A stretch of 64,000 nt of DNA, taken from an uncultured Campylobacterales bacterium. GTDB lineage: Bacteria > Campylobacterota > Campylobacteria > Campylobacterales > Sulfurovaceae. The notes beneath the pieces were generated by a model. That model did no database searches and had not been told where the DNA came from. It saw nothing but the letters and a program-made list of their open reading frames with translations. The stretch lies in assembly GCA_964520575.1 (NCBI GenBank), contig CAZFNK010000008.1, positions 2,458 to 66,457 of the forward strand, in the 5' to 3' direction. The translations under genes were made by a program, and so were the position numbers. Shown in pieces: positions 1 to 64,000 of the stretch; positions within the stretch are counted from its first letter, which is position 1; each line of letters begins with the position of its first letter.

Positions 1-850
1 AGGACTTTTGTTGCAAAATTTGCTGTTTCATCATAGGCAGCATGGCATCGGCCATGGCTGCTTCTTGTGCAGACATGGTGTTGTCCTGACCGCTGGCGCC
101 CGGGGTGTGCAGCTGGGCAGGCTGGGTGTGTGCGACCGCGGCGGCTGCCTGCAAGAGCGCACCCATGTCGCCGCTCTTATCCTGCGGTGTGGCGCCGCCA
201 AACATCCCGGATACCTCCGGTGGCAAAACTTTTTGTCTAAAGGCGGGCAGCTGGTAGCTTGATGGGGGGATGGCGATATCAAAAGCCGCTTCGGTCGCGA
301 TCTCTGTTTGCCTGACACCCATAACGTTGCTGACGATTTTGAGCGGGACGCCGTGATAGAGACATTGGGTAGCGATGGGCATCTTCCAGACATCGCAGGT
401 ATAGCCCGCTATTTTCTCGGTGCCGATTTTGCGGCCGCCCATCTTGCGCAGCATCGCTTCACCGGTAGGGGTGAGGTTTTGCTGCCCGCTGCCGGCGAGC
501 ATATCCAGTCCAATTGCCGGCAGTTTGGTCAGGGTCTTTTGGCCAAAATCAGCATGCGTCACCTGTTTACCTGTGCGCAGATCGAGGGTGTGGGTTTTCT
601 CTTTTTGTTTTTGGCCGAAGATATTCATTGTCTGCACGCGTGCCTCTTCGATCAGTTCGCGGTAGCCGTATTGGTCGAAAATACGGCGTTTTTTGCCCCG
701 GATTTTCAGGGCCTGGTTGCCGCCGCTGAGTGTGTAGGTGATCTTGCCGCTGCGCACGTCGTACATCTTGAAAGCCGGCGAGCCGGCAAGCATCGGCATA
801 GACAGTATGCCAAAAGTTATCATCAAAGCGCTCAAGGTGTTTTGTTTCAT
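1..850 (-). CDS. hypothetical secreted protein, partial (3' end lies beyond window start)
   Basis: ATG at 850-848 (minus) with GGAGG 6 nt upstream (rc of 857-861). The N-terminus MKQNTLSALMITFGILSMPMLAG is signal-peptide-like. Hand translation keeps this frame open down to base 2, which explains its absence from the ORF track. The + strand ORFs 8-262 and 308-871 are antisense shadows. No family recognised. Confidence 0.55.
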   Translation of the reverse strand, partial: MKQNTLSALMITFGILSMPMLAGSPAFKMYDVRSGKITYTLSGGNQALKIRGKKRRIFDQYGYRELIEEARVQTMNIFGQKQKEKTHTLDLRTGKQVTHADFGQKTLTKLPAIGLDMLAGSGQQNLTPTGEAMLRKMGGRKIGTEKIAGYTCDVWKMPIATQCLYHGVPLKIVSNVMGVRQTEIATEAAFDIAIPPSSYQLPAFRQKVLPPEVSGMFGGATPQDKSGDMGALLQAAAAVAHTQPAQLHTPGASGQDNTMSAQEAAMADAMLPMMKQQILQQKS

Positions 851-1306
851 CTTTTGCCTCCTATTTGCTGAAAAGTTCCAGATCGGCCTGCCCCAGTAGT
901 AGCGCCCCTCTTTGGGTGTGGCACATTTGCGATCAGCGTGTTCTTCTATCCAGTAGCCCTACATTCGCTGTGGATAGGTCATCTGGGCGACGGAGCGGAG
1001 CGCGTCGCGAGTGATAACGACCTTGTTGACCCCGTCGATCTGCCCCCACACGCTCCCGCTAGCATCGTAGATGATCATGGGGCCTTTGAGGTAGCAAAAA
1101 GAAAGCTAAGAATAGAAAAAAGAGACCTGCAATACATTTCATTTTTTGCTCCTTAAAAGCTTATGATGTGAGAGTTTGACAACTCACTGCTATATCCTAT
1201 CATAATAAGTGAGCAAAAAAGTGACAAAAGATCCCAAAAAAGCTGTCAAAAAGTAAAATAGCTGCACAAACGGCTATAATAGTGTCAAAGAAAACGAGGA
1301 AGAAAC

Positions 1307-2050
1307 ATGCCACACTACATACTGTTTGACACGGAAACGACCGGCAATCGCCCCGAAGACCGCATCATACAGATAGGAGCAATGATAGTCAAAAGCAAGG
1401 ATCACATAGAGGTGTATAACGAACTGTGCAGCACTGATGTGCCAATATCACTTGAAGCTATGGAGGTACACAATATCACCCCCGATATCATTGCCGGCAG
1501 ACCCGCTTATTCTGAGTCGAGCTTCTCAGCAAGGATTGAGGAGCTCAACAACAAGGAAAACTTCCTTGTGGCTCACAATATAGATTTTGATCTGGGTATG
1601 TTGGAGAAAGAGGGTTTTGTCAGTCAATACCAAAAGATTGACACAGTCCGATGCGCCAGACATCTATACCCTGATCTGCCTCACCACAGGCTGCAGTATC
1701 TCAGATATGCTCTTGAGCTCTATAAAGATGAAGAGAGAGAATCACAAAAACTTGGGGTCAAGATCAAAGCCCATGATGCCATAGGTGATGTCGTGATACT
1801 AAAGCTGCTCTTTTCTAGACTTATTAAAAGGTCGCGAGAGCTTTTTCCTGACATCAACCCCATAGAAAAGATGGTTGAGCTAACATATACTCCCGTACTG
1901 TTAAAAAGATTCAAATTTGGTAAATACAGGGGTGAGGATATTGAGACTGTTGCTTCGAAAGATATGGGCTATCTAAAATGGATGAGACAAAATCTGGACC
2001 TAGACGATGATCTCAAATATACTCTTGATCACTATATTGAACAAATTTAA
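1307..2050 (+). CDS. DEDDh 3'-5' exonuclease (DnaQ/ExoX-like) with C-terminal KFGKYRG..W module
   Basis: Exo motifs ILFDTETTG, VAHNIDFD and HDAIGDV. The C-terminal FKFGKYRGEDIE...YLKWM resembles the ExoX C-terminal / DUF3820-type module. GAGGAAG RBS lies before the ATG. Confidence 0.8.
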   Translation: MPHYILFDTETTGNRPEDRIIQIGAMIVKSKDHIEVYNELCSTDVPISLEAMEVHNITPDIIAGRPAYSESSFSARIEELNNKENFLVAHNIDFDLGMLEKEGFVSQYQKIDTVRCARHLYPDLPHHRLQYLRYALELYKDEERESQKLGVKIKAHDAIGDVVILKLLFSRLIKRSRELFPDINPIEKMVELTYTPVLLKRFKFGKYRGEDIETVASKDMGYLKWMRQNLDLDDDLKYTLDHYIEQI

Positions 2051-2057
2051 TATTATA

Positions 2058-2066
2058 TGATATAAT
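2058..2066 (+). promoter_or_regulatory. extended -10 promoter element (TGaTATAAT)
   Basis: TGATATAAT lies about 30 nt upstream of the 2097 start codon. The same tgatataatatca string recurs at 56058 upstream of another gene. Confidence 0.4.
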
Positions 2067-2096
2067 ATCAAAAAATATCAGGTATCGGGTGGATAG

Positions 2097-2426
2097 ATGG
2101 AAGATAAATTCTCCAAGTTGGATTTGGAATTGCCTTATATGGAGATGGGCTCGGGCTTTATGATAGGCCTGTCTGTCGGATATGTACTCAAAAAAAGCTT
2201 CAAGCTTCTATTGTTTTTGACGGGGCTGGTGATAATCGCTATGTTTGTACTTGAAAATCAGCATATCATAGTCATAAATGAGGATTCACTCGACCAAAAT
2301 ATAGCTTTGGGTACCGAGGCGTTCAAGCATTTTGCAATATTTCTCAAGGAGAGAATTTCATCATTGAAAATCGCCGGCGGCATCAGTGCTGCAGCAGGCT
2401 TTATTGCCGGCTTGAAAATGGGATAA
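2097..2426 (+). CDS. FUN14-family small membrane protein
   Basis: 109 aa with Gly-rich TM segments MGSGFMIGLSVGYVLKK and GGISAAAGFIAGLKMG, typical of FUN14. Confidence 0.6.
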   Translation: MEDKFSKLDLELPYMEMGSGFMIGLSVGYVLKKSFKLLLFLTGLVIIAMFVLENQHIIVINEDSLDQNIALGTEAFKHFAIFLKERISSLKIAGGISAAAGFIAGLKMG

Positions 2427-2427
2427 A

Positions 2428-3510
2428 ATGTTAGTCCATATCTGCTGCGCTGTTGACAGCCACTATTTTCTCCAGAAGCTGCGTGAGGATTATCCCGATG
2501 AGAAGCTTGTCGGCTTTTTTTATGACCCCAATATACATCCCTACAGCGAATACTACCTGCGCCTGCTTGAGGTTCGTCGAAGCTGTAAACTTCTCGATAT
2601 TGAGCTGATAGAGGGTGAGTATGATATGGCAGGCTGGCTCGATGCTGTCAGAGGACTTGAGAATGAGCCGGAAAAGGGTGCCAGATGCAGCGTATGCTTC
2701 GACCACAGATTTGAGGCAAGTGCACGGAAAGCTGCTGAGCTTGGCGAGAAGATATTTACCTCTACACTCCTGACATCTCCCAAAAAATCACTCTCACAGC
2801 TCAAGGACTCCGGAGAAGCTATCGCCAAGCGCTATGGGCTTGAGTTTATAGCTCCGGATTATCGTCAGGCATCTGGCACACAGGAGCAGAACAGACTTGC
2901 CAAAGAGTCACAGCTATACAGGCAGGATTACTGCGGATGCGTCTTTGCGCTGAGCGCTCAGCGAGAGCAGCAGGAGAGGATAAGTGATGAGCTGATGGCG
3001 CCGGTATCAGGGCAGGTACAGCCTGAGTCCATAGAAGAGCGTATCCAAATGTATGAGCACAGGATAGAGCTTGAAGAGAGCGCTATCCCATATGTTATAG
3101 TCAAAAAGAGATTTCTAAACTGGCGCCTAAGATCAGCCCTGCTTAGTTCAAAGACAGGAGTAGTTCCCGCTCATGTGCTCCCCTACTCTACACTTAGAAG
3201 ATCATATACCAGAGGCAAGATAGAAAAAGAGGCCAACGGTATATACTATCTGGGCAGGGACGAAGTGAAGTTTGTAACTCTGGATCATTACAATACCATA
3301 GCCGATACCGACTATTCAAAATGCAAGGATCTTATTTTCTCGCCGCCGGCATTTGATAAGGAACTTGAAATAAGGTACAGACTTGTTGGACAACCATATG
3401 ATCTCAGTACCATACTGGTGGTAGATGAGATTCCCTTGGGCAAAATAGAGCTTAGACTCGATGCAGTGACATATGAAGATGTAAAAGAGACTATCGAGAA
3501 GAACGGTTAA
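2428..3510 (+). CDS. queH: epoxyqueuosine reductase QueH (DUF208) with long C-terminal extension
   Basis: The N-terminal 190 aa carry the DUF208/QueH cysteine pattern (HICCAVDS, RCSVCFDHRF, YRQDYCGC). About 170 further residues have no family I recognise. Confidence 0.8.
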   Translation: MLVHICCAVDSHYFLQKLREDYPDEKLVGFFYDPNIHPYSEYYLRLLEVRRSCKLLDIELIEGEYDMAGWLDAVRGLENEPEKGARCSVCFDHRFEASARKAAELGEKIFTSTLLTSPKKSLSQLKDSGEAIAKRYGLEFIAPDYRQASGTQEQNRLAKESQLYRQDYCGCVFALSAQREQQERISDELMAPVSGQVQPESIEERIQMYEHRIELEESAIPYVIVKKRFLNWRLRSALLSSKTGVVPAHVLPYSTLRRSYTRGKIEKEANGIYYLGRDEVKFVTLDHYNTIADTDYSKCKDLIFSPPAFDKELEIRYRLVGQPYDLSTILVVDEIPLGKIELRLDAVTYEDVKETIEKNG

Positions 3511-3574
3511 CCCCATATTTACCTCTTTTAGGTAGAATACCACACTAAATTACAATCAAAATCAAGGACTGTTA

Positions 3575-4033
3575 GTGCTGTATGATGTAAATGATATTCA
3601 GAAGATATTGCCTCACCGTTACCCTTTTTTGCTTGTTGAGCGTGTCACTGAGATGAAAGTCGGAGAATCCATAGTTGCTTACAAAAATGTCTCTATCTCT
3701 GAACCTGTATTTCAGGGACATTTTCCAGGTAGACCTATCTACCCAGGTGTAATGATCATTGAGGGTATGGCCCAAGCAGGAGCTATTCTGGCCTTTGAGA
3801 GTCTACCCAAAGAGAGTGTGGACATCTCAGAAAAGATAGTCTATTTCATGAGTATAGACAAAGCCAAATTTAGAGTTCCCGTCACTCCTGGTGACAGACT
3901 TGAGTATAGGGTGAGCGTGCTCAAACAAAAAGGTGCCGTTTGGGTTTTCAAGGCAGAAGCATATGTCGATGACAAACTTGTATCCGAGGCAGAGCTTAAA
4001 GCCATGGCAGCGGACAATCAGGACAAACAATAA
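3575..4033 (+). CDS. fabZ: 3-hydroxyacyl-ACP dehydratase FabZ
   Basis: [14 protein letters not shown] and [22 protein letters not shown] hot-dog motifs. GTG start after AAGGA. The stop overlaps the clpX start (TAATG 4031-4035). Confidence 0.93.
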
Positions 4034-5241
4034 TGAAAAAATGCAGTTTTTGTGACAGTCTCGAGAGAGAAGAAAACCCTCTTATCGCCGGTAACAATGC
4101 CTATATATGCTCCAACTGTGTAGTCTCTGCCTATAAGATCCTTTTTGGTGACGAGGAAGGTAAAAGCCATGAGCCCTTCGACATCAACATGCTCGCTCCA
4201 AAGGAGATCAAGGCGCATCTTGATGAGTATGTGATCGGTCAAGAAAGAGCCAAAAAAACCCTCTCTGTTGCAGTCTATAATCACTATAAACGTGTTTTGA
4301 AAGAAAAAAGTGACAATGATACCGATATAGCCAAATCAAATGTACTGCTTATAGGCCCTACCGGCAGCGGCAAAACCCTGCTGGCTCAGACGATTGCGCG
4401 TTTTCTTGATGTGCCTATAGCTATCACTGATGCTACAAATCTGACAGAAGCGGGATATGTGGGTGAAGATGTAGAGAATATCCTTACCAAGCTGCTTCAG
4501 TCCGCAGACGGCGATGTGGAGCGTGCCCAGAGAGGAATAGTATTTATCGACGAAGTTGACAAGATAGCTCGGATGGGCGAGAACCGATCCATCACAAGAG
4601 ACGTATCTGGCGAAGGGGTGCAGCAGGCCCTGCTCAAGATAATAGAGGGTTCTGTCGTCAATATATCCCCAAAAGGCGGACGCAAGCATCCCAATCAAGA
4701 CTTCATACAGATAGATACCACTGACATACTCTTCATATGCGGTGGTGCTTTTGATGGTCTAAATGACATCATCAAGCGCCGACTGGGGGGCAATACACTT
4801 GGGTTTGGGCAGACCAAAAGGAGCAAAAGTGAAGAAGAGGAACTACTCCACAGAGTCGAGCCCGATGATCTGGTCAGCTACGGCCTCATTCCTGAGCTCA
4901 TCGGAAGACTCCATATCACTGCTACACTCGAGAAGATCAACATAGAAGATATGGTGCATATACTTACAAAGCCAAAAAATGCACTGGTCAAACAATATAC
5001 CAAACTTTTCGAACTTGACGGTGTCGGGCTGACTTTTATGCCAGAGACTCTCGAGGCAATAGCCCAAAAAGCCATAGAGAGAAAAACAGGGGCCAGAGGG
5101 CTCAGATCTATCCTTGAAGAGACGTTGCTTGATGTAATGTATCAGCTTCCGGAACTCTCAGGATATGAAGTGGTCATTACGCCTGAGGTGATCACAGGCA
5201 ATGCCGATCCGCTATATATCAAAAACAAGAAAACCGCTTAG
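4033..5241 (+). CDS. clpX: ATP-dependent Clp protease ATP-binding subunit ClpX
   Basis: N-terminal zinc finger CSFCDS...CSNCV, Walker A GPTGSGKT, Walker B VFIDEVDK. Confidence 0.97.
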
Positions 5242-5255
5242 AAGGGTAGACAGAT

Positions 5256-6299
5256 ATGGGAATATTCAAAAAATTTTTCGGGACCTTCTCCAAAGATCTG
5301 GCAATAGATCTGGGGACTGCCAATATACTTGTCTTGGTCAAAGGACAGGGAATAAGCATCAATGAGCCGTCAGTGGTCGCCATCCAGGTGGACAAACACG
5401 GCCAGGAGAGAGTTTTGGCAGTAGGACGCGAAGCCAAGGAGATGGTGGGCAAGACACCTGGCAATATCAAGGCGATTCGCCCTATGAAGGATGGTGTGAT
5501 CGCCGATTTCCAAGTCACTGAGATGATGATAGAGCATTTCATCAACAAAGTCCACGGCCGCAAGATGTTTTCTGCCCCGCGTATAGTCATCTGTGTGCCT
5601 TACGGCTTAACCCAGGTTGAGAGAAAAGCGGTCAGAGAATCTGCCATCAACGCCGGTGCCAGGGCAGTGTTCCTTATAGAAGAGCCTATGGCCGCTGCCA
5701 TAGGGGCAGGACTGCCGGTTAGAAATCCAAACGGCAACCTTGTAGTGGATATTGGCGGCGGTACTACCGAAATAGGTGTCATCTCCCTTGGGGGGCTTGT
5801 CATCAGCAAATCTCTTCGTGTTGCAGGCGACAAGCTTGATGCTGCCATTGTCGATTATGTGAAGAAAAAATTCAATCTTCTTATAGGTGATCGCATAGCT
5901 GAGGAGCTAAAGATCAAAATAGGGACCGCCGTGAAGCTTGATGAAGAGCTCAAGACCCATGTAAGAGGTCGAGATCAGGTCGAAGGGATTTTGACATCTG
6001 CCGAAGTAACAAGCGAGCACCTAAGAGAAGCGATGGAAGAGCCGCTTAGACAGATCGCTGAAGCCCTCAAAAGTGTACTTGAGGAAACTCCGCCTGATTT
6101 GGCAGGAGACATAGTCCAAAACGGGGTAGTCTTGACAGGCGGCGGTGCTTTGATACGAGGGCTTGATAAGTATATTTCTGATTTTGTCAAGCTGCCTGTC
6201 TATGTCGCAGAAGACCCTTTGCTTGCAGTAGCCAAAGGTACAGGAAAGGCACTTGAAGAACTTGACCTGTTGCAGCAAACGAGTTTTGACGATCAGTAG
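5256..6299 (+). CDS. mreB: rod shape-determining protein MreB
   Basis: Actin-like ATPase motifs DLGTANILV and VVDIGGGTTE. 347 aa. Confidence 0.97.
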   Translation: MGIFKKFFGTFSKDLAIDLGTANILVLVKGQGISINEPSVVAIQVDKHGQERVLAVGREAKEMVGKTPGNIKAIRPMKDGVIADFQVTEMMIEHFINKVHGRKMFSAPRIVICVPYGLTQVERKAVRESAINAGARAVFLIEEPMAAAIGAGLPVRNPNGNLVVDIGGGTTEIGVISLGGLVISKSLRVAGDKLDAAIVDYVKKKFNLLIGDRIAEELKIKIGTAVKLDEELKTHVRGRDQVEGILTSAEVTSEHLREAMEEPLRQIAEALKSVLEETPPDLAGDIVQNGVVLTGGGALIRGLDKYISDFVKLPVYVAEDPLLAVAKGTGKALEELDLLQQTSFDDQ

Positions 6300-6314
6300 A
6301 TATAGTTTTTTCAG

Positions 6315-7487
6315 ATGAAATCAAGAATAATTTTTATCTTGCTGCTGCTTATCGCACTTTTTGTGCTTGTGGCACGGAGCAATCATGCAGTACAGGATTT
6401 TATTCTTGATATCATCAGTCCGATAAAGCAGTACTACAAAAATCTTACAAGATCAGTCAAAGATCGCGGCGAGAGTTATATTTTTCAAAAAGAGAATATA
6501 CAGAAACTGACCAAGGAGAACAAGGTTCTGCGCAAATACCTGCTTGATCAGACTCACTATCTGCAGCAAGTCTCTTCTCTTTACAAAAAAATTCCTTCGC
6601 TCGAAAAATTGCCCCATAGGAGTATAGAGCTGGTCAACACTATATCATACATAAGACTGAACAGTTTTAATGAGATTATGCTTACCCGACCCAAAAAGGC
6701 AAAATTGGCAGAAGGGCGTGTCTATGGCCTGATACAAAACGATGTGGTAGGAGGCACAGCCGTCCTTAAGGGCAACCATCTCTATGGTTATCTCGCATCA
6801 AACTCCAGATGCAGATTTGGTGTATTTGTTGGCAAAAGCAGATCGCCTGGCATCGCAGAGGGGATAGACAAAGATACTATGGCAGTAAAGTTTATCCCCA
6901 AGTGGTCAAAAATAGAAGTGGGAGACAAAGTAGAAACAAGCGGACTTGACGGCATATTCTTTGCCAACGTGCCCGTAGGAACGGTCAAAGAGGTCAAGAT
7001 AGAAAACAGTTACAAAACAGCATATATAAAAATATACGCCGACACTTTGCATCCAGACTATTTTTTCATGATCACCGACCCCAGTCCTTACCTGATATCC
7101 GCTTATGACAAAAACAATACACATTTTGATACAAATGCTACGGCAATACTCACCAATCGCGAGCTACAGGAGAAAAAAATAAGCAGTATTCCCGAGGCAA
7201 TACAGACGCAGGAAAATACCGTCAACCCGGAAGAGTTTGAGATTCCCAGTGAAAATGTGGCGATCAAGCCGCCAAAGCCCCCGTTTGTTTTCCTTCATTC
7301 TAAGAACAAAAAGAAAAAAATAAAAAAGAAAGTCAAAAAGAAAAAAGAGAATCCAATAGCAGCCCAGCAGGACAGTCAAGCAGCACCTCAGATCGAGAAA
7401 ACCTCTGCAAGTACTCCCCCTTCTCCCCTGCCAAAACCCAAAAAGCGCAAATCGGCAATGGATTTCATAAACGGCCGCGGATTCTAG
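6315..7487 (+). CDS. mreC: rod shape-determining protein MreC with Lys/Pro-rich C-terminal tail
   Basis: Lies directly downstream of mreB. N-terminal TM, coiled-coil segment and beta-rich core (GLDGIFFANVPVGTV). The C-terminal 120 aa are low complexity (KNKKKKIKKKVKKKKENP...PPSPLPKPKKRK). Confidence 0.85.
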   Translation: MKSRIIFILLLLIALFVLVARSNHAVQDFILDIISPIKQYYKNLTRSVKDRGESYIFQKENIQKLTKENKVLRKYLLDQTHYLQQVSSLYKKIPSLEKLPHRSIELVNTISYIRLNSFNEIMLTRPKKAKLAEGRVYGLIQNDVVGGTAVLKGNHLYGYLASNSRCRFGVFVGKSRSPGIAEGIDKDTMAVKFIPKWSKIEVGDKVETSGLDGIFFANVPVGTVKEVKIENSYKTAYIKIYADTLHPDYFFMITDPSPYLISAYDKNNTHFDTNATAILTNRELQEKKISSIPEAIQTQENTVNPEEFEIPSENVAIKPPKPPFVFLHSKNKKKKIKKKVKKKKENPIAAQQDSQAAPQIEKTSASTPPSPLPKPKKRKSAMDFINGRGF

Positions 7488-7543
7488 CGACCTCTAACCT
7501 CTCCTTGGATATAATATCAAACTAAAATCAAGGGTATTTCTTC

Positions 7544-10500
7544 ATGCCAAAACGCAACGACATCCATACTGTATTGTTGATCGGTTCGGGTCCCATAGTG
7601 ATAGGCCAGGCTTGCGAATTCGACTATTCCGGCACCCAGGCAGCCAAAACTCTTAAAGAGCTTGGATATCGGGTAGTGCTGATCAACTCCAACCCCGCTA
7701 CCATCATGACCGATCCCGAGTTTGCTGATCGAACCTATATAGAACCAATTACAGAAGAGGTGATACATAAGATAATACAAAAAGAGAAAATTGATGCCAT
7801 ACTTCCTACTATGGGTGGACAGACGGCACTCAATGTCGCCATGAGCATGTACGAAAAAGGGATGCTTGATGGCGTTGAATTCCTCGGCGCCGATCCGGTT
7901 GCGATCAAAAAGGGTGAAGATAGGCAGGCGTTTAAAGAAGCTATGATAAAGATAGGGATGGATCTGCCTATATCCCGTTATGCTTACAATATGGACGAAG
8001 CTCTTGATGCCGCCAAAGAGATCGGCTTCCCTCTGATCATCAGAGCATCCTATACACTCGCCGGCGGAGGTTCGGGTGTAGCATACAATATGGATGAGTA
8101 CAAAGAGATAGTCAAAGGCGGACTTGAGGCCAGTCCTATTAGTGAGATACTTATAGAAGAGTCTCTGTTGGGCTGGAAAGAGTATGAAATGGAAGTCATC
8201 AGGGACAGAGAAGATAACTGCATTATAGTCTGCTCTATAGAAAATCTCGATCCTATGGGTGTGCATACTGGAGATTCTATCACAATAGCCCCTGCTCTGA
8301 CATTGACAGACAAAGAGTATCAACATATGCGTGACGCATCGTTTGCTATTTTGCGCGAGATAGGTGTAGATACCGGAGGATCAAACGTACAGTTTGCCAT
8401 ACATCCTGATACCGGCAGAATGATCGTCATCGAAATGAATCCAAGAGTATCGCGCTCATCTGCGCTAGCATCCAAGGCTACAGGATATCCCATAGCCAAA
8501 GTAGCCACTATGCTCGCTGTCGGTTTTACGCTGGATGAGATTACCAACGACATCACCGGTACGCCGGCAAGCTTCGAGCCTGTTATTGACTATATAGTTA
8601 CCAAACTCCCCCGATTCACATTTGAGAAGTTCCCTATGGCAGATTCTACACTCACCACCTCTATGAAATCTGTCGGCGAGGCTATGAGTATCGGACGTAC
8701 ATTCAAAGAATCTATCCAAAAAGCTCTCCAGTCACTTGAGACCGGTCTTAGCGGCTTTGAGTCGCTGGAGTGTGACGATGATGAGTTGCGGCGAGAGATA
8801 AGGCGACCCAACCAAAACAGGTTGCTTTATGTTTTTGAAGCGCTTAGAAGAGGATTGAGTGTTGATGAGATATATGATCTATCCAAAATAGACAAGTGGT
8901 TTTTGTATCAGTTTGAAGAGCTTGCCAAAAGAGAAGAAGAGATTGATATCGATATATTAAATGACGGTAAAAGGCTTCGGGTTTTAAAAAGCGAAGGCTT
9001 CAGTGATGCTATGATAGCCAAAATCTTAAATCAAAAAGAGGGCCTTGAACTAAGCGAAAACGATATATATAACGCCAGAGAAAAACTCGGTATCAAGCTG
9101 GAGTACAATGAGGTTGACACTTGTGCTGCCGAATTCAAAGCCCTCACCCCATATTTGTACTCAACGACAAACATCACCCACTTTGACAGGCTCAGCGACA
9201 AAGAGGTGCCTGTGCCTGCCGAAGACAATAAAAAAGTTCTTGTCATAGGCGGCGGTCCAAATCGTATCGGTCAGGGAATAGAATTTGATTACTGCTGCGT
9301 TCATGCTTCTTACGCACTCTCAGATATGGGAATGACCTCTATCATGTACAACTGCAATCCCGAAACTGTCTCTACCGATTATGACACCAGTGATATACTC
9401 TATTTTGAGCCTATAGACTTCGAGCATGTCAGAAGTGTCATAGATGCAGAGCAGCCTGACGGGGTGATAGTGCATTTTGGAGGGCAGACACCGCTAAAAC
9501 TTGCCAAAGGTCTTACGGCCATAGGAGCCAAAATCGCCGGTACCAGTGCCAAGGTTATCGATCTGGCAGAAGACAGAGAGCAGTTTTCGACTTTTATCAA
9601 AGATCTGGGCCTCAAGCAGCCTGCCAATGGAACAGCTTTTGCCAAAGATGAGGCTATGGCGATCGCCAATCGCATCGGCTATCCTGTGCTTGTACGTCCC
9701 AGCTTTGTCCTTGGCGGACGCGGTATGCGTACGGTATATAATGATGAAGAGCTTAGAGAATATATGGATGAAGCCGTCAGGGTATCAAATGACGCTCCTG
9801 TGCTGATAGATAAATTCCTTGACAATGCCATAGAGCTCGATGTCGATGCTATCAGTGACGGCAAGGAGGTCTATATAGGAGCAGTGATGCAGCATATAGA
9901 AGAAGCCGGTATCCATTCGGGGGATTCTGCCTGCTCTTTACCGCCGGTATCAATCTCCAAGAAACTGCAGGATGATGTCAAGAAACAGACAGCCGCCATA
10001 GCATTGGGCCTGGGTGTAGTGGGTCTGCTCAATATCCAGTATGCTATACACAAGGGAGAGATATATCTGATCGAAGTCAATCCCCGCGCTTCTCGCACTG
10101 TTCCTTTTGTCAGCAAGGCGACAGGGGTTCCTCTTGCAAAGGTTGCTACCCGCGTAATGATACAGGGAGATTTGAGGGAGGCTTTAGAGTTCTATGATAG
10201 TTTTGGCGTTGTGGACTTTAAGAAAAAGATCATGGAGCCAAGGCTCAAGAGTCATATAGCAGTCAAGGAGGCAGTATTTCCATTCAACAAACTCCCCGGC
10301 TCAGATCTGATACTTGGTCCTGAAATGAAGTCGACCGGCGAAGTAATGGGTATTTCGGAGACTTTTGGTACAAGTTTTGCAAAGAGTCAATTCGCTACCA
10401 AAAACGACATACCTCTCTCAGGTAAGCTGTTCATATCTCTTACTGAAATAGATAAGCCATATGCAGGAGAGATAGGACGAGAGTTTGCCGATCTTGGATT

Positions 10501-10825
10501 TGATATAGTAGCCACCTCAGGTACGCATGCCGCACTTGAAGCAGCAGGAGTCAAGGCCCAGAAGGTTCTGAAGATCAGCGAAGGAAGACCCAATATAGAC
10601 GACATGATCAAAAATGAAGAGATAGCACTTGCTATAAATACATCTGACAACAAATCAAGCAAAAATGATGCAAAGGTGATCAGACAGTCTGTGCTGGCAA
10701 ACAATGTTCCATACTTTACTACCATTGCTGCTGCTAGAGCTACGGCCATGGCGATCAGAGAGCTCAAGGTGAGCGAAAATTCTCTCGAGCCAAAAGCCTT
10801 GCAAGACTATCTAAGATCCCAATGA
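7544..10825 (+). CDS. carB: carbamoyl-phosphate synthase large subunit
   Basis: 1093 aa with duplicated ATP-grasp halves ([18 protein letters not shown] and [17 protein letters not shown]) and a C-terminal MGS-like domain. Confidence 0.98.
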
Positions 10826-11271
10826 GATACAAAAAGATCGATCCCAAGGTATATCTGACTTCTACCGACACCGTAGTTGGCTTTATATCCCAAAATAGAG
10901 TCAAACTTGACAAGATCAAGGGACGCGGCGCGACAAAACAATATATCACCGCTCTTCCGTCGCTCCGTACTCTCAAAGATCATACACGCATACCTGCAAA
11001 ACACCTAAATCTGGTGCGTCGCTCAAAGCGTACAACATTTATTTTTCCAAATGGCAGATCATTCCGCGTGATCAAAGACAACCCTCATCACGAGCTTATC
11101 CAAAAACTCGGCTGGGCATATACTACTTCGGCCAACCGCAGCGGCAAGCAGTATGATGAGAAGTGGGCACGAACGGTAGCTGATGAGACTATTTTGCCTC
11201 TTAAATCACTCCAAAACAGACCATCAGTGATATATTTGCTTGGGAAAAATACTATAAAAAAGATTAGATAG
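10822..11271 (+). CDS. Sua5/YciO/YrdC-domain protein (short TsaC-like)
   Basis: [11 protein letters not shown] and TTSANRSGK motifs of the YrdC fold. ATGA overlap with the carB stop. Confidence 0.55.
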
Positions 11272-11280
11272 GGGGCGTTC

Positions 11281-11301
11281 TGGCGCCGGCAGGCAGCGCC
11301 A
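11281..11301. terminator. GC-rich hairpin between convergent genes (bidirectional terminator candidate)
   Basis: TGGCGC-cggcaggca-GCGCCA, followed on the + strand by a T-rich run (aataagttatttatttttt). It sits between the stops at 11271 (+) and 11312 (-). Confidence 0.5.
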
Positions 11302-11311
11302 AATAAGTTAT

Positions 11312-11905
11312 TTATTTTTTCTTTGCCTTGGATTTGGCTTTTGAAGCTTTTTTCTTGGCCTTGGAAGCCTTCTTTTTTGCAGTATCGGTTTTGGCTTTTG
11401 CTTTTTTCTTAGCTTTGGAAGCTTTCTTTTTGGCGGTATTAGTTTTATCTTTTGCTTTTTTCTTGGCTTTGGCCTTTTTAAGATCCTCTTTTGCTTTGGT
11501 GAGTTTCTTTTTCTTTTTGTTTACCTTCTTTTTGGCCTTTTCTGCTTTTGCTTTGGCTGCTTTAGTGGGCTCTTTTTTGGCTTTTTCGGTAGCTTTTTTG
11601 GCCTTTTTCTTAGCCTTTTTGAGATCCATTTTTTTGCTTTTTACCATTCGTTTCTTTTGTTTTACTTCGCCGACTTTTACATCTTTGTAAACATTATCAG
11701 CGATCTCCTCGCCTATACCTTCTACCTCCATTAGATCCTGTCTGTTACGGATCTTGTGAGTACGGCGGTATTTCATGATGGCGGCAGCTTTTACAGGTCC
11801 GATACCCTTGATGCTCATTAGCTCCTCTTTTGTTGCGGTCTGCGGGTTGAGCGCATATAGAGTACCGACAGCAAATGCGATCATTACAAGCAGTAGTTTT
11901 TTCAT
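11312..11905 (-). CDS. comEA: ComEA-family helix-hairpin-helix DNA-binding protein with Lys/Ala-rich repeat tail
   Basis: Signal peptide MKKLLLVMIAFAVGTLYA. Two HhH motifs (IKGIGPVKAAAI, VEGIGEEIADNV). The C-terminal ~130 aa are almost only K/A/T/S. Confidence 0.75.
   Translation of the reverse strand: MKKLLLVMIAFAVGTLYALNPQTATKEELMSIKGIGPVKAAAIMKYRRTHKIRNRQDLMEVEGIGEEIADNVYKDVKVGEVKQKKRMVKSKKMDLKKAKKKAKKATEKAKKEPTKAAKAKAEKAKKKVNKKKKKLTKAKEDLKKAKAKKKAKDKTNTAKKKASKAKKKAKAKTDTAKKKASKAKKKASKAKSKAKKK
11355..11462 (-). repeat. 2 x 54-bp imperfect tandem repeat inside the comEA tail
   Basis: Unit 11355-11408 versus 11409-11462. They encode KKAK(D/A)KT(N/D)TAKKKASKAK twice. Confidence 0.8.
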
Positions 11906-12033
11906 TGTAGAGTCCTTTTGAAGAATTTCACATTATTAACATAATGTTGCGTTATTATAATCAGAAATTGTGGAGAAATAGTTAAAATATGCGAATTTTA
12001 AATAGAGAGCAAAAGAGATGCTCCCTATTTCTG

Positions 12034-13980
12034 CTACTGTGCATCCTCTGCTATCTTCTGAATAGCTTTGACAACATCCGGATTTTCGAGAGTTGAAATA
12101 TCCTGTGTTATCTCCTCACCTTTGGCTATAGCTCTAAGTATCCGTCTCATGATCTTGCCCGATCTTGTCTTTGGGAGTCCGGGAACTTCAATGATATGAT
12201 CGGCTTTGGCTATATTGCCTATCTCTTCTGCAAGAAGAGCATTGATGTGTGTTTTGATATCATCGTTGATATGCCCAGCTTTGAGCACTATATAGATAAA
12301 GATAGACTCGCCTTTGATATCGTGCGGTCTTCCCACCACGGCTACTTCGGCGACGCTATCATCTTTCTTGACCGCGGCCTCTATCTCTGCTGTTCCCATT
12401 CGGTGACCGGATACATTGATCACGTCATCCACGCGACCTGTGATTGTGATATACCCATCCTCATCGACCACGGCTCCGTCACCTGAGAAATATACCGGTT
12501 TGCCGTCTTTGACCGCATCGCCGAAATATGCCTTTTTGTATCTTTCGGGATCACCCCAGATGGTTCGGATCATGCTTGGCCATGGTTTTGTGATACACAG
12601 TAACCCCGTCTCGCCAATTTCCTTGGGCGTACCATCCGGGTCGATCACTTCTGCCATAATGCCCGGCAGCGGGAATGTAGCGCATGCCGGCTTGATAGGT
12701 GTAGCCCCCGGAAGCGGTGATATCATATGCCCTCCTGTCTCGGTCTGCCACCAGGTATCAACTATGGAGCACCTGCTGCCTCCAACTTCATGATAATACC
12801 ACTCCCAGGCAGGGGGATCTATAGGCTCTCCTACGGTTCCAAGCACACGTAGGGTGCTAAGATCATATTTGGAAGGCTCATCAGCTCCCATTTTGTGAAG
12901 CACTCTGATCGCTGTTGGGGCTGTGTAGAACTGTGTGATCTTGTGCTCTTCTACCATTTTCCATGCTCTGCCGGCATCAGGATAAGTGGGAACCCCTTCA
13001 AACATCACAGTCGTTGTGCCAGCTGCCAAAGGTCCGTATATGATATAAGTGTGTCCCGTGATCCATCCGATATCAGCAGTACACCAATACACATCTCCAT
13101 CTTTGATATCAAATGTCCACTCCATGGTCATCTGAGCCCAGAGTATATAACCTGCTGTAGAGTGCTGTACGCCTTTTGGCTTGCCGGTACTTCCGCTTGT
13201 GTAGAGAAGGAAGAGCGGATCCTCGCTGTCCATTGGTTCAAATGGGCAAACATCAGATTCTGCATTGATCATCTCATTATAGTTATGATCGCGCCCCTCT
13301 ACCCACTCTATATCTTCATTGTTGCGTTTGACCACCAGTACTGCTTCTACACTCTCGCCCCCTTGCTCCAAGGCGGCATCTACCACATTTTTGAGCATAT
13401 ACGGTTTTCCCTTGCGGTATGCTCCGTCGGCCGTGATGACAAGTTTAGCTCCGGCATCCTCTATCCTGTCTTTGAGGGCTTCGGCAGAGAAACCGCCAAA
13501 TACTATGGAGTGTATGGCGCCTATACGGGCGCATGCCAGCATCGCATAAGCAGCTTCCGGGATCATGGGCATATAGAGCACTACCCGATCACCCTTTTTG
13601 ATACCGAATTTATTTTTAAGAAGATTGGCAAACCTGTTGACTCTTTGGCTTAGTTGATTGTATGTGATATGTTCGACATCTCCTCTATCTCCCTCAAAAA
13701 GGATCGCCGTCTGATCGCCTTTTTTATCTAAATGCCTGTCTATGCACTGATTGGATACATTGACTTTACCGCCGGTAAACCATTTGTAAAACGGCGCATC
13801 ACTCTCATCAAGTACCTTCTCGTAGGGAGAGAGCCACTCTATTTTCTCATCTGCATATCCTTTCCAAAAGCCTTCATAGTCTTCTTTGGCATGATTTTGG
13901 AGCTCCCAGTACTGGTCCATACTGCTTATAGCAGCATCGGCAAAAAGTTCCTTGTTGGGATAATAAAGTTTTTTTTCCAT
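12034..13980 (-). CDS. acs: acetyl-CoA synthetase
   Basis: AMP-binding signature [11 protein letters not shown] and overall Acs layout. ATG 13980 has an AAAGGAGAAAAG RBS; the track start at 14028 adds 16 improbable residues. Confidence 0.96.
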
Positions 13981-14058
13981 CTTTTCTCCTTTTGATTTGG
14001 TTGATCGATAAGATACAGCAAGGCACAACCGCAGCCTGCCTTGATCTACCTTAATGAT

Positions 14059-14685
14059 CTATCCGTATGCTCCCCTGTATTCGGGCATACTTTTGAGCTT
14101 GAGATACATAATTGCCGACATAAGTGTATCATTCATCGCATCATGTTTGCCAAGTCTTGGCAGAGCAAGCTCATCCATAATTGTATCAAATTTTAGATCT
14201 ACAAACTCATATGCCGAGCTTTTGCGGTATCTTTTGTAATACATAGAAGAGAGTTCTATGAGTTTGTTTGGCAGCTCAATACCGATGAGCTCTTTGACAT
14301 ATCTACTTATGATCTTGTGGTCAAAACCTATATAGTATCCCGCGATCGGCCTGTTGCGAATAAAGTCGAGTAATGAGAGTATGACCTCTGATGGGTTTTC
14401 GCCATTTTTCAGATCGCAGACTCTGATATGATGTATCTTGATACTCTCATGACTTATATCTCCGTCGGGAAGAAGATATTTTTCAAATGCTTCATTCATT
14501 AGTATTTTGTTATCCTTGACTATAACCGCAGCTATAGAGAGTATAGAGTCTTTTTTGGGATTTAGTCCTGTAGTCTCGGTATCAAGTACCACAAGTTCAT
14601 CACCTTCATATGGCTCGAGCAGATAACTGTATCTATCATCTTTTAGGCTACCACCGAAGAATATTTGACGCAGCCTGCCGATCAT
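14059..14685 (-). CDS. DEDDh 3'-5' exonuclease (DNA pol III epsilon-like)
   Basis: VVLDTETTGL, GYYIGFD and HDAMNDT motifs. ATGA overlap with the upstream DUF294 gene (14682-14685). Confidence 0.85.
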   Translation of the reverse strand: MIGRLRQIFFGGSLKDDRYSYLLEPYEGDELVVLDTETTGLNPKKDSILSIAAVIVKDNKILMNEAFEKYLLPDGDISHESIKIHHIRVCDLKNGENPSEVILSLLDFIRNRPIAGYYIGFDHKIISRYVKELIGIELPNKLIELSSMYYKRYRKSSAYEFVDLKFDTIMDELALPRLGKHDAMNDTLMSAIMYLKLKSMPEYRGAYG

Positions 14686-16502
14686 CCCAGATTCTCCAGA
14701 CCAAAATGTCTAACTATAAATTTTTTGAAGCCTTCCACTATCTGCAGGCTGTCTTTGAGCAGATCCCTCTGTATCTTACTGAGATCATCTGTGGTGACCA
14801 TATTGTCGGGCTCAATGCCGTTTGCAATGCTCCCAAGTTGCTCTCCAAGTCTCAGGTAGAAAAGAATCTCGAAGGCTTCTGCAAGCTCTCTAGCCATCTT
14901 TTCCTCCAGTACCCCTTCCATACTAAGTCTTTTGATCCTCTCAATAGTAGAGAGTTCTCTGATGCCGTATCTTAACGACAATGATCTAATACCTTGAACT
15001 ATTGGAAAAATGCCGGCTTTTTTGAGATCTATTTTGCGGTCTCGGTGCAAAAATGTACTGAAAAAACCTACAGGCGTCTCAAAAAGAGTAGTAAGTCTGG
15101 CAAAGTATGCCATATAGACATCATCGCCTTTGTCAAACAAAGAGAAAAGATGATCTTTCACATTCTCCAGCAGGCGCTCATCGCCTGCGACACATTGTGC
15201 ATCGAAAAATATGGAGAACTCCATGAAGCTCTCATCATCTGGACTTAGTATCCACTCCTCTATACTCTTTTTGTATTCACTCTCGCTCTTGGCCCAGTAT
15301 GGATTAGAGACCATAATATTGCCGGGACATTTGGGATAGCCAAACTCTACAAGCGCATCACTGATCATGTGCATATAAGGTCTATATAACTCTGCATCCA
15401 CACCGTCTCTGATGATCAATCCGTTGTCCTGATCTGTTCTTATGATCTGCTCCCCTCTACCTTCACTGCCCATCACTATCAGGGCGCAGTCATTTCTCAA
15501 GTCCTCTGGAAGTGTCATCTCAAAGAGTCTATGGAAGATCTTTCGATTGATCTCAGATACCATTTTGGCTATATATCTTGCTTTAAGTCCCTGGGCATAG
15601 AGCTTGCGGACAATATTCAGATATCCCAGGCTTGCATCTTTGAGCGATTCTATATCTTTGGCTTTTTCGATCTTAACAGTTACAAGACGTGAGTGGTTGG
15701 CAAAATAGCTAAGTATGTCGATCTGCTCAAGCATACCCACAAGCTCTTTGCCTTCCATTACTGCTATACGCTTGATGTTTTTGTGTATCAGTTGAAGATA
15801 CACGTTAAACAAAAAATCATCCTTTTGGACACTGATCAGCGGAAAATGAGCCAGTGCCGAGGCGGGTCCTTGAAGGTCTATATCGCCTGATGCAAGCTGA
15901 TTTTTGATATCGCTGTCTGTTACGATACCATACTCATCACCCCGTTTGATGACAATGGATGAGCTTTTCATGCCAACAGATTTTTGCAGTGCGGCCAGCA
16001 ATGAAGTATTTTCATCAACTACACAGGGTTCGTGAAGATAGCTTTCGCTTACCTTTGCCACCATAAAACTGCTCAGATCAGATGGGGTTTCTTGCTTTTT
16101 GAGGTACTCTATCCTCTCCACCATATCCATCAGATAAAACTGCTTGAATGCCTCATTGCTCTCATAGAGTTTGTTAAAACCAGCCGCGTCCAACTCATAA
16201 CATATCAGATCCTCACTGACACTATATTTGGTCTGTGATGCGCCTGATATCAATGCATCGGCATCAAAGGTCTCCTTGGCATGATATACGCGCAAGAGTT
16301 CACCTTCTGATGTATGGGCCTTTACTTCGCCCTTGATGATCATATATATGCGATCAGGCAGATGACCAATGTCGATCAGTACTGTCTTGGCAGGATAGAA
16401 TCCTATCGTGATATGTTTGATCGCCTTATCAAGCTCGTTATCATCAAGCTCGCAGAATGGACATATATCGCGCAAGAATTCTTTCTGATCACCAAAACTC
16501 AA
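14682..16502 (-). CDS. cyclic-nucleotide-binding + CBS pair + DUF294 putative nucleotidyltransferase protein
   Basis: 606 aa. An N-terminal cNMP-binding-like beta-barrel, a tandem CBS region, then the GS..R.E...SDQDN nucleotidyltransferase motif (MGSEGRGEQIIRTDQDNGLI) and a DUF294_C-like helical end. Confidence 0.8.
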   Translation of the reverse strand: MSFGDQKEFLRDICPFCELDDNELDKAIKHITIGFYPAKTVLIDIGHLPDRIYMIIKGEVKAHTSEGELLRVYHAKETFDADALISGASQTKYSVSEDLICYELDAAGFNKLYESNEAFKQFYLMDMVERIEYLKKQETPSDLSSFMVAKVSESYLHEPCVVDENTSLLAALQKSVGMKSSSIVIKRGDEYGIVTDSDIKNQLASGDIDLQGPASALAHFPLISVQKDDFLFNVYLQLIHKNIKRIAVMEGKELVGMLEQIDILSYFANHSRLVTVKIEKAKDIESLKDASLGYLNIVRKLYAQGLKARYIAKMVSEINRKIFHRLFEMTLPEDLRNDCALIVMGSEGRGEQIIRTDQDNGLIIRDGVDAELYRPYMHMISDALVEFGYPKCPGNIMVSNPYWAKSESEYKKSIEEWILSPDDESFMEFSIFFDAQCVAGDERLLENVKDHLFSLFDKGDDVYMAYFARLTTLFETPVGFFSTFLHRDRKIDLKKAGIFPIVQGIRSLSLRYGIRELSTIERIKRLSMEGVLEEKMARELAEAFEILFYLRLGEQLGSIANGIEPDNMVTTDDLSKIQRDLLKDSLQIVEGFKKFIVRHFGLENLG

Positions 16503-16595
16503 CGATCAACTCCTTATTTGTCTTGCAGCTACTCTCCTTAGAGAATACCTGCAAAACGATCCGGCAGAGTCCAAAGAAGGACTCTGCAATCAGGA

Positions 16596-18470
16596 TCAGT
16601 GGGCATGAGCCTCACCTGCGCCTCTTGGTACACGGATGCTTTCTACCATCTCCTGTATATGATGAGGAGGCGGCTCGGTAATACGCGAGACGATAAGTGC
16701 AACTATGAAGTGAAGCACCATACCTATCGTACCTATACCCGTAGGGGCTATCCCAAAGAGATAATTGGACTTGTCTCCGCCCATAAAGACGAAATAAACT
16801 ATATAGCCAAATGTGAATACAAGACCTGTCAATATACCCGCTACGGCTCCGGCTTTGTTCATCCTCTTGTCAAAGATACCCAATATAATAGCAGGGAAGA
16901 ACGATGCAGCGGCCAAGCCAAACGCAAATGCCACAACCTGTGCGACAAATCCCGGAGGATTGATACCGAGGTATCCCGCTACCACTATAGCTGCTATAGC
17001 CGAAAGTCTTGCGGCAAGAAGTTCTGACTTCTCGCTTAGTTTAGACTTGCCGGTACCCGGATCTCTGAACATCACCTGACCAAGGAGATCATGAGATATA
17101 GATGAAGATATCACCAGGAGTAGTCCCGCAGCTGTTGAAAGAGCAGCAGCCAGACCACCCGCAGCTATCAGGGCTATGACCCAGTTTGGAAGGTTTGCTA
17201 TCTCAGGGTTTGCCAGCACGATGATATCGCGATCTATATAGACCTCGTTGTCAAAGGGCTTTGCGCCTTTGGCAGGCAACGCATTGCTTGTCAGCAGGTG
17301 ACCGTCAGGTGCCTTCTTGCCGCTGTAGTGAGGTTTGCCCTTTGGGTCATCAAATGCCTTCCCCGCTGCATACTGTATCTTGCCGTCACCATTGCGATCA
17401 TTCCAGGCAAGCAAATGCCCTTCTTCCCATGTTTTGAACCAAGATCCATGATTTTCTCTGCCGTCAGCCTGCTTGACCCCTTGGGTCGTCCATGTTTTGT
17501 AGTCTACATTTTGTACCCGATCGATAATATTTACTCGAGAAAAGGCTGCCACGGAAGCTACTGTAGTGTACAGTATAGCGATAAAAAGAAGCGCCCATCC
17601 GGCACTTGCTCTGGCATCCTTGACCTTAGGAACGGTAAAGAAACGGACAATTACATGCGGCAGACCGGCAGTACCCACCATCAGGGCGACCGTGAGCATA
17701 AACATATTCCACAGATTGCCCGGCTGGGTATAGGCTTTGAAGCCCAGATCGGTCAGCGAGGTATCAAGCGCATGCATCAGGAAGGTTCCTGCCGGTATCT
17801 CCTTGACTCCGTCATTGAACGCAAATGTAGTCTTGGCAAAGATTCCAAGCTGAGGGAAGAAGTTGTCTGTTACCATGATAGAAAGAAAGATAGCAGGTAT
17901 CAGATATGCGATGATCATCACGGTATATTGTGCCACCTGGGTGTATGTGATACCTTTCATACCGCCTAGAACCGCATAGATAAACACTATCACCATACCT
18001 ATGATCACTCCTGTATTGACATCAACTTGCAGGAATCGACTAAAAACGATCCCCACGCCCCTCATCTGACCTGCAATATAAGTGAACGAAACAAAAATGG
18101 TAGCTATTACTGCCACAGTTCGCGCAAGATTGGAGTAATACCTGTCTCCGATAAAGTCAGGCACTGTGAATTTCCCAAATTTTCTCAGATAAGGTGCCAG
18201 CAGAAGTGCAAGCAGCACATAACCGCCTGTCCAACCCATCAGATAGGCCCCACCATCGCTTCCTTTGTATGATATGAGGCCTGCTAAAGATATGAAAGAA
18301 GCCGCGCTCATCCAGTCAGCAGCCGTAGCCATACCGTTAGCCACCGGATGCACACCCCCGCCTGCTACATAGAAATCTTTGGTGCTGGCAGCCTTGGCCC
18401 AGATCGCGATGCCGATATAAAGGGCAAACGAAAGTCCCACAAATAGATATATCAATGTCTGCAAATCCAT
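16596..18470 (-). CDS. sodium:solute symporter family permease, DUF4212-associated large subunit (ActP-like acetate permease candidate)
   Basis: 624 aa polytopic SSF protein. It directly follows a DUF4212 small subunit and lies in an operon with acs. Confidence 0.85.
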   Translation of the reverse strand: MDLQTLIYLFVGLSFALYIGIAIWAKAASTKDFYVAGGGVHPVANGMATAADWMSAASFISLAGLISYKGSDGGAYLMGWTGGYVLLALLLAPYLRKFGKFTVPDFIGDRYYSNLARTVAVIATIFVSFTYIAGQMRGVGIVFSRFLQVDVNTGVIIGMVIVFIYAVLGGMKGITYTQVAQYTVMIIAYLIPAIFLSIMVTDNFFPQLGIFAKTTFAFNDGVKEIPAGTFLMHALDTSLTDLGFKAYTQPGNLWNMFMLTVALMVGTAGLPHVIVRFFTVPKVKDARASAGWALLFIAILYTTVASVAAFSRVNIIDRVQNVDYKTWTTQGVKQADGRENHGSWFKTWEEGHLLAWNDRNGDGKIQYAAGKAFDDPKGKPHYSGKKAPDGHLLTSNALPAKGAKPFDNEVYIDRDIIVLANPEIANLPNWVIALIAAGGLAAALSTAAGLLLVISSSISHDLLGQVMFRDPGTGKSKLSEKSELLAARLSAIAAIVVAGYLGINPPGFVAQVVAFAFGLAAASFFPAIILGIFDKRMNKAGAVAGILTGLVFTFGYIVYFVFMGGDKSNYLFGIAPTGIGTIGMVLHFIVALIVSRITEPPPHHIQEMVESIRVPRGAGEAHAH

Positions 18471-18479
18471 ATCGTCCCC

Positions 18480-18734
18480 CTACTCGTGCACATCGTATTT
18501 TTCATCTATACGATTCATCATCTTGACATAGACAAATATCAAGATCACAAATACATATATAGACCCCTGCTGTGCAAACCAGAACCCCAGTTTCACTCCG
18601 CTTATCTCTATCTGATTGAGCTGATTGATAAAGATTATGCCCGCTCCGTACGATACCAAAAACCAAACTGCCAGCAGTTTGAGTATCGTGCCAATGTTTT
18701 CGCGCCAATAAGCCTGCGCTTTCTCTTCGGTCAT
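18480..18734 (-). CDS. DUF4212 small membrane subunit of solute:sodium symporter
   Basis: 84 aa with two TMs. The WRENIGTILKLLAVWFLVSYG...GFWFAQQGSIYVFVILIFVY pattern is typical of DUF4212. Confidence 0.75.
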   Translation of the reverse strand: MTEEKAQAYWRENIGTILKLLAVWFLVSYGAGIIFINQLNQIEISGVKLGFWFAQQGSIYVFVILIFVYVKMMNRIDEKYDVHE

Positions 18735-18862
18735 GTTTCCTCCTTTTTTTAAAGTACAATTATAATAATAATGAAAAAACGGAAGAATTAGCTTATTTTT
18801 ATAATATAAACGATAAATGGTTAGAAGAATTACACCAAAGTTACAAATACTACAATAATTGT

Positions 18863-18897
18863 GAAGATAGTTATAAGGATACGCTATATAACTATCT
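18863..18897 (-). terminator. perfect 13-bp inverted repeat overlapping the ribBA stop codon
   Basis: GAAGATAGTTATA-aggatacgc-TATAACTATCTTC. There is no clean U-tract, so terminator function is inferred only. Confidence 0.35.
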
Positions 18898-19915
18898 TCT
18901 CCACCACATCAAGCCCAAAGCCGGCCAGGCCTACAAATTCTGTATCTTTTGTAGAGGTAAGGAGATGAATTTTATGAATACCGAGATCTTTGAGGATTTG
19001 AGCGCCTATACCATACTCTCTGGCCTGCTCTTTTGAGATCATCTTGGAATCAAGAAACACCAGTACGCCCCCGTTTTGCTTGAGATAATCTATTGACCGG
19101 TTAAGCGCATTGAAGCGCTTATCATCAAGCACAAGATCGATATCGTAGCCTATATTGTGAAACTTGACATTTGCACTCTCATGCTCACCGTAAAACCTGA
19201 TAGCAGTATGGATGCGTTTGAGGTGGTCGGTATAGACTATCTTGTTTACCTTGATACCGCGCAACTCCATCACATCCTCCTCTACGCGCTCTATCAGTTT
19301 TTCATTGGCAAGGCGATAGGAGACGATATCGGATATATATACGATGGGTATATTGTGTTTTTGGGAGAAGCTGTTTAGATCATCTGCTCTGGCCATTGTA
19401 CCGTCATCCTTTATGATCTCGCATATCACAGCTACAGGCGAAAGTCCGGCAAGCTTACATAGATCTATCGATCCTTCTGTATGACCTGTGCGCACAAGTG
19501 TGCCGCCCTCTTTGGCAATGAGCGGAAAGATGTGTCCTGGGCGGACGAAATCATCAGCTTTGCTCAGGGGATTGGCAAGTTTGGATATACAGTCATCCCT
19601 CTCGACTGCAGATATGCCGGTGGCTGCATCGGCTGAATCTATCGAAACCGTAAATGCTGTCTCGTGCGCAGAATCATTGTTATCTACCATGGGTAACAGA
19701 TCAAGCTTGTGAGCCAGCTTGGCAGTTATAGGAGTACAGATCAGTCCTCTGGCCTCTTTGGCCATGAAATTGACCATATCAGGAGTACTGAAAGTAGCAG
19801 CATAAACCAGATCACCTTCATTTTCCCTATTCTCATCATCCATCATGATGACCATTCGGCCCAATTTGATCTCTTCTATTGCTCTTTCGACACGCAATAT
19901 AGCTTCGTCTGACAT
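18884..19915 (-). CDS. ribBA: bifunctional 3,4-dihydroxy-2-butanone-4-phosphate synthase / GTP cyclohydrolase II-like protein
   Basis: DHBP synthase motifs (ENEGDLV, RTGHTEGS) followed by a GCHII-like C-terminal half. I prefer ATG 19915 (MSDEAILRVE) over the track start at 19969. Confidence 0.88.
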   Translation of the reverse strand: MSDEAILRVERAIEEIKLGRMVIMMDDENRENEGDLVYAATFSTPDMVNFMAKEARGLICTPITAKLAHKLDLLPMVDNNDSAHETAFTVSIDSADAATGISAVERDDCISKLANPLSKADDFVRPGHIFPLIAKEGGTLVRTGHTEGSIDLCKLAGLSPVAVICEIIKDDGTMARADDLNSFSQKHNIPIVYISDIVSYRLANEKLIERVEEDVMELRGIKVNKIVYTDHLKRIHTAIRFYGEHESANVKFHNIGYDIDLVLDDKRFNALNRSIDYLKQNGGVLVFLDSKMISKEQAREYGIGAQILKDLGIHKIHLLTSTKDTEFVGLAGFGLDVVEKIVI

Positions 19916-20007
19916 ATTACTTTCTTGCCTTTGTATTTTTATTGGCATTATACTATAAAAATCTCTCATACTCTATTTTGAAATAAAAACAAATGCATAA
20001 AAAACTC

Positions 20008-20036
20008 TTGACAATATAAACTTTTTGAGCTATAAT
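20008..20036 (+). promoter_or_regulatory. consensus sigma-70 promoter for the tRNA pair
   Basis: TTGACA (20008-20013), a 17-nt spacer, then TATAAT (20031-20036), about 38 nt upstream of tRNA-Gln. Confidence 0.65.
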
Positions 20037-20073
20037 GCCGTCCACATTCCCAGAGGGTGTATTGATTCTTTGC

Positions 20074-20148
20074 TGGGGTATCGCCAAGCGGTAAGGCAAC
20101 TGGTTTTGGTCCAGTCATTCGGGGGTTCGAATCCCTCTACCCCATCCA
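20074..20148 (+). tRNA. tRNA-Gln (anticodon UUG)
   Basis: Hand-folded cloverleaf: acceptor TGGGGTA/TACCCCA, anticodon stem ACTGG/CCAGT, loop TTTTGGT, T-loop TTCGAAT, encoded CCA. Close to E. coli tRNA-Gln. Confidence 0.9.
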
Positions 20149-20205
20149 TTTGGATTCAGCTGTACTATATTTATTTCAGCTACAATCGACTTCTAAATAT
20201 ACGGA

Positions 20206-20282
<77 letters not shown>

Positions 20283-20342
20283 ATCTTGCGCTTCAAACAT
20301 TATATTTGTCTATATTTTATGCTTGGGTTGTTTAAGATTTTT

Positions 20343-21077
20343 TTAGTGAGCACTCACTGCTTTGAGCGGATCTGGATGTCTGTTTTTCTTTTTTGCACTA
20401 CTTGATGTTTTACTTTTAGCCAATTTAGCAGTCTGAAGATGATCTTTGGGATTTGTGCTGATTGCTTTTAGTGGATTTAGGTGCCTTGGCTTATGCTCAG
20501 GGGGTGTCTGGGCAGCACCAGTGGGCTTCTGATGCATCTTTGGGTTGGTGTTGATTATTCTCGAGGCATGCATCATTCCTGCACCTATTGATCGGCGCAG
20601 AATTTCAGGACTTGTTGCAAAAGCAGGTAGAGTTACCGGCGGTGAGTGATCAGGAGGAGTACCGACTATATCGACTCGCGTCCACTTCTGCGCCCAGGCG
20701 AACATCTTCTGAGCAAAACCGTCCTTCATCCGTATGCAGCCGTGCGAAGCAGGATAATCAGGAGTGGGACCCAGGTGCATAGCTATGCCGTCACGGGTGA
20801 TACGAAGCATATAGTGCATCTTGGCGCCGCCATTTGGCTGCGGCCATAGATTTGACACATGGTCTATATCTTTTTCTCTGACATAAAATGATCCCGTAGG
20901 TGTACGGCGTCCAGGTTTGCCTGTAGAGACTCTGCCGTAGAATTTGACCTTGCCGTCCTGATAGGCTATAGCGACCTGATGGGTTAGATCTACAAGAATA
21001 TATTTGGAAGCAAACAGATAAGACATGCTCCCAAACAGAAACAGAAAAATAAAAACAAATCCTGGTTTTTTGATCAT
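20343..21077 (-). CDS. L,D-transpeptidase (YkuD domain) with basic C-terminal tail
   Basis: HYMLRITRDGIAMHLGPTPDYPASHGCIRM catalytic motif and an N-terminal TM/signal segment. ATG 21077 avoids overlap with the upstream paralogue; the track start is 21101. Confidence 0.85.
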   Translation of the reverse strand: MIKKPGFVFIFLFLFGSMSYLFASKYILVDLTHQVAIAYQDGKVKFYGRVSTGKPGRRTPTGSFYVREKDIDHVSNLWPQPNGGAKMHYMLRITRDGIAMHLGPTPDYPASHGCIRMKDGFAQKMFAWAQKWTRVDIVGTPPDHSPPVTLPAFATSPEILRRSIGAGMMHASRIINTNPKMHQKPTGAAQTPPEHKPRHLNPLKAISTNPKDHLQTAKLAKSKTSSSAKKKNRHPDPLKAVSAH

Positions 21078-21081
21078 AATG

Positions 21082-21783
21082 CTACCGCAATGCCACTTCA
21101 CTCATAGCTTTGAGAGGATCTCTGTGTCTAATGCGTCGAGAACGTTTGCGATGAGTGTTTCTTCTATGCACTTTTCTGCTGCTTCGTACTGTTCTGCTTC
21201 TTTTTGCCTTATTTCGGATGGAGCGGCGAGTGATAGAATGACCCATGAATTCAGCCAATATATCTGTAGCTGTCGCATTGTAAGTGCGGTGTGTACTCCT
21301 TCTGGATGCCCGTCTTGGGATACTCCTTGTAGCATACGTGGATTTATAAGAAGTTCTGTTGACGTAACTTGGAGGTGATCCCACTATGCTGACAGGAGTA
21401 CCTACACTTGCCCATCTGTACATGCGTTGCGCAAAACCGTTTTGGAGTCTGATACAGCCGTGAGAGGCCGGATAGCTGGGTACATACCCAAGATGCATGG
21501 CTATTCCGCTTGAAGTTAGGCGCAGCATATAGTGCATCTTGGCTCCGCCGTTGGGCTCCGGATACTTGCTTGAGACATGATCTATATCTTTCTCTAATAC
21601 CCTGAATCTTCCTGTTGGAGTACGGTGACCGGGCTTGCCTGTAGAGACATTGCCGCAAAATACAGCTCTGCCTCCCTCATATGCACAGGCTCTTTGTTTG
21701 GATAGATCGATCACCACTTTTTTGGCGGACATGGGCGTTGCAGCTAGGACTCCAAGCGCAAGCAAAGCAAATATTTTTTTCAT
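21082..21783 (-). CDS. L,D-transpeptidase (YkuD domain) with Arg/Ser-rich C-terminal tail
   Basis: Signal peptide MKKIFALLALGVLAATPMSA. HYMLRLTSSGIAMHLGYVPSYPASHGCIRL catalytic motif. Confidence 0.85.
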   Translation of the reverse strand: MKKIFALLALGVLAATPMSAKKVVIDLSKQRACAYEGGRAVFCGNVSTGKPGHRTPTGRFRVLEKDIDHVSSKYPEPNGGAKMHYMLRLTSSGIAMHLGYVPSYPASHGCIRLQNGFAQRMYRWASVGTPVSIVGSPPSYVNRTSYKSTYATRSIPRRASRRSTHRTYNATATDILAEFMGHSITRRSIRNKAKRSRTVRSSRKVHRRNTHRKRSRRIRHRDPLKAMSEVALR

Positions 21784-21918
21784 CTGACACCTTTAAATTT
21801 TTAAATGATCTTGGTTTGATTTACAGAAAATATGGGCAATTTTATCTTAACGAAGATTAAACAAAGGTAATGCTTTGGTAATGCTTTGGACTTGAGATGG
21901 AGTCACTTTAGAACAAGA

Positions 21919-24147
21919 TCATAGATCCTGCTCTATGACCTCTTTGAAACGATTGAAATATATATCCTTCAGTTTGGACATAGGCATACTAACATCATTG
22001 ATAGTGAAGTTCTCTCCACCGATACTGCCTATCTGTTCTATCTGCAGGCCAAGCTCAAGTGCTTTTCTTGCGACACTCTCAACGCTCTGGGGTCTGACCT
22101 CTACTATCGCTCTGCTTTGGGTCTCATCAAAGATCCACTTGGGATCACCAAGCTCTACATTTGCTTCTATCCCCATATCACCTACGGCTGCCATCTTGGC
22201 CAGAGCTATGGCTATACCTCCTACATTGACATCTTTGACAGCCTCAAGCAGCCCGTCTGCGTTTGCCTCTATCACAAACTGCCAAAGTCTTTGCTCCTGG
22301 GAGTATTCTATATCCTCAAGCGATCCGACAGTCTTGCCAAAGAGCTCTTTGATATACAGCGATCCTCCAAAGTTGCCTCTGGTTTCACCGATCAGCAGCA
22401 CCGCATCGCCTCTATTTTGAAACGCGCTTGGAAGCACCTTGGAGGCGTCATCATTGACGCCTACTGCGGCAATTGCAGGCGTAGGATACACGCTCTCCCC
22501 ATTTGTTTCGTTATAGAGCGAAACATTACCGCTAACTACCGGAGTCTCAAGCTCACGACAGGCGTCCTTGATACCTTCGCATGCCTTTGCAAATTGCCAC
22601 ATCACTTCAGGGTTTTCAGGGTTACCGAAGTTAAGACAGTCGGTAATAGCCAATGGCCTGGCCCCACTCATAGCTACATTTCGCCCAGCCTCTATCACCG
22701 CAAGAGCAGCTCCTTTTTCAGGGTCAATATAACAGTATCTTGGATTGCAGTCTGAGCTCATAGCAAGAGCCTTGCCTGTCTCTTTGATCCTGATCACACT
22801 TGCATCCAGAGAGCCCGGGTGCTTGGCTGTATTTGTCTGCACCATTGAGTCGTACTGGTTATATACCCAGGCTTTGTCAACTACCTCAAGGGATGATATA
22901 AGCCTCCCAAAAGCTGTTTGGTTGTCCACATCGGGAAAGTCATCTATAGTGATATCTTTGATCTTGTCAAGATATTCCGGTCTTTTGGTGGGGCGATTGA
23001 GTATGGGCGCTTCTTCGCTAACAGGCGCTATAGGCATATCTGCTACTTTTTCTCCATGCCAGTACAACTCCATTCTTCCGGTATCTGTCACTTCCCCTAT
23101 GGTGGCTACATCAAGATCCCATTTATTAAAGATATCGATTATTTTTTGTTCATGTCCCCTTTTGACGCATACAAGCATTCTCTCTTGAGATTCTGAGAGC
23201 ATAAAATCATACGGAGTCATCCCCTCCTCTCTGGCCGGTACCTTGTCCAGATGCATTACCATACCGGCCCCACTCTTGCCAGCCATCTCAAATGAAGAGC
23301 TTGTCAGTCCAGCCGCACCCATATCCTGGATACCGACTACGATATCTTTGTGTTTGTCAAACATCTCAAGACAAGCTTCAAGCAGAAGCTTCTCTGTAAA
23401 CGGGTCTCCCACCTGCACGGTAGGTCTGAGGGATTTTGATTCTTCGGTAAAGCTATCCGAACTCATTACCGCCCCGCCAAGTCCGTCACGACCGGTCTTG
23501 GAGCCTACATACATTACAGAATTACCCACACCTTCTGCGATACCCAGAAATATATCATCATGCCTGACCAGTCCCAGAGCAAAGGCGTTTACAAGTATGT
23601 TGCCGTTGTAGCTGCTATCAAAGCTCATCTCTCCACCGATAGTGGGTACGCCCATGCAGTTGCCGTAGCTGCCGATACCTTCTACCACACCGCGTACAAG
23701 ATGTCTTTGATATTTGTTAATATCACTATTGCCGTCAATATCTCCAAAACGCAAAGAGTTAAGATTGGCCACAGGTCTTGCACCCATGGTAAATACATCT
23801 CTGAGTATCCCCCCTACTCCTGTAGCAGCGCCCTGAAAAGGCTCTATATAGCTTGGATGATTGTGGCTCTCCATTTTAAATACTGCTGCCATCCCGCCGC
23901 CAATATCTATCACTCCCGCATTCTCGCCAGGTCCTTGTATCACCCATGGGGCTTCGGTAGGAAAGCCGCTTAAATATATTTTGGATGATTTGTATGAGCA
24001 GTGCTCTGACCACATGGCAGAAAAAACACCAAGTTCTACCATGGTAGGCTCTCTACCTAATATATCCTTGATATGTGCATAATCGAGTTTACTAAGTTTG
24101 TGAGCGGCAAGAGCTTCATCGATGTTATCGATATCGTTTTTGAGCAT
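21919..24147 (-). CDS. purL: phosphoribosylformylglycinamidine synthase subunit PurL
   Basis: 742 aa with duplicated AIR-synthase-like domains. N-terminal [10 protein letters not shown] motif. Confidence 0.96.
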
Positions 24148-24249
24148 CGGAGTTGTCCTTGAGGATTAGTTAGGGAATTTTACACAAAAGGGACTAAAAG
24201 GGCGATGATAGTATAATCGCGGCAATAAATTATCAAAACAGGCAAGACT

Positions 24250-26880
24250 ATGGGTGAAAATAGCAAAAAATCCTACGATCCGAAATCTATAGAAGATAGC
24301 TATTATCGCATCTGGGAAGAGCGAGGATACTTCGAGATAGACGGCAACAAAAGTATCCAGAAGGAGGGCAAAATATTTTCTATCTCCATGCCTCCGCCCA
24401 ATGTTACCGGCAGCCTTCATATAGGGCATGGGCTGACATTTACCATACAGGACATCATGATCAGATACAAACGTATGGATGGCTACAAGACCCTCTGGCA
24501 GCCCGGAACCGATCATGCGGGTATCGCTACCCAGAATGTAGTAGAGAAGCAGCTTCTGAGCGAAGGAACTACCAAAGAGGAGATCGGCAGAGAGGCTTTT
24601 TTGGAGCGCGCATGGGCACAAAAGGAGGCATCAGGAGGCACTATCACCTCTCAGTTGCGCAGGCTCGGCGTCTCTCCGGCATGGAGCAGAGAGCGCTTTA
24701 CGATGGATGAGGGTCTAGCCAACGCTGTCAAAAAAGCATTCAAACTGATGTACGACGAGGGTTTCATCGTGCAGGATAATTATATGATCAATTGGTGTAC
24801 GCATGACGGAGCACTCAGCGATATAGAGGTAGAGTACGAAGAGCATCAAGGCAAGCTATACCATATCAGATACCCCCTCAGTGACGGTAGCGGATCGGTA
24901 GTGGTGGCCACTACCCGTCCGGAGACCTATTTTGGCGATACAGCCGTGATGGTACATCCTGATGATGTACGCCACAAACATCTAATCGGCAAAAAAGTTG
25001 CTCTGCCTTTAATTGGAAGAGAGATAGAGATCATCGCCGATGAACATGTCGATATGGAGTTTGGTACCGGATTTGTCAAGGTGACCCCCGCACATGACCC
25101 AAATGACTATGAGGTGGGTAAGCGACATGATCTGGAATTTATCACTATTTTTGACGAAAACGGCATCCTCAACGAACACTGCGGTGAGTTTGCCGGCATG
25201 GAAAGACTCGAAGCCAGAGTCCCGATCGTTGATAGGCTGGAAAAGGAAGGGTTCATCGTGAAGATCGAGGAGCACATTCATCAGGTAGGGCACTGCTACA
25301 GATGCAAAAACATAGTAGAGCCCTATATATCCAAACAATGGTTTGTCAAAAAAGAGTTTGCCGCCGGAGCCATCGAGAGGGTCAACGCAGGCGAGGCCAA
25401 ATTCTTCCCTTCCCACTGGATCAACAGCTACAACGCATGGATGAATGATCTGCGAGACTGGTGCATCAGTCGTCAGCTGTGGTGGGGGCACCAGATACCT
25501 GTGATGCATTGCCGAAGTTGCGGAAAACATTTTGCTTTTGAGGGAGATACGCCTACAGCTTGTGAACACTGCGGCAGCGAAGATATATACCAAGATCCTG
25601 ATGTGCTTGATACATGGTTTAGCTCAGGACTATGGCCGTTTTCTACCCTTGGGTGGGGTAACGGTGAAGCTTTGCGGGGCGAAAAGTGGCAGGAGAGCGA
25701 TATGGAGGAGTTTTATCCAAACTCCCTGATGATCACCGGATTTGATATTCTGTTCTTCTGGGTAGCCAGGATGCTAATGATGGGTGAAAGGCTTACGGGC
25801 AAACTCCCCTTTCCGCATATCTACCTGCATGCTCTTGTCAAGGACGAAAAGGGCGAGAAGATGTCCAAGTCCAAAGGAAACGTTATCGATCCTCTTGTGA
25901 TGATAGATCGCTATTCTGCCGACGCGCTTCGCTTTACACTTGCCGTGCTGGCGGTACAGGGGCGCGATATAAAACTGAGTGAGGAGAAGCTGGAGCAGTC
26001 CCGCAACTTCACAAACAAACTGTTCAATGCCGCCAAATATCTCCAGCTCAACCATGATACGTTCGATGATCTAAAACCTGAGGATATTACTACGCCGCTT
26101 GGCAGATATATGCTCTCAAGATTTTACCTTGCTGTCAAGGAAACAAGAGATTATCTCGATCAGTATCGCTTCAATGACGCTGCGACCACACTCTATAGAT
26201 TTTTGTGGGGTGAATTTTGCGACTGGGGGATAGAGCTGAGCAAGGCAAGCAAAGAGAGTATAGTCGAACTTGGCAGCATTTTTAAAGAATCAATGAAGTT
26301 GCTTCATCCGTTCATGCCTTTTATTACCGAATACCTCTATCAGACTCTCAGCGGCACCAGGCTGGATGACTCAGAATCGATAATGATCAAACCCTATCCT
26401 GCAGAAGGCAGTATAGATGAGCAGATCACGCGAGAATTTGCGCTGGCTATCGAGGCTATTGTCTCTGTGCGTCGTTGCAAAACACTTGTGGACAAAGCTA
26501 ACCAGAGGATCGAAAAAGCATTTGTTAAAATAGGCTATAATATCGACAGAGAACTATTGAGGGCATTTATCGAAAAACTTGCCAAAGTAGAGAGGATCGA
26601 GTTTGTCGATGCCAAGCCTCAAAACGCGGTAACTGATGTGAGCGATCATCTCGAGAGCTATATCTCGACTGATGATATAGATATAAGCGGTATCATCGCC
26701 AAATATGAAAAGCAAAAAGACAAACTCGAAAAAGAGATCACCAAGCTCTCAAATATGCTTGCCAATGAAAAGTTTGTCTCCAATGCGCCAGAAAATGTCA
26801 TTGCCCAAAACCGCGCGGCCTTGAATGAAGCACAGGACAAATTCGCCAAAGTCAACAAGGAGTTGAGTGCGCTGGTATGA
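24250..26880 (+). CDS. valS: valyl-tRNA synthetase
   Basis: Class I HIGH (SLHIGHG) and KMSKS motifs, a C-terminal coiled coil, 876 aa. Confidence 0.97.
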   Translation: MGENSKKSYDPKSIEDSYYRIWEERGYFEIDGNKSIQKEGKIFSISMPPPNVTGSLHIGHGLTFTIQDIMIRYKRMDGYKTLWQPGTDHAGIATQNVVEKQLLSEGTTKEEIGREAFLERAWAQKEASGGTITSQLRRLGVSPAWSRERFTMDEGLANAVKKAFKLMYDEGFIVQDNYMINWCTHDGALSDIEVEYEEHQGKLYHIRYPLSDGSGSVVVATTRPETYFGDTAVMVHPDDVRHKHLIGKKVALPLIGREIEIIADEHVDMEFGTGFVKVTPAHDPNDYEVGKRHDLEFITIFDENGILNEHCGEFAGMERLEARVPIVDRLEKEGFIVKIEEHIHQVGHCYRCKNIVEPYISKQWFVKKEFAAGAIERVNAGEAKFFPSHWINSYNAWMNDLRDWCISRQLWWGHQIPVMHCRSCGKHFAFEGDTPTACEHCGSEDIYQDPDVLDTWFSSGLWPFSTLGWGNGEALRGEKWQESDMEEFYPNSLMITGFDILFFWVARMLMMGERLTGKLPFPHIYLHALVKDEKGEKMSKSKGNVIDPLVMIDRYSADALRFTLAVLAVQGRDIKLSEEKLEQSRNFTNKLFNAAKYLQLNHDTFDDLKPEDITTPLGRYMLSRFYLAVKETRDYLDQYRFNDAATTLYRFLWGEFCDWGIELSKASKESIVELGSIFKESMKLLHPFMPFITEYLYQTLSGTRLDDSESIMIKPYPAEGSIDEQITREFALAIEAIVSVRRCKTLVDKANQRIEKAFVKIGYNIDRELLRAFIEKLAKVERIEFVDAKPQNAVTDVSDHLESYISTDDIDISGIIAKYEKQKDKLEKEITKLSNMLANEKFVSNAPENVIAQNRAALNEAQDKFAKVNKELSALV

Positions 26881-26900
26881 TGTTTATCTGCTGCAAGTCG

Positions 26901-27377
26901 TCAGCAATCATTATAGGGGTGCTGTTTTGCTAACGTCTTGCTTTTCCACATAGTACGTAAGAAACCGTCGATTGGACTGTCTTCTTCTTCTGGATTGCAG
27001 TCAATAGTGATACTGTCTGGGTTACTTTGATGGTTTTCAATGTCATCAAATATATTGCATATAAGCTTACCTTCTTTCCCACCCTCTTTCCATATCATAT
27101 CTATTCCTGCATCCGTCAAGGCGGTGATGGTTGCCTTTATACCATCTGACCGTATAGAAAAATCCTCATCCTCGTATAGGATCTGAGTATAATTGTTGTC
27201 AGAAAATTCGATTGATACATAAGAAGGGTTTTGGCAGGTATCTTTTTGATACCAGACATGCTTAGTCGCTACAGCCTTGGGATCAAACGCTTCTTCGGCA
27301 GTCGTACTGTTGCAGCCGATGATAGATACCATCATCGCTATCCCGCCCAATAATACAGCTTGTGTTTTCATTTTCAT
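26901..27377 (-). CDS. hypothetical lipoprotein
   Basis: Signal peptide with lipobox (MVSIIGC). An acidic, Cys-containing 158-aa protein with no family recognised. It is the last gene downstream of the toxin-cassette array on the same strand. Confidence 0.6.
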   Translation of the reverse strand: MKMKTQAVLLGGIAMMVSIIGCNSTTAEEAFDPKAVATKHVWYQKDTCQNPSYVSIEFSDNNYTQILYEDEDFSIRSDGIKATITALTDAGIDMIWKEGGKEGKLICNIFDDIENHQSNPDSITIDCNPEEEDSPIDGFLRTMWKSKTLAKQHPYNDC

Positions 27378-27488
27378 CCTTTTTTTTGTGATAATTATAA
27401 TTTACAGACTTCTGATATTTTGCTGGAAACGTATGAAATGTGCACTAATTATGTCTTTTTGTAAAACCGCTTAAAGCCTGATAATAGA

Positions 27489-27553
27489 GTGGTCGCCTCC
27501 CCTATAGGATTGGCTCCTTCCATCCCCATCTCGGCGATCATCGCTCCGATTGG
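27489..27553 (-). repeat. pre-toxin module remnant R6 (5' third only, AEMGMEG variant)
   Basis: Encodes GAMIAEMGMEGANPIGEAT, then diverges and stops at 27449-27451. DNA is near-identical to 28860-28912. Confidence 0.8.
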
Positions 27554-27571
27554 ATTTTGTTCACATTTATA

Positions 27572-27580
27572 TGCTATAAT
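27572..27580 (+). promoter_or_regulatory. extended -10 element (TGcTATAAT) 6 nt before an ATG (possible leaderless mRNA)
   Basis: TGCTATAAT at 27572-27580 and ATG at 27587. There is no SD in between. Confidence 0.4.
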
Positions 27581-27586
27581 GAGCAC

Positions 27587-27814
27587 ATGGGTAGGATAGA
27601 TAAGGAAAAAGAAGAGATCGGCTGGATGAAGTTTTGGATTGGGGTGAGCGTTGCCTCAATCATGGGTCTGATCAGCTGGTTTGTCAATCATTACGCAGAT
27701 GCAAACAATGTCATTTTGATTATGGATTTGCTGGCGATTGTTGTTTTGGCAGTTTTTATCGTCATGCTCAATCGCACTGCATTACGCAAAATAAAAGAAT
27801 TGGAGAACTTATGA
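27587..27814 (+). CDS. small two-TM membrane protein (opposite strand to toxin array)
   Basis: 75 aa from the ATG (the track gives a TTG start at 27557). TMs WMKFWIGVSVASIMGLISWFV and VILIMDLLAIVVLAVFIVML, then an amphipathic C-terminus. Confidence 0.5.
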   Translation: MGRIDKEKEEIGWMKFWIGVSVASIMGLISWFVNHYADANNVILIMDLLAIVVLAVFIVMLNRTALRKIKELENL

Positions 27815-27903
27815 TTACTGCCATGTATGTTGTGATTTTGGTCGCATTTGTTGGAGCTTTGAGCTACAGCATGATGATGACACTTCGAAGCTTTGATCAG
27901 TAA
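27811..27903 (+). CDS. 30-aa hydrophobic peptide, translationally coupled (ATGA) to the preceding ORF
   Basis: MITAMYVVILVAFVGALSYSMMMTLRSFDQ. Its ATG overlaps the TGA of the upstream ORF at 27811-27814. Confidence 0.3.
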   Translation: MITAMYVVILVAFVGALSYSMMMTLRSFDQ

Positions 27904-27911
27904 TCTCTTTA

Positions 27912-28016
27912 GCCCGAGGCCAGCCCGCCAAAGAGCGCGGCGATGGTGGCCTCTCCTATAGGATTGGCTCCCTGGAGCCCCATCCCGGCGATCATGGCTC
28001 CGCTGAGTTTGGAAGC
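27912..28016 (-). repeat. pre-toxin module remnant R5 (5' two-thirds, AGMGLQG variant, premature stop)
   Basis: Encodes ASKLSGAMIAGMGLQGANPIGEATIAALFGGLASG then TAA. It begins 6 nt after the stop of the preceding immunity gene, as at cassette 3. Confidence 0.85.
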
Positions 28017-28022
28017 TGTTTA

Positions 28023-28343
28023 TTAGCTCTTGAACCATTCAGTGCAGCAGAGCAACCAATAAAAAAAAGCAGGTGCAGCAATTGTGATAATTCGTATAGC
28101 TTTTTTGTTTTTTTCATTAGCAACAATGTCAAAGTTTGGCAAGTCATATACCCACTCAAAACCCCCCTCAACAATTGCAGCAAAAACAACGACGCGCACA
28201 AGAATGTTTTGTGAAAAAAAGACATCGTAATAAAACAATAAATGGGCAAATGCGCTTAAAAATATTGATGCAAGTATGTATTTAATGTTTTGCCCTGCAA
28301 TACGATTCTTTTGCCTCCAGTATTTTATGTGAAATCCACTCAT
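28023..28343 (-). CDS. putative immunity protein of cassette 4 (polytopic membrane protein)
   Basis: 106 aa with about 3 TM segments. ATGA overlap with the cassette-4 toxin stop (28340-28343). AT-rich, no family recognised. Confidence 0.6.
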   Translation of the reverse strand: MSGFHIKYWRQKNRIAGQNIKYILASIFLSAFAHLLFYYDVFFSQNILVRVVVFAAIVEGGFEWVYDLPNFDIVANEKNKKAIRIITIAAPAFFYWLLCCTEWFKS

Positions 28344-28948
28344 TTGATTACCTGATACACACCATATGCCAAATCTAACGTAGTGGGTAGCCAGTGGTAT
28401 TTTGACAACGACATTGCACCTACGCCGAGGGCTAATCCAGTCCTATCATTTTGAAGTGCATCCACACCAATTGCGGCAATACCGAATCTTACCGCCATAC
28501 CTGGAGGAGAAACTGTAGATGCGACCGATAACCCCAACCCAACAACATCACCGCTTTTTTCATTCATCCTTTCTAAGTCCAACACCCTCTCATATGCTTT
28601 TTCATAAGAGATTTTATGTTGCGATCTTCGTCTCATACTTGCTGCAACGATTTTCTGCGTTCGCAACTCTCTTGCTCTTTGTTGCGTGAGTCGATAATAT
28701 TTGTGACCGTTCTTGTATGTGACGGTACTATTTCTCTGTTGATAATCTGCCATTGCATCATTATACAAATAAACCACCATCGCCGTCAAGGCACCCTCGG
28801 CGAAATCCCCGCCCGAGGCCGTCGAGGCCATCCCGCCAAAGAGCGCGGCGATGGTGGCCTCTCCTATAGGATTGACTCCTTCCATCCCCATCTCGGCGAT
28901 CATGGCTCCGGAGAGCTTTTCATTTCCTGCAATCTTTTCTCCCAACAA
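28340..28948 (-). CDS. polymorphic-toxin cassette 4: pre-toxin module + Gly-zipper-rich C-terminal domain
   Basis: KLSGAMIAEMGMEGVNPIGEATIAALFGGMASTASGGDFAEGALTAMVVYLYND followed by a unique 130 aa. The track start is TTG; the first in-frame ATG (28903) lies inside the module. Confidence 0.65.
   Translation of the reverse strand: MLGEKIAGNEKLSGAMIAEMGMEGVNPIGEATIAALFGGMASTASGGDFAEGALTAMVVYLYNDAMADYQQRNSTVTYKNGHKYYRLTQQRARELRTQKIVAASMRRRSQHKISYEKAYERVLDLERMNEKSGDVVGLGLSVASTVSPPGMAVRFGIAAIGVDALQNDRTGLALGVGAMSLSKYHWLPTTLDLAYGVYQVIK
28757..28917 (-). repeat. pre-toxin module copy, cassette 4
   Basis: DNA near-identical to 29677-29845 and 31871-32037 in its 3' part. The 5' part is the AEMGMEG variant. 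Confidence 0.9.
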
Positions 28949-29214
28949 GGTACCTCTTCCACTCTCAAAATAAGAGCAATAAATAATTCAAACAAGATCC
29001 ACAAAATAATTGCAATAATCAGTGCTACCAATAAACTACCAAAAAAGTTTGGAACAATAAAAAATAAAAGCAAAATTATTGAAATCTCCAAACCAGAAAT
29101 TATCGAAAAAAGAAAACGAAAAATTTTTTTTGGACGATAACATTTTTTACTGACAGGATCACGGAATATTTTCCTTCTTCTCAAAAGAATGTACCCATTA
29201 ATACCATACATCAT
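28900..29214 (-). CDS. putative immunity protein of cassette 3 (small membrane protein)
   Basis: 104 aa with 2-3 TM segments. It starts 9 nt after the cassette-3 toxin stop, with AAAGAG upstream. Its last codons run into the next module out of frame. Confidence 0.55.
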   Translation of the reverse strand: MMYGINGYILLRRRKIFRDPVSKKCYRPKKIFRFLFSIISGLEISIILLLFFIVPNFFGSLLVALIIAIILWILFELFIALILRVEEVPCWEKRLQEMKSSPEP

Positions 29215-29223
29215 GATTACTCT

Positions 29224-29823
29224 TTAGTGCAAAGGATTTATTTCATTGTGAATAATATCGGCTGCAGTTCCGGCAGGCTTAATACTTAAAGAGGTAGATG
29301 TATACAAACCTCCTAATATATTGTCGATAAAGCCAATTCCTTTCCCTGTCAAATAGGCGCCAATATAATAGTTTGGCCTTTTGAGCACATCATTACCAAG
29401 TTTTTCTAAAATATCCATCTTGTGGTATTTTAATCCATACATCAAAAGCTTATATTCGGCTTTTGCTTCCATTTTGTACCATCCAATTCTATTGCCGTGT
29501 TGCCAATCTCTGAATCCGGTTGATCTACCCAAATAATCACCATAAGCATACAATGCTTTCGGAGCAGATACAACACCTTCGGCCAAATCTTTTCCACCTT
29601 TTGCGGCATTTTTCAACAACGAGCCTTTGCGCACCCTTCCAAACGCAGCTTTTTCCGCCATCATGTCAGACCAAGCCTCATTATACAAATAAACCACCAT
29701 CGCCGTCAAGGCACCCTCGGCAAAATCCCCGCCAGAGGCCGCAGAGGCCATCCCGCCAAAGAGCGCGGCGATGGTGGCCTCTCCTATAGGATTGGCTCCC
29801 TGGAGCCCCATCCCGGCGATCAT
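29224..29823 (-). CDS. polymorphic-toxin cassette 3: pre-toxin module + unique C-terminal domain
   Basis: MIAGMGLQGANPIGEATIAALFGGMASAASGGDFAEGALTAMVVYLYNE followed by a unique 145 aa. The ATG is the in-module Met; module homology extends upstream to 29845. Confidence 0.65.
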   Translation of the reverse strand: MIAGMGLQGANPIGEATIAALFGGMASAASGGDFAEGALTAMVVYLYNEAWSDMMAEKAAFGRVRKGSLLKNAAKGGKDLAEGVVSAPKALYAYGDYLGRSTGFRDWQHGNRIGWYKMEAKAEYKLLMYGLKYHKMDILEKLGNDVLKRPNYYIGAYLTGKGIGFIDNILGGLYTSTSLSIKPAGTAADIIHNEINPLH

Positions 29824-29845
29824 GGCGCCGCTGAGCTTGGAAGCA
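29677..29845 (-). repeat. pre-toxin module copy, cassette 3 (full length)
   Basis: Starts 6 nt after the stop codon at 29851-29853 of the preceding immunity gene and ends at the GAG (E) of LYNE. Confidence 0.9.
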
Positions 29846-29850
29846 AATTG

Positions 29851-30369
29851 TTAAATATGACTTCTCAAAAAAGCTTTTAAAATTTGTTCTTCTGCTGTAT
29901 TACAATGCACAAAACACGAAAAATATTGTGCATCGTGGTCAGGCACAATTGTTATTGCACCATCATACACAGTAGTCTCACCATTGTATTTATCAAACAC
30001 TTGATCTTTCAATCCCATAATCATGGACATCACATGCTCTTCTTCCGGTTCTGTCACATAAAACAGCATTGATTCTAATATTTCATCGATATGATTAATG
30101 TCAAGCTTCTGATTAAAATATCGAGAAGTCTCTTGAGAATTTCTGCCAAAAAATTTTACGACAGAAAACCTTTCTATCTTCATTTTGTTCGCAACAATGC
30201 TTGTGTAACCATTTTCATAAAAAAAATCAATCAATTCCTTGGCTGTTTTAACTATTTGCTTTTTAATCTCGGTATTGTTATCAGAAAGCGTTGCATAAAT
30301 TATTTCACCATATTCTATTGTCAAAATACATTCTTGGGCGTCAACATTGAAGCAAAAATTTTTTAGCAT
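29851..30369 (-). CDS. putative immunity protein of cassette 2 (cytosolic, acidic)
   Basis: 172 aa from ATG 30369, with no TM. TAATG overlap with the toxin stop and a GGAGG RBS inside the toxin 3' end. Confidence 0.6.
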   Translation of the reverse strand: MLKNFCFNVDAQECILTIEYGEIIYATLSDNNTEIKKQIVKTAKELIDFFYENGYTSIVANKMKIERFSVVKFFGRNSQETSRYFNQKLDINHIDEILESMLFYVTEPEEEHVMSMIMGLKDQVFDKYNGETTVYDGAITIVPDHDAQYFSCFVHCNTAEEQILKAFLRSHI

Positions 30370-30905
30370 TACCAACCTCCTTCATATGGTCTATGGTACT
30401 GCATACTTTTTTGAGAAAGTCCTCGATGATAGTGCCAGTATTTTATATTTTTCCCATATGGCAAATTAAACTTTTTTGATAGCCTTGGAGAAAAGCCATG
30501 CTTTTCAATCCGCAAAACTGGCTGACCTGTTGACTTTAATCTTATCTGCAAAGGCTTGGCTTTTCCAAGAAATTCAAAAGCCAGTTTTCCACCTATAGCC
30601 GCTTCACCAACCATGAACTCAGCTTGATAAATAGGACCTTTTGCATACTCTGGGGCACCATCCAATGCCGCCATGGCACCATTGTATCCTCTTTTGACTG
30701 CCTTTCCTGCATCACGAGCGATACGACCGCTTTTGATCTCGCCATACAGTTTTTGCATAGATTGACCAAGCGTAAGCTCATTATACAAATAAACCACCAT
30801 CGCCGTCAAGGCACCCTCGGCGAAATCTCCTCCAGAGGCCGCTGAGGCCATCCCGCCAAAGAGCGCGGCGATGGTGGCTATTATCCAAGTTGGCAATAAT
30901 CGCAA
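30369..30905 (-). CDS. polymorphic-toxin cassette 2: 5'-truncated pre-toxin module + unique basic C-terminal domain
   Basis: ATIAALFGGMASAASGGDFAEGALTAMVVYLYNE followed by a unique 135 aa ending ...KYWHYHRGLSQKSMQYHRPYEGGW. Only a TTG start; the first in-frame ATG is 30851, inside the module. Confidence 0.6.
   Translation of the reverse strand: MRLLPTWIIATIAALFGGMASAASGGDFAEGALTAMVVYLYNELTLGQSMQKLYGEIKSGRIARDAGKAVKRGYNGAMAALDGAPEYAKGPIYQAEFMVGEAAIGGKLAFEFLGKAKPLQIRLKSTGQPVLRIEKHGFSPRLSKKFNLPYGKNIKYWHYHRGLSQKSMQYHRPYEGGW
30777..30878 (-). repeat. pre-toxin module copy, cassette 2 (3' part only)
   Basis: Homology begins at gccaccatcgcc (ATIA). The ASKLSGAMIAGMGLQGANPIGE part is missing. Confidence 0.9.
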
Positions 30906-30932
30906 AGAAACAGCAAAAGAAAATATTGTTTT

Positions 30933-31421
30933 TTATTTTTTCCTCATCACTTTATTTTGACTGTGGTCATCAAACTCTAAATATGCATGAATAAAGTCTT
31001 TCTCTTGTTTGGATAGATTTTTGTATTCACCGGTATATTTAATCTTCTCAATATATTTAGTTAGCTCAATTTTATCTGCTTCTATTGCATCGGAAAAGTC
31101 TTGTGCAAAATATGCAAAAGGATATTGTTCATAATCCTGTAAGAATTTTACATAATAATAAAATCTCTCTTCAACCGACAACTCTTTAATGCAAGGAAAT
31201 ACAGCTATCATCGAATCCATGGCATAATCATCATAAAAGAGTTTTATATATTTGGATATGGCTATCCATCTGTAATAGCTTGCAAGCCTACTTTTCTTCC
31301 CTATCTCTTTCTCTATCTGCTTGCCTTGATAATATACATCGGTAACAACATAAAGTATGCCCGCAAAAAATGCAACAAATACCAAGCTCAAAAAAAGTAC
31401 TGTTCTTGCATATTTTTTCAT
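30933..31421 (-). CDS. putative immunity protein of cassette 1 (N-terminally membrane-anchored)
   Basis: 162 aa with a single N-terminal TM (VLFLSLVFVAFFAGILYVV). ATGA overlap with the cassette-1 toxin stop (31418-31421). Confidence 0.6.
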   Translation of the reverse strand: MKKYARTVLFLSLVFVAFFAGILYVVTDVYYQGKQIEKEIGKKSRLASYYRWIAISKYIKLFYDDYAMDSMIAVFPCIKELSVEERFYYYVKFLQDYEQYPFAYFAQDFSDAIEADKIELTKYIEKIKYTGEYKNLSKQEKDFIHAYLEFDDHSQNKVMRKK

Positions 31422-32104
31422 TTTATTTCCAATGTTCCATAATAGGTAATGCTATTTTGCCAGTTATACCAATGTGGACCTTGATAAAATTTTATTTGCT
31501 TTGTTTTAGTGTTAAGCAAAAGACTCCTGACTGCTTGCCACTGTTTAAGATTATTTTTAATCGTTACACATCCAAAACTCAAAGCACCGTTATATAATCT
31601 TATTCCCGATCTTCCATTATGGTAATCATCAATTCTGCCATCGTTATATAACAATGAAAACCAACCTGGATGCTTTTGGGGATTTACATTATCTGTTATC
31701 AAGTATTTCCCTGATGGAGCAGCCTTCTGCCTGACACCACCATCGGTCACAGCAACTCGGCCATGTGCATCAACCTTTCCACCCGTAAAAGCATCTACGA
31801 CTACATGTTCACCCGTGTCATTGTCAGCCATATAAAGTTTCTCTTCTTTCGTGTCAAGTACCGCACTGACCTCATTATACAAATAAACCACCATCGCCGT
31901 CAAGGCACCCTCAGCAAAATCTCCTCCAGATGCCGCTGAGGCCATCCCGCCAAAGAGCGCGGCAATGGTGGCCTCTCCTATAGGATTGGCTCCCTGGAGC
32001 CCCATCCCGGCGATCATGGCTCCGCTGAGTTTGGAGGCGATGGCGGAGATGAAGCCGGTCTTGAAATCTCCGCCTCTAAGAACCGTGATGAGCCCCTGGG
32101 TCAT
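31418..32104 (-). CDS. polymorphic-toxin cassette 1: longer N-terminal stub + pre-toxin module + L,D-transpeptidase-like (DUF2778/Tlde1-like) C-terminal domain
   Basis: ...GGDFKTGFISAIASKLSGAMIAGMGLQGANPIGEATIAALFGGMASAASGGDFAEGALTAMVVYLYNE, then a CT containing GKYLITD, HPGWFSLL and GRSGIRLYNGALSFGCVTI. The frame stays open upstream of the ATG to 32227. Confidence 0.65.
   Translation of the reverse strand: MTQGLITVLRGGDFKTGFISAIASKLSGAMIAGMGLQGANPIGEATIAALFGGMASAASGGDFAEGALTAMVVYLYNEVSAVLDTKEEKLYMADNDTGEHVVVDAFTGGKVDAHGRVAVTDGGVRQKAAPSGKYLITDNVNPQKHPGWFSLLYNDGRIDDYHNGRSGIRLYNGALSFGCVTIKNNLKQWQAVRSLLLNTKTKQIKFYQGPHWYNWQNSITYYGTLEIK
31871..32037 (-). repeat. pre-toxin module copy, cassette 1 (full length)
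   Basis: Near-identical to 29677-29845. Upstream of it, unique GC-rich coding-like sequence continues to about 32190. Confidence 0.9.
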
Positions 32105-32236
32105 TCCGTGGCTCAGAGCCAGCCCGAAGTTCCAGCCATGCGTCCCGAAGGCCTCGGGCAGTCCGCTGGCAAACGAAGAATTGATCGAATAAGCAAGATG
32201 TTGCAGTATAATTTTATAATAATTTATCTAATGATA

Positions 32237-32710
32237 TTATATCCTGCTTTGACTCTTCAATGCAATTGACAGTTTCTCTAATAAAGTCTTATCCAATTTT
32301 TTTCTTATTTTTTCAAATCTTGAGGTGGCTTTCTCATACTCCCGATTAGTAAAAAAAATCTTAATATTTTGTTTGCGGATAAATTTGTCAAAATTATTTT
32401 TGTTATATGATGAATACACAGTATTGCTTTTCTTATCGATGACAATATAGCTTAACGCTTTATCAAAAAAAATTTTTTCGTCAGGGCAATTAAAATATCT
32501 TAAAGGATACCTTATAGCAATAATGTAATTATCATTATATTTTACATCAAGGATATAGCTTAAATGTAATTTTTTATTTGCGAACGATCTTATTGCATCA
32601 TAGCCACTATAGTATAAAAAGTAATCTCCCTTCCCAAGTTTGCCCTCATTGTAATACCAATAATGCAATGAGGCAAACGCTAAGATAATAACAATAAATA
32701 TTTTCTTCAT
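32237..32710 (-). CDS. orphan immunity-like secreted/membrane-anchored protein
   Basis: 157 aa, N-terminal hydrophobic segment MKKIFIVIILAFASL, very AT-rich, no family recognised. Its ATG lies 2 bp from the IS end. Confidence 0.5.
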   Translation of the reverse strand: MKKIFIVIILAFASLHYWYYNEGKLGKGDYFLYYSGYDAIRSFANKKLHLSYILDVKYNDNYIIAIRYPLRYFNCPDEKIFFDKALSYIVIDKKSNTVYSSYNKNNFDKFIRKQNIKIFFTNREYEKATSRFEKIRKKLDKTLLEKLSIALKSQSRI

Positions 32711-32712
32711 AA

Positions 32713-32750
32713 GGTAATCCCCCCATTTCCCAACCCCACTAAAAGTAGAA
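32713..32750. repeat. IS terminal inverted repeat (orfB-proximal end)
   Basis: GGTAATCCCCCCATTTCCCAACCCCACTAAAAGTAGAA. The terminal GGTAATCCC and subterminal AAAAGTAGAA match the rc of the other end. Confidence 0.75.
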
Positions 32751-33578
32751 TTAGGCTACAAGAGCCAACTTCTGGGCAGGAGTGATCCCGCCTATTGCCG
32801 TATTGGGTCGTTCGTTATTATACACCCAAAGCCATTTGGTTGCAAACTCTCTCACCTCCTCGATAGAATTAAATATGTATTGATTGAGCCATTCATACCG
32901 TACAGTACGGTTATATCTTTCGATATAAGCATTCTGCTGCGGTTTGCCAGGTTGAATATATTGCAAGACTATATTTTGCTTTGTTGCCCAATTTTGCAAT
33001 GCTGCCGAAATATACTCAGGACCGTTATCACACCGTATGATCTTTGGCTTTCCTCTCCATTCAATGATTCTCTCTAAAGCTCTTATCACTCTTTGTGAAG
33101 GCAAAGAGAAATCAGCTTCAATCTCCAGTCCTTCACGGTTATAATCATCATTCACATTAAAGAGCCTGAAGCTTCTGCCGTCACCGAGATTATCATGCAT
33201 AAAATCCATAGACCATACTTCATTAGGCATAGAAGACACACTAAGAGGTTCCGGTGTTTCGCGTTTGATACGCTTTTTAGGCTTGATGCGCATATTCAGT
33301 TCCGGCTCTTTGTATATCCTGTACACCCTTTTATGATTCCATCCATATCCTTTGACATTACGAAGATATAAAAAACAGAGTCCAAAGCCCCAGTTTTTTT
33401 GATTATGTGTCAGACGTATGAGCCAATCTGCTATCAGTTCATTTTCTTCATTGAGTTTGGATTCATATCTATAACAATACTCACTGATCTTAAAAGCTTT
33501 ACAGGCTAAACGGATCGTAATCTGTTTTTCTTCAACCGCTTTGACAGCAATCTTTTTACGCAAAGATGGCTTTACCAC
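32751..33578 (-). CDS. IS3-family transposase OrfB (DDE integrase core)
   Basis: An rve-type core (WSMDFMHD..., CDNGPEYIS..., [16 protein letters not shown]). It has no own ATG and is entered by a -1 frameshift from orfA. Confidence 0.9.
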
Positions 33579-33838
33579 TTTTTTTCGAGTGCCTCCTGTA
33601 CTATTTCTGCTTTAAGACGCTCTTCTGCGTACATCTTTTTTAAACGACGGTTCTCCTCTTCAAGCTCTTTAAGTTTTTTCATCAAAGAGGCATCCATCCC
33701 TCCATATTTACTACGCCAGTTATAAAAAGTAGCACTGCTTATACCGTGCTCTCTACAAAGCTCTGGTACCGGTATACCACTCTCTGCCTGTTTTAAAATT
33801 GCCAATATCTGCGTATCGCTAAATCGCGACTTCTTCAT
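33572..33838 (-). CDS. IS3-family transposase OrfA (HTH)
   Basis: [44 protein letters not shown] plus a leucine-zipper-like end. GGAG RBS. Confidence 0.9.
33578..33585 (-). promoter_or_regulatory. programmed -1 ribosomal frameshift site (A AAA AAG)
   Basis: Minus-strand GAAAAAAAGTGG at the end of orfA. Slipping -1 reads ...[14 protein letters not shown], which is the OrfB N-terminus. Confidence 0.75.
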
Positions 33839-33870
33839 AGAAAATCTCCTTACAATATTTTACTGGAATT

Positions 33871-33910
33871 TTCTACTTTTGGGAAGATTGGGTTTTTGGG
33901 AGGGATTACC
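33871..33910. repeat. IS terminal inverted repeat (orfA-proximal end)
   Basis: The rc reads GGTAATCCCTCCCAAAAACCCAATCTTCCCAAAAGTAGAA. Confidence 0.75.
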
Positions 33911-34014
33911 GTTCCTTAAAATAATCTTTTCCAGATAAATTATACTTTTCGTAACACTTTTTTGTCAGTTTGAGCCTTAAGATTCCTTTTACCCAAATTT
34001 GTTATACTTGCTGT

Positions 34015-34105
34015 CTCAATTCTCTCGGGGTGCCGCAAGGCTGAGAAGATGATCCGTCTACCCGTCGAACTTGAACCAGACAACACTGGCGTAAGGAAGA
34101 GATAC
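34015..34105 (+). promoter_or_regulatory. TPP (THI-box) riboswitch
   Basis: CTCGGGGTGCCGCAAGGCTGAGA...ACCCGTCGAACTTGAACCAGACAACACTGGCGTAAGGAAGAG matches the conserved GGGGUGC / GCUGAGA / ACCC..GAAC.UGA.C..G.UAA..C.GGCG.AGGGA core. It sits in the thiB leader. A possible SD-sequestering helix pairs CTATCC (34131-34136) with GGATAG (34160-34165). Confidence 0.82.
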
Positions 34106-34168
34106 TGCAACAATCTATCAGTACTTCTGCCTATCCCAGTTTTACAAACTAAAACACAAGGATAGAAA

Positions 34169-35179
34169 ATGAAAAACATCCACAAGATCACATTGGCAGC
34201 ATTGTTGGCTTTTGGGGCTACAGCTATCAAAGCTGCAGACAACAAACCTGTACTCAGGGTCTATACCTACGATTCTTTTGCAGCCGACTGGGGACCCGCA
34301 CCCAAGGTCAAGGAAGCGTTTGAGAAAGAAAACAACTGCACCGTAGAGTTCGTCCCCTCCTCCAGTGCTATCGGCTCTTTGCGCAAAATACAACTGGAGG
34401 GCAACTCCACTAAAGCCGATATCTTGCTGGGACTTGATACTTCCTCATATGAGCTTGGCAAGGTGACCGGGCTCTTTGCCAAGCATCATACAGATACAAG
34501 CAAGCTCACTCTTCCTCTCAAATGGGACGATGACGAATTTGTGCCCTATGACTATGCTTATTTTGCCTTTGTTTACGACAGCAACAGAACCAAAAAAGCT
34601 CCGACTTCCTTGGATGAGCTGGCCAATATGCCCAAAGATTTCAAGATCGTCATCGAAGATCCACGCTCCTCGACACCCGGCCTCGGGCTGCTGCTGTGGG
34701 TCAAAACTCAGTATGGCGACAAGGCATCTGAGTACTGGAAAAAGCTCGCCCCGCATATCCTCACTATCACCAAGGGGTGGTCAGAAGCTTACAATCTCTT
34801 TCTCAAGGGCGAAGCTGATATGGTCCTCTCATACACTACCTCACCGGCATACCATATGATCGCTGAGCATAAATATCAGTACAAAACAGCTAACTTCTCA
34901 GCAGGCCATTACGGTCAGATCGAAGTAGCCGCGGCCCTCAAATCCTCCAAGCACCCTAAACTGGCACAGAAGTTCCTTGACTTTATCACCTCCGAAAAAT
35001 TTGCCGATATCATCCCTACTACCAACTGGATGTATCCTGTGCGCAAAACTTCTAAGGGACTGCCAAAAGATTTTGAGAAACTCTTTGTGCCTTCCAAGAT
35101 GCTCCTGATAGACGGCAAAACAGTACAAGAAAATCGCAAAAGATGGATCGAGGAGTGGTCAGAAGCACTAAAAAAGTAA
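34169..35179 (+). CDS. thiB: thiamine ABC transporter substrate-binding protein
   Basis: Signal peptide. TbpA-like sequence (RVYTYDSFAADWGPAPKVKEAFE). Preceded by a TPP riboswitch and followed by thiP/thiQ. Confidence 0.9.
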   Translation: MKNIHKITLAALLAFGATAIKAADNKPVLRVYTYDSFAADWGPAPKVKEAFEKENNCTVEFVPSSSAIGSLRKIQLEGNSTKADILLGLDTSSYELGKVTGLFAKHHTDTSKLTLPLKWDDDEFVPYDYAYFAFVYDSNRTKKAPTSLDELANMPKDFKIVIEDPRSSTPGLGLLLWVKTQYGDKASEYWKKLAPHILTITKGWSEAYNLFLKGEADMVLSYTTSPAYHMIAEHKYQYKTANFSAGHYGQIEVAAALKSSKHPKLAQKFLDFITSEKFADIIPTTNWMYPVRKTSKGLPKDFEKLFVPSKMLLIDGKTVQENRKRWIEEWSEALKK

Positions 35180-35216
35180 CAAGAAAAAGTAGCAAGTAAA
35201 AGTACAGGAGCCGCCA

Positions 35217-36848
35217 ATGTCCAAGTCCTTCTGGCGATTTTATTCCCCCTTTTTGCCCGGACTTGGTGCCTCGGCTGTGCTTTTTGGTATCGCCGGAGCG
35301 ATCATTGCCACCCTGTTTGGAGAGATAGGCGGTTTCTCCTCCTTGTTCGTGGCATATGACCATCAGATATGGCGCCTGCTGAGTTTTACTCTCTATCAAG
35401 CATTTCTCTCCACACTGCTATCTGTCATTATAGGCATCATCCTCTCATGGGCGCTTGCCAGACAGTCAAGTTTTCCCGGCAGATCTCTTCTTGTGACGCT
35501 TTTTTCCTCATCACTTGTGCTCCCTTCTCTCATCGCAGCTTTTGGGATCATAACAGTACTTGGCAGGCACGGTTGGGTAAACAGCCTCTTGAGCGCTATA
35601 ACCGGTCATACCTTCACAGGCAGTATTTACGGGCTTTTGGGCATACTTATTGCTCATACATATCTCAACGGATCGTTCGCCGCGGTAAATTTCCTCAAAT
35701 CACTTGAGTCTATCCCTGTGGAGAAATACCGTCTGAGCCTCAGTCTCAGACTTACACCCTGGCAGAGGTTTAGGCATATAGAGTGGCAGGCTATCGAGAG
35801 TGCCGTGCTGCCTACCGCTTCAGTGATATTCATGCTCTGTTTTAGTTCGTTTGCCATTGTCCTTCTATTGGGAGGCAACCCGTCATACAACACGCTTGAA
35901 GTAGCAATTTATGAGGCAGTAAGGATTGACTTTGACATACCGCTGGCTGTCAGGATCGCATCCTTGCAGTTAATTATCTCTACGCTTATCATACTTGGCA
36001 GCATGAGATTTAAAGGTAGCCTATCCAATCTCAAACAAAGCTCCAGGCTGATTCCATGGAGAGACCCAAAAGTTTATAGAGTGTTACAAATAATCATCAT
36101 TGCCCTATTTACACTCATCTACACACTTCCTTTTATTGCTATAGTCGTCGAAGGGAGCAGATCGGATATATGGTCGATTCTAAGCAAGGATATTTTTCTG
36201 CGCTCGCTGTGGACAAGCCTTTCTCTTGCTTTGGCATCTGCGCTTATTGCGGTTGCATTATCTCTTGCACTTGCGCAGGCTCAAGCAAGTATATCTGTAG
36301 ATGAAAAAAATGTAAAAGGCAGACTCTCCCGGGCTCTATCTATGATCATACAGCTAAGTGCCAATCTCTATCTCGCTGTTCCTACTATGATAATGGGGCT
36401 GGGTTTTTTCCTTCTGGCCCGTAGTATGGGCGGCGATATATCCTCATATGCTGTTGCCGCTATTATTATAGCCAATGTCCTGATGTCACTACCTTTTGCA
36501 TATGCCGTGCTTACACCTGCATTTAGAAGGGTTTGGAAGCGCTATGGGAGACTGTGCCAGTCTCTGGGACTTAGCCCTTTACAGCAATGGAGATATGCAC
36601 TGTGGCCGTATCTGCGCAATTCCTTATCATATGTTTTTGCTCTATCTTTTGCCCTATCTCTTGGAGATCTTGGAGTCATAGCGCTCTTTGGCAATAAAGA
36701 CATCACAACCCTCCCCTGGTACCTCTATCAACTGATGGGATCGTACCGCAACAGTGATGCCGACGGTGTAGCTCTGATATTGCTGGTTCTGATAATGGTA
36801 TTATTTTCGTTGACTAATCTATTTAGAAAAGGTATAGATCATGCTTGA
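35217..36848 (+). CDS. thiP: thiamine ABC transporter permease
   Basis: 543-aa duplicated 6-TM permease, typical ThiP size and context. Confidence 0.88.
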   Translation: MSKSFWRFYSPFLPGLGASAVLFGIAGAIIATLFGEIGGFSSLFVAYDHQIWRLLSFTLYQAFLSTLLSVIIGIILSWALARQSSFPGRSLLVTLFSSSLVLPSLIAAFGIITVLGRHGWVNSLLSAITGHTFTGSIYGLLGILIAHTYLNGSFAAVNFLKSLESIPVEKYRLSLSLRLTPWQRFRHIEWQAIESAVLPTASVIFMLCFSSFAIVLLLGGNPSYNTLEVAIYEAVRIDFDIPLAVRIASLQLIISTLIILGSMRFKGSLSNLKQSSRLIPWRDPKVYRVLQIIIIALFTLIYTLPFIAIVVEGSRSDIWSILSKDIFLRSLWTSLSLALASALIAVALSLALAQAQASISVDEKNVKGRLSRALSMIIQLSANLYLAVPTMIMGLGFFLLARSMGGDISSYAVAAIIIANVLMSLPFAYAVLTPAFRRVWKRYGRLCQSLGLSPLQQWRYALWPYLRNSLSYVFALSFALSLGDLGVIALFGNKDITTLPWYLYQLMGSYRNSDADGVALILLVLIMVLFSLTNLFRKGIDHA

Positions 36849-37482
36849 GTTGCACGAAGTAAACTATCGTTATGAAAGCAACGGAGAAAATATAACATAT
36901 AGATATGACCTTGATATCTCAGCCGGTGAAGTGGCGGGAATACTTGGTCCAAGCGGCAGCGGCAAATCCACAATGCTTGATCTGATCGCAGGATTTTTAA
37001 CACCTTTTAGCGGAAATATAGTATTCGACGGCAAAGTGATCACCAATCTGCCTCCCGAAAGCAGACCCGTATCGATACTTTTCCAACACCATAATCTGTT
37101 TGAGCATCTAAGTGTCCTGCAAAATGTGTTGATCGGTATCCGTGGAGAAATCAAGGGCAACTCCGATGAGATAGAATTGGCAAAAGATATACTTTCACAA
37201 ATGAACATACTCGATCAAAAGGACAAAAAAGTATCCGATTTATCAGGCGGGCAGCAGCAAAGGGTAGCATTGGCAAGAGTGCTGATCAGAAAAAGGCCCG
37301 TACTGCTGCTGGATGAACCTTTCACCGGACTTGATATAGACACAAGAAAAAAAATGCTTCAATTGGTACGCGATATCACAAAAGAAAACAAACACCATAC
37401 CGTCATGGTCACACACGAAAAAAGCGATTGTGACGATATAGCTGACAAAGTATATACTATGAATAATGGTATTTTGATTTAG
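36841..37482 (+). CDS. thiQ: thiamine ABC transporter ATP-binding protein
   Basis: Walker A GPSGSGKST, signature LSGGQQQRV, Walker B LLLDEP. 8-nt overlap with thiP. Confidence 0.9.
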   Translation: MLELHEVNYRYESNGENITYRYDLDISAGEVAGILGPSGSGKSTMLDLIAGFLTPFSGNIVFDGKVITNLPPESRPVSILFQHHNLFEHLSVLQNVLIGIRGEIKGNSDEIELAKDILSQMNILDQKDKKVSDLSGGQQQRVALARVLIRKRPVLLLDEPFTGLDIDTRKKMLQLVRDITKENKHHTVMVTHEKSDCDDIADKVYTMNNGILI

Positions 37483-37635
37483 AAAAGCCCCTCCCCAAAG
37501 CGGAGAGGCAATAATTGATTAGGAGGACTCTAATCCGAGAGTGTTTCAAAAGGAGACTTGATGAACGATAAAAGAGAAAAATATCCATCACTCCCGGATA
37601 GAATGCAAGTATAGCCAATTTCGGTCACAAATAAG

Positions 37636-37977
37636 TCAAGTCAATTTTCTTATATATTTGTATATCTTGAGTCCCAAAAATATACCGATCGCATCAGCGC
37701 CCAGATCTGCCCATTCGGCACTACGATGAACGGCAAAAAGCTGGGATATCTCAATAAACCCTCCATAGGCAATCAACAAAATCATTGCTTGCCAATAATC
37801 AATACGCCACCCCATACGAAGCAGCAAACCAAGCACCATAAATGCCCCTGTATGATTGAGTTTGTCTGACCAGCTAAAAAGCGGAGCTACCACTTCTCCC
37901 GGCAATATGGACAAAATATAACTGCCAAGCAAAGTGATAATAAAAATCAAACGCCAAAAAAGACTATATTGCCTCAT
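37636..37977 (-). CDS. VanZ-like family membrane protein
   Basis: DKLNHTGAFMVLGLLL and GGFIEISQLF...RSAEWADLGADAIGIFLG motifs. ATG 37977 (MRQYSLFW) is preferred; the track start at 38142 would overlap hemH by 180 nt. Confidence 0.55.
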   Translation of the reverse strand: MRQYSLFWRLIFIITLLGSYILSILPGEVVAPLFSWSDKLNHTGAFMVLGLLLRMGWRIDYWQAMILLIAYGGFIEISQLFAVHRSAEWADLGADAIGIFLGLKIYKYIRKLT

Positions 37978-38902
37978 TAATCCTCTTTGCGATAAAAGCG
38001 GCAAACTTATCATGATCATTTGGACAGCCAACAACCCTATAATCTTCATATCCGATCTTTTCTGCGATCTCTCGATGCTCAATATCAAGCTCAAAGAGTG
38101 TTTCTGAATTATCAACAGTAAAGGAGATCGGATAGACAACAACCCTGGTGTTGGACGGATTTCGTAGCAAGTCGGTCAAGCTTGGCTCAAGCCAGGCCGA
38201 TCTGCCCACTTTTGACTGATATGCGAGTCTGATATTTCTAAACTCAATGCCTCTTGCTCTAAGCTCATCGCTCACTGCGGCGACCTCTGCTTCGACTTGA
38301 TCTTTGTATGGATCGCCCGCTTTTATGATACTCATCGGCAAACCGTGAGCAGAAAAAATCAAATCATACTCTCCCAAATCGACATCAGATGCAGAATCGA
38401 TAATACTTGAAGCCACGATATCAACATAATCCGCATCCTGACCATATGGATCAATTACACTTAGGTCAAACTCATATCCCATAGAAATAGCTTTGGCTTT
38501 TAGATCTTCTACTGACGATAATGTAGTGGTAGTAGAATACTGAGGATACATAGGGAATGCTATGATCCTCTCTATCCCCTTATCTCTAAATTCCTCCAAA
38601 GCTTTATCGGCAAACGGCGGCACATACCTCATGGCCGGTCGCACAGGCAGACCTGAAAGCTTCTCTACTTTTTTGGCAAGCGAGGCCGTGATCTTGGATA
38701 GCGGAGACTTGCCGCCAAGTTGCATATAATTCTCTTTGGCCTCATCAAGCCTGCTCCTGATGATCCTGCTACCAATGAATCTGCGCAATAAAGGATTCAC
38801 GGGGAGTATATTGGGGTCAGAGAACATATTGCGCAAAAACAGCTCTACTTCATCTATATTGTTCGGACCGCCCATATTGAGCAGGAGCACTGCTTGCTTC
38901 AT
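37964..38902 (-). CDS. hemH: ferrochelatase
   Basis: N-terminal VLLLNMGGP motif, 312 aa, overall ferrochelatase layout. Confidence 0.9.
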   Translation of the reverse strand: MKQAVLLLNMGGPNNIDEVELFLRNMFSDPNILPVNPLLRRFIGSRIIRSRLDEAKENYMQLGGKSPLSKITASLAKKVEKLSGLPVRPAMRYVPPFADKALEEFRDKGIERIIAFPMYPQYSTTTTLSSVEDLKAKAISMGYEFDLSVIDPYGQDADYVDIVASSIIDSASDVDLGEYDLIFSAHGLPMSIIKAGDPYKDQVEAEVAAVSDELRARGIEFRNIRLAYQSKVGRSAWLEPSLTDLLRNPSNTRVVVYPISFTVDNSETLFELDIEHREIAEKIGYEDYRVVGCPNDHDKFAAFIAKRINEAI

Positions 38903-38924
38903 ACTGCCTCTCCACCAAATATCA

Positions 38925-41900
38925 TCAGGAGATTTTTCTCAAATACTCAGAGACGGTGTTGTACTCCTCAAACACACCTGAGCAAGTCAAAGATGAATCT
39001 ATAGAACCAAGCACATATACTGAGAGCTCTCGACCCTTGAGCAGCTCAACAAGCATACATTCTTCACTGCCGATTGAGCGTCCGTCTATGATCACATAAT
39101 ACGGGCGCTTTGTTCCGAGAGTCTCGAAGAATTTCTTGATATCATTTTCCACCATAAATTCATAGCCGGCAAAAGTCAGCGCATCTTTATGTATGCGATG
39201 AATCAATTCACTTGAGTTGCTGAACATAAGTATTGATTTTTTATTTGGAGCAAGTGTAGCCTCCCTGGCCTTATCGGTCTCTTCTTTAGACTGATCTGCG
39301 TCATTCTCCTCTGCGCTGATCATGGTTTTTAAAACCTGGCTGAGTTGCCCCAGATTTATTGGCTTGGAAATATAGTCATCAAACCCCTTTCTGAGGTATT
39401 TCTCCCTGTCTCCTTGCAGCGCATTTGCAGTCAAAGCGATAATGGGAGTATGAGACATGCCTTTGTCGTGTTCATGCTCAAGTATCTTTTTGGTAGCCTC
39501 CACTCCGCCCATTACCGGCATCTGAATATCCATCAATACTGCATCAAACTCGCCTGAAATATACTTTTCATAGGCTTCTTGGCCATCGCTTGCAACTGTC
39601 GAATCTATTCCCATATCGCTTAATACCCTAACTATGAGCTTTTGGTTTATTGGATTGTCTTCTGCTACAAGTATCCTAAGTCCGCTGAGAGAAATAGCAG
39701 ATTTGTCCCCATCGTTAGACTCCTGCTTATCTCCGGCAGCGATCATGCTTTCGTAAGCGCGTATGATCTTGGAGGCCGTAAGAGGTCTGTAAATGATCCG
39801 ATCGACTATATGCGATATCTTGTCCGTAAGACTTTTATGCTTGGCGGTGCTAATCAATATTATCTTTTTGTCAAGGCCCAGTAAAATATCTATCTTTTCT
39901 CTTGTTTCTTTGTCGGTATAGTCAAGCAAAAGCACATCAATATCATCTATGGTGTCAAGCTCCTGTTCGCTCACAACTCTATACCGCCCACCGCTTGCAC
40001 GTATATATTGTGCCAAATTGCGTTCCATTTGCCTCAGGGCTGACTCGCCGGAATGAAAATAAGCAAAACTTACCCCCTTGAGTCTCTCTTGGAGATTTTC
40101 ATCATTTCCTGCTATATCAAACGTAAGTTCGAAGTAAAACTCGGACCCCTTGCCCTTTTCACTGGCAACATCAAGCATGCCGCCCATATGACTGATAATA
40201 TCTTTCGTAATCGTCAAGCCAAGCCCTGTGCCCCCAAACTCTCTGGTAGTACTAATATCAGCCTGAGAGAAAGGCTCAAATATCTTTTGTATCTGTTCAG
40301 GTTCTATTCCAATACCGCTGTCCTTGACACTGAAGTGGATAGTTACTTTTCCGTCCTGCTCCCTGATTTTTCTTGCTTCCACATTGACCGAACCGCCCTC
40401 ATTTGTGAACTTTACCGCGTTGCCTATCAGGTTAGTCATCACTTGCATCAATTTGGTAGGATCACCAAGCACTAGAGGCAGCGAAGGATCAATAAAGGCA
40501 CTGTACTCTATCCCTTTTTCGAGAGCTTTTGCCGCATGAGGCTCTATCGCTTTCTCGAGATGCTCTATGATGCTAAACTGTATGGTTTCAAGCTCGATCT
40601 TGCCCGCACGTATTTTGGATAGATCAAGAATATCATTTACGATCTTGAGTAGGTTTTCCGAACTGCCGGCAATAACATCCATGAACTCTTCTTGCTCAGG
40701 ATTGAGAGGAGTGCTTCGCATCAACTGAGTAAAACCGAGTATGCCGTTAAGCGGCGTACGAATCTCATGAGACATATTGGCCAGGAAAAGATCCTTGGTC
40801 TTTTCAGCCTGCAGCGCCCTCTCCTCTGCCGCCCTGGCATCCAGGGCAGTCCTTGACAAAAAGCGATAGATAGCGCTTCTATCCCCTTTGTTTATGATCA
40901 GTTCAAGCTCCTTGCGCCTTTCTTCATCCAGATCACTGACTATCTCTTTCAAGCTCTCTTCAAGTACAAGTTTCTCTTTTCTGCTGCTGCTTAGGGATTT
41001 TAGGACAAGCAACAGAATTATCAAAGACACAAGAGCAGCCGCGAGATACTGCATCAGTCTTAATCTTTTTTGGGCCACAACTTTAGCCGTCAAGATATCG
41101 GTATCTGACGCTACTGCCCTGTGAAGATTATTTATGCGCTCAAGAGCAGTGCCATAAACATCTTCTATCTCATACAGCTTAGTCTCAAATCTGCCATTAC
41201 CGATATGCTCAAAAATATCTCCCCTGATATCGGCCAGATCGCTCTTGATACTTATCATATCATCGCTTTTGAGATAAATCAAATTAGCCGTATTGTTTAT
41301 AAGTTCCTGGAGCGAAAAACCTTTTCCCTCTAGTGCGAGCTCCCAACTCTTCAACTCCTGCATGTCAAGCTTTTTATGTGCTGATATATATGCAGCAGCC
41401 AAAGTTCTCTCATCAAGAATTGATCTGCGTTCAGACAAAATGGCTATAAAATTTTGCATATTTCTCTTTATGCCTGTCTCAACATTTTTGAGATCTTTCC
41501 CCAATACATTATAAAGTTCATTGACAAGGCCGTTGCTTTTTGGATTTGTCAGCATACTGATTTTGCTCTTATCCAGGCTATCAACACTCATGCGCATATT
41601 CTTGATATCGCCCATAAAATTGTTTGCAGCTTGTATGTATGAGTCGCTCAATTTGTATCGAGTGATTCGGTCTATTGTATTTTTAAAAAATTTATCGAGT
41701 CTCTTTCGGCTATCCTCAAGCTCATCCAGATAATTCACACCATTCACACCAAGATACAAGACACTGTAAAATTTCTCTTTTGCATACAGGTTTTCGAGCT
41801 TGGCAATATCAGAAAGTATTTTTATAGTATTGGCGCTTTGTTGGTTTCTGTTCATTTCCAGATATGCATTGAGAGCCTTGTATCCAAAAAACAGCAAAGA

Positions 41901-41951
41901 AAGAATCGATAGGAACACCAACAGATAACTGATACCTTTTTGTCTCATCAT
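38925..41951 (-). CDS. hybrid sensor histidine kinase / response regulator
   Basis: N-terminal TM, a large periplasmic helical region and a second TM. H-box LANMSHEIRTPLNGI, HATPase_c (GGTGLGLTI), a canonical REC (ILVAEDNPINQ...VLMDIQMPVMGG) and two degenerate receiver-like segments. Confidence 0.9.
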   Translation of the reverse strand: MMRQKGISYLLVFLSILSLLFFGYKALNAYLEMNRNQQSANTIKILSDIAKLENLYAKEKFYSVLYLGVNGVNYLDELEDSRKRLDKFFKNTIDRITRYKLSDSYIQAANNFMGDIKNMRMSVDSLDKSKISMLTNPKSNGLVNELYNVLGKDLKNVETGIKRNMQNFIAILSERRSILDERTLAAAYISAHKKLDMQELKSWELALEGKGFSLQELINNTANLIYLKSDDMISIKSDLADIRGDIFEHIGNGRFETKLYEIEDVYGTALERINNLHRAVASDTDILTAKVVAQKRLRLMQYLAAALVSLIILLLVLKSLSSSRKEKLVLEESLKEIVSDLDEERRKELELIINKGDRSAIYRFLSRTALDARAAEERALQAEKTKDLFLANMSHEIRTPLNGILGFTQLMRSTPLNPEQEEFMDVIAGSSENLLKIVNDILDLSKIRAGKIELETIQFSIIEHLEKAIEPHAAKALEKGIEYSAFIDPSLPLVLGDPTKLMQVMTNLIGNAVKFTNEGGSVNVEARKIREQDGKVTIHFSVKDSGIGIEPEQIQKIFEPFSQADISTTREFGGTGLGLTITKDIISHMGGMLDVASEKGKGSEFYFELTFDIAGNDENLQERLKGVSFAYFHSGESALRQMERNLAQYIRASGGRYRVVSEQELDTIDDIDVLLLDYTDKETREKIDILLGLDKKIILISTAKHKSLTDKISHIVDRIIYRPLTASKIIRAYESMIAAGDKQESNDGDKSAISLSGLRILVAEDNPINQKLIVRVLSDMGIDSTVASDGQEAYEKYISGEFDAVLMDIQMPVMGGVEATKKILEHEHDKGMSHTPIIALTANALQGDREKYLRKGFDDYISKPINLGQLSQVLKTMISAEENDADQSKEETDKAREATLAPNKKSILMFSNSSELIHRIHKDALTFAGYEFMVENDIKKFFETLGTKRPYYVIIDGRSIGSEECMLVELLKGRELSVYVLGSIDSSLTCSGVFEEYNTVSEYLRKIS

Positions 41952-42698
41952 CTACCCTTGCAGCTTTTTTGTAAAAGATTTTTTTAGTTGGAGCAATAAT
42001 GACTCCATATGTTCGCTACCAATATTTCCAAGCAACAGTATCGATCTTTGACCAAGTATCTCTTGGAGATTTTTCCATGAATTGGAAATTTTGGAAATGA
42101 TCTTTTTGTCATCATCATTCCAATATTGGTAAGATATGATAGAAGAGAGTCCATTCTCAAAATCGTTTATATTCTTTTCAAGCTGAGACGATTTTTCATT
42201 GTCTTTACCGACATAAGTATACTCAAGGATCAAATCAGCAAGTATTTGTCTGGAATTGTCTAGCAAGAACGCTATTTTTTGTTCGGGAGACAATGCCATA
42301 AGCATTTGGGGCAGCTTGCTATTTAGCTCCTCTTGCAGTTCTCTTTTGATTTTTACCAGTTTGGCCAGCTTATTGTTTTCAATGTTTGAGCCCGAAAGCG
42401 AACTGATGATATATTTTGCTTTGGCAAAAAGTTCAATAGTCCTGGCCCCTGTACTGCTTTTCAGATCAACACTTAGATGTCGCATCGCGTTACTGAAGGT
42501 TTTCGCACTTTGGGCAGCCTGGAAGCCAAAATAAACTTTTCTTGGAAAAGAGTTGCCCAGTGCATAATATTTGATGGACGAATTCATAGCATACTCAAGT
42601 TCACTTATTTTCTCCAAAAATAAAAAACTTCTTTTTGGCTCCGCATGCCCTGATGTGATTACAAACAGAAGCATTGCCCATATCAATATTACTTTCAA
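41952..42698 (-). CDS. hypothetical periplasmic helical protein co-transcribed with the hybrid kinase
   Basis: Signal peptide MKVILIWAMLLFVITSGHA. Its stop codon abuts the kinase ATG (41952/41951). No family recognised. Confidence 0.6.
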   Translation of the reverse strand: MKVILIWAMLLFVITSGHAEPKRSFLFLEKISELEYAMNSSIKYYALGNSFPRKVYFGFQAAQSAKTFSNAMRHLSVDLKSSTGARTIELFAKAKYIISSLSGSNIENNKLAKLVKIKRELQEELNSKLPQMLMALSPEQKIAFLLDNSRQILADLILEYTYVGKDNEKSSQLEKNINDFENGLSSIISYQYWNDDDKKIISKISNSWKNLQEILGQRSILLLGNIGSEHMESLLLQLKKSFTKKLQG

Positions 42699-42778
42699 TA
42701 CATACTCCTTATGCTTTTAAAAATAATAAAAAATAACTTGAAAAAATTATACCAAATAAATGTCAAGTTTTGGACAAA

Positions 42779-43360
42779 TCAAAATCTGGCATCAGCCAAT
42801 GTCAGTGCAAAAAGTACACTTATCCCCTCTTTTGAGAGTATATCGTATGCCTCCTGAAGCGTACTGCCGGTGGTGACGATATCATCGACAAGTATGACTT
42901 CGGTGTCAAAATTGGCATTGACCCTATAATCTCTGGGATGGCTTAGACGATACTTCAGACTTTTGCCGGCATAACTGACTCTATTTTGCGCTAACAGTCC
43001 CGAGTGGACTACATTTATCTTAGGGTTTTTGACCCAATGTGTCAACAAGGAAGTATGAGAATATCCGCTTCCTATATATTCATCTATACCGACAACTGAA
43101 ACAGTCTGAGATATATTTTTGCCAAAATCATCCAAAAAAGGTGCGATAAATTTTCTGCCGAAATATTTGTATATCCTGTAACCAACAGGTGTATGCTTGC
43201 TCAACAAAAAAGGCTCTATACTCTTATATCCAAAAAGACTCACTACCTCAAGAGTCCCAACTTTTCGCCTGCTTATCTCCGGCCCAAAATACCTCTCTAA
43301 GCATTCGGAGCAGAAAATCTCTCTTGATAATTTATGACAGCTGTAGCAACGCATATGCAA
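42779..43360 (-). CDS. comFC: ComF-family phosphoribosyltransferase-like protein
   Basis: N-terminal CxxC...CxxC zinc finger (CYSCHK...CSEC) and PRTase motif VILVDDIVTTGST. Confidence 0.75.
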   Translation of the reverse strand: MHMRCYSCHKLSREIFCSECLERYFGPEISRRKVGTLEVVSLFGYKSIEPFLLSKHTPVGYRIYKYFGRKFIAPFLDDFGKNISQTVSVVGIDEYIGSGYSHTSLLTHWVKNPKINVVHSGLLAQNRVSYAGKSLKYRLSHPRDYRVNANFDTEVILVDDIVTTGSTLQEAYDILSKEGISVLFALTLADARF

Positions 43361-43443
43361 ATTTTATCTGACTTGCGATGAGTTTTAACTTGGGTTAAGA
43401 GACTTTGGATATATTCACGAAAAATTTATTCAAGGAATCACCA

Positions 43444-43731
43444 ATGATACCTTTTGATGATGAAGATCTTTGCATCGCTATCAAAAACTATCTGCCCGAG
43501 ATTGAAAAATATGTCGCCTCACATAACGGCACAATGCGCTATCTCGGTGTAAAAGACAGTATCACTTATATAGAACTCGGCGGCAGCTGCAATGGATGCT
43601 CTATGAGTACGCTCACTACCAAGATGGTAGTGCAGAAAAAACTCCGGGAACTTATACATCCTGAGCTGACCGTAGAGAGCATTTTCCCTGGACAGGAGGA
43701 TCAACTGCCTGACGGACTTGTGGACTGCTGA
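43444..43731 (+). CDS. NifU C-terminal-domain (Nfu-type) Fe-S scaffold protein
   Basis: The GGSCNGCSMSTLTTKMVVQKKL CxxC motif. ATG 43444 with an AAGGA RBS is preferred over the TTG at 43405. Confidence 0.75.
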   Translation: MIPFDDEDLCIAIKNYLPEIEKYVASHNGTMRYLGVKDSITYIELGGSCNGCSMSTLTTKMVVQKKLRELIHPELTVESIFPGQEDQLPDGLVDC

Positions 43732-44039
43732 TCAAAAGACCAGAAAAGACTCTCAAAGCCTATAATTTTGCCTTGGCGAACCAAAACTCCCTCCTTTTGC
43801 AGGAGTGATATCTTGGTAGATACGCCCTCTCCGCCGCTGTAGTTTCCTATATTGCCGTTTGCAGGCACTACCCTGTGGCACGGTACTTCGGGAGCATAAG
43901 GATTTTTCCCTACCGCGCTTCCCACGGCTCTGATGGCTTTGGTATCGAGATATCTTGCTATCTCTGAATAGGTAGTGACTCTTCCTTTGGGTATCAGCTT
44001 TAGAGCTTCCCATACTTTTTGCTGAAATTCTGTGGGCAA
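43701..44039 (-). CDS. MGMT-family protein (methylated-DNA-protein-cysteine methyltransferase DNA-binding/active-site domain only)
   Basis: PCHRVV active-site motif. I place the start at TTG 44039, 6 nt after AAGGAG (rc of 44046-44051). The track start at 44111 adds a hydrophobic leader and overlaps the divergent lipoprotein gene. Confidence 0.7.
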   Translation of the reverse strand: MPTEFQQKVWEALKLIPKGRVTTYSEIARYLDTKAIRAVGSAVGKNPYAPEVPCHRVVPANGNIGNYSGGEGVSTKISLLQKEGVLVRQGKIIGFESLFWSFDQQSTSPSGS

Positions 44040-44097
44040 GAGCTTCTCCTTAATCTTTATCTGATAAAATAGTACCCAAAAAGCAAGGATCGACGCA

Positions 44098-44466
44098 ATG
44101 TCCAAAAACATATTTTTTTTGCCGGTAGCAGCTATCTTAATCGCATTTACGGTCAGTGGTTGTATACCCTCTCACAATAGATGTTTTAAAGGGATGGAAA
44201 AACTTGGATACTATTGCTACAAGAACTATAACTACGGTAGAAATCTCTCTGAAAATTACAAAAAGGGAGTTAGAGACGGCTGTCGCACCGGTGAAGGACA
44301 TTTTGTAAGAGACTACTCTCTCTCAGCTGTTTCCGAAGACTACAAAAAGGGTTGGGATGCAGGACGAGCTACCTGCAAACTCATTATTCCTGAAGAAGCA
44401 AAGCCAGGCATGAGAACACAGTACCAGCAGGATATAGATCAAAATAAGTTAGAAAATAAAAATTAG
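44098..44466 (+). CDS. hypothetical lipoprotein
   Basis: Signal peptide with lipobox FTVSGC. 122 aa. Confidence 0.6.
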   Translation: MSKNIFFLPVAAILIAFTVSGCIPSHNRCFKGMEKLGYYCYKNYNYGRNLSENYKKGVRDGCRTGEGHFVRDYSLSAVSEDYKKGWDAGRATCKLIIPEEAKPGMRTQYQQDIDQNKLENKN

Positions 44467-44486
44467 AAATCAGAAAATTTCAAACT

Positions 44487-45155
44487 CTAAATATAATTGA
44501 TTGGATCTTTGACTCCTGCCTCCTCGAATCCTTTGAGCCTTAGACGGCAACTATCGCATACTCCGCACGCTTTATCGCTATTTTTGTAGCAACTCCAGGT
44601 ATGGCCCAGATCAACACCAAGCTCCAGGGCTTTACGGACTATATCTGATTTTTTCAGATGTACAAGAGGCATTTTGATCTCTATGCTTGTCTCATCTTTG
44701 GTGCCCATGTCAACGGCCCTTTCCATAGCCTCTATGTAGCTCTCTTTGCAGTCTGGATAGCCGCTGCTGTCCTCTTCTACCACACCTATGTATATCGCTT
44801 TGGCATTGTGTTTTTCGGCTATTGCAGAGGCAATGGAGAGGAAAATACCGTTTCTAAATGGCACATAAGTCACCGGCACACCCTCTTCTATCCCTCCGGT
44901 TGGAACTTCTATGCTCTGGTCAGTCAGTGCCGAAGCACCTATCTGCTCAAAAAACGGCAGATTTATCTCATACTTTTCCATCACTCCAAGATCATCGGCA
45001 ATCTCTCTGAATGCCGCAAGCTCTCTCTCCTGGGTTAGTTGACCGTAGTTGAAATGTACAGCTATGATCCCATACCCGGTCTGTGCCGCGATAGCAGCGG
45101 AGACTGCACTGTCCATGCCTCCAGATATGATACATACGGCTTTTTTCTTCTCCAT
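44487..45155 (-). CDS. queC: 7-cyano-7-deazaguanine synthase
   Basis: PP-loop CIISGGMDSAV and the C-terminal Zn-binding cysteines CGVCDSC. Confidence 0.93.
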   Translation of the reverse strand: MEKKKAVCIISGGMDSAVSAAIAAQTGYGIIAVHFNYGQLTQERELAAFREIADDLGVMEKYEINLPFFEQIGASALTDQSIEVPTGGIEEGVPVTYVPFRNGIFLSIASAIAEKHNAKAIYIGVVEEDSSGYPDCKESYIEAMERAVDMGTKDETSIEIKMPLVHLKKSDIVRKALELGVDLGHTWSCYKNSDKACGVCDSCRLRLKGFEEAGVKDPINYI

Positions 45156-45223
45156 CGAATAATCCTTATATGTTTTATCTTGCCAAGAAGAGCGATTTTA
45201 CCCGATTTTGGGTAAAATTCGGC

Positions 45224-45649
45224 ATGATTTTTATAGAGAACAAAACAAAGCTTGATATCGATACCAGTCTGCTTGATAATATAGCCTCATATATGAGCAA
45301 TAGAGATATAGAGCTAATACTTTGCGACGATACGTATATAGCAAAACTAAACCGCGAGTACAGGTCAAAAGAGAACGCAACGGACGTACTTAGTTTTCCG
45401 CTTGAAGGCGATATGCCTCATATGCCGCTTGGTACGATAGTGATATCTCTTGATCGTGCCGTTTTCAAGGCAGATGAGCTTGGGCATTCTGTAGATGATG
45501 AGGTTGCTCTTTTGTTTATTCATGGCTTATTGCATCTTTTGGGCTGCGATCATGAATCTGATAGCGGACAGATGAGAGAAAAAGAGCATAAACTTATCAA
45601 AAAATTTTCTCTCCCCTCAAGTCTGATAGTCAGATCGGAGGACTCATGA
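45224..45649 (+). CDS. ybeY: rRNA maturation endoribonuclease YbeY
   Basis: HGLLHLLGCDHE metal-binding motif. 141 aa from ATG 45224. Confidence 0.9.
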   Translation: MIFIENKTKLDIDTSLLDNIASYMSNRDIELILCDDTYIAKLNREYRSKENATDVLSFPLEGDMPHMPLGTIVISLDRAVFKADELGHSVDDEVALLFIHGLLHLLGCDHESDSGQMREKEHKLIKKFSLPSSLIVRSEDS

Positions 45650-46590
45650 CAGATATACTCGTTTTTATCGCATCGCTGACAGTGCTCATATGGGGTGCTG
45701 ATCTACTGATAAACCAAAGCGAAAAAGTAGCAAGAAACTTCGGCTTATCGGAATTCTTCATAGGTGCTACGCTTATAGCTTTGGGTACCAGCCTGCCTGA
45801 GATGGCAGCCTCTGTAACCGCCAGCATCGAGGGACACGGGGCTATATCGATCTCCAACATCATCGGCTCGAATATCCTCAATATCACACTTGTACTGGGT
45901 CTTGTCTTTCTTATCTCCGGACAGATAGATCCTGATAGAGATTTTTTTGCCAAAGACAGTAGCTGGGCACTTTTTCCGGTATTTATATTTATACTTATGG
46001 TACTCGATGGAAGGCTGTCACGGTTTGACGGTATGCTTTTGATGATATTGATGGGTGCATATCTGCTGTTTTTGATAAGAGACGGCAAAGAGATCATAGT
46101 TGCCGAGCTTGAGGAGATATCAGAAGGAGAAGATGAGAGATTTGCCTGGGGTCGCACGGGTCTTCTGCTTGCAGTCGGTTTTATTGCGGTAGTGCTGGGA
46201 GCTGACTATCTGGTGGAGAGTGCCTCCTCTATCGCCCAAAGATTCGGAGTCAGTGAGTGGATCATAGGGATCGTTATGATAGCTATGGGCACCTCTATGC
46301 CGGAGCTTGTGGTCTCTATCATAGCTGCCCGCAAAGGCAAATCCGAAATGGCCATAGGCAACATCATCGGCTCCAATATGGCCAATATCTCCATAGCGCT
46401 GGGCGCTGCTTCATTTGCAAGCCCCATAGAAATAGATATCAGCAAATATATCTTTGATATATCTACTATGTTGACAGCAACACTTATGCTTGTCTTTATC
46501 TCAGCCAACAGGCTTTATACTAAGCCTGCGGGCATAAGCCTGTTGATAGTGCTGGCTCTATTCCTGCAGCATACAGTGACGGCTATTTGA
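45646..46590 (+). CDS. CaCA-family sodium/calcium exchanger membrane protein
   Basis: Two alpha-repeats (GTSLPEMAAS, GTSMPELVVS) and about 10 TMs. ATGA overlap with ybeY. Confidence 0.85.
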   Translation: MTDILVFIASLTVLIWGADLLINQSEKVARNFGLSEFFIGATLIALGTSLPEMAASVTASIEGHGAISISNIIGSNILNITLVLGLVFLISGQIDPDRDFFAKDSSWALFPVFIFILMVLDGRLSRFDGMLLMILMGAYLLFLIRDGKEIIVAELEEISEGEDERFAWGRTGLLLAVGFIAVVLGADYLVESASSIAQRFGVSEWIIGIVMIAMGTSMPELVVSIIAARKGKSEMAIGNIIGSNMANISIALGAASFASPIEIDISKYIFDISTMLTATLMLVFISANRLYTKPAGISLLIVLALFLQHTVTAI

Positions 46591-47434
46591 CACTACTACT
46601 CTTGCTGCCGGATGTTTTCTTATCATCCTTTGGGGCAAAAGCACTCTTGTTGGTATCTTCTTGAGATATTTTTCGAGACTTTCTACTTTTGAGCATTTGG
46701 GTGAAGCGCTTGCCCATATTGGCAAGAGCCTCGTCCATAGCATAGACTATTGCGCCAAATACCGCGCGTGTCTCGTGACTTGTAGCGCTATTGCCTGCGA
46801 GCTCATTTAACTCTTCGAGTTCATCCATCCCAAAATCTCTTGTCATGAACAAAAGAGCATTATAGTTGTTGTCTCTCATTTTTTTGACGAATGATTTTTC
46901 CATATATTTCAACTCTTTTTCGCCTAACTTTCGATTCATGTTTGAATATACCTGTTTCATCATAGGGATGAACATCTTTCGAAAAAATTCGATCAATGTT
47001 TCCTCGTCATAAAGTCTCTTGACTATAGATTTTACCGTTTCGGTGCGATTTGACGGCAGCGGATCTCTTTTGATGCGAATCAGAAACTGGCGATAAGCTT
47101 CTGCGGTATCAGGCTCTTCCATCAGTACTTGAGCGCTAACGAGTTTACGCAAGACATCATGCTTATAGTTAGCGATTATCTCATCCATCTCATCTTCACT
47201 CAGATTCCGCTGCAGATATTCCCTGAATCTAATAGAAAGCATCTGACTGTCCTGCATCAAAGGTGCGCTTCCTGCACCCATAGATGCAAACATTTGCCCC
47301 ATACCGTCAACCATCTGCTCAAATTCTATTAATTGATCCTCGGATCCTGAGATCAGAAGATATTTCTCCACCTGCTCAGGTGTAGCCGAATAAAGCAACG
47401 CTATACTTGATACAAAAAGTATAAATTTTTTCAT
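46583..47434 (-). CDS. hypothetical periplasmic protein
   Basis: Signal peptide MKKFILFVSSIALLYSA. Helical, with a basic C-terminal tail. No family assigned with confidence. Confidence 0.55.
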   Translation of the reverse strand: MKKFILFVSSIALLYSATPEQVEKYLLISGSEDQLIEFEQMVDGMGQMFASMGAGSAPLMQDSQMLSIRFREYLQRNLSEDEMDEIIANYKHDVLRKLVSAQVLMEEPDTAEAYRQFLIRIKRDPLPSNRTETVKSIVKRLYDEETLIEFFRKMFIPMMKQVYSNMNRKLGEKELKYMEKSFVKKMRDNNYNALLFMTRDFGMDELEELNELAGNSATSHETRAVFGAIVYAMDEALANMGKRFTQMLKSRKSRKISQEDTNKSAFAPKDDKKTSGSKSSSVK

Positions 47435-47522
47435 TATATCTCCACTATTATTGTTGGTGGCATATTTTATCCAAATAAAGTAAACACATCAAAACATCAA
47501 CAAAAAACGGTACAATACCGCT

Positions 47523-47696
47523 ATGAAAACAATAGCAAAAACATTACTTATAATCTCAGCCATTTTTGTCGCCTCGGCATGCACTCAGGTAGTTACCGCT
47601 CCTATCAGCATAGCGGGAGCTACCGCCGGAGCCGCACTTGACGTGGCCGGATCTGCGGCTGGCGCAGTCGTGCATACTGTTACCGGTGGGGACTGA
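47523..47696 (+). CDS. small Gly/Ala-rich lipoprotein (57 aa; below ORF-track cutoff)
   Basis: MKTIAKTLLIISAIFVASAC lipobox, then TQVVTAPISIAGATAGAALDVAGSAAGAVVHTVTGGD. ATG at 47523, TGA at 47694-47696. Confidence 0.5.
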   Translation: MKTIAKTLLIISAIFVASACTQVVTAPISIAGATAGAALDVAGSAAGAVVHTVTGGD

Positions 47697-47779
47697 TTTG
47701 CAGGTTTGATCCTGCCTGTTTCAAAAGAGTCAAAACTTGGCGATTCAAAACCGGCACTAAATTTATTGGAGGCAGAAAG

Positions 47780-48052
47780 ATGTCAGCGCTTATCATAGCT
47801 ATAGTACAGCTATTGCACACGATCATCAATATCTACATTTGGATCATTATCATTTCAGCTCTATTTAGCTTCATCAGACCTGATCCATACAATCCCCTTG
47901 TCAAAGCGATTTATCAACTCACTGAACCGGTTTTTATATGGATCAGGCGCAAACTGCCGTTTGTCGTGATCTCAAACATCGATCTCTCTCCTTTGGTAGT
48001 ATTACTTGCTCTGCAATTTATTGATACACTTTTGATAAGATCTATATATTAG
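47780..48052 (+). CDS. yggT: YggT-family membrane protein
   Basis: 90 aa, two TMs, YGGT-type sequence (IINIYIWIIIISALFSFI...LSPLVVLLALQFI). Confidence 0.75.
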   Translation: MSALIIAIVQLLHTIINIYIWIIIISALFSFIRPDPYNPLVKAIYQLTEPVFIWIRRKLPFVVISNIDLSPLVVLLALQFIDTLLIRSIY

Positions 48053-48068
48053 GATATTGGGATACAGA

Positions 48069-49625
48069 ATGAGAATAGTAACGGTACTATCAATTGTACT
48101 GCTCTCATCATTTCTCCTTCAGGCACGCACGCTCAGCTATGAGAGCATTCATGCCATGCCCAAAAGTGTCGAGAAGGACTACTATATATGGAGATACATC
48201 CTAAGTCCAAAAAGCAGCAAGCAGGAAGCCCAAAAGCTGATAAAAGAGACTTTTAGAATAAATGGCAAACTGGCAAAGGCATACAAGAAAAAAACGGGCC
48301 ACAAAGCCCCGGTACGATCAAGAGCCAAGTCTCGCCCCAGCAAAAAAGAGGTGGCTACATACAAGAAAAAAATCAAAGCTACCCTTGATCTGCTTAAAAA
48401 GGACAAACCATTTCAAGAGTGGCTCAAACTCCCTCTGGATATGAAAATCTTTGTCTTCAATCATGCCGGCAAAAGCGGACGCAAAATGCTGGATCGCCCT
48501 ATTAGCGGTAAGCTTTTTGCACAACTAAGCACCGACTATAGTTTCAATGACTCTATCTACAGGATCAAAAAAGAACATCTTCCAAACTGGAGAAAAAATC
48601 TTCTCCATCTGCCTGCCAAAAACCATAAATTGTCATATGCAAGCCTTGTAAAGCTTGGCTTTATCGCTCTGTATGAGGGCAGAACAAATATCGCTGAGAC
48701 ATATTTTGTGCTTGCGTCCAAAAAGGCTCAAGACAGAGACGATCTGGACAAAGCACTCTTTTGGGCATATATAAGCAATAACAACAAAAAATATCTAAAA
48801 AGTCTTGTAAACAGCTACGAGATCAATGTCTATACTCTGATGGCACGGGATATACTTCACCTCAAGTACCCCTCTGTTATCACCCCCTCCCTTCCAAAAG
48901 CCCACTTGATGGACAAAGAGATATCAGATCCGATCTTTTGGGCAAGGCTCAAGAAAAAGATATTCTCAAAAAAATATAATCTCAAGAGTCTGGCCCAAGA
49001 GTTCAAATCTGCCGAAGCAATAGGATACTATACTTATATCATGGCCAAGGCCAGCAGAGAAAAGGATCAGTATTTCCCTATGCCCTACAGAGACATACTA
49101 TCCAAGCTCCCCAAAAGCCGCCAGGCTATACTCTACGCGATAGCAAGACAGGAGAGCAGATTTGTTCCTGCCAGCATCTCTGTTTCCTATGCATTGGGAA
49201 TGATGCAGTTTATGCCTTTTCTTGTGCGCCATATCGCCAAACAAAGGGGTGAAAAAGTTGATTATGATTCGATGTTTGATCCACGCAAAGCTCTGATCTA
49301 TGCAAACGAACACATGAACTACTTGACCAAGTGGCTCAAGCATCCACTTTTTATCGCATATGCTTATAATGCCGGTATCGGATATACACGCCGCCTGATA
49401 CGAAAAGAATTTATGTTCAACGGTAAGGGTCCATATGAGCCATACATCAGTCTTGAGCTTGTTGATAACGATCAGGCCAGACACTATGGTAAAAGGGTTC
49501 TTGCCAATTATGTAATATATATGAACAAGCTTGGTGTGCCTCTTCGTATAACCGATCTTCTCAAGACGCTTCATTTGCCTGAAAAAACAGATAATTTCAG
49601 AAAAAGGAAACACAAAAATGGCTGA
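48069..49625 (+). CDS. soluble lytic murein transglycosylase (Slt family)
   Basis: Catalytic ARQESRF, GMMQFMP and AYNAGIGY motifs with an N-terminal superhelical region. Confidence 0.82.
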   Translation: MRIVTVLSIVLLSSFLLQARTLSYESIHAMPKSVEKDYYIWRYILSPKSSKQEAQKLIKETFRINGKLAKAYKKKTGHKAPVRSRAKSRPSKKEVATYKKKIKATLDLLKKDKPFQEWLKLPLDMKIFVFNHAGKSGRKMLDRPISGKLFAQLSTDYSFNDSIYRIKKEHLPNWRKNLLHLPAKNHKLSYASLVKLGFIALYEGRTNIAETYFVLASKKAQDRDDLDKALFWAYISNNNKKYLKSLVNSYEINVYTLMARDILHLKYPSVITPSLPKAHLMDKEISDPIFWARLKKKIFSKKYNLKSLAQEFKSAEAIGYYTYIMAKASREKDQYFPMPYRDILSKLPKSRQAILYAIARQESRFVPASISVSYALGMMQFMPFLVRHIAKQRGEKVDYDSMFDPRKALIYANEHMNYLTKWLKHPLFIAYAYNAGIGYTRRLIRKEFMFNGKGPYEPYISLELVDNDQARHYGKRVLANYVIYMNKLGVPLRITDLLKTLHLPEKTDNFRKRKHKNG

Positions 49626-50142
49626 TCGTAGAGCTATAGCCTTCACTGGACCAAGCGGCAGCGGCAAAACCACACTGATAGAGAAGATATCTCTAAAATT
49701 GAGCAGGCACAGAAAAATAGCCATCATCAAGCACGACCCCAAGGATAAGGCAATGTTTGATCAAAAGGGCAAAGATAGTGACAGGTTTTATCGAAGCGGA
49801 GCTGATGTGGCAGTGGTATCTAATACGCGTACAACGCTCTTTTCTCATCACAAAAGAAGTATACTGGAAGTAGCTGATATGTTTGGCGAATTTGATCTTT
49901 TGCTGGTAGAAGGGCTCAAGACGCTGCCATTACCAAGGATAGCGATATTTCGCACCAAAATAGAGGAGGATTATATCCCATATGTTGAGGCTTTGGCCAT
50001 AGACAACTCTATCGATCCAAAAGACTATGAACTGCCATCGAGTCTTGATATTCTCGATCTTAACGATCTTGAGAGTATAATCAAATGGATAGATTCGCAC
50101 TCTACTACTATCAAGGACAAATTGAATGCAAACGATTTTTGA
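49618..50142 (+). CDS. mobB: molybdopterin-guanine dinucleotide biosynthesis adaptor protein MobB
   Basis: P-loop [12 protein letters not shown]. 174 aa. Confidence 0.78.
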
Positions 50143-50977
50143 CTCTATACAGACCATCGCCGTAAACGTAGATGCCCTGATCAAAGAGGGAGAGCTGGGA
50201 TATAGCTCCAGCCAGAATGCCACGGGCGATACACAGCTGAAAATGGATGTAGCAAGCGACAGGTTGATAGAGAAATCATTGAGCGCACTTGCCCATGTCC
50301 GTGCTATCATCAGCGAGGAAAAAGACGAAGTGCTTGTGCTTAACAAAAACGCTCAATATACCATTTGCTATGATCCGCTTGATGGCTCAAGCATAGTCGA
50401 TGCAAATTTTGCGGTGGGCTCTATATTTGGGATATATGAGGGTGAGCCATCCGGAGCCACTCTTGCGGCATCGGTATATGTGATATACGGTACGCATATA
50501 GAAATGGTCTCTGTAATCAAGGGCGAAAAACCCGTCAGACACCGATTCGTGCACGGATCATGGCGACATATAGACGACACCTTTGCCCTCAAAGAGAAGG
50601 GCAAGCACAATGCTCCAGGCGGCACACAGAAAAATTGGCTGCCGATGCACAAAACATTTATTGACGGCCTTTTTGCTGAGGGTTATCGCCTCAGATACAG
50701 TGGAGGGATGGTACCCGATCTACACCATATATTGGTCAAAGGCGGAGGGATATTTAGCTATCCTCCCACATCTGATGTCCCTCAAGGTAAGCTTAGGATA
50801 CTTTTTGAGGTGCTCCCTTTTGCATTGATCTTTGAGGCTGCGGGAGGACAAGCTGTAGACGACAAGGGCAATAGGCTGCTTGAGCTCACTCCTGCACATC
50901 ACCATGCTACTACACCATGCTATTTTGGCTCAAACTATGAGATAGAAACCCTCAAAAAAGCCTATGGGATAGCATAA
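50126..50977 (+). CDS. fbp: class 1 fructose-1,6-bisphosphatase (short form)
   Basis: [11 protein letters not shown] metal-binding motif and the [11 protein letters not shown] region. Confidence 0.88.
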
Positions 50978-51171
50978 TGGCATCACAGATGGATGAATTT
51001 GAGCTGGCTCTGGAGGAAAAAACCAAAGAATTAAAGGCCTGCCAAGCGGACAAAGGCTACAAAAGCTGCTTTCCCTGCCCTCAGATTAATGACTGCAGGA
51101 TCAGGGATGAGTATGTCAATGCCGTGTATGAGAGCATGAACAAAGGCAAAGGTGGAGGATTCGAGTTTTAG
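50977..51171 (+). CDS. small Cys-containing hypothetical protein
   Basis: 64 aa with the pattern C-x8-C-x2-C-x5-C (CQADKGYKSCFPCPQINDC). Its ATG overlaps the fbp stop (TAATG). Confidence 0.4.
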   Translation: MASQMDEFELALEEKTKELKACQADKGYKSCFPCPQINDCRIRDEYVNAVYESMNKGKGGGFEF

Positions 51172-51182
51172 ATTTGTCATGT

Positions 51183-52472
51183 TCACTCCTTACCCTCTCC
51201 CTCCAGATCCTTTGGCAACTCCAGAGCCTCTATGCGCCCCAGCGCTCCAGCCCCTGCTATGCCTTGGAGTGAGCCATACATTTCAGTCGTGTTCTGCAAG
51301 ACTCCGTCTATGAGCTTCTGGCGGCGTTTCCAGCTTGCCATTAGTGAGCGGCGCTCTTTGTCGAGTTCTGATTGCATCTGCGTGAAACCATCGACAATAG
51401 CCTTAAGCTGCATCTGAAACTCATTGCCGGTAAGATAGTTGTAGAGCAAAGTCATCTTATCACCGCGGTTTTCCTCTCTTTGTACCGTTTTGTGTACTCG
51501 GATGAGACTCTCTCGCAGCAGGCTCACCGAACCTTTGAACTCCTCCAGAGAACAGACCCACACTCCGTCCACCCAGCCCATTCGCTCCATTCCTGGAGGA
51601 TAGACCGAGGTTACCAGCACTCCGATGTCGGCATGGGCCCCGAGCATATCTTGTTTTAGTTTGGATATCCAGCCGTCACTCCACGCCTTGGTATTTTTGG
51701 ATTCATAGGCTATCACACCGCAATTTTGGAGTTCCCTGGTATGTACTGTCTGTATGCAATCGGCCCCAAAGGCGCCCTTTTTGACCTCCTCAATAGTGTC
51801 AAACGGAAATTGAGCTCTCAACCAATCCTCTATCATAAGCTCCAGTGCTTCGCCCTGCACCTGCATGCTCCCCTGCTCCGCTTTGCGTTTGGCAGCATCG
51901 ATATCACGCCTCATCTGCTCGATCTGCTCATCCTTTGCTTTGAGTTTGAGAGCTATCTCATCATCGATGCTCTTTTGGAGCTTGCGTTTCTCCTCGGCCA
52001 AGCGCCTGGAGAGCTCCAGTTCCGCTTCAACTTTGGCTTTGGAGGCTATCTCTTCTTTTTCACGCTTTAGCCGCTCTATCTCCACCTTGGCAGCGTTGAG
52101 TTCGGCCAGTTGCTTTGATTTGGCCTCCAGCTCTTTTTGCATGGCTGCCATTGCTTGGCTTTGCTCGTCAAGTATCTCCTTTCGCAGGCTTTGGGCGAGA
52201 GCTTCCCTCTCCTTGTGTAGCTGCTCGCGGGTTGCTTTGCGCAGCTCTTCGTCAAATTTCTCTTTTTGCTCCTTGATATGATCCTCTTTGGCTTTGAGAT
52301 CATCAAAGGCCCTTTTGTACTCCTGCCGCTTGGCCTCTATCTCCTCTCTAAGCTTCTTTTGCTCCGCAAGGTTTTTTTGCCTGTATTGCTCTTCTATCTG
52401 GTGATAGAAAATCTCGTCTATATCAATCTTAGTGCCGCAGTTTGGACATTGGATGGTATTTGCACCTGACAT
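51183..52472 (-). CDS. DUF2130 protein: CxxC knuckle + long coiled coil + PD-(D/E)xK-like C-terminal domain
   Basis: CPNCGTKIDIDEIF, then about 200 aa of heptad-rich E/K/A sequence, then a C-terminal GADCIQ...VIAYESKNTK (D...ExK) motif. ATG 52472 has an AGGA RBS; the alternative is 52499. Confidence 0.7.
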   Translation of the reverse strand: MSGANTIQCPNCGTKIDIDEIFYHQIEEQYRQKNLAEQKKLREEIEAKRQEYKRAFDDLKAKEDHIKEQKEKFDEELRKATREQLHKEREALAQSLRKEILDEQSQAMAAMQKELEAKSKQLAELNAAKVEIERLKREKEEIASKAKVEAELELSRRLAEEKRKLQKSIDDEIALKLKAKDEQIEQMRRDIDAAKRKAEQGSMQVQGEALELMIEDWLRAQFPFDTIEEVKKGAFGADCIQTVHTRELQNCGVIAYESKNTKAWSDGWISKLKQDMLGAHADIGVLVTSVYPPGMERMGWVDGVWVCSLEEFKGSVSLLRESLIRVHKTVQREENRGDKMTLLYNYLTGNEFQMQLKAIVDGFTQMQSELDKERRSLMASWKRRQKLIDGVLQNTTEMYGSLQGIAGAGALGRIEALELPKDLEGEGKE

Positions 52473-52564
52473 AACAGTTCCTGCCTCATATTTTTGCATA
52501 TTTTATCAGATTTTACTATCTGTTTGGCAAAATATGTCAAACTGACATATGCTTGGCTGCTATG

Positions 52565-53782
52565 TTAGTTTGATTCGTATTCGCAATAATCTATATCATA
52601 GTCCTGCAATTCGTTTTTTGCGTTGTATTGTTCGCCCGCACAGTCGCCGCTATGATACTCAGATTTATCTTTCAGATTTTTCTCTATCTTCTCATAGGAG
52701 CTTTTTCTTTCATCAGGCAGACTGCAGTATCCGGTATTTGATCTACTGAAAGAATCATCCACAATAGCGCCTATTGTACCGATCAAGTCCTTTTTCTTAA
52801 GAGTTTGGTTGATATCTCCTGCTATATACATATGATTATCTTTGGGCAAGGTCAAAAACCTTCTATCGGTTTGATCGGCAAGATTCCAGATTGTTAGCTT
52901 GATACGGGGATCGGTACCCGTACCCTCCACTCCGTTCATTTGCAAAAATCTCACATCGCCCTTTAGATCTCGCAGATCGGACTTGTTCATATCAAAGGCA
53001 AACCATCCGTCCACAGATAGAGTCAAACTGACTTCACCGTAACCTTTGTTCTGAAAATACTTCATCACGTAAAAGGCTTGGCCGCCACCTTGAGAATGGC
53101 CCATGACCGCCAGTTTTTTGATACTTAGTTCATGGGCATCTTTGGCTGTATCCAGCGCTTCATCAAAAATATGGACATAGTTCCTGATATCATAACCTTC
53201 TCCCGTCTCGCCGCCAATGACAAAATATCCATAGCTTGCCAGATATTTCATGATACCGCTGTAGTTATCAATATGGATGCCAGAACCGCCCCCTTCGAGA
53301 AAAAGTACAACAGGCATATCCGGGGTGATGTTGTCAGTGGGGTAATAGACCACATAGCCGTCATCCGTGAGATTTTGATCGGGATATCTTGTGACATTAT
53401 ACTCACCCAAAACAGCAAAATCTCTACTTTGACCCACTCTGATAACCCTTTTGACCGGATTGGCCTTATTGCCTGCACTGTCTCTTACCTTGTACGTAAA
53501 AGTATAGACAGCATATCTACCATCTGAAGAGATGCTGCTTGCGGCATATTTTTTGATCCTGTCTGTGATGTTTCCGTCAGTATCATCCTGCGCTACAGCT
53601 CCCGGATCATGAAAATCCCTGTATGCCTTTTCGCAGTCAAATACAATCTCCGACTCACCTACAAGTGTGATCTCAGGCGGCGTTGTATCTTTTTGATCTC
53701 TATCTTGCCTATGGGCTTGACAACCATTTGTTACTATAAGCGCAAAAATTATTGAAAAGAAATAAACGAAATTTTTATTCAT
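52565..53782 (-). CDS. lipoprotein with Ig-like (DUF5011-type) domain and alpha/beta-hydrolase (esterase/lipase) domain
   Basis: Lipobox VTNGC. PPEITLVGESEIV...AQDDTDGNIT Ig-like segment. Nucleophile elbow GHSQGG. Confidence 0.65.
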   Translation of the reverse strand: MNKNFVYFFSIIFALIVTNGCQAHRQDRDQKDTTPPEITLVGESEIVFDCEKAYRDFHDPGAVAQDDTDGNITDRIKKYAASSISSDGRYAVYTFTYKVRDSAGNKANPVKRVIRVGQSRDFAVLGEYNVTRYPDQNLTDDGYVVYYPTDNITPDMPVVLFLEGGGSGIHIDNYSGIMKYLASYGYFVIGGETGEGYDIRNYVHIFDEALDTAKDAHELSIKKLAVMGHSQGGGQAFYVMKYFQNKGYGEVSLTLSVDGWFAFDMNKSDLRDLKGDVRFLQMNGVEGTGTDPRIKLTIWNLADQTDRRFLTLPKDNHMYIAGDINQTLKKKDLIGTIGAIVDDSFSRSNTGYCSLPDERKSSYEKIEKNLKDKSEYHSGDCAGEQYNAKNELQDYDIDYCEYESN

Positions 53783-53838
53783 ATTTAACCCCAAGAATAC
53801 ATGATAGGCTATTATAACGCAAAAAAATTGCCAAAGGA

Positions 53839-54393
53839 TTACTTTATTCCAAGAATTTCTATTATGGACTCTATGAGTGCTTTTTTTTCAAGAGATTTTA
53901 TCTTGTTTTTATACTGCTCAAGGCTAAGTCCTGCCTTCGTGATGCTTTTTTGCCTGATGATCTCTCCCCCGTCAAGCTCCGTGCTTACCCAGTGTACACT
54001 CACTCCCCCGTCGGGGTGTTCATCATAATAGCTTTTTTCTATAGCATTAAGTCCTTTGTGCCTGGGAAGAAGTGAAGGATGGAGATTGACCGCCTGTATA
54101 TTGTCGGTAAATGCCGGACCAAGAATGCGCATAAACCCCGCCAAAACTGTCAAATCGGGAGCATAAACTTTGATATGTTCTGCCAAAACTTTGTCAAACT
54201 CATCTCTTGAGTCATGATCACGAGGATCTATGATCTTGACGGGTACAGATGCTTCTTGTGCATATCGGATCCCTGCTGCTATAGGATTGTCGGTGATCGC
54301 CGCAACAACTTCAAGCCTCCTGCGGTGGAGATTGTCGAGGATATATGAGAGGTTGCTCCCCTCTCCGCTAAAAAGTACAACAATTTTTTTCAT
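53839..54393 (-). CDS. purN: phosphoribosylglycinamide formyltransferase
   Basis: VLFSGEGSN and NLHPSLLPRHKG motifs. Confidence 0.92.
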   Translation of the reverse strand: MKKIVVLFSGEGSNLSYILDNLHRRRLEVVAAITDNPIAAGIRYAQEASVPVKIIDPRDHDSRDEFDKVLAEHIKVYAPDLTVLAGFMRILGPAFTDNIQAVNLHPSLLPRHKGLNAIEKSYYDEHPDGGVSVHWVSTELDGGEIIRQKSITKAGLSLEQYKNKIKSLEKKALIESIIEILGIK

Positions 54394-54470
54394 GTCTCAT
54401 TTTAACTGTGCTTAACTGAAACAATGGATAGTTTTGATATGCTTTTATTGATACTATCTGGAGGAGAGAC

Positions 54471-55028
54471 ATGAAAGAACTTTCGCAAAAAGCAAAAGAG
54501 AAGATCATCCAAAGCATCCGCACTGTTCCAGACTTTCCCAAGCCGGGCATACAGTTCAAGGATATTACTACTTTGCTTGGCAATCCTGAAGCGTTTGGTC
54601 TGCTGATGGATCATCTGCAGGCCAGATACAGCGAGTATGATCTAGATTTTGTTGCGGGTATAGACGCGCGCGGATTTATATTTGGCTCTTCACTTGCCGA
54701 CCGCCTGAGGGTTGGCTTCGTGCCCATCAGAAAAAGCGGCAAACTGCCTTATACAACAGTAGCGGAAAAATACTCTTTGGAGTATGGTTTTGATGAGGTT
54801 GAAGTACATATCGATGCCTTTGGTGATAAGGGCAAACAAGCAGACGGCCGACCTTCGCGCGTCCTGCTTATCGACGATCTACTGGCCACCGGCGGTACTG
54901 CCGCCGCGGCAGCAACACTCATTGATCGAATAGGTGCCGAGTGTGTTGAAGCGTGTTTTTTGATAGAGCTGGATTTTTTGAAGGGAAGAGAAAAACTAAA
55001 TACAGAGGTTTACTCGGTGATCAAATGA
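54471..55028 (+). CDS. apt: adenine phosphoribosyltransferase
   Basis: PRPP motif [13 protein letters not shown] and the FKDITTLL N-terminal motif. Confidence 0.93.
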
Positions 55029-55060
55029 TTGCCAAGCGGCATGAAAGCCGCGGATTTGGC

Positions 55061-55489
55061 TTATTTGACCGCAATATTTTTGGCTTTGCGGGATTCTTCT
55101 TTTTCGAGCTTGATAGTGAGTCTACCGTCTTCGAACTTGGCGTCGACTTTTGATGTATCTATGCCCTCGGGCAGTACAAATGACCTGGAAATATACCCGA
55201 AATTGCTCTCGATAAGGTAGTAATCGTCTTTTTTGACCTCGTTTTTCATCTTTCTGGTAGCTTTGACTATCAGGATATTATCCTCTATCTTGAGTTCTAT
55301 ATCCTTTTTCTCTACTCCAGGCAGGTCGACCTCTATCACAAACTCGTCACTACCTTTCTTGGCAAGGTTGGCCAATGGTAGATGGCTTGCGACATTTGCA
55401 AAGGTCTCTTTGGCCACTTCAAGCCCATGCTCTACCTTCTCTTCTACGCTATTTGCTATCTCTTTGGTTTTGTTGACTATATTGCTCAT
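55061..55489 (-). CDS. Hsp20/alpha-crystallin small heat-shock protein
   Basis: Alpha-crystallin domain (EVDLPGVEKKDIELKIEDNILIVKA...FVLPEGIDTSKVDAKFEDGRLTI). Confidence 0.9.
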   Translation of the reverse strand: MSNIVNKTKEIANSVEEKVEHGLEVAKETFANVASHLPLANLAKKGSDEFVIEVDLPGVEKKDIELKIEDNILIVKATRKMKNEVKKDDYYLIESNFGYISRSFVLPEGIDTSKVDAKFEDGRLTIKLEKEESRKAKNIAVK

Positions 55490-55499
55490 AGCTGCCTCC

Positions 55500-55940
55500 T
55501 TATTTGATCTCTATTTTTTTGGGCTGTTTTTCTTCTTCGGCTGCTTTGGGAATAACAACTTCCAGTACTCCGTTTTTCGATTCTGCTGTTATCTTGTCGG
55601 CATCAACTTTTTCGGGCAACGTAAAGCTGCGACTGAATTTGCCGTATGCACTCTCTATCTTGTAGTAGTCATCCTCTTTGACCTCATCTTTGTATTTTCT
55701 TTCACCTGAGATTGTCAGGACATTGTCTTCAGTTGTGATCTCGATATCTTCTTTTTTGATTCCAGGCAGATCGATCTCGATCACATATGCCTTTTCATCC
55801 TCTCTGGTGTTGACCGCAGGGACAAAATCATTAATAGACGCATCTTCTTCAACGCCCTCTATGGAGTTGAGTATAGCGTTGAGCATCTCAAATCCTCTGC
55901 GCGCCTCTCTGTATGGGTTAGCGTATCTTCTGATATACAT
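55500..55940 (-). CDS. Hsp20/alpha-crystallin small heat-shock protein
   Basis: Alpha-crystallin domain (EIDLPGIKKEDIEITTEDNVLTISG...FTLPEKVDADKITAESKNGVLEV). 10 nt upstream of its paralogue. Confidence 0.9.
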   Translation of the reverse strand: MYIRRYANPYREARRGFEMLNAILNSIEGVEEDASINDFVPAVNTREDEKAYVIEIDLPGIKKEDIEITTEDNVLTISGERKYKDEVKEDDYYKIESAYGKFSRSFTLPEKVDADKITAESKNGVLEVVIPKAAEEEKQPKKIEIK

Positions 55941-56057
55941 GATTGACTCCTTGTCAGGTTTTTTGATCGGGTTTTACCCAATTTCGATAGAATTTTACAC
56001 AGAAACAAAAAAATAAATTGCTACTTTTGTTGCAATTATTTGCCAAATAGGCTGTTT

Positions 56058-56066
56058 TGATATAAT
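56058..56066 (+). promoter_or_regulatory. extended -10 promoter element (TGaTATAAT)
   Basis: TGATATAAT lies 22 nt upstream of ATG 56089. Confidence 0.4.
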
Positions 56067-56088
56067 ATCACTTTTGAAAAGGACTGGA

Positions 56089-57057
56089 ATGCTGCGACTA
56101 TCGACAAAACTTCTTATATTTCTATTATTATTTAGCGGCCTCTTGCTTGCAAGTGATGGCACTAAAAATTGCCCGCACGGGGATTTAAGCCCAAAGTTTT
56201 GCGACAAGGACAATGATATGCTTGCCGATGCCGAAAATAACCCGGACAAATGGATAGATCCATACACTTTGATATTTGGCTATACGGAAAATCAAGAGCT
56301 TTATGAAAAGGCCCAAAAAGCCTTGGGGAAATATATCGAGAAACATACAGGCAAGAAGATCAAGTTTTTTCGATATTTGACAAATGCAGCCCAACTTGAA
56401 GCTATGCGAAACGGAATGCTTCATGTCGTCAGCCTCAATACCGGCTCTGTTCCTCCGGCAGTCAGATGTTCAGGATTCAGACTTTTTGCAATGGCCGCCA
56501 AATCTGACGGAAGTTACGGATATACAATGCAGATCATCACATACCCAGGTAGCGGTGTAAACAATATCAACGAGATCAAAGATCATACAGTGCTCTACGT
56601 GACTCCCACTTCAAACTCAGGATACAAAGCCCCTTATATTCTACTAAAAAAGCACGGCATGACCGAAGGTATAGATTACAGAGTACGCTTCTCGGGCAGC
56701 CATACCAAATCTATCCTGCGCGTAGCTTCAAAAAAGGCCAAAGTAGCTGCTATAGCCGACGGTGTACTCAGCAGTATGATTGCCTCAGGTAAGGTCAAAA
56801 AAGATGATATCAAAGTGATCTACACATCAAAACCTTTCCCCGGTACAGGATTTGGATATCCATATAATCTCAAACCATCATTGGCAGCCAAGATAAAAAA
56901 AGCGTTTCTAACATTTAAATGGAGTGACGATAGAGGAAAATACAAAGAGATAAACAAATATCACGATGCACGCTTCATCCCTGCAGAATACAAAAGCAAA
57001 TGGTCTCTTGTCAGAGCAATAGATAAAGAAAACGACAAAGATCAATCATGCCGGTAA
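56089..57057 (+). CDS. PhnD-like phosphate/phosphonate ABC-type substrate-binding protein (no cognate permease nearby)
   Basis: Signal peptide. Periplasmic binding-protein fold with the general PhnD-family layout (LIFGYTENQ..., TNSGYKAPY). The family call is moderate. Confidence 0.55.
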   Translation: MLRLSTKLLIFLLLFSGLLLASDGTKNCPHGDLSPKFCDKDNDMLADAENNPDKWIDPYTLIFGYTENQELYEKAQKALGKYIEKHTGKKIKFFRYLTNAAQLEAMRNGMLHVVSLNTGSVPPAVRCSGFRLFAMAAKSDGSYGYTMQIITYPGSGVNNINEIKDHTVLYVTPTSNSGYKAPYILLKKHGMTEGIDYRVRFSGSHTKSILRVASKKAKVAAIADGVLSSMIASGKVKKDDIKVIYTSKPFPGTGFGYPYNLKPSLAAKIKKAFLTFKWSDDRGKYKEINKYHDARFIPAEYKSKWSLVRAIDKENDKDQSCR

Positions 57058-58817
57058 AGACATATAGTAAATCTAGTACCACCTTTTGGAGCAGAATCTA
57101 CCCTTATTGATCCATTCATATGCTTTTCCATGATTAGTTTGCTCATATACAGCCCAAGCCCCATCGAATTCTCTTTGGTGGAATAATAAGGCTCAAATAT
57201 CTTGCTCAGCTTGTCCTCCGGTATTCCATGGCCGTTATCCGTAATAACTGTATGAACTGTCCCTTCTTTTTCAAAAAGCGCAATGTCCACCTCCCCATGC
57301 TGTTCTGATGCATCTACCGCGTTTTTTATGATATTTATCAATACCTGCAAAAACTCATTAGCGTAGAGTTTGTAGTTTATTTGCTGCAAATGAAGTTTAA
57401 TCTGTATGTCTTTTTGTCTAATTGAGCTGCCAACAAACTCTATGGCTTTTTTGACAAGCTTGCTAAGCTCTACATCTTCACTTGCGGTCTTTGGTTTGTA
57501 AAACGTTCGAAAATCATCTATGGTCTCAGACATGAATTCTATATTCTCTTCTATTTTGATACACTCTTCGTCTATTTTTGCCGGATCGCACTTATCGCCA
57601 TGCAGTCCAAATCGCATAAGCGCCACTATCGATGCTATTCGGTTGATAGGCTGCCTCCACTGATGAGCGATCATCGGCAACAATTCGCCTATGAGGGCCT
57701 GGCGTGACTGAAAGAGCAAATGTTCATTGCTCTCTTTTATCTGCTCCCTGTAGTTACGAAGCCGGCGATTTATGATACCCGAGAGATATATAGATAAAAA
57801 CAGCGAAACAAGTAGCATCAAAGACATTATCCACATACTTGCCTGGATATTCTTTTTGCGCTTCAACAAAATAAACTCTTTTTTCTGTTTTATGCTCGCA
57901 TTTACCATCTTCAGGTTTTTGACAGCTGTGATGTACCAGTCATACTGAGCTATATATTCGGTATACGCCAGATGCTCTTTGTCTCTATATAGCCCTTCAA
58001 TAAGATATCTCTGCGCATCATTGCTTGCATCACCCTTGGGGTGGTAAACGGTATGTCCGTGTGAATCTATAACAAAAAAGTATCCCTGATCAAATATAGA
58101 ATTGTTTTTGATATAATTTATCATATCATTGCGTATGTATCTATGCATATAATGTATGTATTCACCCGCGCCAATATACCAATCAAGCCCAACGAGTTTT
58201 TTGATGAAAGATATTTTTGGCATCATGATTTTTTCTTTAGAATTAGGCAGATACCAGTAATATTTGACAAAGCCTTCGCCGTTTTCCTGGGCTATACGGG
58301 TAAACTCCTCGACTATCTTTTTGCCGTTGCTGTCAGTGACATTCATGTCGTTTTTGCCTATTCTTCTACGATCTCCATGCAACTTGACATTACCTTTCAG
58401 GTCAAGCACAAAAAGGTATCCCATCCCACTCTCAAAATGGACATATTTCAGGGCATTGATTATCATCTCCTCTATCTGTTTGTCACTTTTGAGTCCGCTG
58501 TATGCTCCATTGATACCATTGGCTACACTTACGGCTACATTGACTATGTTCTGGACATCCTTTTTGATCTTGTCTATACTCTGACTGTCATAATATCGCA
58601 CATATTGGGCCAGATTGTGTACCTTTTCCCTCAGATTGCTGGCTTCAGTATCCATCAGACGATCTTCATACTGTGTCAATTCCCATTCGGTATCCCTGGA
58701 TTGCGCATATGTAAAATAAAAATACATTAGAACACCGTATAGTAAAAGAACGATCAGGGGGAAGAGCAACACCATTGTTGTGATGCGCTGCGAAGAGGGG
58801 TTTTTGGGCCTTTTCAT
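57042..58817 (-). CDS. Cache-domain sensor histidine kinase
   Basis: TM, periplasmic Cache-like repeats (GLDWYIGAGEY, YDWYITAV) and a second TM. H-box IAHQWRQPI and HATPase_c (DNGHGIP...GLGLYMSK). Confidence 0.88.
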   Translation of the reverse strand: MKRPKNPSSQRITTMVLLFPLIVLLLYGVLMYFYFTYAQSRDTEWELTQYEDRLMDTEASNLREKVHNLAQYVRYYDSQSIDKIKKDVQNIVNVAVSVANGINGAYSGLKSDKQIEEMIINALKYVHFESGMGYLFVLDLKGNVKLHGDRRRIGKNDMNVTDSNGKKIVEEFTRIAQENGEGFVKYYWYLPNSKEKIMMPKISFIKKLVGLDWYIGAGEYIHYMHRYIRNDMINYIKNNSIFDQGYFFVIDSHGHTVYHPKGDASNDAQRYLIEGLYRDKEHLAYTEYIAQYDWYITAVKNLKMVNASIKQKKEFILLKRKKNIQASMWIMSLMLLVSLFLSIYLSGIINRRLRNYREQIKESNEHLLFQSRQALIGELLPMIAHQWRQPINRIASIVALMRFGLHGDKCDPAKIDEECIKIEENIEFMSETIDDFRTFYKPKTASEDVELSKLVKKAIEFVGSSIRQKDIQIKLHLQQINYKLYANEFLQVLINIIKNAVDASEQHGEVDIALFEKEGTVHTVITDNGHGIPEDKLSKIFEPYYSTKENSMGLGLYMSKLIMEKHMNGSIRVDSAPKGGTRFTICLYRHD

Positions 58818-58834
58818 CTCAATGATGACTTATT

Positions 58835-59518
58835 TTAGTCACCTGAAAACTGAAAGCTTTTGGAAAAAGCATAACCGATACCGCTGCGGTTGACCAAGAG
58901 ACCATCGGGGAGTTTTTTGCGAAGGTGGCGCACAAATGACCTTATTGCATTGTCGGTGGGCGGATTATCACCCCAGAGCAATGACAGCTCATCGTATGTC
59001 ACTATTCCCTTGCGTGCCAGCATTTTCAAAAATGACGCCTCTCTGACGGACAGATCATGTATTTGATCATCATATATGATCGTCAAATGCTCATTGTTCA
59101 GCAGAATTTCCGGAGCCAGCTCCAATATGTTCTCGTTGGAAAAATCCTCATTTAGTTTGGTCAGCATGGTATGTATCTTTTTGGATGTCAGCGGCTTGAC
59201 TATATATTTATCCAGATGGAGTTCTACAGATTCAAGCAAATAATCTGTCTTGGTATAAGCCGATATTACAATAATAGGCATATCCTTGTCTATAGCCCTG
59301 ATCCTTCTGATCAATTCCAGTCCATTCAGGCGCGGCAGCTCTATATCGACCAAGGCTACATCTATATCTTGCGCACGAAAAATATCCCATGCCTCTATAC
59401 CGTCAGCAGCCGTGTAAAAATTATTGAAAAAATTGCCAAGCAATTGTGAGATATTCTCTAGCACATCTTTTTCATCTTCTACATAAAGTACATTTTTGGT
59501 TTTCAATAGATTATACAT
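58835..59518 (-). CDS. OmpR/PhoB-type response regulator
   Basis: REC (VLYVEDEKD...VALVDIELPRLNG) plus a winged-helix output domain (RSFVRHLRKKL...IGYAF). ATG 59518 with an AAGGAG RBS. Confidence 0.9.
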   Translation of the reverse strand: MYNLLKTKNVLYVEDEKDVLENISQLLGNFFNNFYTAADGIEAWDIFRAQDIDVALVDIELPRLNGLELIRRIRAIDKDMPIIVISAYTKTDYLLESVELHLDKYIVKPLTSKKIHTMLTKLNEDFSNENILELAPEILLNNEHLTIIYDDQIHDLSVREASFLKMLARKGIVTYDELSLLWGDNPPTDNAIRSFVRHLRKKLPDGLLVNRSGIGYAFSKSFQFSGD

Positions 59519-59644
59519 ATAATTCTCCTTCGTTCTGTTTGCCCTATATAAACTGTAGCAATCTACATGAAGCATTTTTGTATTATAGCAAAAAAATATG
59601 ACAAAAAAGTGGCTTTTTTATAAAGGGGGGGTCTTTGTAAGGCT

Positions 59645-59671
59645 TTCGGGCCGACACTCTGTCGACCCGAA
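59645..59671 (-). terminator. GC-rich hairpin downstream of the His/Arg/Tyr-rich protein gene
   Basis: TTCGGGCCGAC-actct-GTCGACCCGAA (one mismatch), located 10 nt after the stop at 59681. There is no clear U-tract. Confidence 0.35.
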
Positions 59672-59680
59672 GAGAAAGAA

Positions 59681-60469
59681 CTATCGAAAACTCACTTCAA
59701 ACTCAAACCAACCGCTGTCATTGCGTGCGAATATATCATCACCCTGCGTCCAATTATGAGCTACTCTGTAGCGGCGCGGCCTGTAATAGCGATGCTCAAA
59801 TATCCCTTTGCCGTGCAGTCTGTCCTGATAGGTATAGTTGTGGTCATACCGATAGAACCGCCCATCAAACATAAATCCATATCTGTCAAAATAACCATAG
59901 AAAAACCCATAGCTGTCATAGAAACTTGCTCTTTCGTACAAATAGGTAAGATACCATTGTCTACGATAGTATTTGTATCCATGTTGTCTGTGACGTTTTG
60001 GTCTGTCCCATCTATAGTCTATATCTTCCCACTCTTCGTTGTAATAGCCATCATCATCGCTATACCATCCATTGCCGACATATCGGCCCAGTTTTTTACT
60101 TTTTGAGGATTTCAAATACCTTCTGGTGTGTTTTGAGGCGCCATTATGGAAAGCTCTATGGTGTTTGGCTCTTGATCGTTTTATTTTCTTGTATTCATTT
60201 AGCGAATGGAAGGTCAGCTTATGAGCTTTGCGGGGCTTTTGAGCCTTCTTTCTGCTATGTTTGTGATACCTTTTTTTCACCTCGTTTTTCTTGTGTACTA
60301 TATGATGACGTGCCGGCCGTACTCTATGGTGTCTGGCGTCTTTTAGGTCTGAGCCTGTTGTTGTGATATGCAAATCTGCAACTATACGATCGACCACACT
60401 GCCAAGATCTGCGGCATGTAATCCGTTGGCTACAATTATTGCGGCCAAAATTGCGATTGTTTTTTTCAT
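59681..60469 (-). CDS. secreted, extremely His/Arg/Lys/Tyr-rich hypothetical protein
   Basis: ATG 60469 with an AAGGAG RBS. Signal peptide MKKTIAILAAIIVANGLHA. The mature part is dominated by H, R, K and Y (HHRVRPARHHIVHKK...; YGFFYGYFDRYGFMFDGRFYRYDHNYTYQDR). Confidence 0.65.
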   Translation of the reverse strand: MKKTIAILAAIIVANGLHAADLGSVVDRIVADLHITTTGSDLKDARHHRVRPARHHIVHKKNEVKKRYHKHSRKKAQKPRKAHKLTFHSLNEYKKIKRSRAKHHRAFHNGASKHTRRYLKSSKSKKLGRYVGNGWYSDDDGYYNEEWEDIDYRWDRPKRHRQHGYKYYRRQWYLTYLYERASFYDSYGFFYGYFDRYGFMFDGRFYRYDHNYTYQDRLHGKGIFEHRYYRPRRYRVAHNWTQGDDIFARNDSGWFEFEVSFR

Positions 60470-60730
60470 CTTTTGCTCCTTTTGTTTAATGTTTAGATAT
60501 TGCTGCAAAAGCAGGACTCCAGCTAACAACCAAACGAAGTATAAACAAACAAAGTGGATCGTGTGTGAAGAGAGCGTGGAGAGATTGTGGAGGTGGAGAT
60601 ATTGGTGTGTTTGTCGTTGATATATTGGCAACCGGATGGCCGGCGGCCATATAATTGGTTATTTGGCGGCTGCGCTGCTGCTATTGGTAGCTTTGGACTA
60701 CATGTATCTTATTGCTGATTTTCTTGCTTA

Positions 60731-61276
60731 TCAGGGAGCTTTGCCACCGAGTAGCTTGGCAAGCTCTGCCTCATTGGAGGCGTGATCTACCTTGACCACC
60801 TTCTTGTTGTCCAGAGTCATTACTATCACCTTGTCAACAGCTTGACCCTCTTTAAGTTTTTTTGCCATATTTTTGTCGTATATCAGTAGTATGCTGTATG
60901 GACTCTTGCGAAAATCAGGCATCGCAAAGGTGTTGAGTATAACAGTAGGCATAGCGCTGACATCAGCTACGGCTACGATCTTGTTTTTGGCAAGAAACTC
61001 ATCCCCCTGATATGCCATAAATGATCTAAATATATGGCCGGTTGGTTTGGTAAAGACAAACATCAGCTTCTTGGTATCAGCCGACAAACTTTTGGACTTG
61101 TCAAACTGATCCGGCAGTGCAAAATCTATCCTGGAGCCTACGCCAAAGGGCTTATCTTCTGGCTTTACCGAGAGGGAGTATTTGCTTGGATCGTAGTTGC
61201 TTGTACTGTTTATAGCGAACAATACGCCAACTGCGATCAATAGCAAAAGCAGGATGCCAAGTATTATTTTTTTCAT
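60731..61276 (-). CDS. hypothetical periplasmic protein
   Basis: N-terminal signal/anchor MKKIILGILLLLLIAVGVLFA. 181 aa. Possibly thioredoxin-fold/YtfJ-like, but this is not verifiable by eye. Confidence 0.5.
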   Translation of the reverse strand: MKKIILGILLLLLIAVGVLFAINSTSNYDPSKYSLSVKPEDKPFGVGSRIDFALPDQFDKSKSLSADTKKLMFVFTKPTGHIFRSFMAYQGDEFLAKNKIVAVADVSAMPTVILNTFAMPDFRKSPYSILLIYDKNMAKKLKEGQAVDKVIVMTLDNKKVVKVDHASNEAELAKLLGGKAP

Positions 61277-61356
61277 TTTGAGTTTCCTTATTATTTAAAT
61301 TGTCTGGGAATTGTACAGTTTAGAGGTTAAAGAGGGTTTAGCTCCCTCTATTAGTT

Positions 61357-62358
61357 TTATTTTTTAGAACTTACAAATATAGCCATATCTACCAGGCGCT
61401 CGGTATATCCCCACTCATTGTCATACCAGGCAAGCACTTTGACCGTATTGCCGCCTGTGACCGAGGTCATATCGGGTACAAAAGTAGCGCTGTAACTTGA
61501 TCCGACAAAATCGCTCGATACTCGTTTGTCATAGTCTATCTCTATAAGCCCTTTGAAGGCTCCATTTGCAGCCTTTTCAAACGCCTCATTGACCTGTTCT
61601 TTAGTGACATCCTGCTTGAGATTAACCGTAAGATCAACAACCGATACGTCGGTGGTGGGTACGCGCATAGCATAGCCGTTTAGTTTGCCTTTAAGATGGG
61701 GCATCACCAGACCGATCGCCTTAGCCGCACCGGTTGTAGTAGGGATCATATTTACCGCTGCTGCTCTGGCGCGGCGAAAATCTTTTTTGTGTTTGACATC
61801 AAGGAGGTTTTGGTCATTGGTGTATGAGTGGATTGTAGTCATCAGGCCGTTTTCAATGCCAAATGCATCATCGAGGACTTTGGTAACGGGAGCCAGGCAG
61901 TTGGTAGTACAACTGGCATTTGATACTATCTCCTGCCCCGCATATTCGTCAGTGTTGATACCGTATACAAATGTGGCAGTCACGTCGTCTTTGGCAGGAG
62001 CTGACATCACGACTCTTTTGACTCCGTTTTTGAGGAAAGGCTTGGCTTTTTCAGTAGTTAGAAATACTCCGGTACACTCCAGCACCACTTCGGCCCCTTT
62101 GCTGCCAAAGTCAAGCTTGTCAGGATCCCTTTGGCTAAATACATACACATTCTTGCCATTGATGGAGAGCATCTGATCATCTACGATCTCTACTTCCGCG
62201 CCCCTGTGGACAGTATCGTACTTGAGTAGATATGCAAGCATCTCAAGTGATGCGGTGGTATTGATGGCTACAAGCTCTGTATCATCTCTTTGGGTAAGTA
62301 TCTTGATGGCTATAAGACCTATACGACCTGTTCCGTTGACTGCTGCTTTGATGGGCAT
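61357..62358 (-). CDS. gap: type I glyceraldehyde-3-phosphate dehydrogenase
   Basis: NGTGRIG Rossmann motif and active site SNASCTTNCLAP. 333 aa from ATG 62358. Confidence 0.95.
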   Translation of the reverse strand: MPIKAAVNGTGRIGLIAIKILTQRDDTELVAINTTASLEMLAYLLKYDTVHRGAEVEIVDDQMLSINGKNVYVFSQRDPDKLDFGSKGAEVVLECTGVFLTTEKAKPFLKNGVKRVVMSAPAKDDVTATFVYGINTDEYAGQEIVSNASCTTNCLAPVTKVLDDAFGIENGLMTTIHSYTNDQNLLDVKHKKDFRRARAAAVNMIPTTTGAAKAIGLVMPHLKGKLNGYAMRVPTTDVSVVDLTVNLKQDVTKEQVNEAFEKAANGAFKGLIEIDYDKRVSSDFVGSSYSATFVPDMTSVTGGNTVKVLAWYDNEWGYTERLVDMAIFVSSKK

Positions 62359-62408
62359 AGAAAGTTCCTTTTTGTTCTTTTTTGTAATTATACTTTGAGT
62401 GGGTTTAG

Positions 62409-62621
62409 TCACCCCTTTTTGATATCATCTTCTCCGGCATTTTGGACCATCCTGATACTCTCCAGTGCATTTTGGAGGATGATCTTGGTATTGGTCAAAG
62501 GTTTCATACGTAGGTTTGTTTGCTTTTTGTCCAGTGACTCATCATTGAGTACATTTAGCACTTCTCTGGTCAGCTCAGCATAAATCTCATCAAATTTTTT
62601 CTCTATAAATTCATAATTCAT
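62409..62621 (-). CDS. small hypothetical protein
   Basis: 70-aa helical acidic ORF between mog and gap. No family recognised. Confidence 0.4.
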   Translation of the reverse strand: MNYEFIEKKFDEIYAELTREVLNVLNDESLDKKQTNLRMKPLTNTKIILQNALESIRMVQNAGEDDIKKG

Positions 62622-62639
62622 ATTAATTAATATACTCCA

Positions 62640-63173
62640 TTATTTGGTCTTTGGCCTAAATGCTTTTATGACACTTTCATCTGTCTGCATGTATGCTCCG
62701 CCTATAAGATCTATACAGTAAGGCACTGCAGGAAATACTGCATCGAGGCATTCTCTGATCGCTTTTGGTTTGCCGGGAAGATTGATGATGAGTGAGCCGT
62801 TACAGATGCCTGCTGTCTGGCGTGATAGGATAGCGGTAGGCACATGCTGAAGGCTGGCTGCTCTCATCTGCTCGCCAAAGCCCGGCAGGATCTTTTGACA
62901 GACATTGAGAGTAGCTTCTGTAGTGACATCCCTTGGTGCCGGTCCAGTGCCTCCTGTGGTGACGATCAGATCGCATTTTTTGTCTCTGGCAAGCTCTATA
63001 AGAGCTGTCTCTATCTGCGTCTGCTCATCAGGTAGACAGCGGTACTCAAACTCAAGTTCATTTTGCAGATACTCCCCCATCACCTCCATGATAGCCTTGC
63101 CTGAGATATCCTCATATATCCCTTCATAGGCTCTATCGCTTGTAGTGACTACACCTATTTTAATCTTGTCCAT
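62640..63173 (-). CDS. mog: MogA/MoaB-family molybdopterin adenylyltransferase
   Basis: TTGGTGPAPRDVT motif. 177 aa. Confidence 0.85.
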   Translation of the reverse strand: MDKIKIGVVTTSDRAYEGIYEDISGKAIMEVMGEYLQNELEFEYRCLPDEQTQIETALIELARDKKCDLIVTTGGTGPAPRDVTTEATLNVCQKILPGFGEQMRAASLQHVPTAILSRQTAGICNGSLIINLPGKPKAIRECLDAVFPAVPYCIDLIGGAYMQTDESVIKAFRPKTK

Positions 63174-63193
63174 TTATGATCCTTTTTAATTCA

Positions 63194-64000
63194 TCAAACC
63201 TTGAGCAATATTTTATCCAAAAATGATGTACCAAAAAGTCTTTTGGCAAACCCAAGCAGATATGTGGCTTTGGTGATATAATATCTAGGTTTTGGCGTTG
63301 ATGCCGATATGATCTCGTATACTACTCTGGCGACTGATTCTGGACCTTCTCCAAATGGAACCCTTTTGGCTGTACCATCTTTGCTGGCTCTGTATTTGTC
63401 GGCAAAAACTGAAGATTCGGTCTCAAGATTATCAAGAGTAGCTACCGCAGTCTCTCTGAAGTGACTTTTGATGGGGCCTGTGTTGAGAAGTACAGGGTAG
63501 ATATCTGTGCCCGCAAGCTCCAGTCTCAACGTATCGGTCAGGCCTTCGACGGCGTATTTGCTGGCATTGTATATACCTCTAAACGGCAAAGAGACGATAC
63601 CCAAAACAGAGCTGTGCTGTATGATCTTGCCGTATCCTTGCCGTCTCATCACGGGAATGATCTGGCGTGTACACTCGTGCAGACCAAAAACATTGGTCAT
63701 GAACTGCTCTCTAAGTAGATAAGTAGGGACGTCCTCTACAGCCCCAATCTGACCGTAGCCGGCGTTGTTGAACCATACATCTATCTTGCCGTCTATCTCA
63801 AGTACCGTCTCTATCGCGGCAGAAATATCTTCAGGCTTGGTAACATCAAGCTGCATTGCATGCTCAAAACCAAGAGTTTTGAGCATCTGTACATCTTCGG
63901 GCTTTCTTGCGGTAGGATAGACTTTGATATATCTGCTCTTAAGATATTTTGCTGTCTCCAATCCAATGCCCGTGCTGCATCCGGTGATCACTATGTTGGT
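63194..64000 (-). CDS. short-chain dehydrogenase/reductase (SDR), N-terminus cut by window end
   Basis: ITGCSTGIG cofactor motif at the window edge (the frame continues: TNIVITGCS), NNAG, and the catalytic YNASK. Confidence 0.85.
   Translation of the reverse strand, partial: TNIVITGCSTGIGLETAKYLKSRYIKVYPTARKPEDVQMLKTLGFEHAMQLDVTKPEDISAAIETVLEIDGKIDVWFNNAGYGQIGAVEDVPTYLLREQFMTNVFGLHECTRQIIPVMRRQGYGKIIQHSSVLGIVSLPFRGIYNASKYAVEGLTDTLRLELAGTDIYPVLLNTGPIKSHFRETAVATLDNLETESSVFADKYRASKDGTAKRVPFGEGPESVARVVYEIISASTPKPRYYITKATYLLGFAKRLFGTSFLDKILLKV

Follow-up and report, generated by a model that had tools for sequence, protein, structure and literature searches.

The minus strand of positions 27,489 to 32,710 of the 64,000-nt stretch of Campylobacterales DNA analysed here (the window) most probably, at roughly 0.78, holds an orphan rhs-CT/rhsI array in which four cassettes are complete and two decayed, with a lone immunity-like gene upstream. 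This assignment draws on the presence of the shared module at the end of Rhs carriers, on the occurrence of orphan arrays in metagenomes and on the recurrence of the same toxin/immunity pairs elsewhere. Such loci are already well known as bacterial weapon stores; most of the toxins encoded here are unclassified.

Organization of the array

As described in an earlier note on this DNA, four minus-strand ORFs (31418-32104, 30369-30905, 29224-29823 and 28340-28948) each carry a common Gly/Ala-rich module. A repeat finder returned a 169-nt family and a 59-nt family, each of five copies, that jointly span the four cassettes and two remnants, the latter at 27944-28002 and 27490-27548. The features of the region, with variable tips designated CT and candidate immunity genes I, are as follows.

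32729..33892, minus strand: IS3-family insertion sequence flanking the array on its upstream side, with 22-nt terminal inverted repeats (32729-32750 / 33871-33892)
33572-33838 and 32751-33578, minus strand: IS3 orfA and orfB, respectively, from ORF translations; HTH_Tnp_1 and rve domains found in identical Logan contigs L010 and L011
32237..32710, minus strand: I0, small AT-rich gene standing alone, encoding 157 aa with DUF3997 and a hydrophobic N-terminus; candidate immunity gene without toxin partner
31871..32180, minus strand: module 1, longest copy, ~102 aa, SFASGLPEAF...VVYLYNE; GC 58% vs. 44% for the window
31874..31903, minus strand: promoter-like TTGACG-18 nt-TATAAT in the final codons of the module (A-L-T ... 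Y-N), with further copies at 30780-30809, 29680-29709 and 28760-28789
31418..31870, minus strand: CT1, 150-aa Tlde1 / L,D-transpeptidase-like tip
30933..31421, minus strand: I1, candidate immunity protein, 162 aa, N-terminal transmembrane anchor (hydrophobic residues 4-31)
30777..30878, minus strand: module 2, shortest copy, 34 aa, ATIAALFGG...VVYLYNE
30369..30776, minus strand: CT2, 135-aa basic tip with no detectable relatives
29851..30369, minus strand: I2, candidate cytosolic immunity protein, 172 aa from the ATG at 30369, acidic
29677..29845, minus strand: module 3, ~56 aa
29224..29676, minus strand: CT3, 150-aa tip with conserved motif LYxFGDYLGRxxGxRDxQ
28900..29214, minus strand: I3, candidate immunity protein, 104 aa, two transmembrane segments (hydrophobic residues 30-89)
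28757..28920, minus strand: module 4, ~55 aa
28340..28756, minus strand: CT4, 138-aa tip, C-terminal half Gly-rich and hydrophobic
28023..28343, minus strand: I4, candidate immunity protein, 106 aa, ~3 transmembrane segments
27912..28016, minus strand: remnant 5, module copy without tip, with a stop codon after ...FGGLASG; reads ...LSGAMIAGMGLQGANPIGEATIAALFGGLASG*
27489..27553, minus strand: remnant 6, module fragment GAMIAEMGMEGANPIGEAT followed by unrelated sequence; reads ...GAMIAEMGMEGANPIGEAT|TLLSG...

The earlier note had claimed that the shared peptide gives way to mutually unrelated C-termini right after N[E/D], and alignment of the four cassettes bore this out. The final 44 nt of the module, CCGAGGGTGCCTTGACGGCGATGGTGGTTTATTTGTATAATGA, are invariant in 4/4 cassettes, with DNA similarity ending exactly past the N[E/D] codon of LYN[E/D], and BLASTP comparison of the four tips revealed no mutual similarity at E<=1. 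The two module copies lacking a C-terminal domain that the note had listed (remnants 5 and 6) were likewise found. The modules are cut at differing points at their 5' ends, with ~310 nt being kept in cassette 1, ~165 nt in cassettes 3 and 4, and ~100 nt in cassette 2. Copies are 89-95% identical to one another, a level of sequence identity that suggests recent origin or ongoing gene conversion.

In the classic pattern of rhs elements, a GC-rich core is followed by an AT-rich tip. The GC contents of the modules (54-62%), tips (39-43%) and immunity genes (29-36%) match this pattern. Stop codons are frequent in such AT-rich DNA, yet the reading frame is uninterrupted in each of the four tips (135-150 codons) and five small genes (104-174 codons).

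The tight coupling of each tip to a small AT-rich ORF, also reported earlier, was read directly in the sequence. ATGA overlaps join CT1 to I1 (31418-31421) and CT4 to I4 (28340-28343), TAATG at 30367-30371 joins CT2 to I2, and a 9-nt gap (29215-29223) separates CT3 from I3, the 3' end of which overlaps into module 4. The ATG of I2 at 30369 is preceded by AAGGAGG, a strong Shine-Dalgarno sequence, whereas ORF calling had selected an upstream TTG at 30375. For the toxin ORFs, credible translation starts are mostly absent: those of cassettes 2 and 4 start with TTG, and a Shine-Dalgarno-like sequence precedes the toxin start only in cassette 4. In cassette 1, the frame is open for 41 codons above the ATG, ~24 of which are still conserved module.

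Upstream of the cassettes, I0 (GC 27%) scored 28.8 bits against Pfam DUF3997 (cutoff 25) and lies ~20 nt from the end of the IS3 element; the identical IS/I0 junction was found in three other read sets. Neither a full-length rhs gene nor secretion genes were found within the 64-kb window.

The pre-toxin module, its Rhs carriers and the variable tips

The module corresponds to the C-terminal 34-102 aa of a helical pre-toxin region, rich in Gly/Ala and ~185 aa long, that in relatives sits between the Rhs-associated core (...NPLKYVDPDGH) and a variable tip of 120-175 aa, the pre-toxin/tip boundary being sharp, namely (Y/W/H)L(Y/F)N[D/E]. A profile search with the module returned 1,314 protein clusters at E<=1e-3. 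For the earlier note, a module missing from the ends of large exoproteins would have counted against such an array; it was found 130-190 aa from the C-terminus of RHS proteins of 1,787-3,613 aa. Of the eight carriers exceeding 2,000 aa, all but P0085 (FG-GAP and RHS_repeat) combine SpvB, FG-GAP and RHS_repeat domains, and no CdiA-like carrier was seen among these eight. RHS_repeat was also detected in five shorter or partial carriers. In 46/152 matches, the Rhs core-end motif lies 63-132 aa upstream, with tips typically of 120-175 aa.

In the closest relatives (P0002, L015 and L016), the module lies ~100 aa downstream of the Rhs-associated core domain. P0002, a stop-interrupted fragment, contains Rhs_assc_core (59 bits; cutoff 32.5) and then, ~80 aa further on, the module, with residues 145-241 sharing 86% identity with module 1. 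L016, an ORF spanning 1,025 aa or more, encodes a YD repeat together with Rhs_assc_core (594-682) and the module (780-867), and L015 is similar. Moreover, orphan copies were observed downstream of a main rhs gene at metagenome loci L047, L065 and L078, and arrays of 3-4 orphans only at L023, L024, L026, L027 and L076. As judged from such carrier architecture, the parents can be classed as Rhs proteins of the SpvB/FG-GAP (TcdB/TcaC-like) type, rather than as CdiA or MafB. The earlier proposal of an orphan polymorphic-toxin array of cdiA-CT, rhs-CT or mafB-CT type is thus supported and narrowed to Rhs.

The tentative assignment previously offered for the tip of cassette 1 held in part. Fold-level homology of CT1 to Tlde1 and L,D-transpeptidases was detected, with hhalign pairing CT1 with YkuD proteins (probability 90%, E 1.7e-6) and Pfam Tlde1_dom scoring 27.7 bits, under the cutoff of 30.1; sequence comparison with PDB chains gave no match. 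Within the H...(S/T)HGC motif, the Cys is kept and both His are replaced, by Y and F. CT1 also shares 41% identity with the Rhs-linked tip of P0003, a protein composed of an Rhs core end and a Tlde1-like tip. I1 is in turn modestly homologous to the product of the gene that follows P0003 (BLASTP E 2e-6 across 153 aa), such that CT1 and I1 are paired in the same manner as P0003 and its neighbour.

CT4 shares 42.5% identity over 120 aa with the tip of P0035, and I4 is 36% identical (E 2e-21) to the gene overlapping the P0035 stop (locus L006), where the CT4/I4-like pair stands behind a divergent module that is poorly conserved in sequence. Homologues of CT3 were identified in P0006 (locus L001) and at a Campylobacteraceae MAG locus (L004), both trailed by membrane proteins of 110-111 aa; in direct BLASTP, I3 matched the L001 membrane protein only weakly (E 0.022). 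Hence, 3/4 tips recur elsewhere beside a similar small downstream gene, that gene being clearly homologous in the case of I4, modestly so for I1 and weakly so for I3. For CT2, a search of 5.8 billion proteins returned only a self match. The whole cassette 2 ORF contains 24 K+R vs. 12 D+E, and I2, with 27 D+E vs. 16 K+R, lacks a transmembrane segment. Searches of Pfam, NCBIfam and PDB gave no match for CT2, CT3 or CT4, and the earlier view of a largely undescribed repertoire holds at the level of such sequence searches.

Proposed origin and alternative explanations

From general knowledge of Rhs proteins, the core aspartyl autoprotease of the parent would cut at DPxG, and the pre-toxin region and tip would travel in the RHS cocoon to be delivered into a neighbouring cell. 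Because the delivery part is missing from the cassettes, these would not be deployed in their present form. Through its GC-rich module (as much as ~310 nt, with 44-nt identical stretches), a cassette could undergo homologous recombination with the 3' end of a full-length rhs gene located elsewhere, with a new tip and its immunity gene being swapped in together; the differing 5' truncation points would be scars of successive displacements. Meanwhile, the immunity genes, possibly transcribed from the promoter-like sequence in the last module codons, would protect against relatives deploying these tips. To judge by the predicted location of each immunity protein, CT1, if still active, would target peptidoglycan in the periplasm, CT3 and CT4 the membrane or envelope, and CT2 a cytosolic component, possibly nucleic acid.

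Alternatively, the locus could be a decaying relic, with the parent rhs gene lost, perhaps by IS3-mediated rearrangement, and the cassettes drifting to pseudogenes that offer neither a recombination reservoir nor protection. As the IS3 element abuts the array, the parent gene may indeed have been lost, and its absence from the window, the two truncated remnants, the substitution of both CT1 motif histidines, the weak toxin starts and the interruption of P0002 by stop codons are all consistent with decay. Nonetheless, the nine open frames in AT-rich DNA, the intact coupling of genes, including the strong Shine-Dalgarno sequence before I2, and the high identity among modules make such decay an unlikely account. 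The adjoining IS3 element, the lack of full-length rhs and secretion genes in the window, the missing CT1 histidines, the decayed copies, the weak toxin starts and the limited conservation of the promoter-like site were also counted as points against the array reading itself.

The cassettes might also act within the cell as type II toxin-antitoxin-like modules, with internal promoters and starts, stabilising the locus or modulating growth with no intercellular delivery. Such activity, although compatible with the array reading, is considered quite improbable. A near-consensus promoter-like element ends every module, a Met codon occurs within the first 2-14 residues of every tip, and experimental precedent exists in Salmonella, where main and orphan rhs-CT are expressed inside the cell and an internal rhs promoter drives the tip together with its immunity gene (PMC7043789). 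Still, 3/4 immunity candidates are membrane-anchored or integral membrane proteins, which better fits envelope-acting toxins delivered from outside than cytosolic toxin-antitoxin pairs. In addition, the 11/12 match seen at all four copies is to a -35/-10 consensus that may not be that of Campylobacterota promoters. The element recurs in (Y/W)LYN-type relatives, is absent from HLFN-type relatives and most of the wider family, and, as read from the sequence, is a consensus match that follows from amino-acid conservation plus codon choice.

Burkholderia toxins use (E/Q)LYN as boundary motif, which LYN[E/D] resembles. Were LYN[E/D] an ELYN/VENN-like boundary and the module the DUF637/pre-toxin end of CdiA, the cassettes would be orphan cdiA-CT/cdiI elements of a two-partner-secretion system. 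The C-terminal half of Pfam DUF637 shows weak similarity to the module (cassette 1 scoring 14.7 bits; gathering score 26.6), DUF637 was matched by 7/36 relatives at E<=1e-3, and this domain is listed as a T5SS pre-toxin domain (PMC3482391). Yet, 16/16 long carriers scanned contain RHS repeats, a YD repeat or an Rhs core domain and no other Pfam family at E<=1e-3, and thus no two-partner-secretion or haemagglutinin-repeat domain. Together with the Rhs-associated core directly upstream in the closest relatives and the absence of a cdiB-like gene from the window, this renders a CdiA origin very improbable. It is just as hard to believe that the module is an export leader or membrane anchor of independent small proteins, such as bacteriocins with a peptidase-ABC exporter, despite its Gly/Ala-rich composition, its N-terminal position in the ORFs as called and the many short database relatives, since it is internal to giant proteins, is cut differently at each 5' end in a manner that a leader would not tolerate, follows starts that are TTG or lack a Shine-Dalgarno sequence, has no exporter gene in the window, and has many short relatives that come from 1-4 kb contigs.

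Comparison with known systems

As an orphan rhs-CT/rhsI array, the locus resembles those of Enterobacteriaceae (E. coli, Salmonella, Dickeya and Serratia) in its conserved 5' segment homologous to the end of full-length rhs, in the sharp boundary, unrelated tips, linked immunity gene after each tip and tandem repeats, in pairing a GC-rich conserved part with an AT-rich tip and immunity gene, and in its possible internal promoter (PMC7043789). The enterobacterial boundary is, however, the PxxxxDPxGL of the core, whereas here DPxG is separated from the tip by an extra conserved pre-toxin region of ~185 aa, with LYN[D/E] or HLFN[D/E] as the recombination boundary. Enterobacterial parents are PAAR/VgrG-linked T6SS Rhs proteins, while those here are of the SpvB/FG-GAP/RHS type (TcdB/TcaC-type in PMC3482391). 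The present array, from a Sulfurovum-like host within the Campylobacterota, moreover has no adjacent main gene.

The Gly/Ala-rich segment, the weak DUF637 similarity and the N-containing boundary recall the CdiA pre-toxin region (DUF637/PT637 plus VENN or ELYN), and orphan cdiA-CT/cdiI likewise form tandem arrays of variable tips and immunity genes; the carriers there are TPS/FHA filaments, as opposed to RHS cocoons. CT1 matches the domain of Tlde1, the L,D-carboxypeptidase/transpeptidase effector of the Salmonella T6SS, aligning with L,D-transpeptidases across the GC active-site strand, and the I1 membrane anchor fits a periplasmic site of action, as for the periplasmic immunity protein Tldi1. 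Tlde1, however, is stand-alone T6SS cargo, whereas CT1 is fused to an Rhs pre-toxin module, has Tyr and Phe at the equivalents of H121 and H129, and scores under the Pfam gathering threshold.

Finally, full-length carriers, in combining SpvB, TcdB_mid, an FG-GAP propeller and RHS repeats, resemble the TcB-TcC cocoons of Tc toxins. One such carrier comes from a tubeworm (Escarpia) endosymbiont, and YD-repeat toxin genes are reported to be abundant in vent-mussel symbionts (PMC4612132). Unlike these 'toxin-related genes' of deep-sea chemosynthetic symbionts, the cassettes described here come with immunity genes, an indication that bacteria and not animals are the targets.

Organization and surroundings of the array

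Translation of the ORFs in the window returned the four minus-strand toxin ORFs (cassettes 1-4) that the earlier note had described, each comprising a conserved Gly/Ala-rich module ending in LYN[E/D] and a variable tip (CT1-CT4), and each followed by a small candidate immunity gene (I1-I4). These ORFs and the bordering features are as follows:

34016-34114, plus strand: TPP riboswitch (67 bits), directly beyond the IS3 element and preceding a thiB-type thiamine ABC transporter operon
32729-33892: IS3 element
32237-32710, minus strand: I0, a lone small DUF3997 gene at the upstream border of the array, with no toxin partner
31418-32104, minus strand: toxin ORF of cassette 1
30369-30905, minus strand: toxin ORF of cassette 2
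29224-29823, minus strand: toxin ORF of cassette 3
28340-28948, minus strand: toxin ORF of cassette 4
27944-28002, minus strand: tip-less module copy (remnant)
27490-27548, minus strand: tip-less module copy (remnant)
26901-27377, minus strand: lipoprotein-like gene directly past the last remnant, followed by valS

A repeat finder detected two families of direct repeats, of 169 and 59 nt, that span the four cassettes and the two tip-less copies. When all six copies were aligned at the DNA level, the last 44 nt of the module proved identical in each of the four cassettes, and similarity stopped exactly past the N[E/D] codon; the tips, moreover, gave no BLASTP match to each other. The common module and divergent tips reported previously were hence borne out, as was the tight coupling to the small genes, which takes the form of two ATGA overlaps, a TAATG and a 9-nt gap. 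The earlier note requires minor correction in that TTG serves as the start of the toxin ORFs in cassettes 2 and 4. A Shine-Dalgarno sequence is absent before most toxin starts; by contrast, I2 has AAGGAGG 6 nt before its ATG at 30369. The 5' ends of the modules are ragged, with some 310 nt being kept in cassette 1, some 165 nt in cassettes 3 and 4 and some 100 nt in cassette 2. The modules have a GC content of 54-62%, the tips one of 39-43% and the immunity genes one of 29-36%, as compared to 44% overall.

The host setting is that of a Sulfurovum-like chromosome: ValS shares 79-81% identity with Sulfurovum proteins, and the genes and their order are of a housekeeping nature throughout the window. 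A full-length rhs gene with the module usually adjoins arrays of this kind on the upstream side; here, that side is occupied by the IS3 element and the thiB operon. The junction between the IS element and I0 was found identically in three further read sets; Logan contigs of the same organism end at the repeat. Within the 64-kb window, neither an ORF with RHS features nor a secretion system was found, and PADLOC returned no defence-system match apart from a weak and unconvincing one for I0, which is likely a stray immunity gene. The product of the lipoprotein-like ORF at 26901-27377 comprises 158 aa, with a signal peptide ending in ...IIGC; a search for family matches returned none, and this ORF could be a further stranded immunity gene. 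Between the two remnants, on the strand opposite to the array (27557-27903, plus strand), lie two small ORFs, one of 85 aa with hydrophobic segments and the other of about 30 aa, hydrophobic and preceded by GGAGAA; no convincing family match was found for either. Elsewhere in the window, 11312-11905 (minus strand) encodes a 197-aa protein in which a signal peptide and a short N-terminal part resembling a helix-hairpin-helix are combined with a repetitive tail extremely rich in Lys and Ala.

Orphans of this module family are often associated with IS elements. Positions 1898-2317 of L001, a JGI contig carrying a CT3 homologue (P0006), hold an IS3 transposase fragment nearly identical to window positions 32751-33578, a possible sign that this IS and the cassettes travel together. 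In a Gammaproteobacteria MAG (L005, 8341-13280), an orphan cassette that belongs to this module family and has a frameshift lies between two different transposase genes.

The module is the end of an Rhs pre-toxin region

A word-indexed search with cassette 1 as query returned only seven proteins, yet these included the one that was decisive for the identity of the module. In this protein, P0002, an NCBIfam Rhs-associated core (59 bits, cutoff 32.5) ending in ...NPLKYVDPDGH is followed by an 80-aa Gly-rich hydrophobic linker and then by the same module at 86% identity, such that core, linker and module are found in a single protein. The core model (TIGR03696, Rhs_assc_core) likewise scored 59-61 bits in P0002 and in the relatives' loci L015 and L016, in all three 80-100 aa ahead of the module. 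The closest long relative, L016 (32% GC), encodes in a single ORF (at least 1,025 aa) a YD repeat, an Rhs core at residues 594-682 and a (W)LYND module at residues 780-867.

A HMMER profile search of 1.84 billion representatives yielded 1,314 clusters at E<=1e-3. RHS repeats were present in all eight matches longer than 2,000 aa, SpvB and FG-GAP in seven of these eight and the TcdB middle domain in several; five shorter or partial carriers of the module likewise have RHS repeats. Across 152 matches, the module ends in ...GGxFxxGAxxAAxV(H/Y/W)L(F/Y)N[D/E], typically followed by 120-175 residues, with the boundary being the same throughout; in 46 of them, the module is preceded by an Rhs core-end motif at a distance of 63-132 aa.

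A metagenome scan revealed 79 loci carrying the module family. Six-frame analysis of such loci uncovered giant ORFs, 1,787-2,694 aa in length, in which the module lies 130-190 aa before the end, as well as orphan copies behind a giant ORF in three loci (L047, L065 and L078) and orphan arrays of 3-4 units each in five (L023, L024, L026, L027 and L076). A scan of reference genomes with a tight module alignment returned no relative, while the same scan with a 7-sequence module alignment yielded no more than two MAG loci, both from other species. Together, these results show the module to be the end of the Rhs pre-toxin region, the boundary to be sharp and main-plus-orphan loci to exist elsewhere. 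The earlier reading of the locus as a polymorphic-toxin array is upheld by the position of the module near the C-terminus of giant RHS proteins.

An AlphaFold model of the P0002 core end, linker and module, based on a 36-sequence alignment, had a mean pLDDT of 64 and contained six predicted helices, the linker contributing two and the module four. As a Foldseek search of the PDB with this model gave no match with an E value below 2.4, no fold could be assigned.

Tips, partner genes and the state of the array

CT1 is the only one of the four tips with a family assignment, being Tlde1-like. It scored 27.7 bits against Pfam Tlde1_dom (PF10908; cutoff 30.1), and hhalign related it to YkuD proteins/L,D-transpeptidases with a probability of 90% (E 1.7e-6). 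Moreover, in the relative P0003, a tip 41% identical to CT1 is joined to an Rhs core end (...DLFGL). The motif residues of Tlde1a are H121, H129 and C131 (PMC9638812). The Tlde1 catalytic motif, H-x(n)-(S/T)HGC, is not found in CT1, which reads RLYNGALSFGC, with the Cys being retained and the two motif His positions being occupied by Tyr and Phe; P0003, the Rhs-linked relative, retains the first motif His. Given the loss of both His residues, CT1 may be inactive or mechanistically divergent. Comparison sequences for CT1 exist in the window itself, where two genes in tandem (20343-21783, minus strand, and 20074-20279) lie beside two tRNA genes; both have the L,D-transpeptidase motif SHGCIR and a long C-terminal tail rich in Lys, Arg and His.

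CT2, CT3 and CT4 gave no Pfam, NCBIfam or PDB-sequence match, and PDB sequence searches with all four toxin ORFs returned nothing significant (best E 0.41 and E 2.1). An AlphaFold model of cassette 3 from a two-sequence alignment was unusable (mean pLDDT 35). Of the complete tips of 36 relatives, only two had a Pfam match. As such, the earlier description of the toxin repertoire as largely undescribed holds at the level of Pfam, NCBIfam and PDB sequences.

Comparison with relatives' loci showed tip and small gene to be co-inherited, clearly so for CT4/I4, modestly for CT1/I1 and by position for CT3/I3. The CT4/I4 pair recurs in metagenome locus L006, itself a two-cassette orphan array, in which P0035 has a tip with 42.5% identity to CT4 and a 105-aa gene overlapping the P0035 stop is 36% identical to I4 (E 2e-21), the P0035 module being poorly conserved in sequence relative to those of the window. 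The gene downstream of P0003 is modestly homologous to I1 (E 2e-6). CT3 homologues, sharing the motif LYxFGDYLGRxxGxRDxQ, were found in L001 and in a Campylobacteraceae MAG (L004); both are followed by a membrane protein of 110-111 aa resembling I3, with direct BLASTP to I3 being weak (E 0.022). A search with CT2 returned only itself, leaving no relatives with which to compare the CT2/I2 pair. I1 has a predicted N-terminal membrane anchor, I3 two predicted transmembrane segments and I4 about three; I2 is predicted to be soluble and acidic, its partner CT2 being basic.

The cassettes would best be viewed as silent spare warheads. [quoted passage not shown] The main alternative is that the array is a decaying relic, the parent rhs gene having been lost and the cassettes now decaying; the adjoining IS element, the absence of the parent gene from the window, the module remnants and a CT1 lacking its motif His residues are all consistent with this, but the nine ORFs are intact and translational coupling has been preserved.

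Expression of such stored cassettes could begin at the end of each module, where TTGACG-18 nt-TATAAT matches the sigma-70-type consensus at 11 of 12 positions:

31874-31903, minus strand: promoter-like site, cassette 1
30780-30809, minus strand: promoter-like site, cassette 2
29680-29709, minus strand: promoter-like site, cassette 3
28760-28789, minus strand: promoter-like site, cassette 4

The site is encoded by the last codons of the module (A-L-T...Y-N), TATAAT corresponding to Tyr-Asn of LYN[E/D], and the match arises from conserved residues and codon choice. It recurs in (Y/W)LYN-type but not HLFN-type relatives and is present in only 11 of 59 distinct module ends among relatives. By analogy with the internal rhs promoter shown in Salmonella (PMC7043789), the site could drive transcription of each tip together with its immunity gene. 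Toxin-antitoxin-like internal expression is a possible reading as well, one compatible with the storage of spare tips.

Relation to known polymorphic toxins

The module, although not covered by any Pfam model, is distantly related to DUF637, listed by Zhang et al. as a pre-toxin domain of type V secretion systems (PMC3482391). Cassette 1 scored 14.7 bits (gathering threshold 26.6), covering only the last 70 profile positions, P0097 scored 20.5 bits, and 7 of 36 relatives matched at E<=1e-3 (best 1.4e-5); as all scores lie below threshold and concern the C-terminal half, they point to distant relatedness and not to membership. A scan of 16 long carriers gave matches at E<=1e-3 to RHS, SpvB, FG-GAP, TcdB_mid, Ig-like, YkuD and DUF637 families only. 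Zhang et al. also listed the combination of SpvB, propeller and RHS as a TcdB/TcaC-type class of polymorphic toxins (PMC3482391).

Other readings fared poorly. Were the module the pre-toxin part of a CdiA protein, a two-partner-secretion domain, FHA repeats and a nearby cdiB would be expected; this is contradicted by the RHS architecture of the carriers, among which no two-partner-secretion or haemagglutinin-repeat domain passed threshold, and no candidate for a cdiB-type large outer-membrane transporter gene was found within the window. Neither the architecture of the carriers nor the raggedness of the 5' module ends is compatible with the module being a leader peptide. A MafB assignment, for which an N-terminal DUF1020 domain in the full-length protein would be expected, was dismissed, with no DUF1020 match in any cassette or carrier scanned.

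The module family comprises at least 1,300 protein clusters. A bolder proposal, which we consider rather unlikely, is that the module marks a widespread, uncurated pre-toxin/translocation domain defining a distinct Rhs subclass, namely, TcB/TcC-like SpvB-propeller-RHS cocoons directed against bacteria, with a shared helical carrier of about 185 aa and a swappable tip as cleaved cargo, most tips being new folds and the boundary codons doubling as promoter. If true, this subclass would be frequent in marine chemosynthetic and low-GC Campylobacterota communities, CT2, CT3 and CT4 would be among the tips with new toxin folds, and the promoter would keep every stored immunity gene expressed.

The three tips lacking a family assignment, together with the candidate immunity partner defined for each, offer ready-made pairs in the search for new antibacterial activities, and the clean boundary motif of the uncurated module could be used to mine thousands more toxin tips from metagenomes. 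With this array, the range of Rhs-type polymorphic toxin arsenals that include stored warheads and antidotes comes to include Sulfurovum-like Campylobacterota; a literature search returned no report combining Sulfurovum with polymorphic toxins. The locus is an orphan rhs-CT/rhsI array. As this concept is already well established, its occurrence here will not surprise the specialist; what is modestly new relative to known arrays is the uncurated DUF637-like pre-toxin module with its LYN/HLFN boundary, the three unclassified tips and the Sulfurovum host.

Follow-up and report, generated by a model that had tools for sequence, protein, structure and literature searches.

In the orphan rhs-CT/rhsI clusters of Salmonella, E. 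coli and Serratia, 5'-truncated gene ends are arranged in tandem (Poole 2011, PMC3150448; Koskiniemi 2014, PMC3967940). Each orphan unit consists of a conserved piece of rhs, a variable toxin and a small immunity gene, and the homology common to the units permits recombination onto the full-length gene. In Salmonella, recombination of an orphan rhs-CT with the main rhs gene by this common homology has been observed experimentally, and in the textbook Rhs proteins of the three genera the variable CT begins right at the PxxxxDPxGL motif (PMC3967940). The locus described here is alike in its tandem 5'-truncated gene ends, in the make-up of its cassettes and in the homology that they have in common. 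The region at 27.49-32.19 kb of the window, which is the whole 64-kb stretch of DNA analysed, is in our judgement quite probably an orphan array of Rhs-type C-terminal toxin/immunity cassettes with four intact members and two remnants.

The 6-kb island is composed of four intact and two broken toxin/immunity cassettes, whose common start is a conserved pre-toxin segment of about 170 nt. Six copies or fragments of this GC-rich module, all on the minus strand, are present in the window, with coordinates that agree to within 1 nt with those of the original prediction, and a pattern search of the 64 kb detected no further copy. The features of the island and its border are as follows.

32729-33892, minus strand: IS3-family element (orfA 33572-33838, orfB 32751-33578) with imperfect 22-nt terminal inverted repeats, bounding the array
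32237-32710, minus strand: ORF of 157 aa matching DUF3997, with an N-terminal hydrophobic helix and a GC content of 0.27, directly upstream of the stub
32039-32191, minus strand: stub of 153 nt (51 codons), a 5'-truncated Rhs post-core (DUF637-like) segment upstream of the c1 module
31871-32038, minus strand: module c1, 168 nt, ASKLSG...YLYNE
31418-31870, minus strand: putative c1 toxin domain, 150 aa, Tlde1-like L,D-transpeptidase-fold effector by a sub-threshold Pfam match
30933-31421, minus strand: putative c1 immunity gene, 162 aa, with an N-terminal hydrophobic helix, overlapping the toxin stop codon by 4 nt
30777-30878, minus strand: module c2, 3' 102 nt only, the remaining 66 nt of the module being lost
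30369-30776, minus strand: putative c2 toxin domain, 135 aa, no family match
29851-30375, minus strand: putative c2 immunity gene, 174 aa, soluble
29677-29844, minus strand: module c3, 168 nt
29224-29676, minus strand: putative c3 toxin domain, 150 aa
28900-29214, minus strand: putative c3 immunity gene, 104 aa, two hydrophobic helices, its 3' end overlapping the start of the c4 module
28757-28918, minus strand: module c4, with the second 5' allele (AEMGMEGV) and ending in YLYND
28340-28756, minus strand: putative c4 toxin domain, 138 aa, with a Gly-rich hydrophobic C-terminal half
28023-28343, minus strand: putative c4 immunity gene, 106 aa, multi-pass hydrophobic
27912-28016, minus strand: remnant R5, the 5' 102 nt of the module followed by a premature in-frame TAA at 27912-27914
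about 27489-27553, minus strand: remnant R6, the 5' third of the module only, with the c4-type allele

The repeated nature of the module is evident at the nucleotide level. A 38-nt string said to occur four times was found exactly four times with no mismatches, the cctataggattg(g/a)ctcc region was found five times, again as had been read, and a third core of 33 nt also occurs five times, where 0.00 matches were expected for each pattern in dinucleotide-preserving shuffles. The ungapped identity among c1-c4 over the last 102 nt of the module is 0.90-0.96, whereas over the 150 nt on either side of it the cassettes agree at 0.25-0.33 (downstream) and 0.20-0.32 (upstream). The 90-96% inside thus compares with 20-33% in the flanks, which is the random level and agrees with the claim that the flanking DNA shares nothing. 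All of c1-c4 end in YLYN(E/D), and two 5' alleles are distinguished at sites 32-45, where c1, c3 and R5 carry one and c4 and R6 the other. The spacing of 6 nt after the preceding immunity stop codon was located at c3 (29845-29850) and R5 (28017-28022); the end, the alleles and the spacing had all been described before. The module is also, as anticipated, GC-rich within AT-rich cassettes, with a GC content of 0.58-0.62 against 0.37-0.41 in the following 600 nt and 0.438 in the window. Its GC3 reaches 0.61-0.79, compared with 0.45-0.54 for housekeeping genes and 0.29-0.38 for cassette genes; therefore, the GC richness is not merely an effect of Gly and Ala codons.

The module is the only homology common to the cassettes. 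It is followed by four unrelated CTs of 135-150 aa. Behind each CT comes an unrelated ORF of 104-174 aa, either overlapping it or at most 28 nt away, and these CTs and ORFs are regarded as putative toxins and immunity proteins. Among the four toxins, a Pfam family match was obtained only for c1, below threshold, to Tlde1_dom (PF10908; E = 4.2e-6, 27.6 bits against a cut-off of 30.1). An H-x15-SFGC motif is visible in the c1 toxin sequence, the AF2 model is poor, and PF10908 is precomputed for the relative P0168. The 162-aa ORF of c1 gave no family match and is assigned as the immunity gene from its position. Toxins of the c3 and c4 types are also present in other organisms downstream of diverged modules, with CTs related to c3 in L001 (34% identity) and P0005 (40%) and CTs homologous to c4 in P0034 (42% over 120 aa) and L006 (38%).

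The stub upstream of c1 (GC 0.58, GC3 0.75) starts about 107 aa before the toxin boundary and has 83% amino acid identity over 100 aa to P0002, a protein with Rhs_assc_core and the full linker. The GC profile falls at about 32190, and the DNA upstream of the stub is unrelated and AT-rich. The 157-aa ORF in this DNA matches Pfam DUF3997 (E = 1.6e-6, 28.8 bits, cut-off 25) and, from its position and composition, is possibly the orphan immunity gene of a lost cassette.

The parentage of the module was judged from its relatives. An exhaustive HMMER search (phmmer) at a cut-off of E <= 1e-3 gave 586 related protein clusters. Among the matches listed, all nine large relatives scanned are RHS-repeat proteins; all six relatives of 2.2-3.1 kaa contain SpvB and FG-GAP, with or without TcdB_midN, together with RHS_repeat, and three further relatives of about 1 kaa contain RHS repeats. 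The domain scan detected a TPS or haemagglutinin-repeat domain in none of these nine, again among the matches listed, and Rhs_assc_core (TIGR03696) scored above the cut-off in all eight relatives tested. The metagenome locus L004 contains a complete 985-aa gene with Rhs_assc_core and a small ORF downstream, and a Janthinobacterium plasmid carries a gene annotated as 'RHS repeat protein' with Rhs_assc_core, which is likewise followed by a small ORF.

In the full-length relatives, the Rhs-core autoproteolysis motif (NPxxxxDPxGH) is separated from the toxin by a conserved segment of some 190 aa. This segment is Gly/Ala-rich with a hydrophobic stretch at its start, and the repeated module corresponds to its last 56 residues. 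NP..DPxG occurs upstream of the boundary in 38 of the 41 matches with enough upstream sequence, at a median distance of 188 aa (range 151-214). In about 140 relatives, conservation collapses directly after L(F/Y)N(x). The CT tails of the family have a median length of 149 aa. In the relatives, PxxxxDPxG(L/H) does not form the CT boundary; the boundary lies at the family consensus hhHL(F/Y)N(D/E/Q), where hydrophobic residues precede L(F/Y)N, and the LYN of the local YLYN(E/D) is the local spelling of LFN. The module is thus judged, from sequence similarity, to derive from the tail of Rhs (YD-repeat) toxins and not from CdiA/BcpA. The predicted role of the module as a conserved pre-toxin segment at the transition to variable toxin/immunity DNA was borne out, as homologues were found at the pre-toxin position of large secreted-type proteins.

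In the proposed scheme, each cassette would be the 3' end of an rhs-family gene, starting inside the conserved segment, in the order of module, boundary (V/H)L(Y/F)N(D/E), variable toxin of 135-150 aa and small immunity gene. Because the module is the sole homology between the cassettes, it would be the substrate for RecA-type recombination or gene conversion, which could transfer an orphan toxin/immunity pair to a putative full-length rhs gene at another site in the genome. Newly acquired cassettes would stack, and older ones would be displaced downstream with 5'-truncated modules. The conserved segment would be cleaved off with the toxin and may help it across the target membrane. The idea of a recombination handle gains indirect support from the mosaic copies and from a breakpoint common to seven sister-lineage metagenomic loci with seven different CTs, where identity is 69-99% over the 100 nt leading up to the boundary and 22-46% over the 100 nt beyond it. 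The mosaic character itself shows in the module site pairs 114/123 and 117/123, each of which has all four gametes, and this indicates that gene conversion or recombination has taken place within the module. Neither RHS repeats nor an Rhs core nor a secretion apparatus was detected in the 64-kb window. The place where a parent rhs gene would sit holds the IS3 element and an unrelated AT-rich ORF, so that the array may now mainly keep immunity genes and spare toxins in reserve.

The high GC3 of the module and its invariant 3' 41 nt are not predicted by simple displacement models. Within these 41 nt lies a near-consensus promoter-like site, TTGACG-18-TATAAT, at the following positions.

31874-31903, minus strand: promoter-like site in the c1 module
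30780-30809, minus strand: the same in the c2 module
29680-29709, minus strand: the same in the c3 module
28760-28789, minus strand: the same in the c4 module

An internal promoter could keep the 3' end invariant and transcribe each toxin-CT/immunity pair independently of a parent gene, with the -35 TTGACG formed by Leu-Thr codons and the -10 TATAAT by the Tyr-Asn codons of YLYN; expression of the orphan immunity genes, and perhaps of short toxins, would then resemble that of toxin-antitoxin systems. This explanation, which is compatible with the orphan Rhs array, is a tentative one that we consider doubtful. The site matches TTGACA-N18-TATAAT at 11 of 12 positions and is identical in all four full cassettes, where variable sites among the copies number 0 at module positions 127-167 against 10 at positions 67-126, the last 18 nt turn to AT-rich codons in an otherwise GC3-rich module, and in c4 an ATG follows the -10 hexamer by 6 nt. 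Sites scoring at least 11/12 number seven on both strands of the whole window against 1.4 expected, and one of the seven, a 12/12 match, lies just upstream of tRNA-Gln, so that the organism seems to use such promoters. However, the four copies amount to one independent sequence in a post hoc test, TAT-AAT is simply the AT-preferred spelling of Tyr-Asn, and the sister lineage retains TATAAT with only 3 of 6 positions of the -35 hexamer, two loci having TGGAA(C/T) instead.

It is less probable, and in our view unlikely, that the locus is decaying debris left after the IS-mediated loss of rhs, in which the modules would be alike only through recent shared ancestry or duplication and would have no function today. 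The occupation of the parent-gene position by the IS3 element and the unrelated ORF is consistent with such decay, as are the 5' truncation of c1, the 66 nt missing from the c2 module, the fragments R5 and R6 with the premature TAA in R5, and a similar IS-adjacent stub in another genome (L010). However, the toxin and immunity ORFs of all four cassettes are intact in the ORF list, and the differences between the modules are mainly synonymous, falling mostly at third codon positions, in line with purifying selection on the peptide. Furthermore, the cassettes are wholly different outside the module and are therefore not recent duplicates of one another.

The least probable explanation, that the cassettes are orphan CdiA/BcpA-CT modules of Burkholderia-type two-partner-secretion CDI with YLYN(E/D) as a version of Nx(E/Q)LYN, was rejected as highly improbable: it draws on the tripeptide L-Y-N at the conserved/variable junction and on a weak resemblance to DUF637, a listed T5SS pre-toxin domain, over its C-terminal half, and is opposed by the RHS-repeat nature of all nine large relatives scanned among the matches listed and the Rhs_assc_core of all eight tested, by the Rhs core 151-214 aa before the boundary in 38 of 41 relatives, by the LFN consensus and by the absence of a cdiB/bcpB-like gene from the window. 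The proposed relation of YLYN to the BcpA (Q/E)LYN boundary proved superficial, as the pre-toxin stretch of BcpA E264 (PMC3415462, Fig. S1), ...GAGSAVNNELYN, failed to align with the module profile in hhalign (probability 0.2%, 10 columns aligned).

Of the pre-toxin profiles suggested for a search, DUF637 (PF04830, 'PT637') was recovered below threshold, whereas haemagglutinin repeats and MafB gave no similarity and PT-VENN gave no match in the stub and module or in the relatives profiled, which also contain no VENN motif. The stub and module of the window match DUF637 profile positions 95-168 with 15-18 bits (E = 0.002-0.02) against a gathering score of 26.6. A match at E <= 0.01 was found in 26 of 42 family members (best E-value 1.6e-7), with L005 spanning positions 23-168, and in none of 10 shuffled controls even at E <= 0.1; all individually seen scores are under the Pfam gathering cut-off. 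This suggests remote homology of the conserved segment rather than curated membership, and the consistency of the sub-threshold similarity makes a distant evolutionary link to CdiA pre-toxin regions plausible, by a route other than the LYN motif.

Compared with known systems, the array resembles E. coli-type CdiA and its orphan cdiA-CT/cdiI modules in this weak colinear similarity to the DUF637/PT-VENN pre-toxin region and in the logic of a pre-toxin handle, but its family is without a PT-VENN match, VENN motif, haemagglutinin repeats or TPS domain. Burkholderia-type CDI (BcpA, Nx(E/Q)LYN; Anderson 2012, PMC3415462) is alike in that a short L-Y-N motif, preceded by a Gly/Ala-rich stretch, marks the switch to a polymorphic toxin followed by its immunity gene. 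In contrast, BcpA, a TpsA protein of some 3100 aa whose exporter is BcpB, has a CT of about 350 aa (PMC3415462), compared with about 149 aa in the module family, and its motif context is NNELYN against AMVVYLYN here, with no detectable profile similarity. The arrays of alternative toxin/immunity cassettes behind a short conserved N-terminal-region fragment recall the mafB-CT orphan cassettes of Neisseria, although MafB carries DUF1020 (listed as MAFB-N) at its N terminus and has no Rhs core, and no similarity to the module was found. The boundary motif of MafB also differs from that of the module.

The large relatives are like the TcB/TcC cocoon proteins of Tc toxins in their SpvB, FG-GAP, TcdB_toxin_midN and RHS repeats and in having an aspartyl autoproteolysis motif ahead of a C-terminal cargo that varies. 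What sets the present cargo apart from that of TcB/TcC is a conserved domain of about 190 aa at its N terminus and the immunity genes behind it, and this points to an antibacterial rather than an insecticidal use; no TcA-like gene was seen. The large relatives are fused TcB/TcC-like proteins rather than PAAR/VgrG-linked Rhs. The family departs from textbook Rhs in that its junction lies about 188 aa beyond DPxG, where a DUF637-like segment closes with hhHL(F/Y)N(D/E), and the array has no adjacent parent rhs gene, whereas rhs-CT/rhsI clusters are located downstream of rhs genes. In its overall organization, it is a tidy but largely ordinary orphan Rhs toxin-cassette array.

The minus-strand array is quite probably an orphan array of Rhs-type toxin/immunity cassettes, with the repeated module representing the 3' end of a DUF637-like pre-toxin segment that follows the Rhs core. 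The region was read on both strands, and repeat finding, alignment and pattern searches were applied to the copies; the ORF listing places all relevant ORFs on the minus strand. Six copies or fragments of one module, about 168 nt long when full and ending in YLYN(E/D), were found in the window at the places given by the original prediction. Its repeated strings were also recovered, as a 38-nt string occurs four times with 0 mismatches and two other core strings occur five times each in the 64 kb, where shuffles give 0.00 expected matches. The pattern searches returned no additional copy in the 64 kb. The cassette copies (c1 to c4), the remnants (R5 and R6) and their neighbors are listed below.

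32729-33892: IS3-family element with orfA (33572-33838), orfB (32751-33578) and imperfect 22-nt terminal inverted repeats
32237-32710, minus strand: 157-aa DUF3997 ORF, above the Pfam cut-off, directly upstream of the stub
Up to 32191, minus strand: stub, 153 additional nt of related coding DNA before module c1
31871-32038, minus strand: module c1, aligned in register
Cassette c1, after the stub, minus strand: putative Tlde1-like toxin with an H-x15-SFGC motif; 162-aa ORF with an N-terminal hydrophobic helix
30777-30878, minus strand: module c2, 3' 102 nt only
Cassette c2, minus strand: 135-aa putative toxin of no known family; soluble 174-aa ORF
29677-29844, minus strand: module c3, aligned in register
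Cassette c3, minus strand: 150-aa putative toxin; 104-aa ORF with two hydrophobic helices
28757-28918, minus strand: module c4, aligned in register
Cassette c4, minus strand: 138-aa putative toxin with a Gly-rich hydrophobic half; 106-aa multi-pass ORF
27912-28016, minus strand: remnant R5, 5' 102 nt, then an in-frame TAA
Interval between R5 and R6, about 360 nt: two small plus-strand ORFs
About 27489-27553, minus strand: remnant R6, 5' third only
After R6, in minus-strand order: a lipoprotein gene, then valS

Over the last 102 nt of the module, the four full cassettes share an ungapped identity of 0.90-0.96. Outside the module the values fall to 0.20-0.33 (150 nt downstream, 0.25-0.33; upstream, 0.20-0.32), as the proposal of a shared module in unrelated surroundings had implied. 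The module is GC-rich within AT-rich cassettes, as had been claimed, with a GC content of 0.58-0.62 against 0.37-0.41 downstream and 0.438 in the window. The description of two alleles for the 5' part and of an early TAA in R5 likewise holds, as does the distance of 6 nt that separates modules c3 and R5 from the stop codon before them. GC3 is 0.61-0.79 in the module and stub, 0.45-0.54 in the housekeeping genes and 0.29-0.38 in the toxin/immunity genes; the high values may stem from a parent gene of foreign origin or from GC-biased gene conversion. Within the otherwise GC3-rich module, the GC content drops to 0.17-0.22 in the last 18 nt. Third codon positions account for 16 of the 26 variable sites among the window copies. 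Module positions 127-167 are invariant in the four copies, 10 variable sites fall in positions 67-126, and all four allele combinations occur at the site pairs 114/123 and 117/123, as expected for gene conversion or recombination within the module.

Relatives were sought with an exhaustive HMMER search, in which the 107-aa stub plus module was the query against 1.84 billion cluster representatives. In this search 586 proteins passed the E ≤ 1e-3 threshold, 24 of them also E ≤ 1e-10; word-indexed database searches gave almost nothing beyond the window's own proteins. SpvB, FG-GAP-like and RHS repeats occur together in each of the six hits that measure 2.2-3.1 kaa, joined in two cases by TcdB_toxin_midN, and RHS repeats are present in the three hits of about 1 kaa; neither a TPS nor a haemagglutinin domain was found in these nine long relatives. 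The NCBIfam model Rhs_assc_core scored above its cut-off in all eight relatives tested. These eight include a complete 985-aa gene from the metagenome locus L004 and a Janthinobacterium plasmid protein annotated as 'RHS repeat protein', each followed by a small ORF; the latter is the one record obtained by tblastn against plasmids. Among genome contigs the scan turned up a single remote remnant, which belongs to a Campylobacteraceae MAG (L001); viral contigs yielded no relative, and no PDB sequence matched the module profile at E ≤ 10.

The position of the boundary was counted in the 41 hits with at least 260 residues before it. Of these 41 hits, 38 have NP..DPxG, the Rhs autoproteolysis motif that closes the Rhs core; from there to the boundary downstream the median distance is 188 aa (range 151-214), and the tail after the boundary has a median length of 149 aa. 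In about 140 hits the junction consists of a conserved ...GG(T/L)AS.A.GG.F..GA..A..V.L(F/Y)N(D/E/Q) followed by unrelated sequence. Because the same conserved junction recurs across these hits, YLYN(E/D) is one spelling of a widespread hhHL(F/Y)N(D/E/Q), and the module marks the conserved/variable junction. The module makes up the final 56 residues of a conserved segment, about 190 aa long, that separates the Rhs autoproteolysis site from the toxin.

The original prediction had assigned the module to the CdiA/BcpA type and likened its LYN to the (Q/E)LYN boundary of that family. Its functional logic of a conserved pre-toxin module holds, with homologues at the pre-toxin position; the family assignment and the LYN homology do not. 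For BcpA of B. thailandensis E264, the 50 residues before Nx(E/Q)LYN (...AGGAAAGAVAGGGSSSGALAGAGSAVNNELYN, continuing with RQLH) are given in Fig. S1 of Anderson et al. 2012 (PMC3415462). In a profile-sequence comparison with the 42-member module alignment, this stretch gave a probability of 0.2% and E 0.27, with only the final 10 columns aligned, so that kinship of the two boundaries is not borne out. BcpA is moreover a TpsA protein with C-terminal toxins (CTs) of about 350 aa (PMC3415462), compared with the median tail of 149 aa in the module relatives. At the level of the motif the LYN resemblance is thus a coincidence, and CdiA/BcpA membership was rejected, given that the long relatives are Rhs proteins lacking TPS and haemagglutinin domains and that the BcpA stretch does not align. 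The PT-VENN and PT-TG pre-toxin domains were rejected since they gave no Pfam hits, and a MafB-like system since no similarity was found. A mobile-element end or a non-coding repeat was rejected because the module shares the reading frame of intact ORFs and varies mainly at synonymous sites.

Of the Pfam comparisons that had been proposed for the stub plus module, the one that gave a match was with DUF637 (PF04830), and this match is weak. Pfam searches with the window proteins gave weak hits only, the stub plus module matching the C-terminal half of DUF637 at E 0.02-0.002. Among the 42 module homologues, 26 match DUF637 at E ≤ 0.01 (best 1.6e-7), with every match falling on one and the same stretch of the model; in the metagenome locus L005 the post-core region, which is longer, is colinear with model positions 23-168. 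None of ten shuffles that preserve composition matched DUF637, even with the limit relaxed to E ≤ 0.1. These matches point to a distant link between the segment and DUF637, and since the individually seen scores are all below the Pfam gathering cut-off, the segment is called DUF637-like and not a DUF637 member. In the literature on T5SS toxins, DUF637, or 'PT637', is listed among the pre-toxin domains (PMC3482391; PMC4725963); DUF637-type pre-toxin regions would then not be exclusive to the T5SS.

For exchange at the boundary the evidence is indirect, and part of it comes from a sister lineage, whose module ends in VVWLYND. In seven of its loci, found in three related metagenome samples, the CT differs every time, and these loci are 69-99% identical in the 100 nt before the boundary and 22-46% identical in the 100 nt after it. 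The sister-lineage metagenome loci span the full spectrum of arrangements. In L004 (123-3080), the complete Rhs-like gene has a coiled-coil N-terminus and the module. In L005, an orphan that begins inside the Rhs core (271-1470) is followed by an ORF judged to be IS110-family transposase-like (2405-3610) and by a second rhs gene (4015-6783) with a different C-terminal end that is without the module. Homologues of the c3 and c4 toxins occur behind diverged modules in other organisms, and the mosaic site pairs of the window copies point the same way. The module would provide the homology used for cassette exchange and stacking. In Salmonella, recombination between orphan and main rhs genes via shared homology was shown experimentally (PMC3967940).

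The 64-kb window contains no rhs, T6SS, TpsB or TcA gene, and thus the array is an orphan island without a parent gene nearby; it lies between valS and the gene for the binding protein of the thiamine-type ABC transporter. Housekeeping genes make up the remainder of the window: clpX, mreBC, carB, acs, ribBA, purL, valS, a thiamine-type ABC transporter, hemH, histidine kinases, queC, fbp and gap. The IS3 element occupies the spot where the parent rhs gene would be expected; a comparable stub of the conserved segment adjoins an ISL3 transposase in GCA_050292965.1 (L010). The DUF3997 ORF (GC 0.27, N-terminal hydrophobic helix) may be the leftover immunity gene of a lost cassette. The c1 toxin matches Tlde1_dom at E 4e-6, just below the Pfam cut-off, and its single-sequence AlphaFold model is unusable (mean pLDDT 36.5). 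About 10 kb from the c1 cassette, whose toxin is itself L,D-transpeptidase-like, two neighboring YkuD-type L,D-transpeptidase genes (20343-21783, minus strand) overlap slightly; both encode proteins whose C-terminal tails are long and basic. Between R5 and R6, the two plus-strand ORFs (27557-27903), opposite to the array, encode an 85-aa membrane-like protein and 30 aa; this stretch may be an inserted or inverted fragment.

The module 3' ends are also the region's best promoter-like (sigma-70-type) matches, within the invariant last 41 nt.

31874-31903, 30780-30809, 29680-29709 and 28760-28789, minus strand: TTGACG-N18-TATAAT, 11/12, identical in c1 to c4
20008-20282, plus strand: TTGACA-17-TATAAT, 12/12, just upstream of a tRNA-Gln and tRNA-Met pair

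TTGACG supplies Leu-Thr codons, and the -10 hexamer TATAAT the Tyr-Asn codons of YLYN. On both strands of the whole window, 7 sites score at least 11/12 against 1.4 expected, and only 3 lie outside modules; the four module copies count as one independent sequence in this post hoc test. The 12/12 site before the tRNA pair suggests that canonical -35/-10 promoters are used by the organism. In the sister lineage, TATAAT is mostly kept and the -35 is poor. An internal promoter for toxin-CT/immunity transcription is rather doubtful on these data; if real, it would explain the continued expression of orphan immunity genes and the nucleotide-level invariance of the handle's 3' end. Somewhat less likely again is a broader reading, by which the post-core segment would be a portable DUF637-related delivery/pre-toxin domain common to T5SS CdiA and cocoon-type Rhs toxins; about 190 aa past DPxGL it would create another boundary of polymorphism, hhHL(F/Y)N(D/E). 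On this reading, the last codons of the segment would in this lineage double as the promoter (TTGACG-18-TATAAT), and orphan pairs would be transcribed without the parent gene.

Orphan toxin/immunity arrays are a well-known route to diversifying contact-dependent weapons, and orphan Rhs cassettes are textbook knowledge, so the locus itself adds little. A literature search with the motif strings (HLFND, YLYNE and others) turned up only chemistry and other unrelated papers; the displaced-boundary variant was not found described in the searchable literature, and may be catalogued in domain-architecture resources. In a large unannotated Rhs group, the 586 cluster representatives, the junction follows the DUF637-like segment of about 190 aa and not DPxGL, and for these proteins annotation pipelines and toxin-mining methods that take DPxGL as the cutting point would set the toxin limits wrongly. 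In Salmonella rhs the CT begins at DPxGL, whereas the boundary here lies about 190 aa past that canonical site. What sets this array apart from textbook orphan Rhs cassettes is the displaced boundary together with the conserved domain of about 190 aa that is carried with the toxin.

Follow-up and report, generated by a model that had tools for sequence, protein, structure and literature searches.

A probable orphan Rhs-type toxin/immunity cassette and its 5' boundary in a cassette array between valS and thiB of a Sulfurovum-like bacterium

Results

The window studied here is a 64-kb stretch of DNA from a Sulfurovum-like member of the Campylobacterota, and the region of interest lies between valS, which ends at 26880, and thiB, which starts at 34169. 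All of the array features described below are on the minus strand, and upstream refers to higher coordinates. The array is built on a repeated module. Its first copy (31871-32038, 168 nt, ASKLSGAMIAGMGLQGANPIGEATIAALFGGMASAASGGDFAEGALTAMVVYLYNE) represents the C-terminal end of a pre-toxin domain and ends with the junction motif LYNE. The module is followed by the putative variable toxin tip of cassette 1 (31418-31870), with a candidate Tlde1-like domain of the L,D-transpeptidase fold; the tip contains H-x13-SFGC, which we take to be comparable to the YkuD-type motif. This tip matched Pfam PF10908 (Tlde1) with E=4.7e-6 and 27.5 bits, under the cut-off of 30.1 bits; a sequence search against solved structures gave only chance matches to nanobodies, and a search of NCBIfam gave nothing for any cassette. 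Putative immunity gene 1 (30933-31421), with an N-terminal hydrophobic anchor, starts at an ATG that overlaps the toxin stop codon (ATGA).

Three further cassettes follow in the same arrangement. Cassette 2 (30369-30883) consists of a 34-codon module remnant (30777-30878) and a variable tip, and is followed by putative immunity gene 2 (29851-30369), which has a strong Shine-Dalgarno sequence (AAGGAGG, -12.8 kcal/mol). Cassette 3 (29224-29850) has a module from about 29844, beginning GCTTCCAAGCTCAGCGG, and a variable tip related to the tips of two other loci, L002 and L003; its putative immunity gene (gene 3, 28900-29214) encodes a membrane protein, and the 3' end of the gene enters the module of cassette 4 in another frame. 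Cassette 4 (28340-28948), with a module from about 28921 and a variable tip, is followed by putative immunity gene 4 (28023-28343), which also encodes a membrane protein and overlaps the toxin stop codon (ATGA), as gene 1 does. Two module stubs lie beyond: stub 5 (27915-28016), cut at both ends and without a toxin tip, and stub 6 (27490-27548), a remnant of 59 nt.

The 5' ends of the six module copies are all different and are nested. Cassette 1 retains 103 linker codons, cassette 3 retains 56, cassette 4 retains 54, and cassette 2 retains 34, with fewer in the two stubs. Between the modules of cassettes 1 and 3 there were nine synonymous differences and no non-synonymous difference, and the comparison of module 1 with the homologous locus L001 gave a dN/dS of 0.14; the modules thus appear, from their sequences, to have diverged under translation. 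The GC content was 0.60 in the module and 0.39 in the tip, which is the classic Rhs pattern of a GC-rich core and an AT-rich tip.

We then determined where cassette 1 begins. Its reading frame (ORF 31418-32104) stays open upstream as far as 32227 and is closed by an in-frame TAG at 32228-32230, as the preliminary description had given. The earliest ATG, GTG, or TTG in this frame is the ATG at 32104, and the 23 codons upstream of it (32105-32173) encode FASGLPEAFGTHGWNFGLALSHG. That description had also noted GC-rich, protein-like sequence above this ATG with an abrupt end and a flip to AT-rich composition. We located the edge at 32173, the exact start of ungapped DNA homology to L001, where the boundary is sharp; the GC content falls from 0.57 (32100-32199) to 0.25 (32200-32299). 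In a tblastn search against the window, the L001 protein, P0002, matched with 4e-52, and a full-length-type Rhs protein from L006 matched over 32191-31871 with 9e-25. P0002 is 86% identical across the stub and the module. The protein-like stretch encoding FASGLPEAFGTHGWNFGLALSHG is therefore genuine homology and not a chance resemblance.

The 45 codons from 32039 to 32173 (FASGLPEAFGTHGWNFGLALSHGMTQGLITVLRGGDFKTGFISAIA) form a single-copy stub whose homologous counterpart in full-length Rhs proteins is the central part of the pre-toxin linker that follows the core; the dN/dS of the stub against L001 was about 0.17. The ATG at 32104 was inherited as an internal codon for Met, as P0002 shares the surrounding LSHGMTQG, and its pairing with the anti-Shine-Dalgarno sequence is of about median strength. 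Upstream of the homology lies an AT-rich spacer of 63 nt (32174-32236), between 32173 and the stop codon (32237-32239) of a small ORF; we judge the AT-rich codons at 32174-32227 to be non-coding filler that is open in the cassette-1 frame by chance.

The small ORF (32237-32710, 157 aa) has an N-terminal hydrophobic anchor and matched DUF3997 in Pfam (E=1.6e-6, 28.8 bits against a cut-off of 25 bits); it had no homologue among 5.8 billion proteins and no match in NCBIfam. It lies where one would expect the immunity gene of a putative missing 'cassette 0'. Two nucleotides before its ATG ends a probable IS3-family insertion sequence (32713-33910) with imperfect inverted repeats starting GGTAATCCC, orfA (33572-33838, HTH_Tnp_1 domain), and orfB (32751-33578, rve domain). 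The right end of the IS was confirmed against L002. Its flanks (...GGAAC and TTATG...) show no recognisable target-site duplication. As this raised the suspicion of an assembly chimera across the IS, we note that a contig of an independent assembly (L016, from Logan) spans the order thiB, IS, DUF3997 ORF, and stub with 100% identity, and we reject a chimera on this ground. Beyond the IS, at the head of the island and facing the array, is a promoter-like site, CTGACA-18-TATAAT (33939-33968), and AAGGAAC comes after it, abutting the IS. In the closest relative (L012), valS and thiB are 321 bp apart and there is no toxin gene at the locus; in L013 the gap between them is filled by unrelated genes. 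These comparisons suggest that the island is an insertion between valS and thiB.

An exhaustive profile search found 1466 proteins with E<=1e-3. Among the best 150 matches, 14 proteins were 1725-3089 aa long and carried the module about 130-330 aa from the C-terminus. We scanned three long relatives: all three had RHS and FG-GAP repeats in one polypeptide, two of the three also had SpvB, and the core ended in DPxGH in each. They are therefore TcB/TcC-like. In P0002, TIGR03696 (Rhs_assc_core) was found just upstream, with 59 bits against a cut-off of 32.5 bits, and L005, L006, and L011 have the identical order of core, linker, module, and tip. The full-length order is SpvB, FG-GAP, RHS repeats, the Rhs core (TIGR03696) ending in ...YVDPDGH, the pre-toxin linker, the junction, the toxin, and the immunity gene. 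The linker is about 220 aa long, with a hydrophobic helix, Gly-rich segments, and a DUF637-like end; the junction motif is (V/H)L(Y/F)N(E/D), and the variable toxin covers the next 130-200 aa. In the cassettes, the boundary between conserved and variable sequence is VVYLYN(E/D) and not PxxxxDPxGL, and the DPxGH of the relatives lies about 220 aa upstream of the junction.

The preliminary description had proposed a larger toxin gene as the source of cassette 1, and such larger homologues do exist (L005, L006, and the 14 long proteins among the best 150), contrary to the case in which no larger homologue is found anywhere. It had also taken the cassettes for 5'-truncated toxin tips without a delivery part, which agrees with the start of homology only at 32173. 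Module-bearing cassettes without a visible core were found at L002, L003, L004, and L007-L010, where L010 is provisional as its module runs off the start of the contig; L008 has two modules. The full-length genes at L019 and L020 had no module-bearing orphans downstream, and a scan of genome contigs gave a single distant orphan, in a Campylobacteraceae MAG.

We searched for a main gene near the array. There was no ORF of at least 300 aa between valS and thiB, in line with the earlier statement that the island has no large ORF with haemagglutinin or Rhs features, and the largest ORFs of the window are housekeeping genes. A tblastn search with five Rhs relatives against the whole 64 kb found only the module copies and no remnant of YD repeats or core. 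There is thus no main gene within 26 kb on one side and 30 kb on the other, which is unusual, as orphans normally lie directly downstream of one. A word-based search of 5.8 billion proteins with the stub gave only three foreign relatives, none from the runs of this strain. Three Logan contigs cross the junction at 32173 unbranched and end only on reaching the repeated module, at 32006; that population is therefore unlikely to contain another, nearly identical stub. A recombination partner would be diverged in sequence, if there is one, and there may be none.

The translation start signals of the cassettes were also examined. In cassette 2 the only possible starts outside the module are TTG 30905, which has no Shine-Dalgarno sequence, and TTG 30896. 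The earliest start of cassette 3 is ATG 29823, within the module, and its start signal is weak. Cassette 4 has TTG 28948 and TTG 28945 outside the module, and its earliest ATG (28903) is inside. The earlier statements on the starts of these cassettes are correct. The claim that the cassettes have no dedicated start signals probably holds as well, in that no candidate start has more than a weak signal, with TTG 28948 of cassette 4, which has GGAAGAGG upstream, as a possible exception; the duplex energy is noisy within the GC-rich module owing to chance GGAG and GAGG motifs. As to the immunity genes, which had been credited with their own ribosome binding sites, this is clear for gene 2 only, and the others are at or below the genome median of anti-Shine-Dalgarno pairing.

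Each module of the four cassettes contains a promoter-like site, TTGACG-18-TATAAT, with 11 of 12 consensus matches. That of module 1 (31874-31903) ends at the Tyr-Asn codons, and the others are at 30780-30809, 29680-29709, and 28760-28789; the site terminates at the module/toxin junction, so that a transcript would not include the module. In the relatives, TATAAT is mostly conserved and the -35 hexamer is not. The preliminary description took the array for a probably silent reservoir; with such a site in every module, its silence can be no more than presumed.

Discussion

We consider that 32038-32236 is most probably the segment in which an orphan toxin/immunity cassette of the Rhs (YD-shell, TcB/TcC-like) polymorphic toxin family has its 5' boundary, and that the array would serve as a reservoir of toxin tips. 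The extra sequence of cassette 1 is the distal 103 codons of the pre-toxin linker of about 220 aa. It had been called exoprotein-like; the weak DUF637 similarity of the module agrees with this term, but every examined long relative is an Rhs/YD-shell protein and none is of the haemagglutinin/CdiA type. The toxin and immunity functions are assigned from position and from the one sub-threshold Pfam match, and are thus putative.

A plausible course of events would be as follows. An incoming tip would recombine into the full-length gene via the conserved module and displace the earlier tip downstream, and the nested 5' breakpoints would be the expected residue of such C-terminal displacement. As the cassettes lack any part for export or delivery, and none has a convincing translation start, a toxin would be deployed only after homologous recombination of its module with a full-length gene, whereas the immunity genes could serve on their own. 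Transcription may arise at the promoter-like site at the island head, from which the IS now separates the array, at the sites in the modules, or at both. Recombination of an orphan with a full-length gene has been shown experimentally in Salmonella (PMC3967940).

Another reading is that the modules act autonomously, the promoter-like site in each driving the immunity gene and possibly the toxin tip from an internal start. This reading, modelled on the toxin-antitoxin-like behaviour of Salmonella rhs and compatible with a reservoir role, seems to us possible but on the unlikely side. The sites are on the sense strand of all the modules and end exactly at the junction; the 64 kb has only seven of them, where chance would give 1.6, but the four sites in the modules are one repeated sequence and not independent observations. 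No terminator-like site was detected on the minus strand across the array, and all tips have an in-frame ATG 3-13 codons past the junction, that of cassette 4 being 6 nt after TATAAT. There is also a precedent: Salmonella rhs orphans have a promoter (P2) within the conserved region from which they are transcribed. Transcription starts there 89 nt ahead of the sequence that encodes the motif, and translation has been demonstrated to start at a CTG codon (PMC7043789). Like the P2 promoters, the element described here is of the sigma-70 type and lies in shared conserved sequence just upstream of the variable toxin; unlike them, it is known as a consensus match only and ends at the junction itself. 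However, conserved Tyr-Asn codons in an AT-preferring genome force TATAAT, the relatives carry ATGAGT, CTGAGT, or CTTAGT in place of the -35 hexamer, and the 18-nt spacer is suboptimal. Moreover, the cassette-1 toxin appears to act in the periplasm and has no signal peptide, so that its internal expression would have no effect. A further extension, which we regard as doubtful, is that the array is free-standing, having lost any linked full-length gene and needing none. In that case the module would double as a movable arm for recombination and as a promoter that keeps each immunity gene transcribed, and the array would be mainly a self-expressing collection of immunities against the TcB/TcC-like Rhs toxins of neighbouring Campylobacterota.

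Cassette 1 had been explained either as the 3' stump of a larger gene or as an orphan with longer retained homology. The latter is the best reading, because cassette 1 comes after an immunity-like ORF and an AT-rich spacer, the layout seen at the other junctions, and because the closest relative has valS and thiB side by side. If the stump arose at this locus, the IS, or a deletion that it caused, would have removed a full-length Rhs gene that lay between thiB and the array, leaving the DUF3997 ORF as the last immunity gene together with the downstream orphans. We think this quite unlikely. The missing target-site duplication is what one would expect if the IS had deleted adjacent DNA or if two IS copies had recombined, the promoter-like site and AAGGA adjoin the other IS end like a former gene start, and the DUF3997 ORF is placed where the immunity gene of the main gene would be. 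However, the break of cassette 1 is 540 nt from the IS with an intact ORF and the spacer between, and the stub was therefore not cut by the IS. The window has no YD or core remnant, and nothing in either relative points to an Rhs gene at the locus. With the IS flanks joined (AAGGAACTTATG), the DUF3997 ORF would have an ATG and a plausible Shine-Dalgarno sequence; simple insertion of the IS is therefore equally possible.

Descent from a two-partner-secretion exoprotein of the CdiA/haemagglutinin type, the parent implied by the preliminary description, was suggested by the DUF637 match of the module (E=0.017 in cassette 1, down to 3.7e-7 in relatives) and by the likeness of the LYN junction to the ELYN of the CdiA toxin region in Burkholderiales (PMC5435912), but we reject it as highly improbable, since every relative extending upstream has the Rhs core (TIGR03696) and YD/RHS repeats, and no haemagglutinin or FHA repeat family was among the matches of 65 module-bearing proteins, 21 of which matched DUF637.

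The array resembles the rhs orphans of E. coli and Salmonella (PMC3150448, PMC3967940) in several respects. In both, a 5'-truncated fragment has a conserved piece, a variable tip, and a small downstream immunity gene; the cassettes are in tandem in one orientation, with a GC-rich conserved part and an AT-rich tip; export signals are missing, and translation-initiation signals are here absent or weak (cassette 4 has its TTG with GGAAGAGG); and activation is proposed via homologous recombination with the main gene. The present array differs in that its junction is a variant, LYN(E/D), about 220 aa downstream of the PxxxxDPxGL-type core motif, and the homology arm is therefore the pre-toxin linker and not the Rhs core. 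It also differs in that the parents are SpvB/FG-GAP/RHS (TcB/TcC-like) and not PAAR-Rhs proteins, that there is no adjacent main gene, and that it belongs to a Sulfurovum-like bacterium of the Campylobacterota. With the CdiA-CT/CdiI orphans of the VENN and ELYN types (PMC3150448, PMC5435912) it shares a DUF637-like pre-toxin ending in a short LYN motif and tandem orphans that retain varying lengths, whereas the delivery protein here is an Rhs shell and not a two-partner-secretion filament with a TPS domain and FHA repeats.

The third comparison is with Tc toxins. The TcB-TcC cocoon consists of SpvB, FG-GAP, RHS, and a core aspartyl protease. Two of the three scanned long relatives resemble it in having the first three in one polypeptide, and the third has FG-GAP and RHS. 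Unlike Tc toxins, the family has the conserved linker before the toxin, and L019 and L020, the two full-length relatives inspected for it, had no TcA gene next to them. Unlike those of the insecticidal Tc toxins, the variable tips look antibacterial (Tlde1-like, Peptidase_M23, and a restriction-endonuclease-fold toxin).

Conclusions

Orphan cassettes that store alternative toxin tips are already well known, and those described here are ordinary save for their distance from any full-length gene; the array by itself opens no new biological question. Gene callers give the cassettes as stand-alone hypothetical proteins of 178-228 aa that start at an internal Met or TTG, and they are better annotated as fragments of a polymorphic toxin system. 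Our analysis defines a widespread and apparently unnamed pre-toxin linker, with 1466 relatives at E<=1e-3, that joins an Rhs/TcBC shell to exchangeable toxins via the LYN junction. With it, the model of Rhs evolution by displacement and orphan formation now covers shells of the TcB/TcC type and Sulfurovum-like Campylobacterota as well.

The 5' boundary of cassette 1

The preliminary description had stated that the frame of cassette 1 (ORF 31418-32104, −) stays open as far as 32227, with an in-frame stop at 32228-32230 and its first ATG at 32104, and these positions were read off the sequence as described; the closing codon is TAG, and ATG 32104 is the first ATG, GTG or TTG in the frame. The 23 GC-rich codons 5' of it (32105-32173) encode FASGLPEAFGTHGWNFGLALSHG. 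It had also noted that this extra sequence breaks off abruptly, and we found the same edge by comparison with the metagenomic locus L001: in a local DNA alignment without gaps, similarity sets in at precisely 32173 (TTTGCCAGCGG...) and continues 285 nt into the module, so that the abrupt break is a true homology boundary. The GC content falls from 0.57 (32100-32199) to 0.25 (32200-32299), and the open codons at 32174-32227 lie within a 63-nt AT-rich spacer behind the upstream ORF, whose stop codon is at 32237-32239.

Relatives of the stub and module

When cassette 1 was compared with 5.8 billion proteins by a word-indexed search, only three foreign relatives were found. The closest, P0002 on L001, was 86% identical across the single-copy stub (32039-32173) and the module, and continues upstream as ...ARLYDPTIGRFLMPDSIIPD...NRYAYVYANPLKYVDPDGH; this part matched TIGR03696, the RHS repeat-associated core (59 bits, cut-off 32.5 bits). 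In L001 (3-210), a stop codon interrupts the Rhs frame about 45 codons 5' of the core motif, which marks either a pseudogene or a misassembly. Beyond ...GALTAMV, a divergent 22-aa tail stands in place of LYN and the toxin.

The order core, linker, module and tip was observed in L006, an N-terminally cut YD-repeat protein of 1025 aa, and likewise in L005. The module was found with no visible core in L004, L007-L010, L002 (by homology search) and L003 (a Campylobacteraceae MAG); L008 has two modules. L003 contains a decayed orphan (932-1500) with a stop immediately after WLYNEIDA and a tip related to that of cassette 3, directly 3' of a PIN-type toxin-antitoxin pair.

An exhaustive profile search of 1.84 billion representatives gave 1466 matches at E<=1e-3, and 14 of the best 150 were proteins of 1725-3089 aa with the module close to the C-terminus. 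All three long relatives scanned contained FG-GAP and RHS repeats, and two contained SpvB as well. These three share a C-terminal plan (...YxDPxGH, hydrophobic helix, Gly-rich segments, GHG...LAHGxxQG..LRGGxF..GF, GGLAxxAxGGxFxxGA...hL(F/Y)N(E/D)), after which 130-200 variable residues follow. The end of Pfam DUF637 was matched by 21 of the 65 module-bearing proteins (best E-value 3.7e-7); the module is thus distantly related to the CdiA/FhaB pre-toxin region and has here been joined to an Rhs shell. The earlier term "exoprotein-like" thus had a real basis in the DUF637 similarity, but the delivery protein of the family is a TcB/TcC-like Rhs protein. In two further loci (L019, 163-9548; L020, 871-10237), lnt, for apolipoprotein N-acyltransferase, is followed by an ORF of ~170 aa and then by a full-length SpvB/FG-GAP/RHS gene of 2416-2423 aa, with neither a TcA-like gene nor a module-bearing orphan within 2-3 kb downstream.

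Between the modules of cassettes 1 and 3 (31871-32038 and 29677-29844), 168 nt show 9 synonymous and no non-synonymous differences, and cassette 1 and L001 gave dN 0.094 and dS 0.67. The modules therefore diverged as translated sequence, within functional full-length genes and under protein-level selection. The cassettes are independent captures, not local duplications, with little time for decay since.

Layout of the island

The 7.1-kb island, nearly all on the minus strand, is located between valS (24250-26880, +) and a TPP riboswitch (RF00059, 67.4 bits; 34016-34114, +) with thiB (from 34169, +); island and insertion sequence (IS) together lie ~100 nt upstream of the riboswitch. Along transcription it comprises a promoter-like site, an IS3-family element, an ORF with a Pfam DUF3997 match (32237-32710, −; 157 aa, N-terminal hydrophobic anchor), four cassettes, two module stubs lacking a tip (stub 5, 27915-28016; stub 6, 27490-27548; both −), and a lipoprotein-like ORF of 158 aa (26901-27377). 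In each cassette a partial copy of the conserved module leads into a variable tip, and a small ORF follows. The module copies (−) start at differing points of one sequence, as nested homology arms: 32173 in cassette 1, ~30883 in cassette 2, ~29844 in cassette 3, ~28921 in cassette 4, ~28016 in stub 5 and ~27548 in stub 6. The four complete copies share the end ...GTTTATTTGTATAATGA(G/T), coding VYLYN(E/D).

The third immunity-like ORF (28900-29214, −) terminates inside the cassette-4 module in another frame (28900-28925), so that module DNA supplies the codons of its C-terminus. An insert on the opposite strand between stubs 5 and 6, in the decayed array end (27557-27903, +), gave no Pfam match; it comprises an 85-aa membrane-protein ORF (27557-27814, +) and then, by eye, a hydrophobic reading frame of ~30 codons.

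Orphan or stump

The preliminary description had left two options for cassette 1, and four lines of evidence speak for an orphan that kept a longer homology arm rather than for the stump of a larger gene. Between the IS and the break at 32173 lie 540 nt, with an intact small ORF and a spacer that match the layout of the other junctions. Neither a YD nor a core remnant was found anywhere in the 64 kb, whose large ORFs are all housekeeping genes. Among the closest genomes by ThiB identity (80%), which are Sulfurovum-like Campylobacterota, L012 has purL, valS and thiB side by side with a gap of 321 bp, and in L013 two unrelated genes occupy the valS-thiB gap; the island is therefore inserted at a variable site and is no remnant of a conserved toxin locus. 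Finally, an assembly artefact in the order thiB, IS, DUF3997 ORF and stub was ruled out by L016, an independent assembly from another sequencing run with 100% identity.

A stump formed at this site is less likely. Loss of the sequence that once preceded the DUF3997 ORF, through a deletion linked to the IS, would be compatible with the IS (32713-33910, −; imperfect terminal repeats, GGTAATCCC..., and domain matches), which has no target-site duplication visible at its flanks, and with the promoter-like site (CTGACA-18-TATAAT, consensus match, directed into the array; 33939-33968, −) and AAGGAAC that adjoin its far end, directly at the IS boundary. The 65-nt segment with this site is absent from L012. 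The IS ends 2 nt from the ATG of the DUF3997 ORF, and a G-rich Shine-Dalgarno-like stretch for that ORF is located inside the IS end. Simple insertion between the Shine-Dalgarno sequence and the ATG of this ORF would fit the evidence equally well.

The same IS type (orfB 32751-33578; proteins 86% identical) occurs in L002 (1898-2302), an unrelated metagenome contig from JGI, where it adjoins an orphan cassette of this toxin family. The proximity could be coincidental or could reflect a genuine link between the IS and these cassettes.

As to a parent of the cassette-1 orphan in the same genome, three Logan contigs from runs with this strain cross the 32173 junction unbranched and end only at 32006, the start of the repeated module, which argues against a second near-identical stub copy in that population. 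L001, from a different sample accession, is only ~85% identical in DNA. The genome may still carry a diverged main gene at another site.

Expression signals

The start codons of cassettes 2-4, checked in frame, were as previously noted: only TTG outside the module in cassettes 2 and 4, and the first ATG inside it in cassettes 3 and 4. By duplex scoring, which is noisy in the GC-rich module, the candidate start of cassette 2 had no Shine-Dalgarno sequence, the module-internal ATG of cassette 3 paired weakly, the ATG of cassette 1 (the conserved internal Met of LSHGMTQG) paired at about median strength, and GGAAGAGG lies upstream of the cassette-4 TTG. A strong Shine-Dalgarno sequence precedes the second immunity gene alone; two of these genes overlap the toxin stop as ATGA, a layout that points to coupling of their translation with that of the toxin frame.

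Every module carries, on the sense strand, a promoter-like sequence TTGACG-18-TATAAT ending at the Tyr-Asn codons (31874-31903, 30780-30809, 29680-29709 and 28760-28789; −). Sites as near consensus number 7 in 64 kb against 1.6 expected by chance, the four module copies being one repeated sequence; the TATAAT is dictated by the YN codons, and relatives do not share the -35 hexamer. The sole perfect 12/12 site of the 64 kb (TTGACA-17-TATAAT) is at 20008-20036 (+). An in-frame ATG occurs in all the variable tips, 3-13 codons past the junction and, in cassette 4, only 6 nt past TATAAT. In Salmonella, rhs main and orphan tips have promoters inside the conserved region and translation from a CTG codon (PMC7043789); therefore, the silence that had been proposed for the cassettes should not be assumed.

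Possible function

The cassette-1 tip gave a sub-threshold Tlde1-like match and contains H-x13-SFGC, which we take to resemble the YkuD-type L,D-transpeptidase motif. Its immunity candidate has an N-terminal membrane anchor, consistent with a putative toxin acting in the periplasm; made in the cytoplasm and lacking both a signal peptide and an Rhs shell, it would do no harm and be of no use.

The cassettes belong to the already known kind of Rhs orphan. Unlike the textbook case, their LYN junction lies ~220 aa after the core motif, the homology arm is a DUF637-like linker, the parents are of TcB/TcC type, the host is a campylobacterotan, and no main gene is linked. By analogy, the best-supported reading is the established Rhs-orphan mechanism, in which the conserved part recombines with a full-length gene (PMC3150448, PMC3967940): the module would serve as the homology arm, and the immunity genes would give protection against neighbours.
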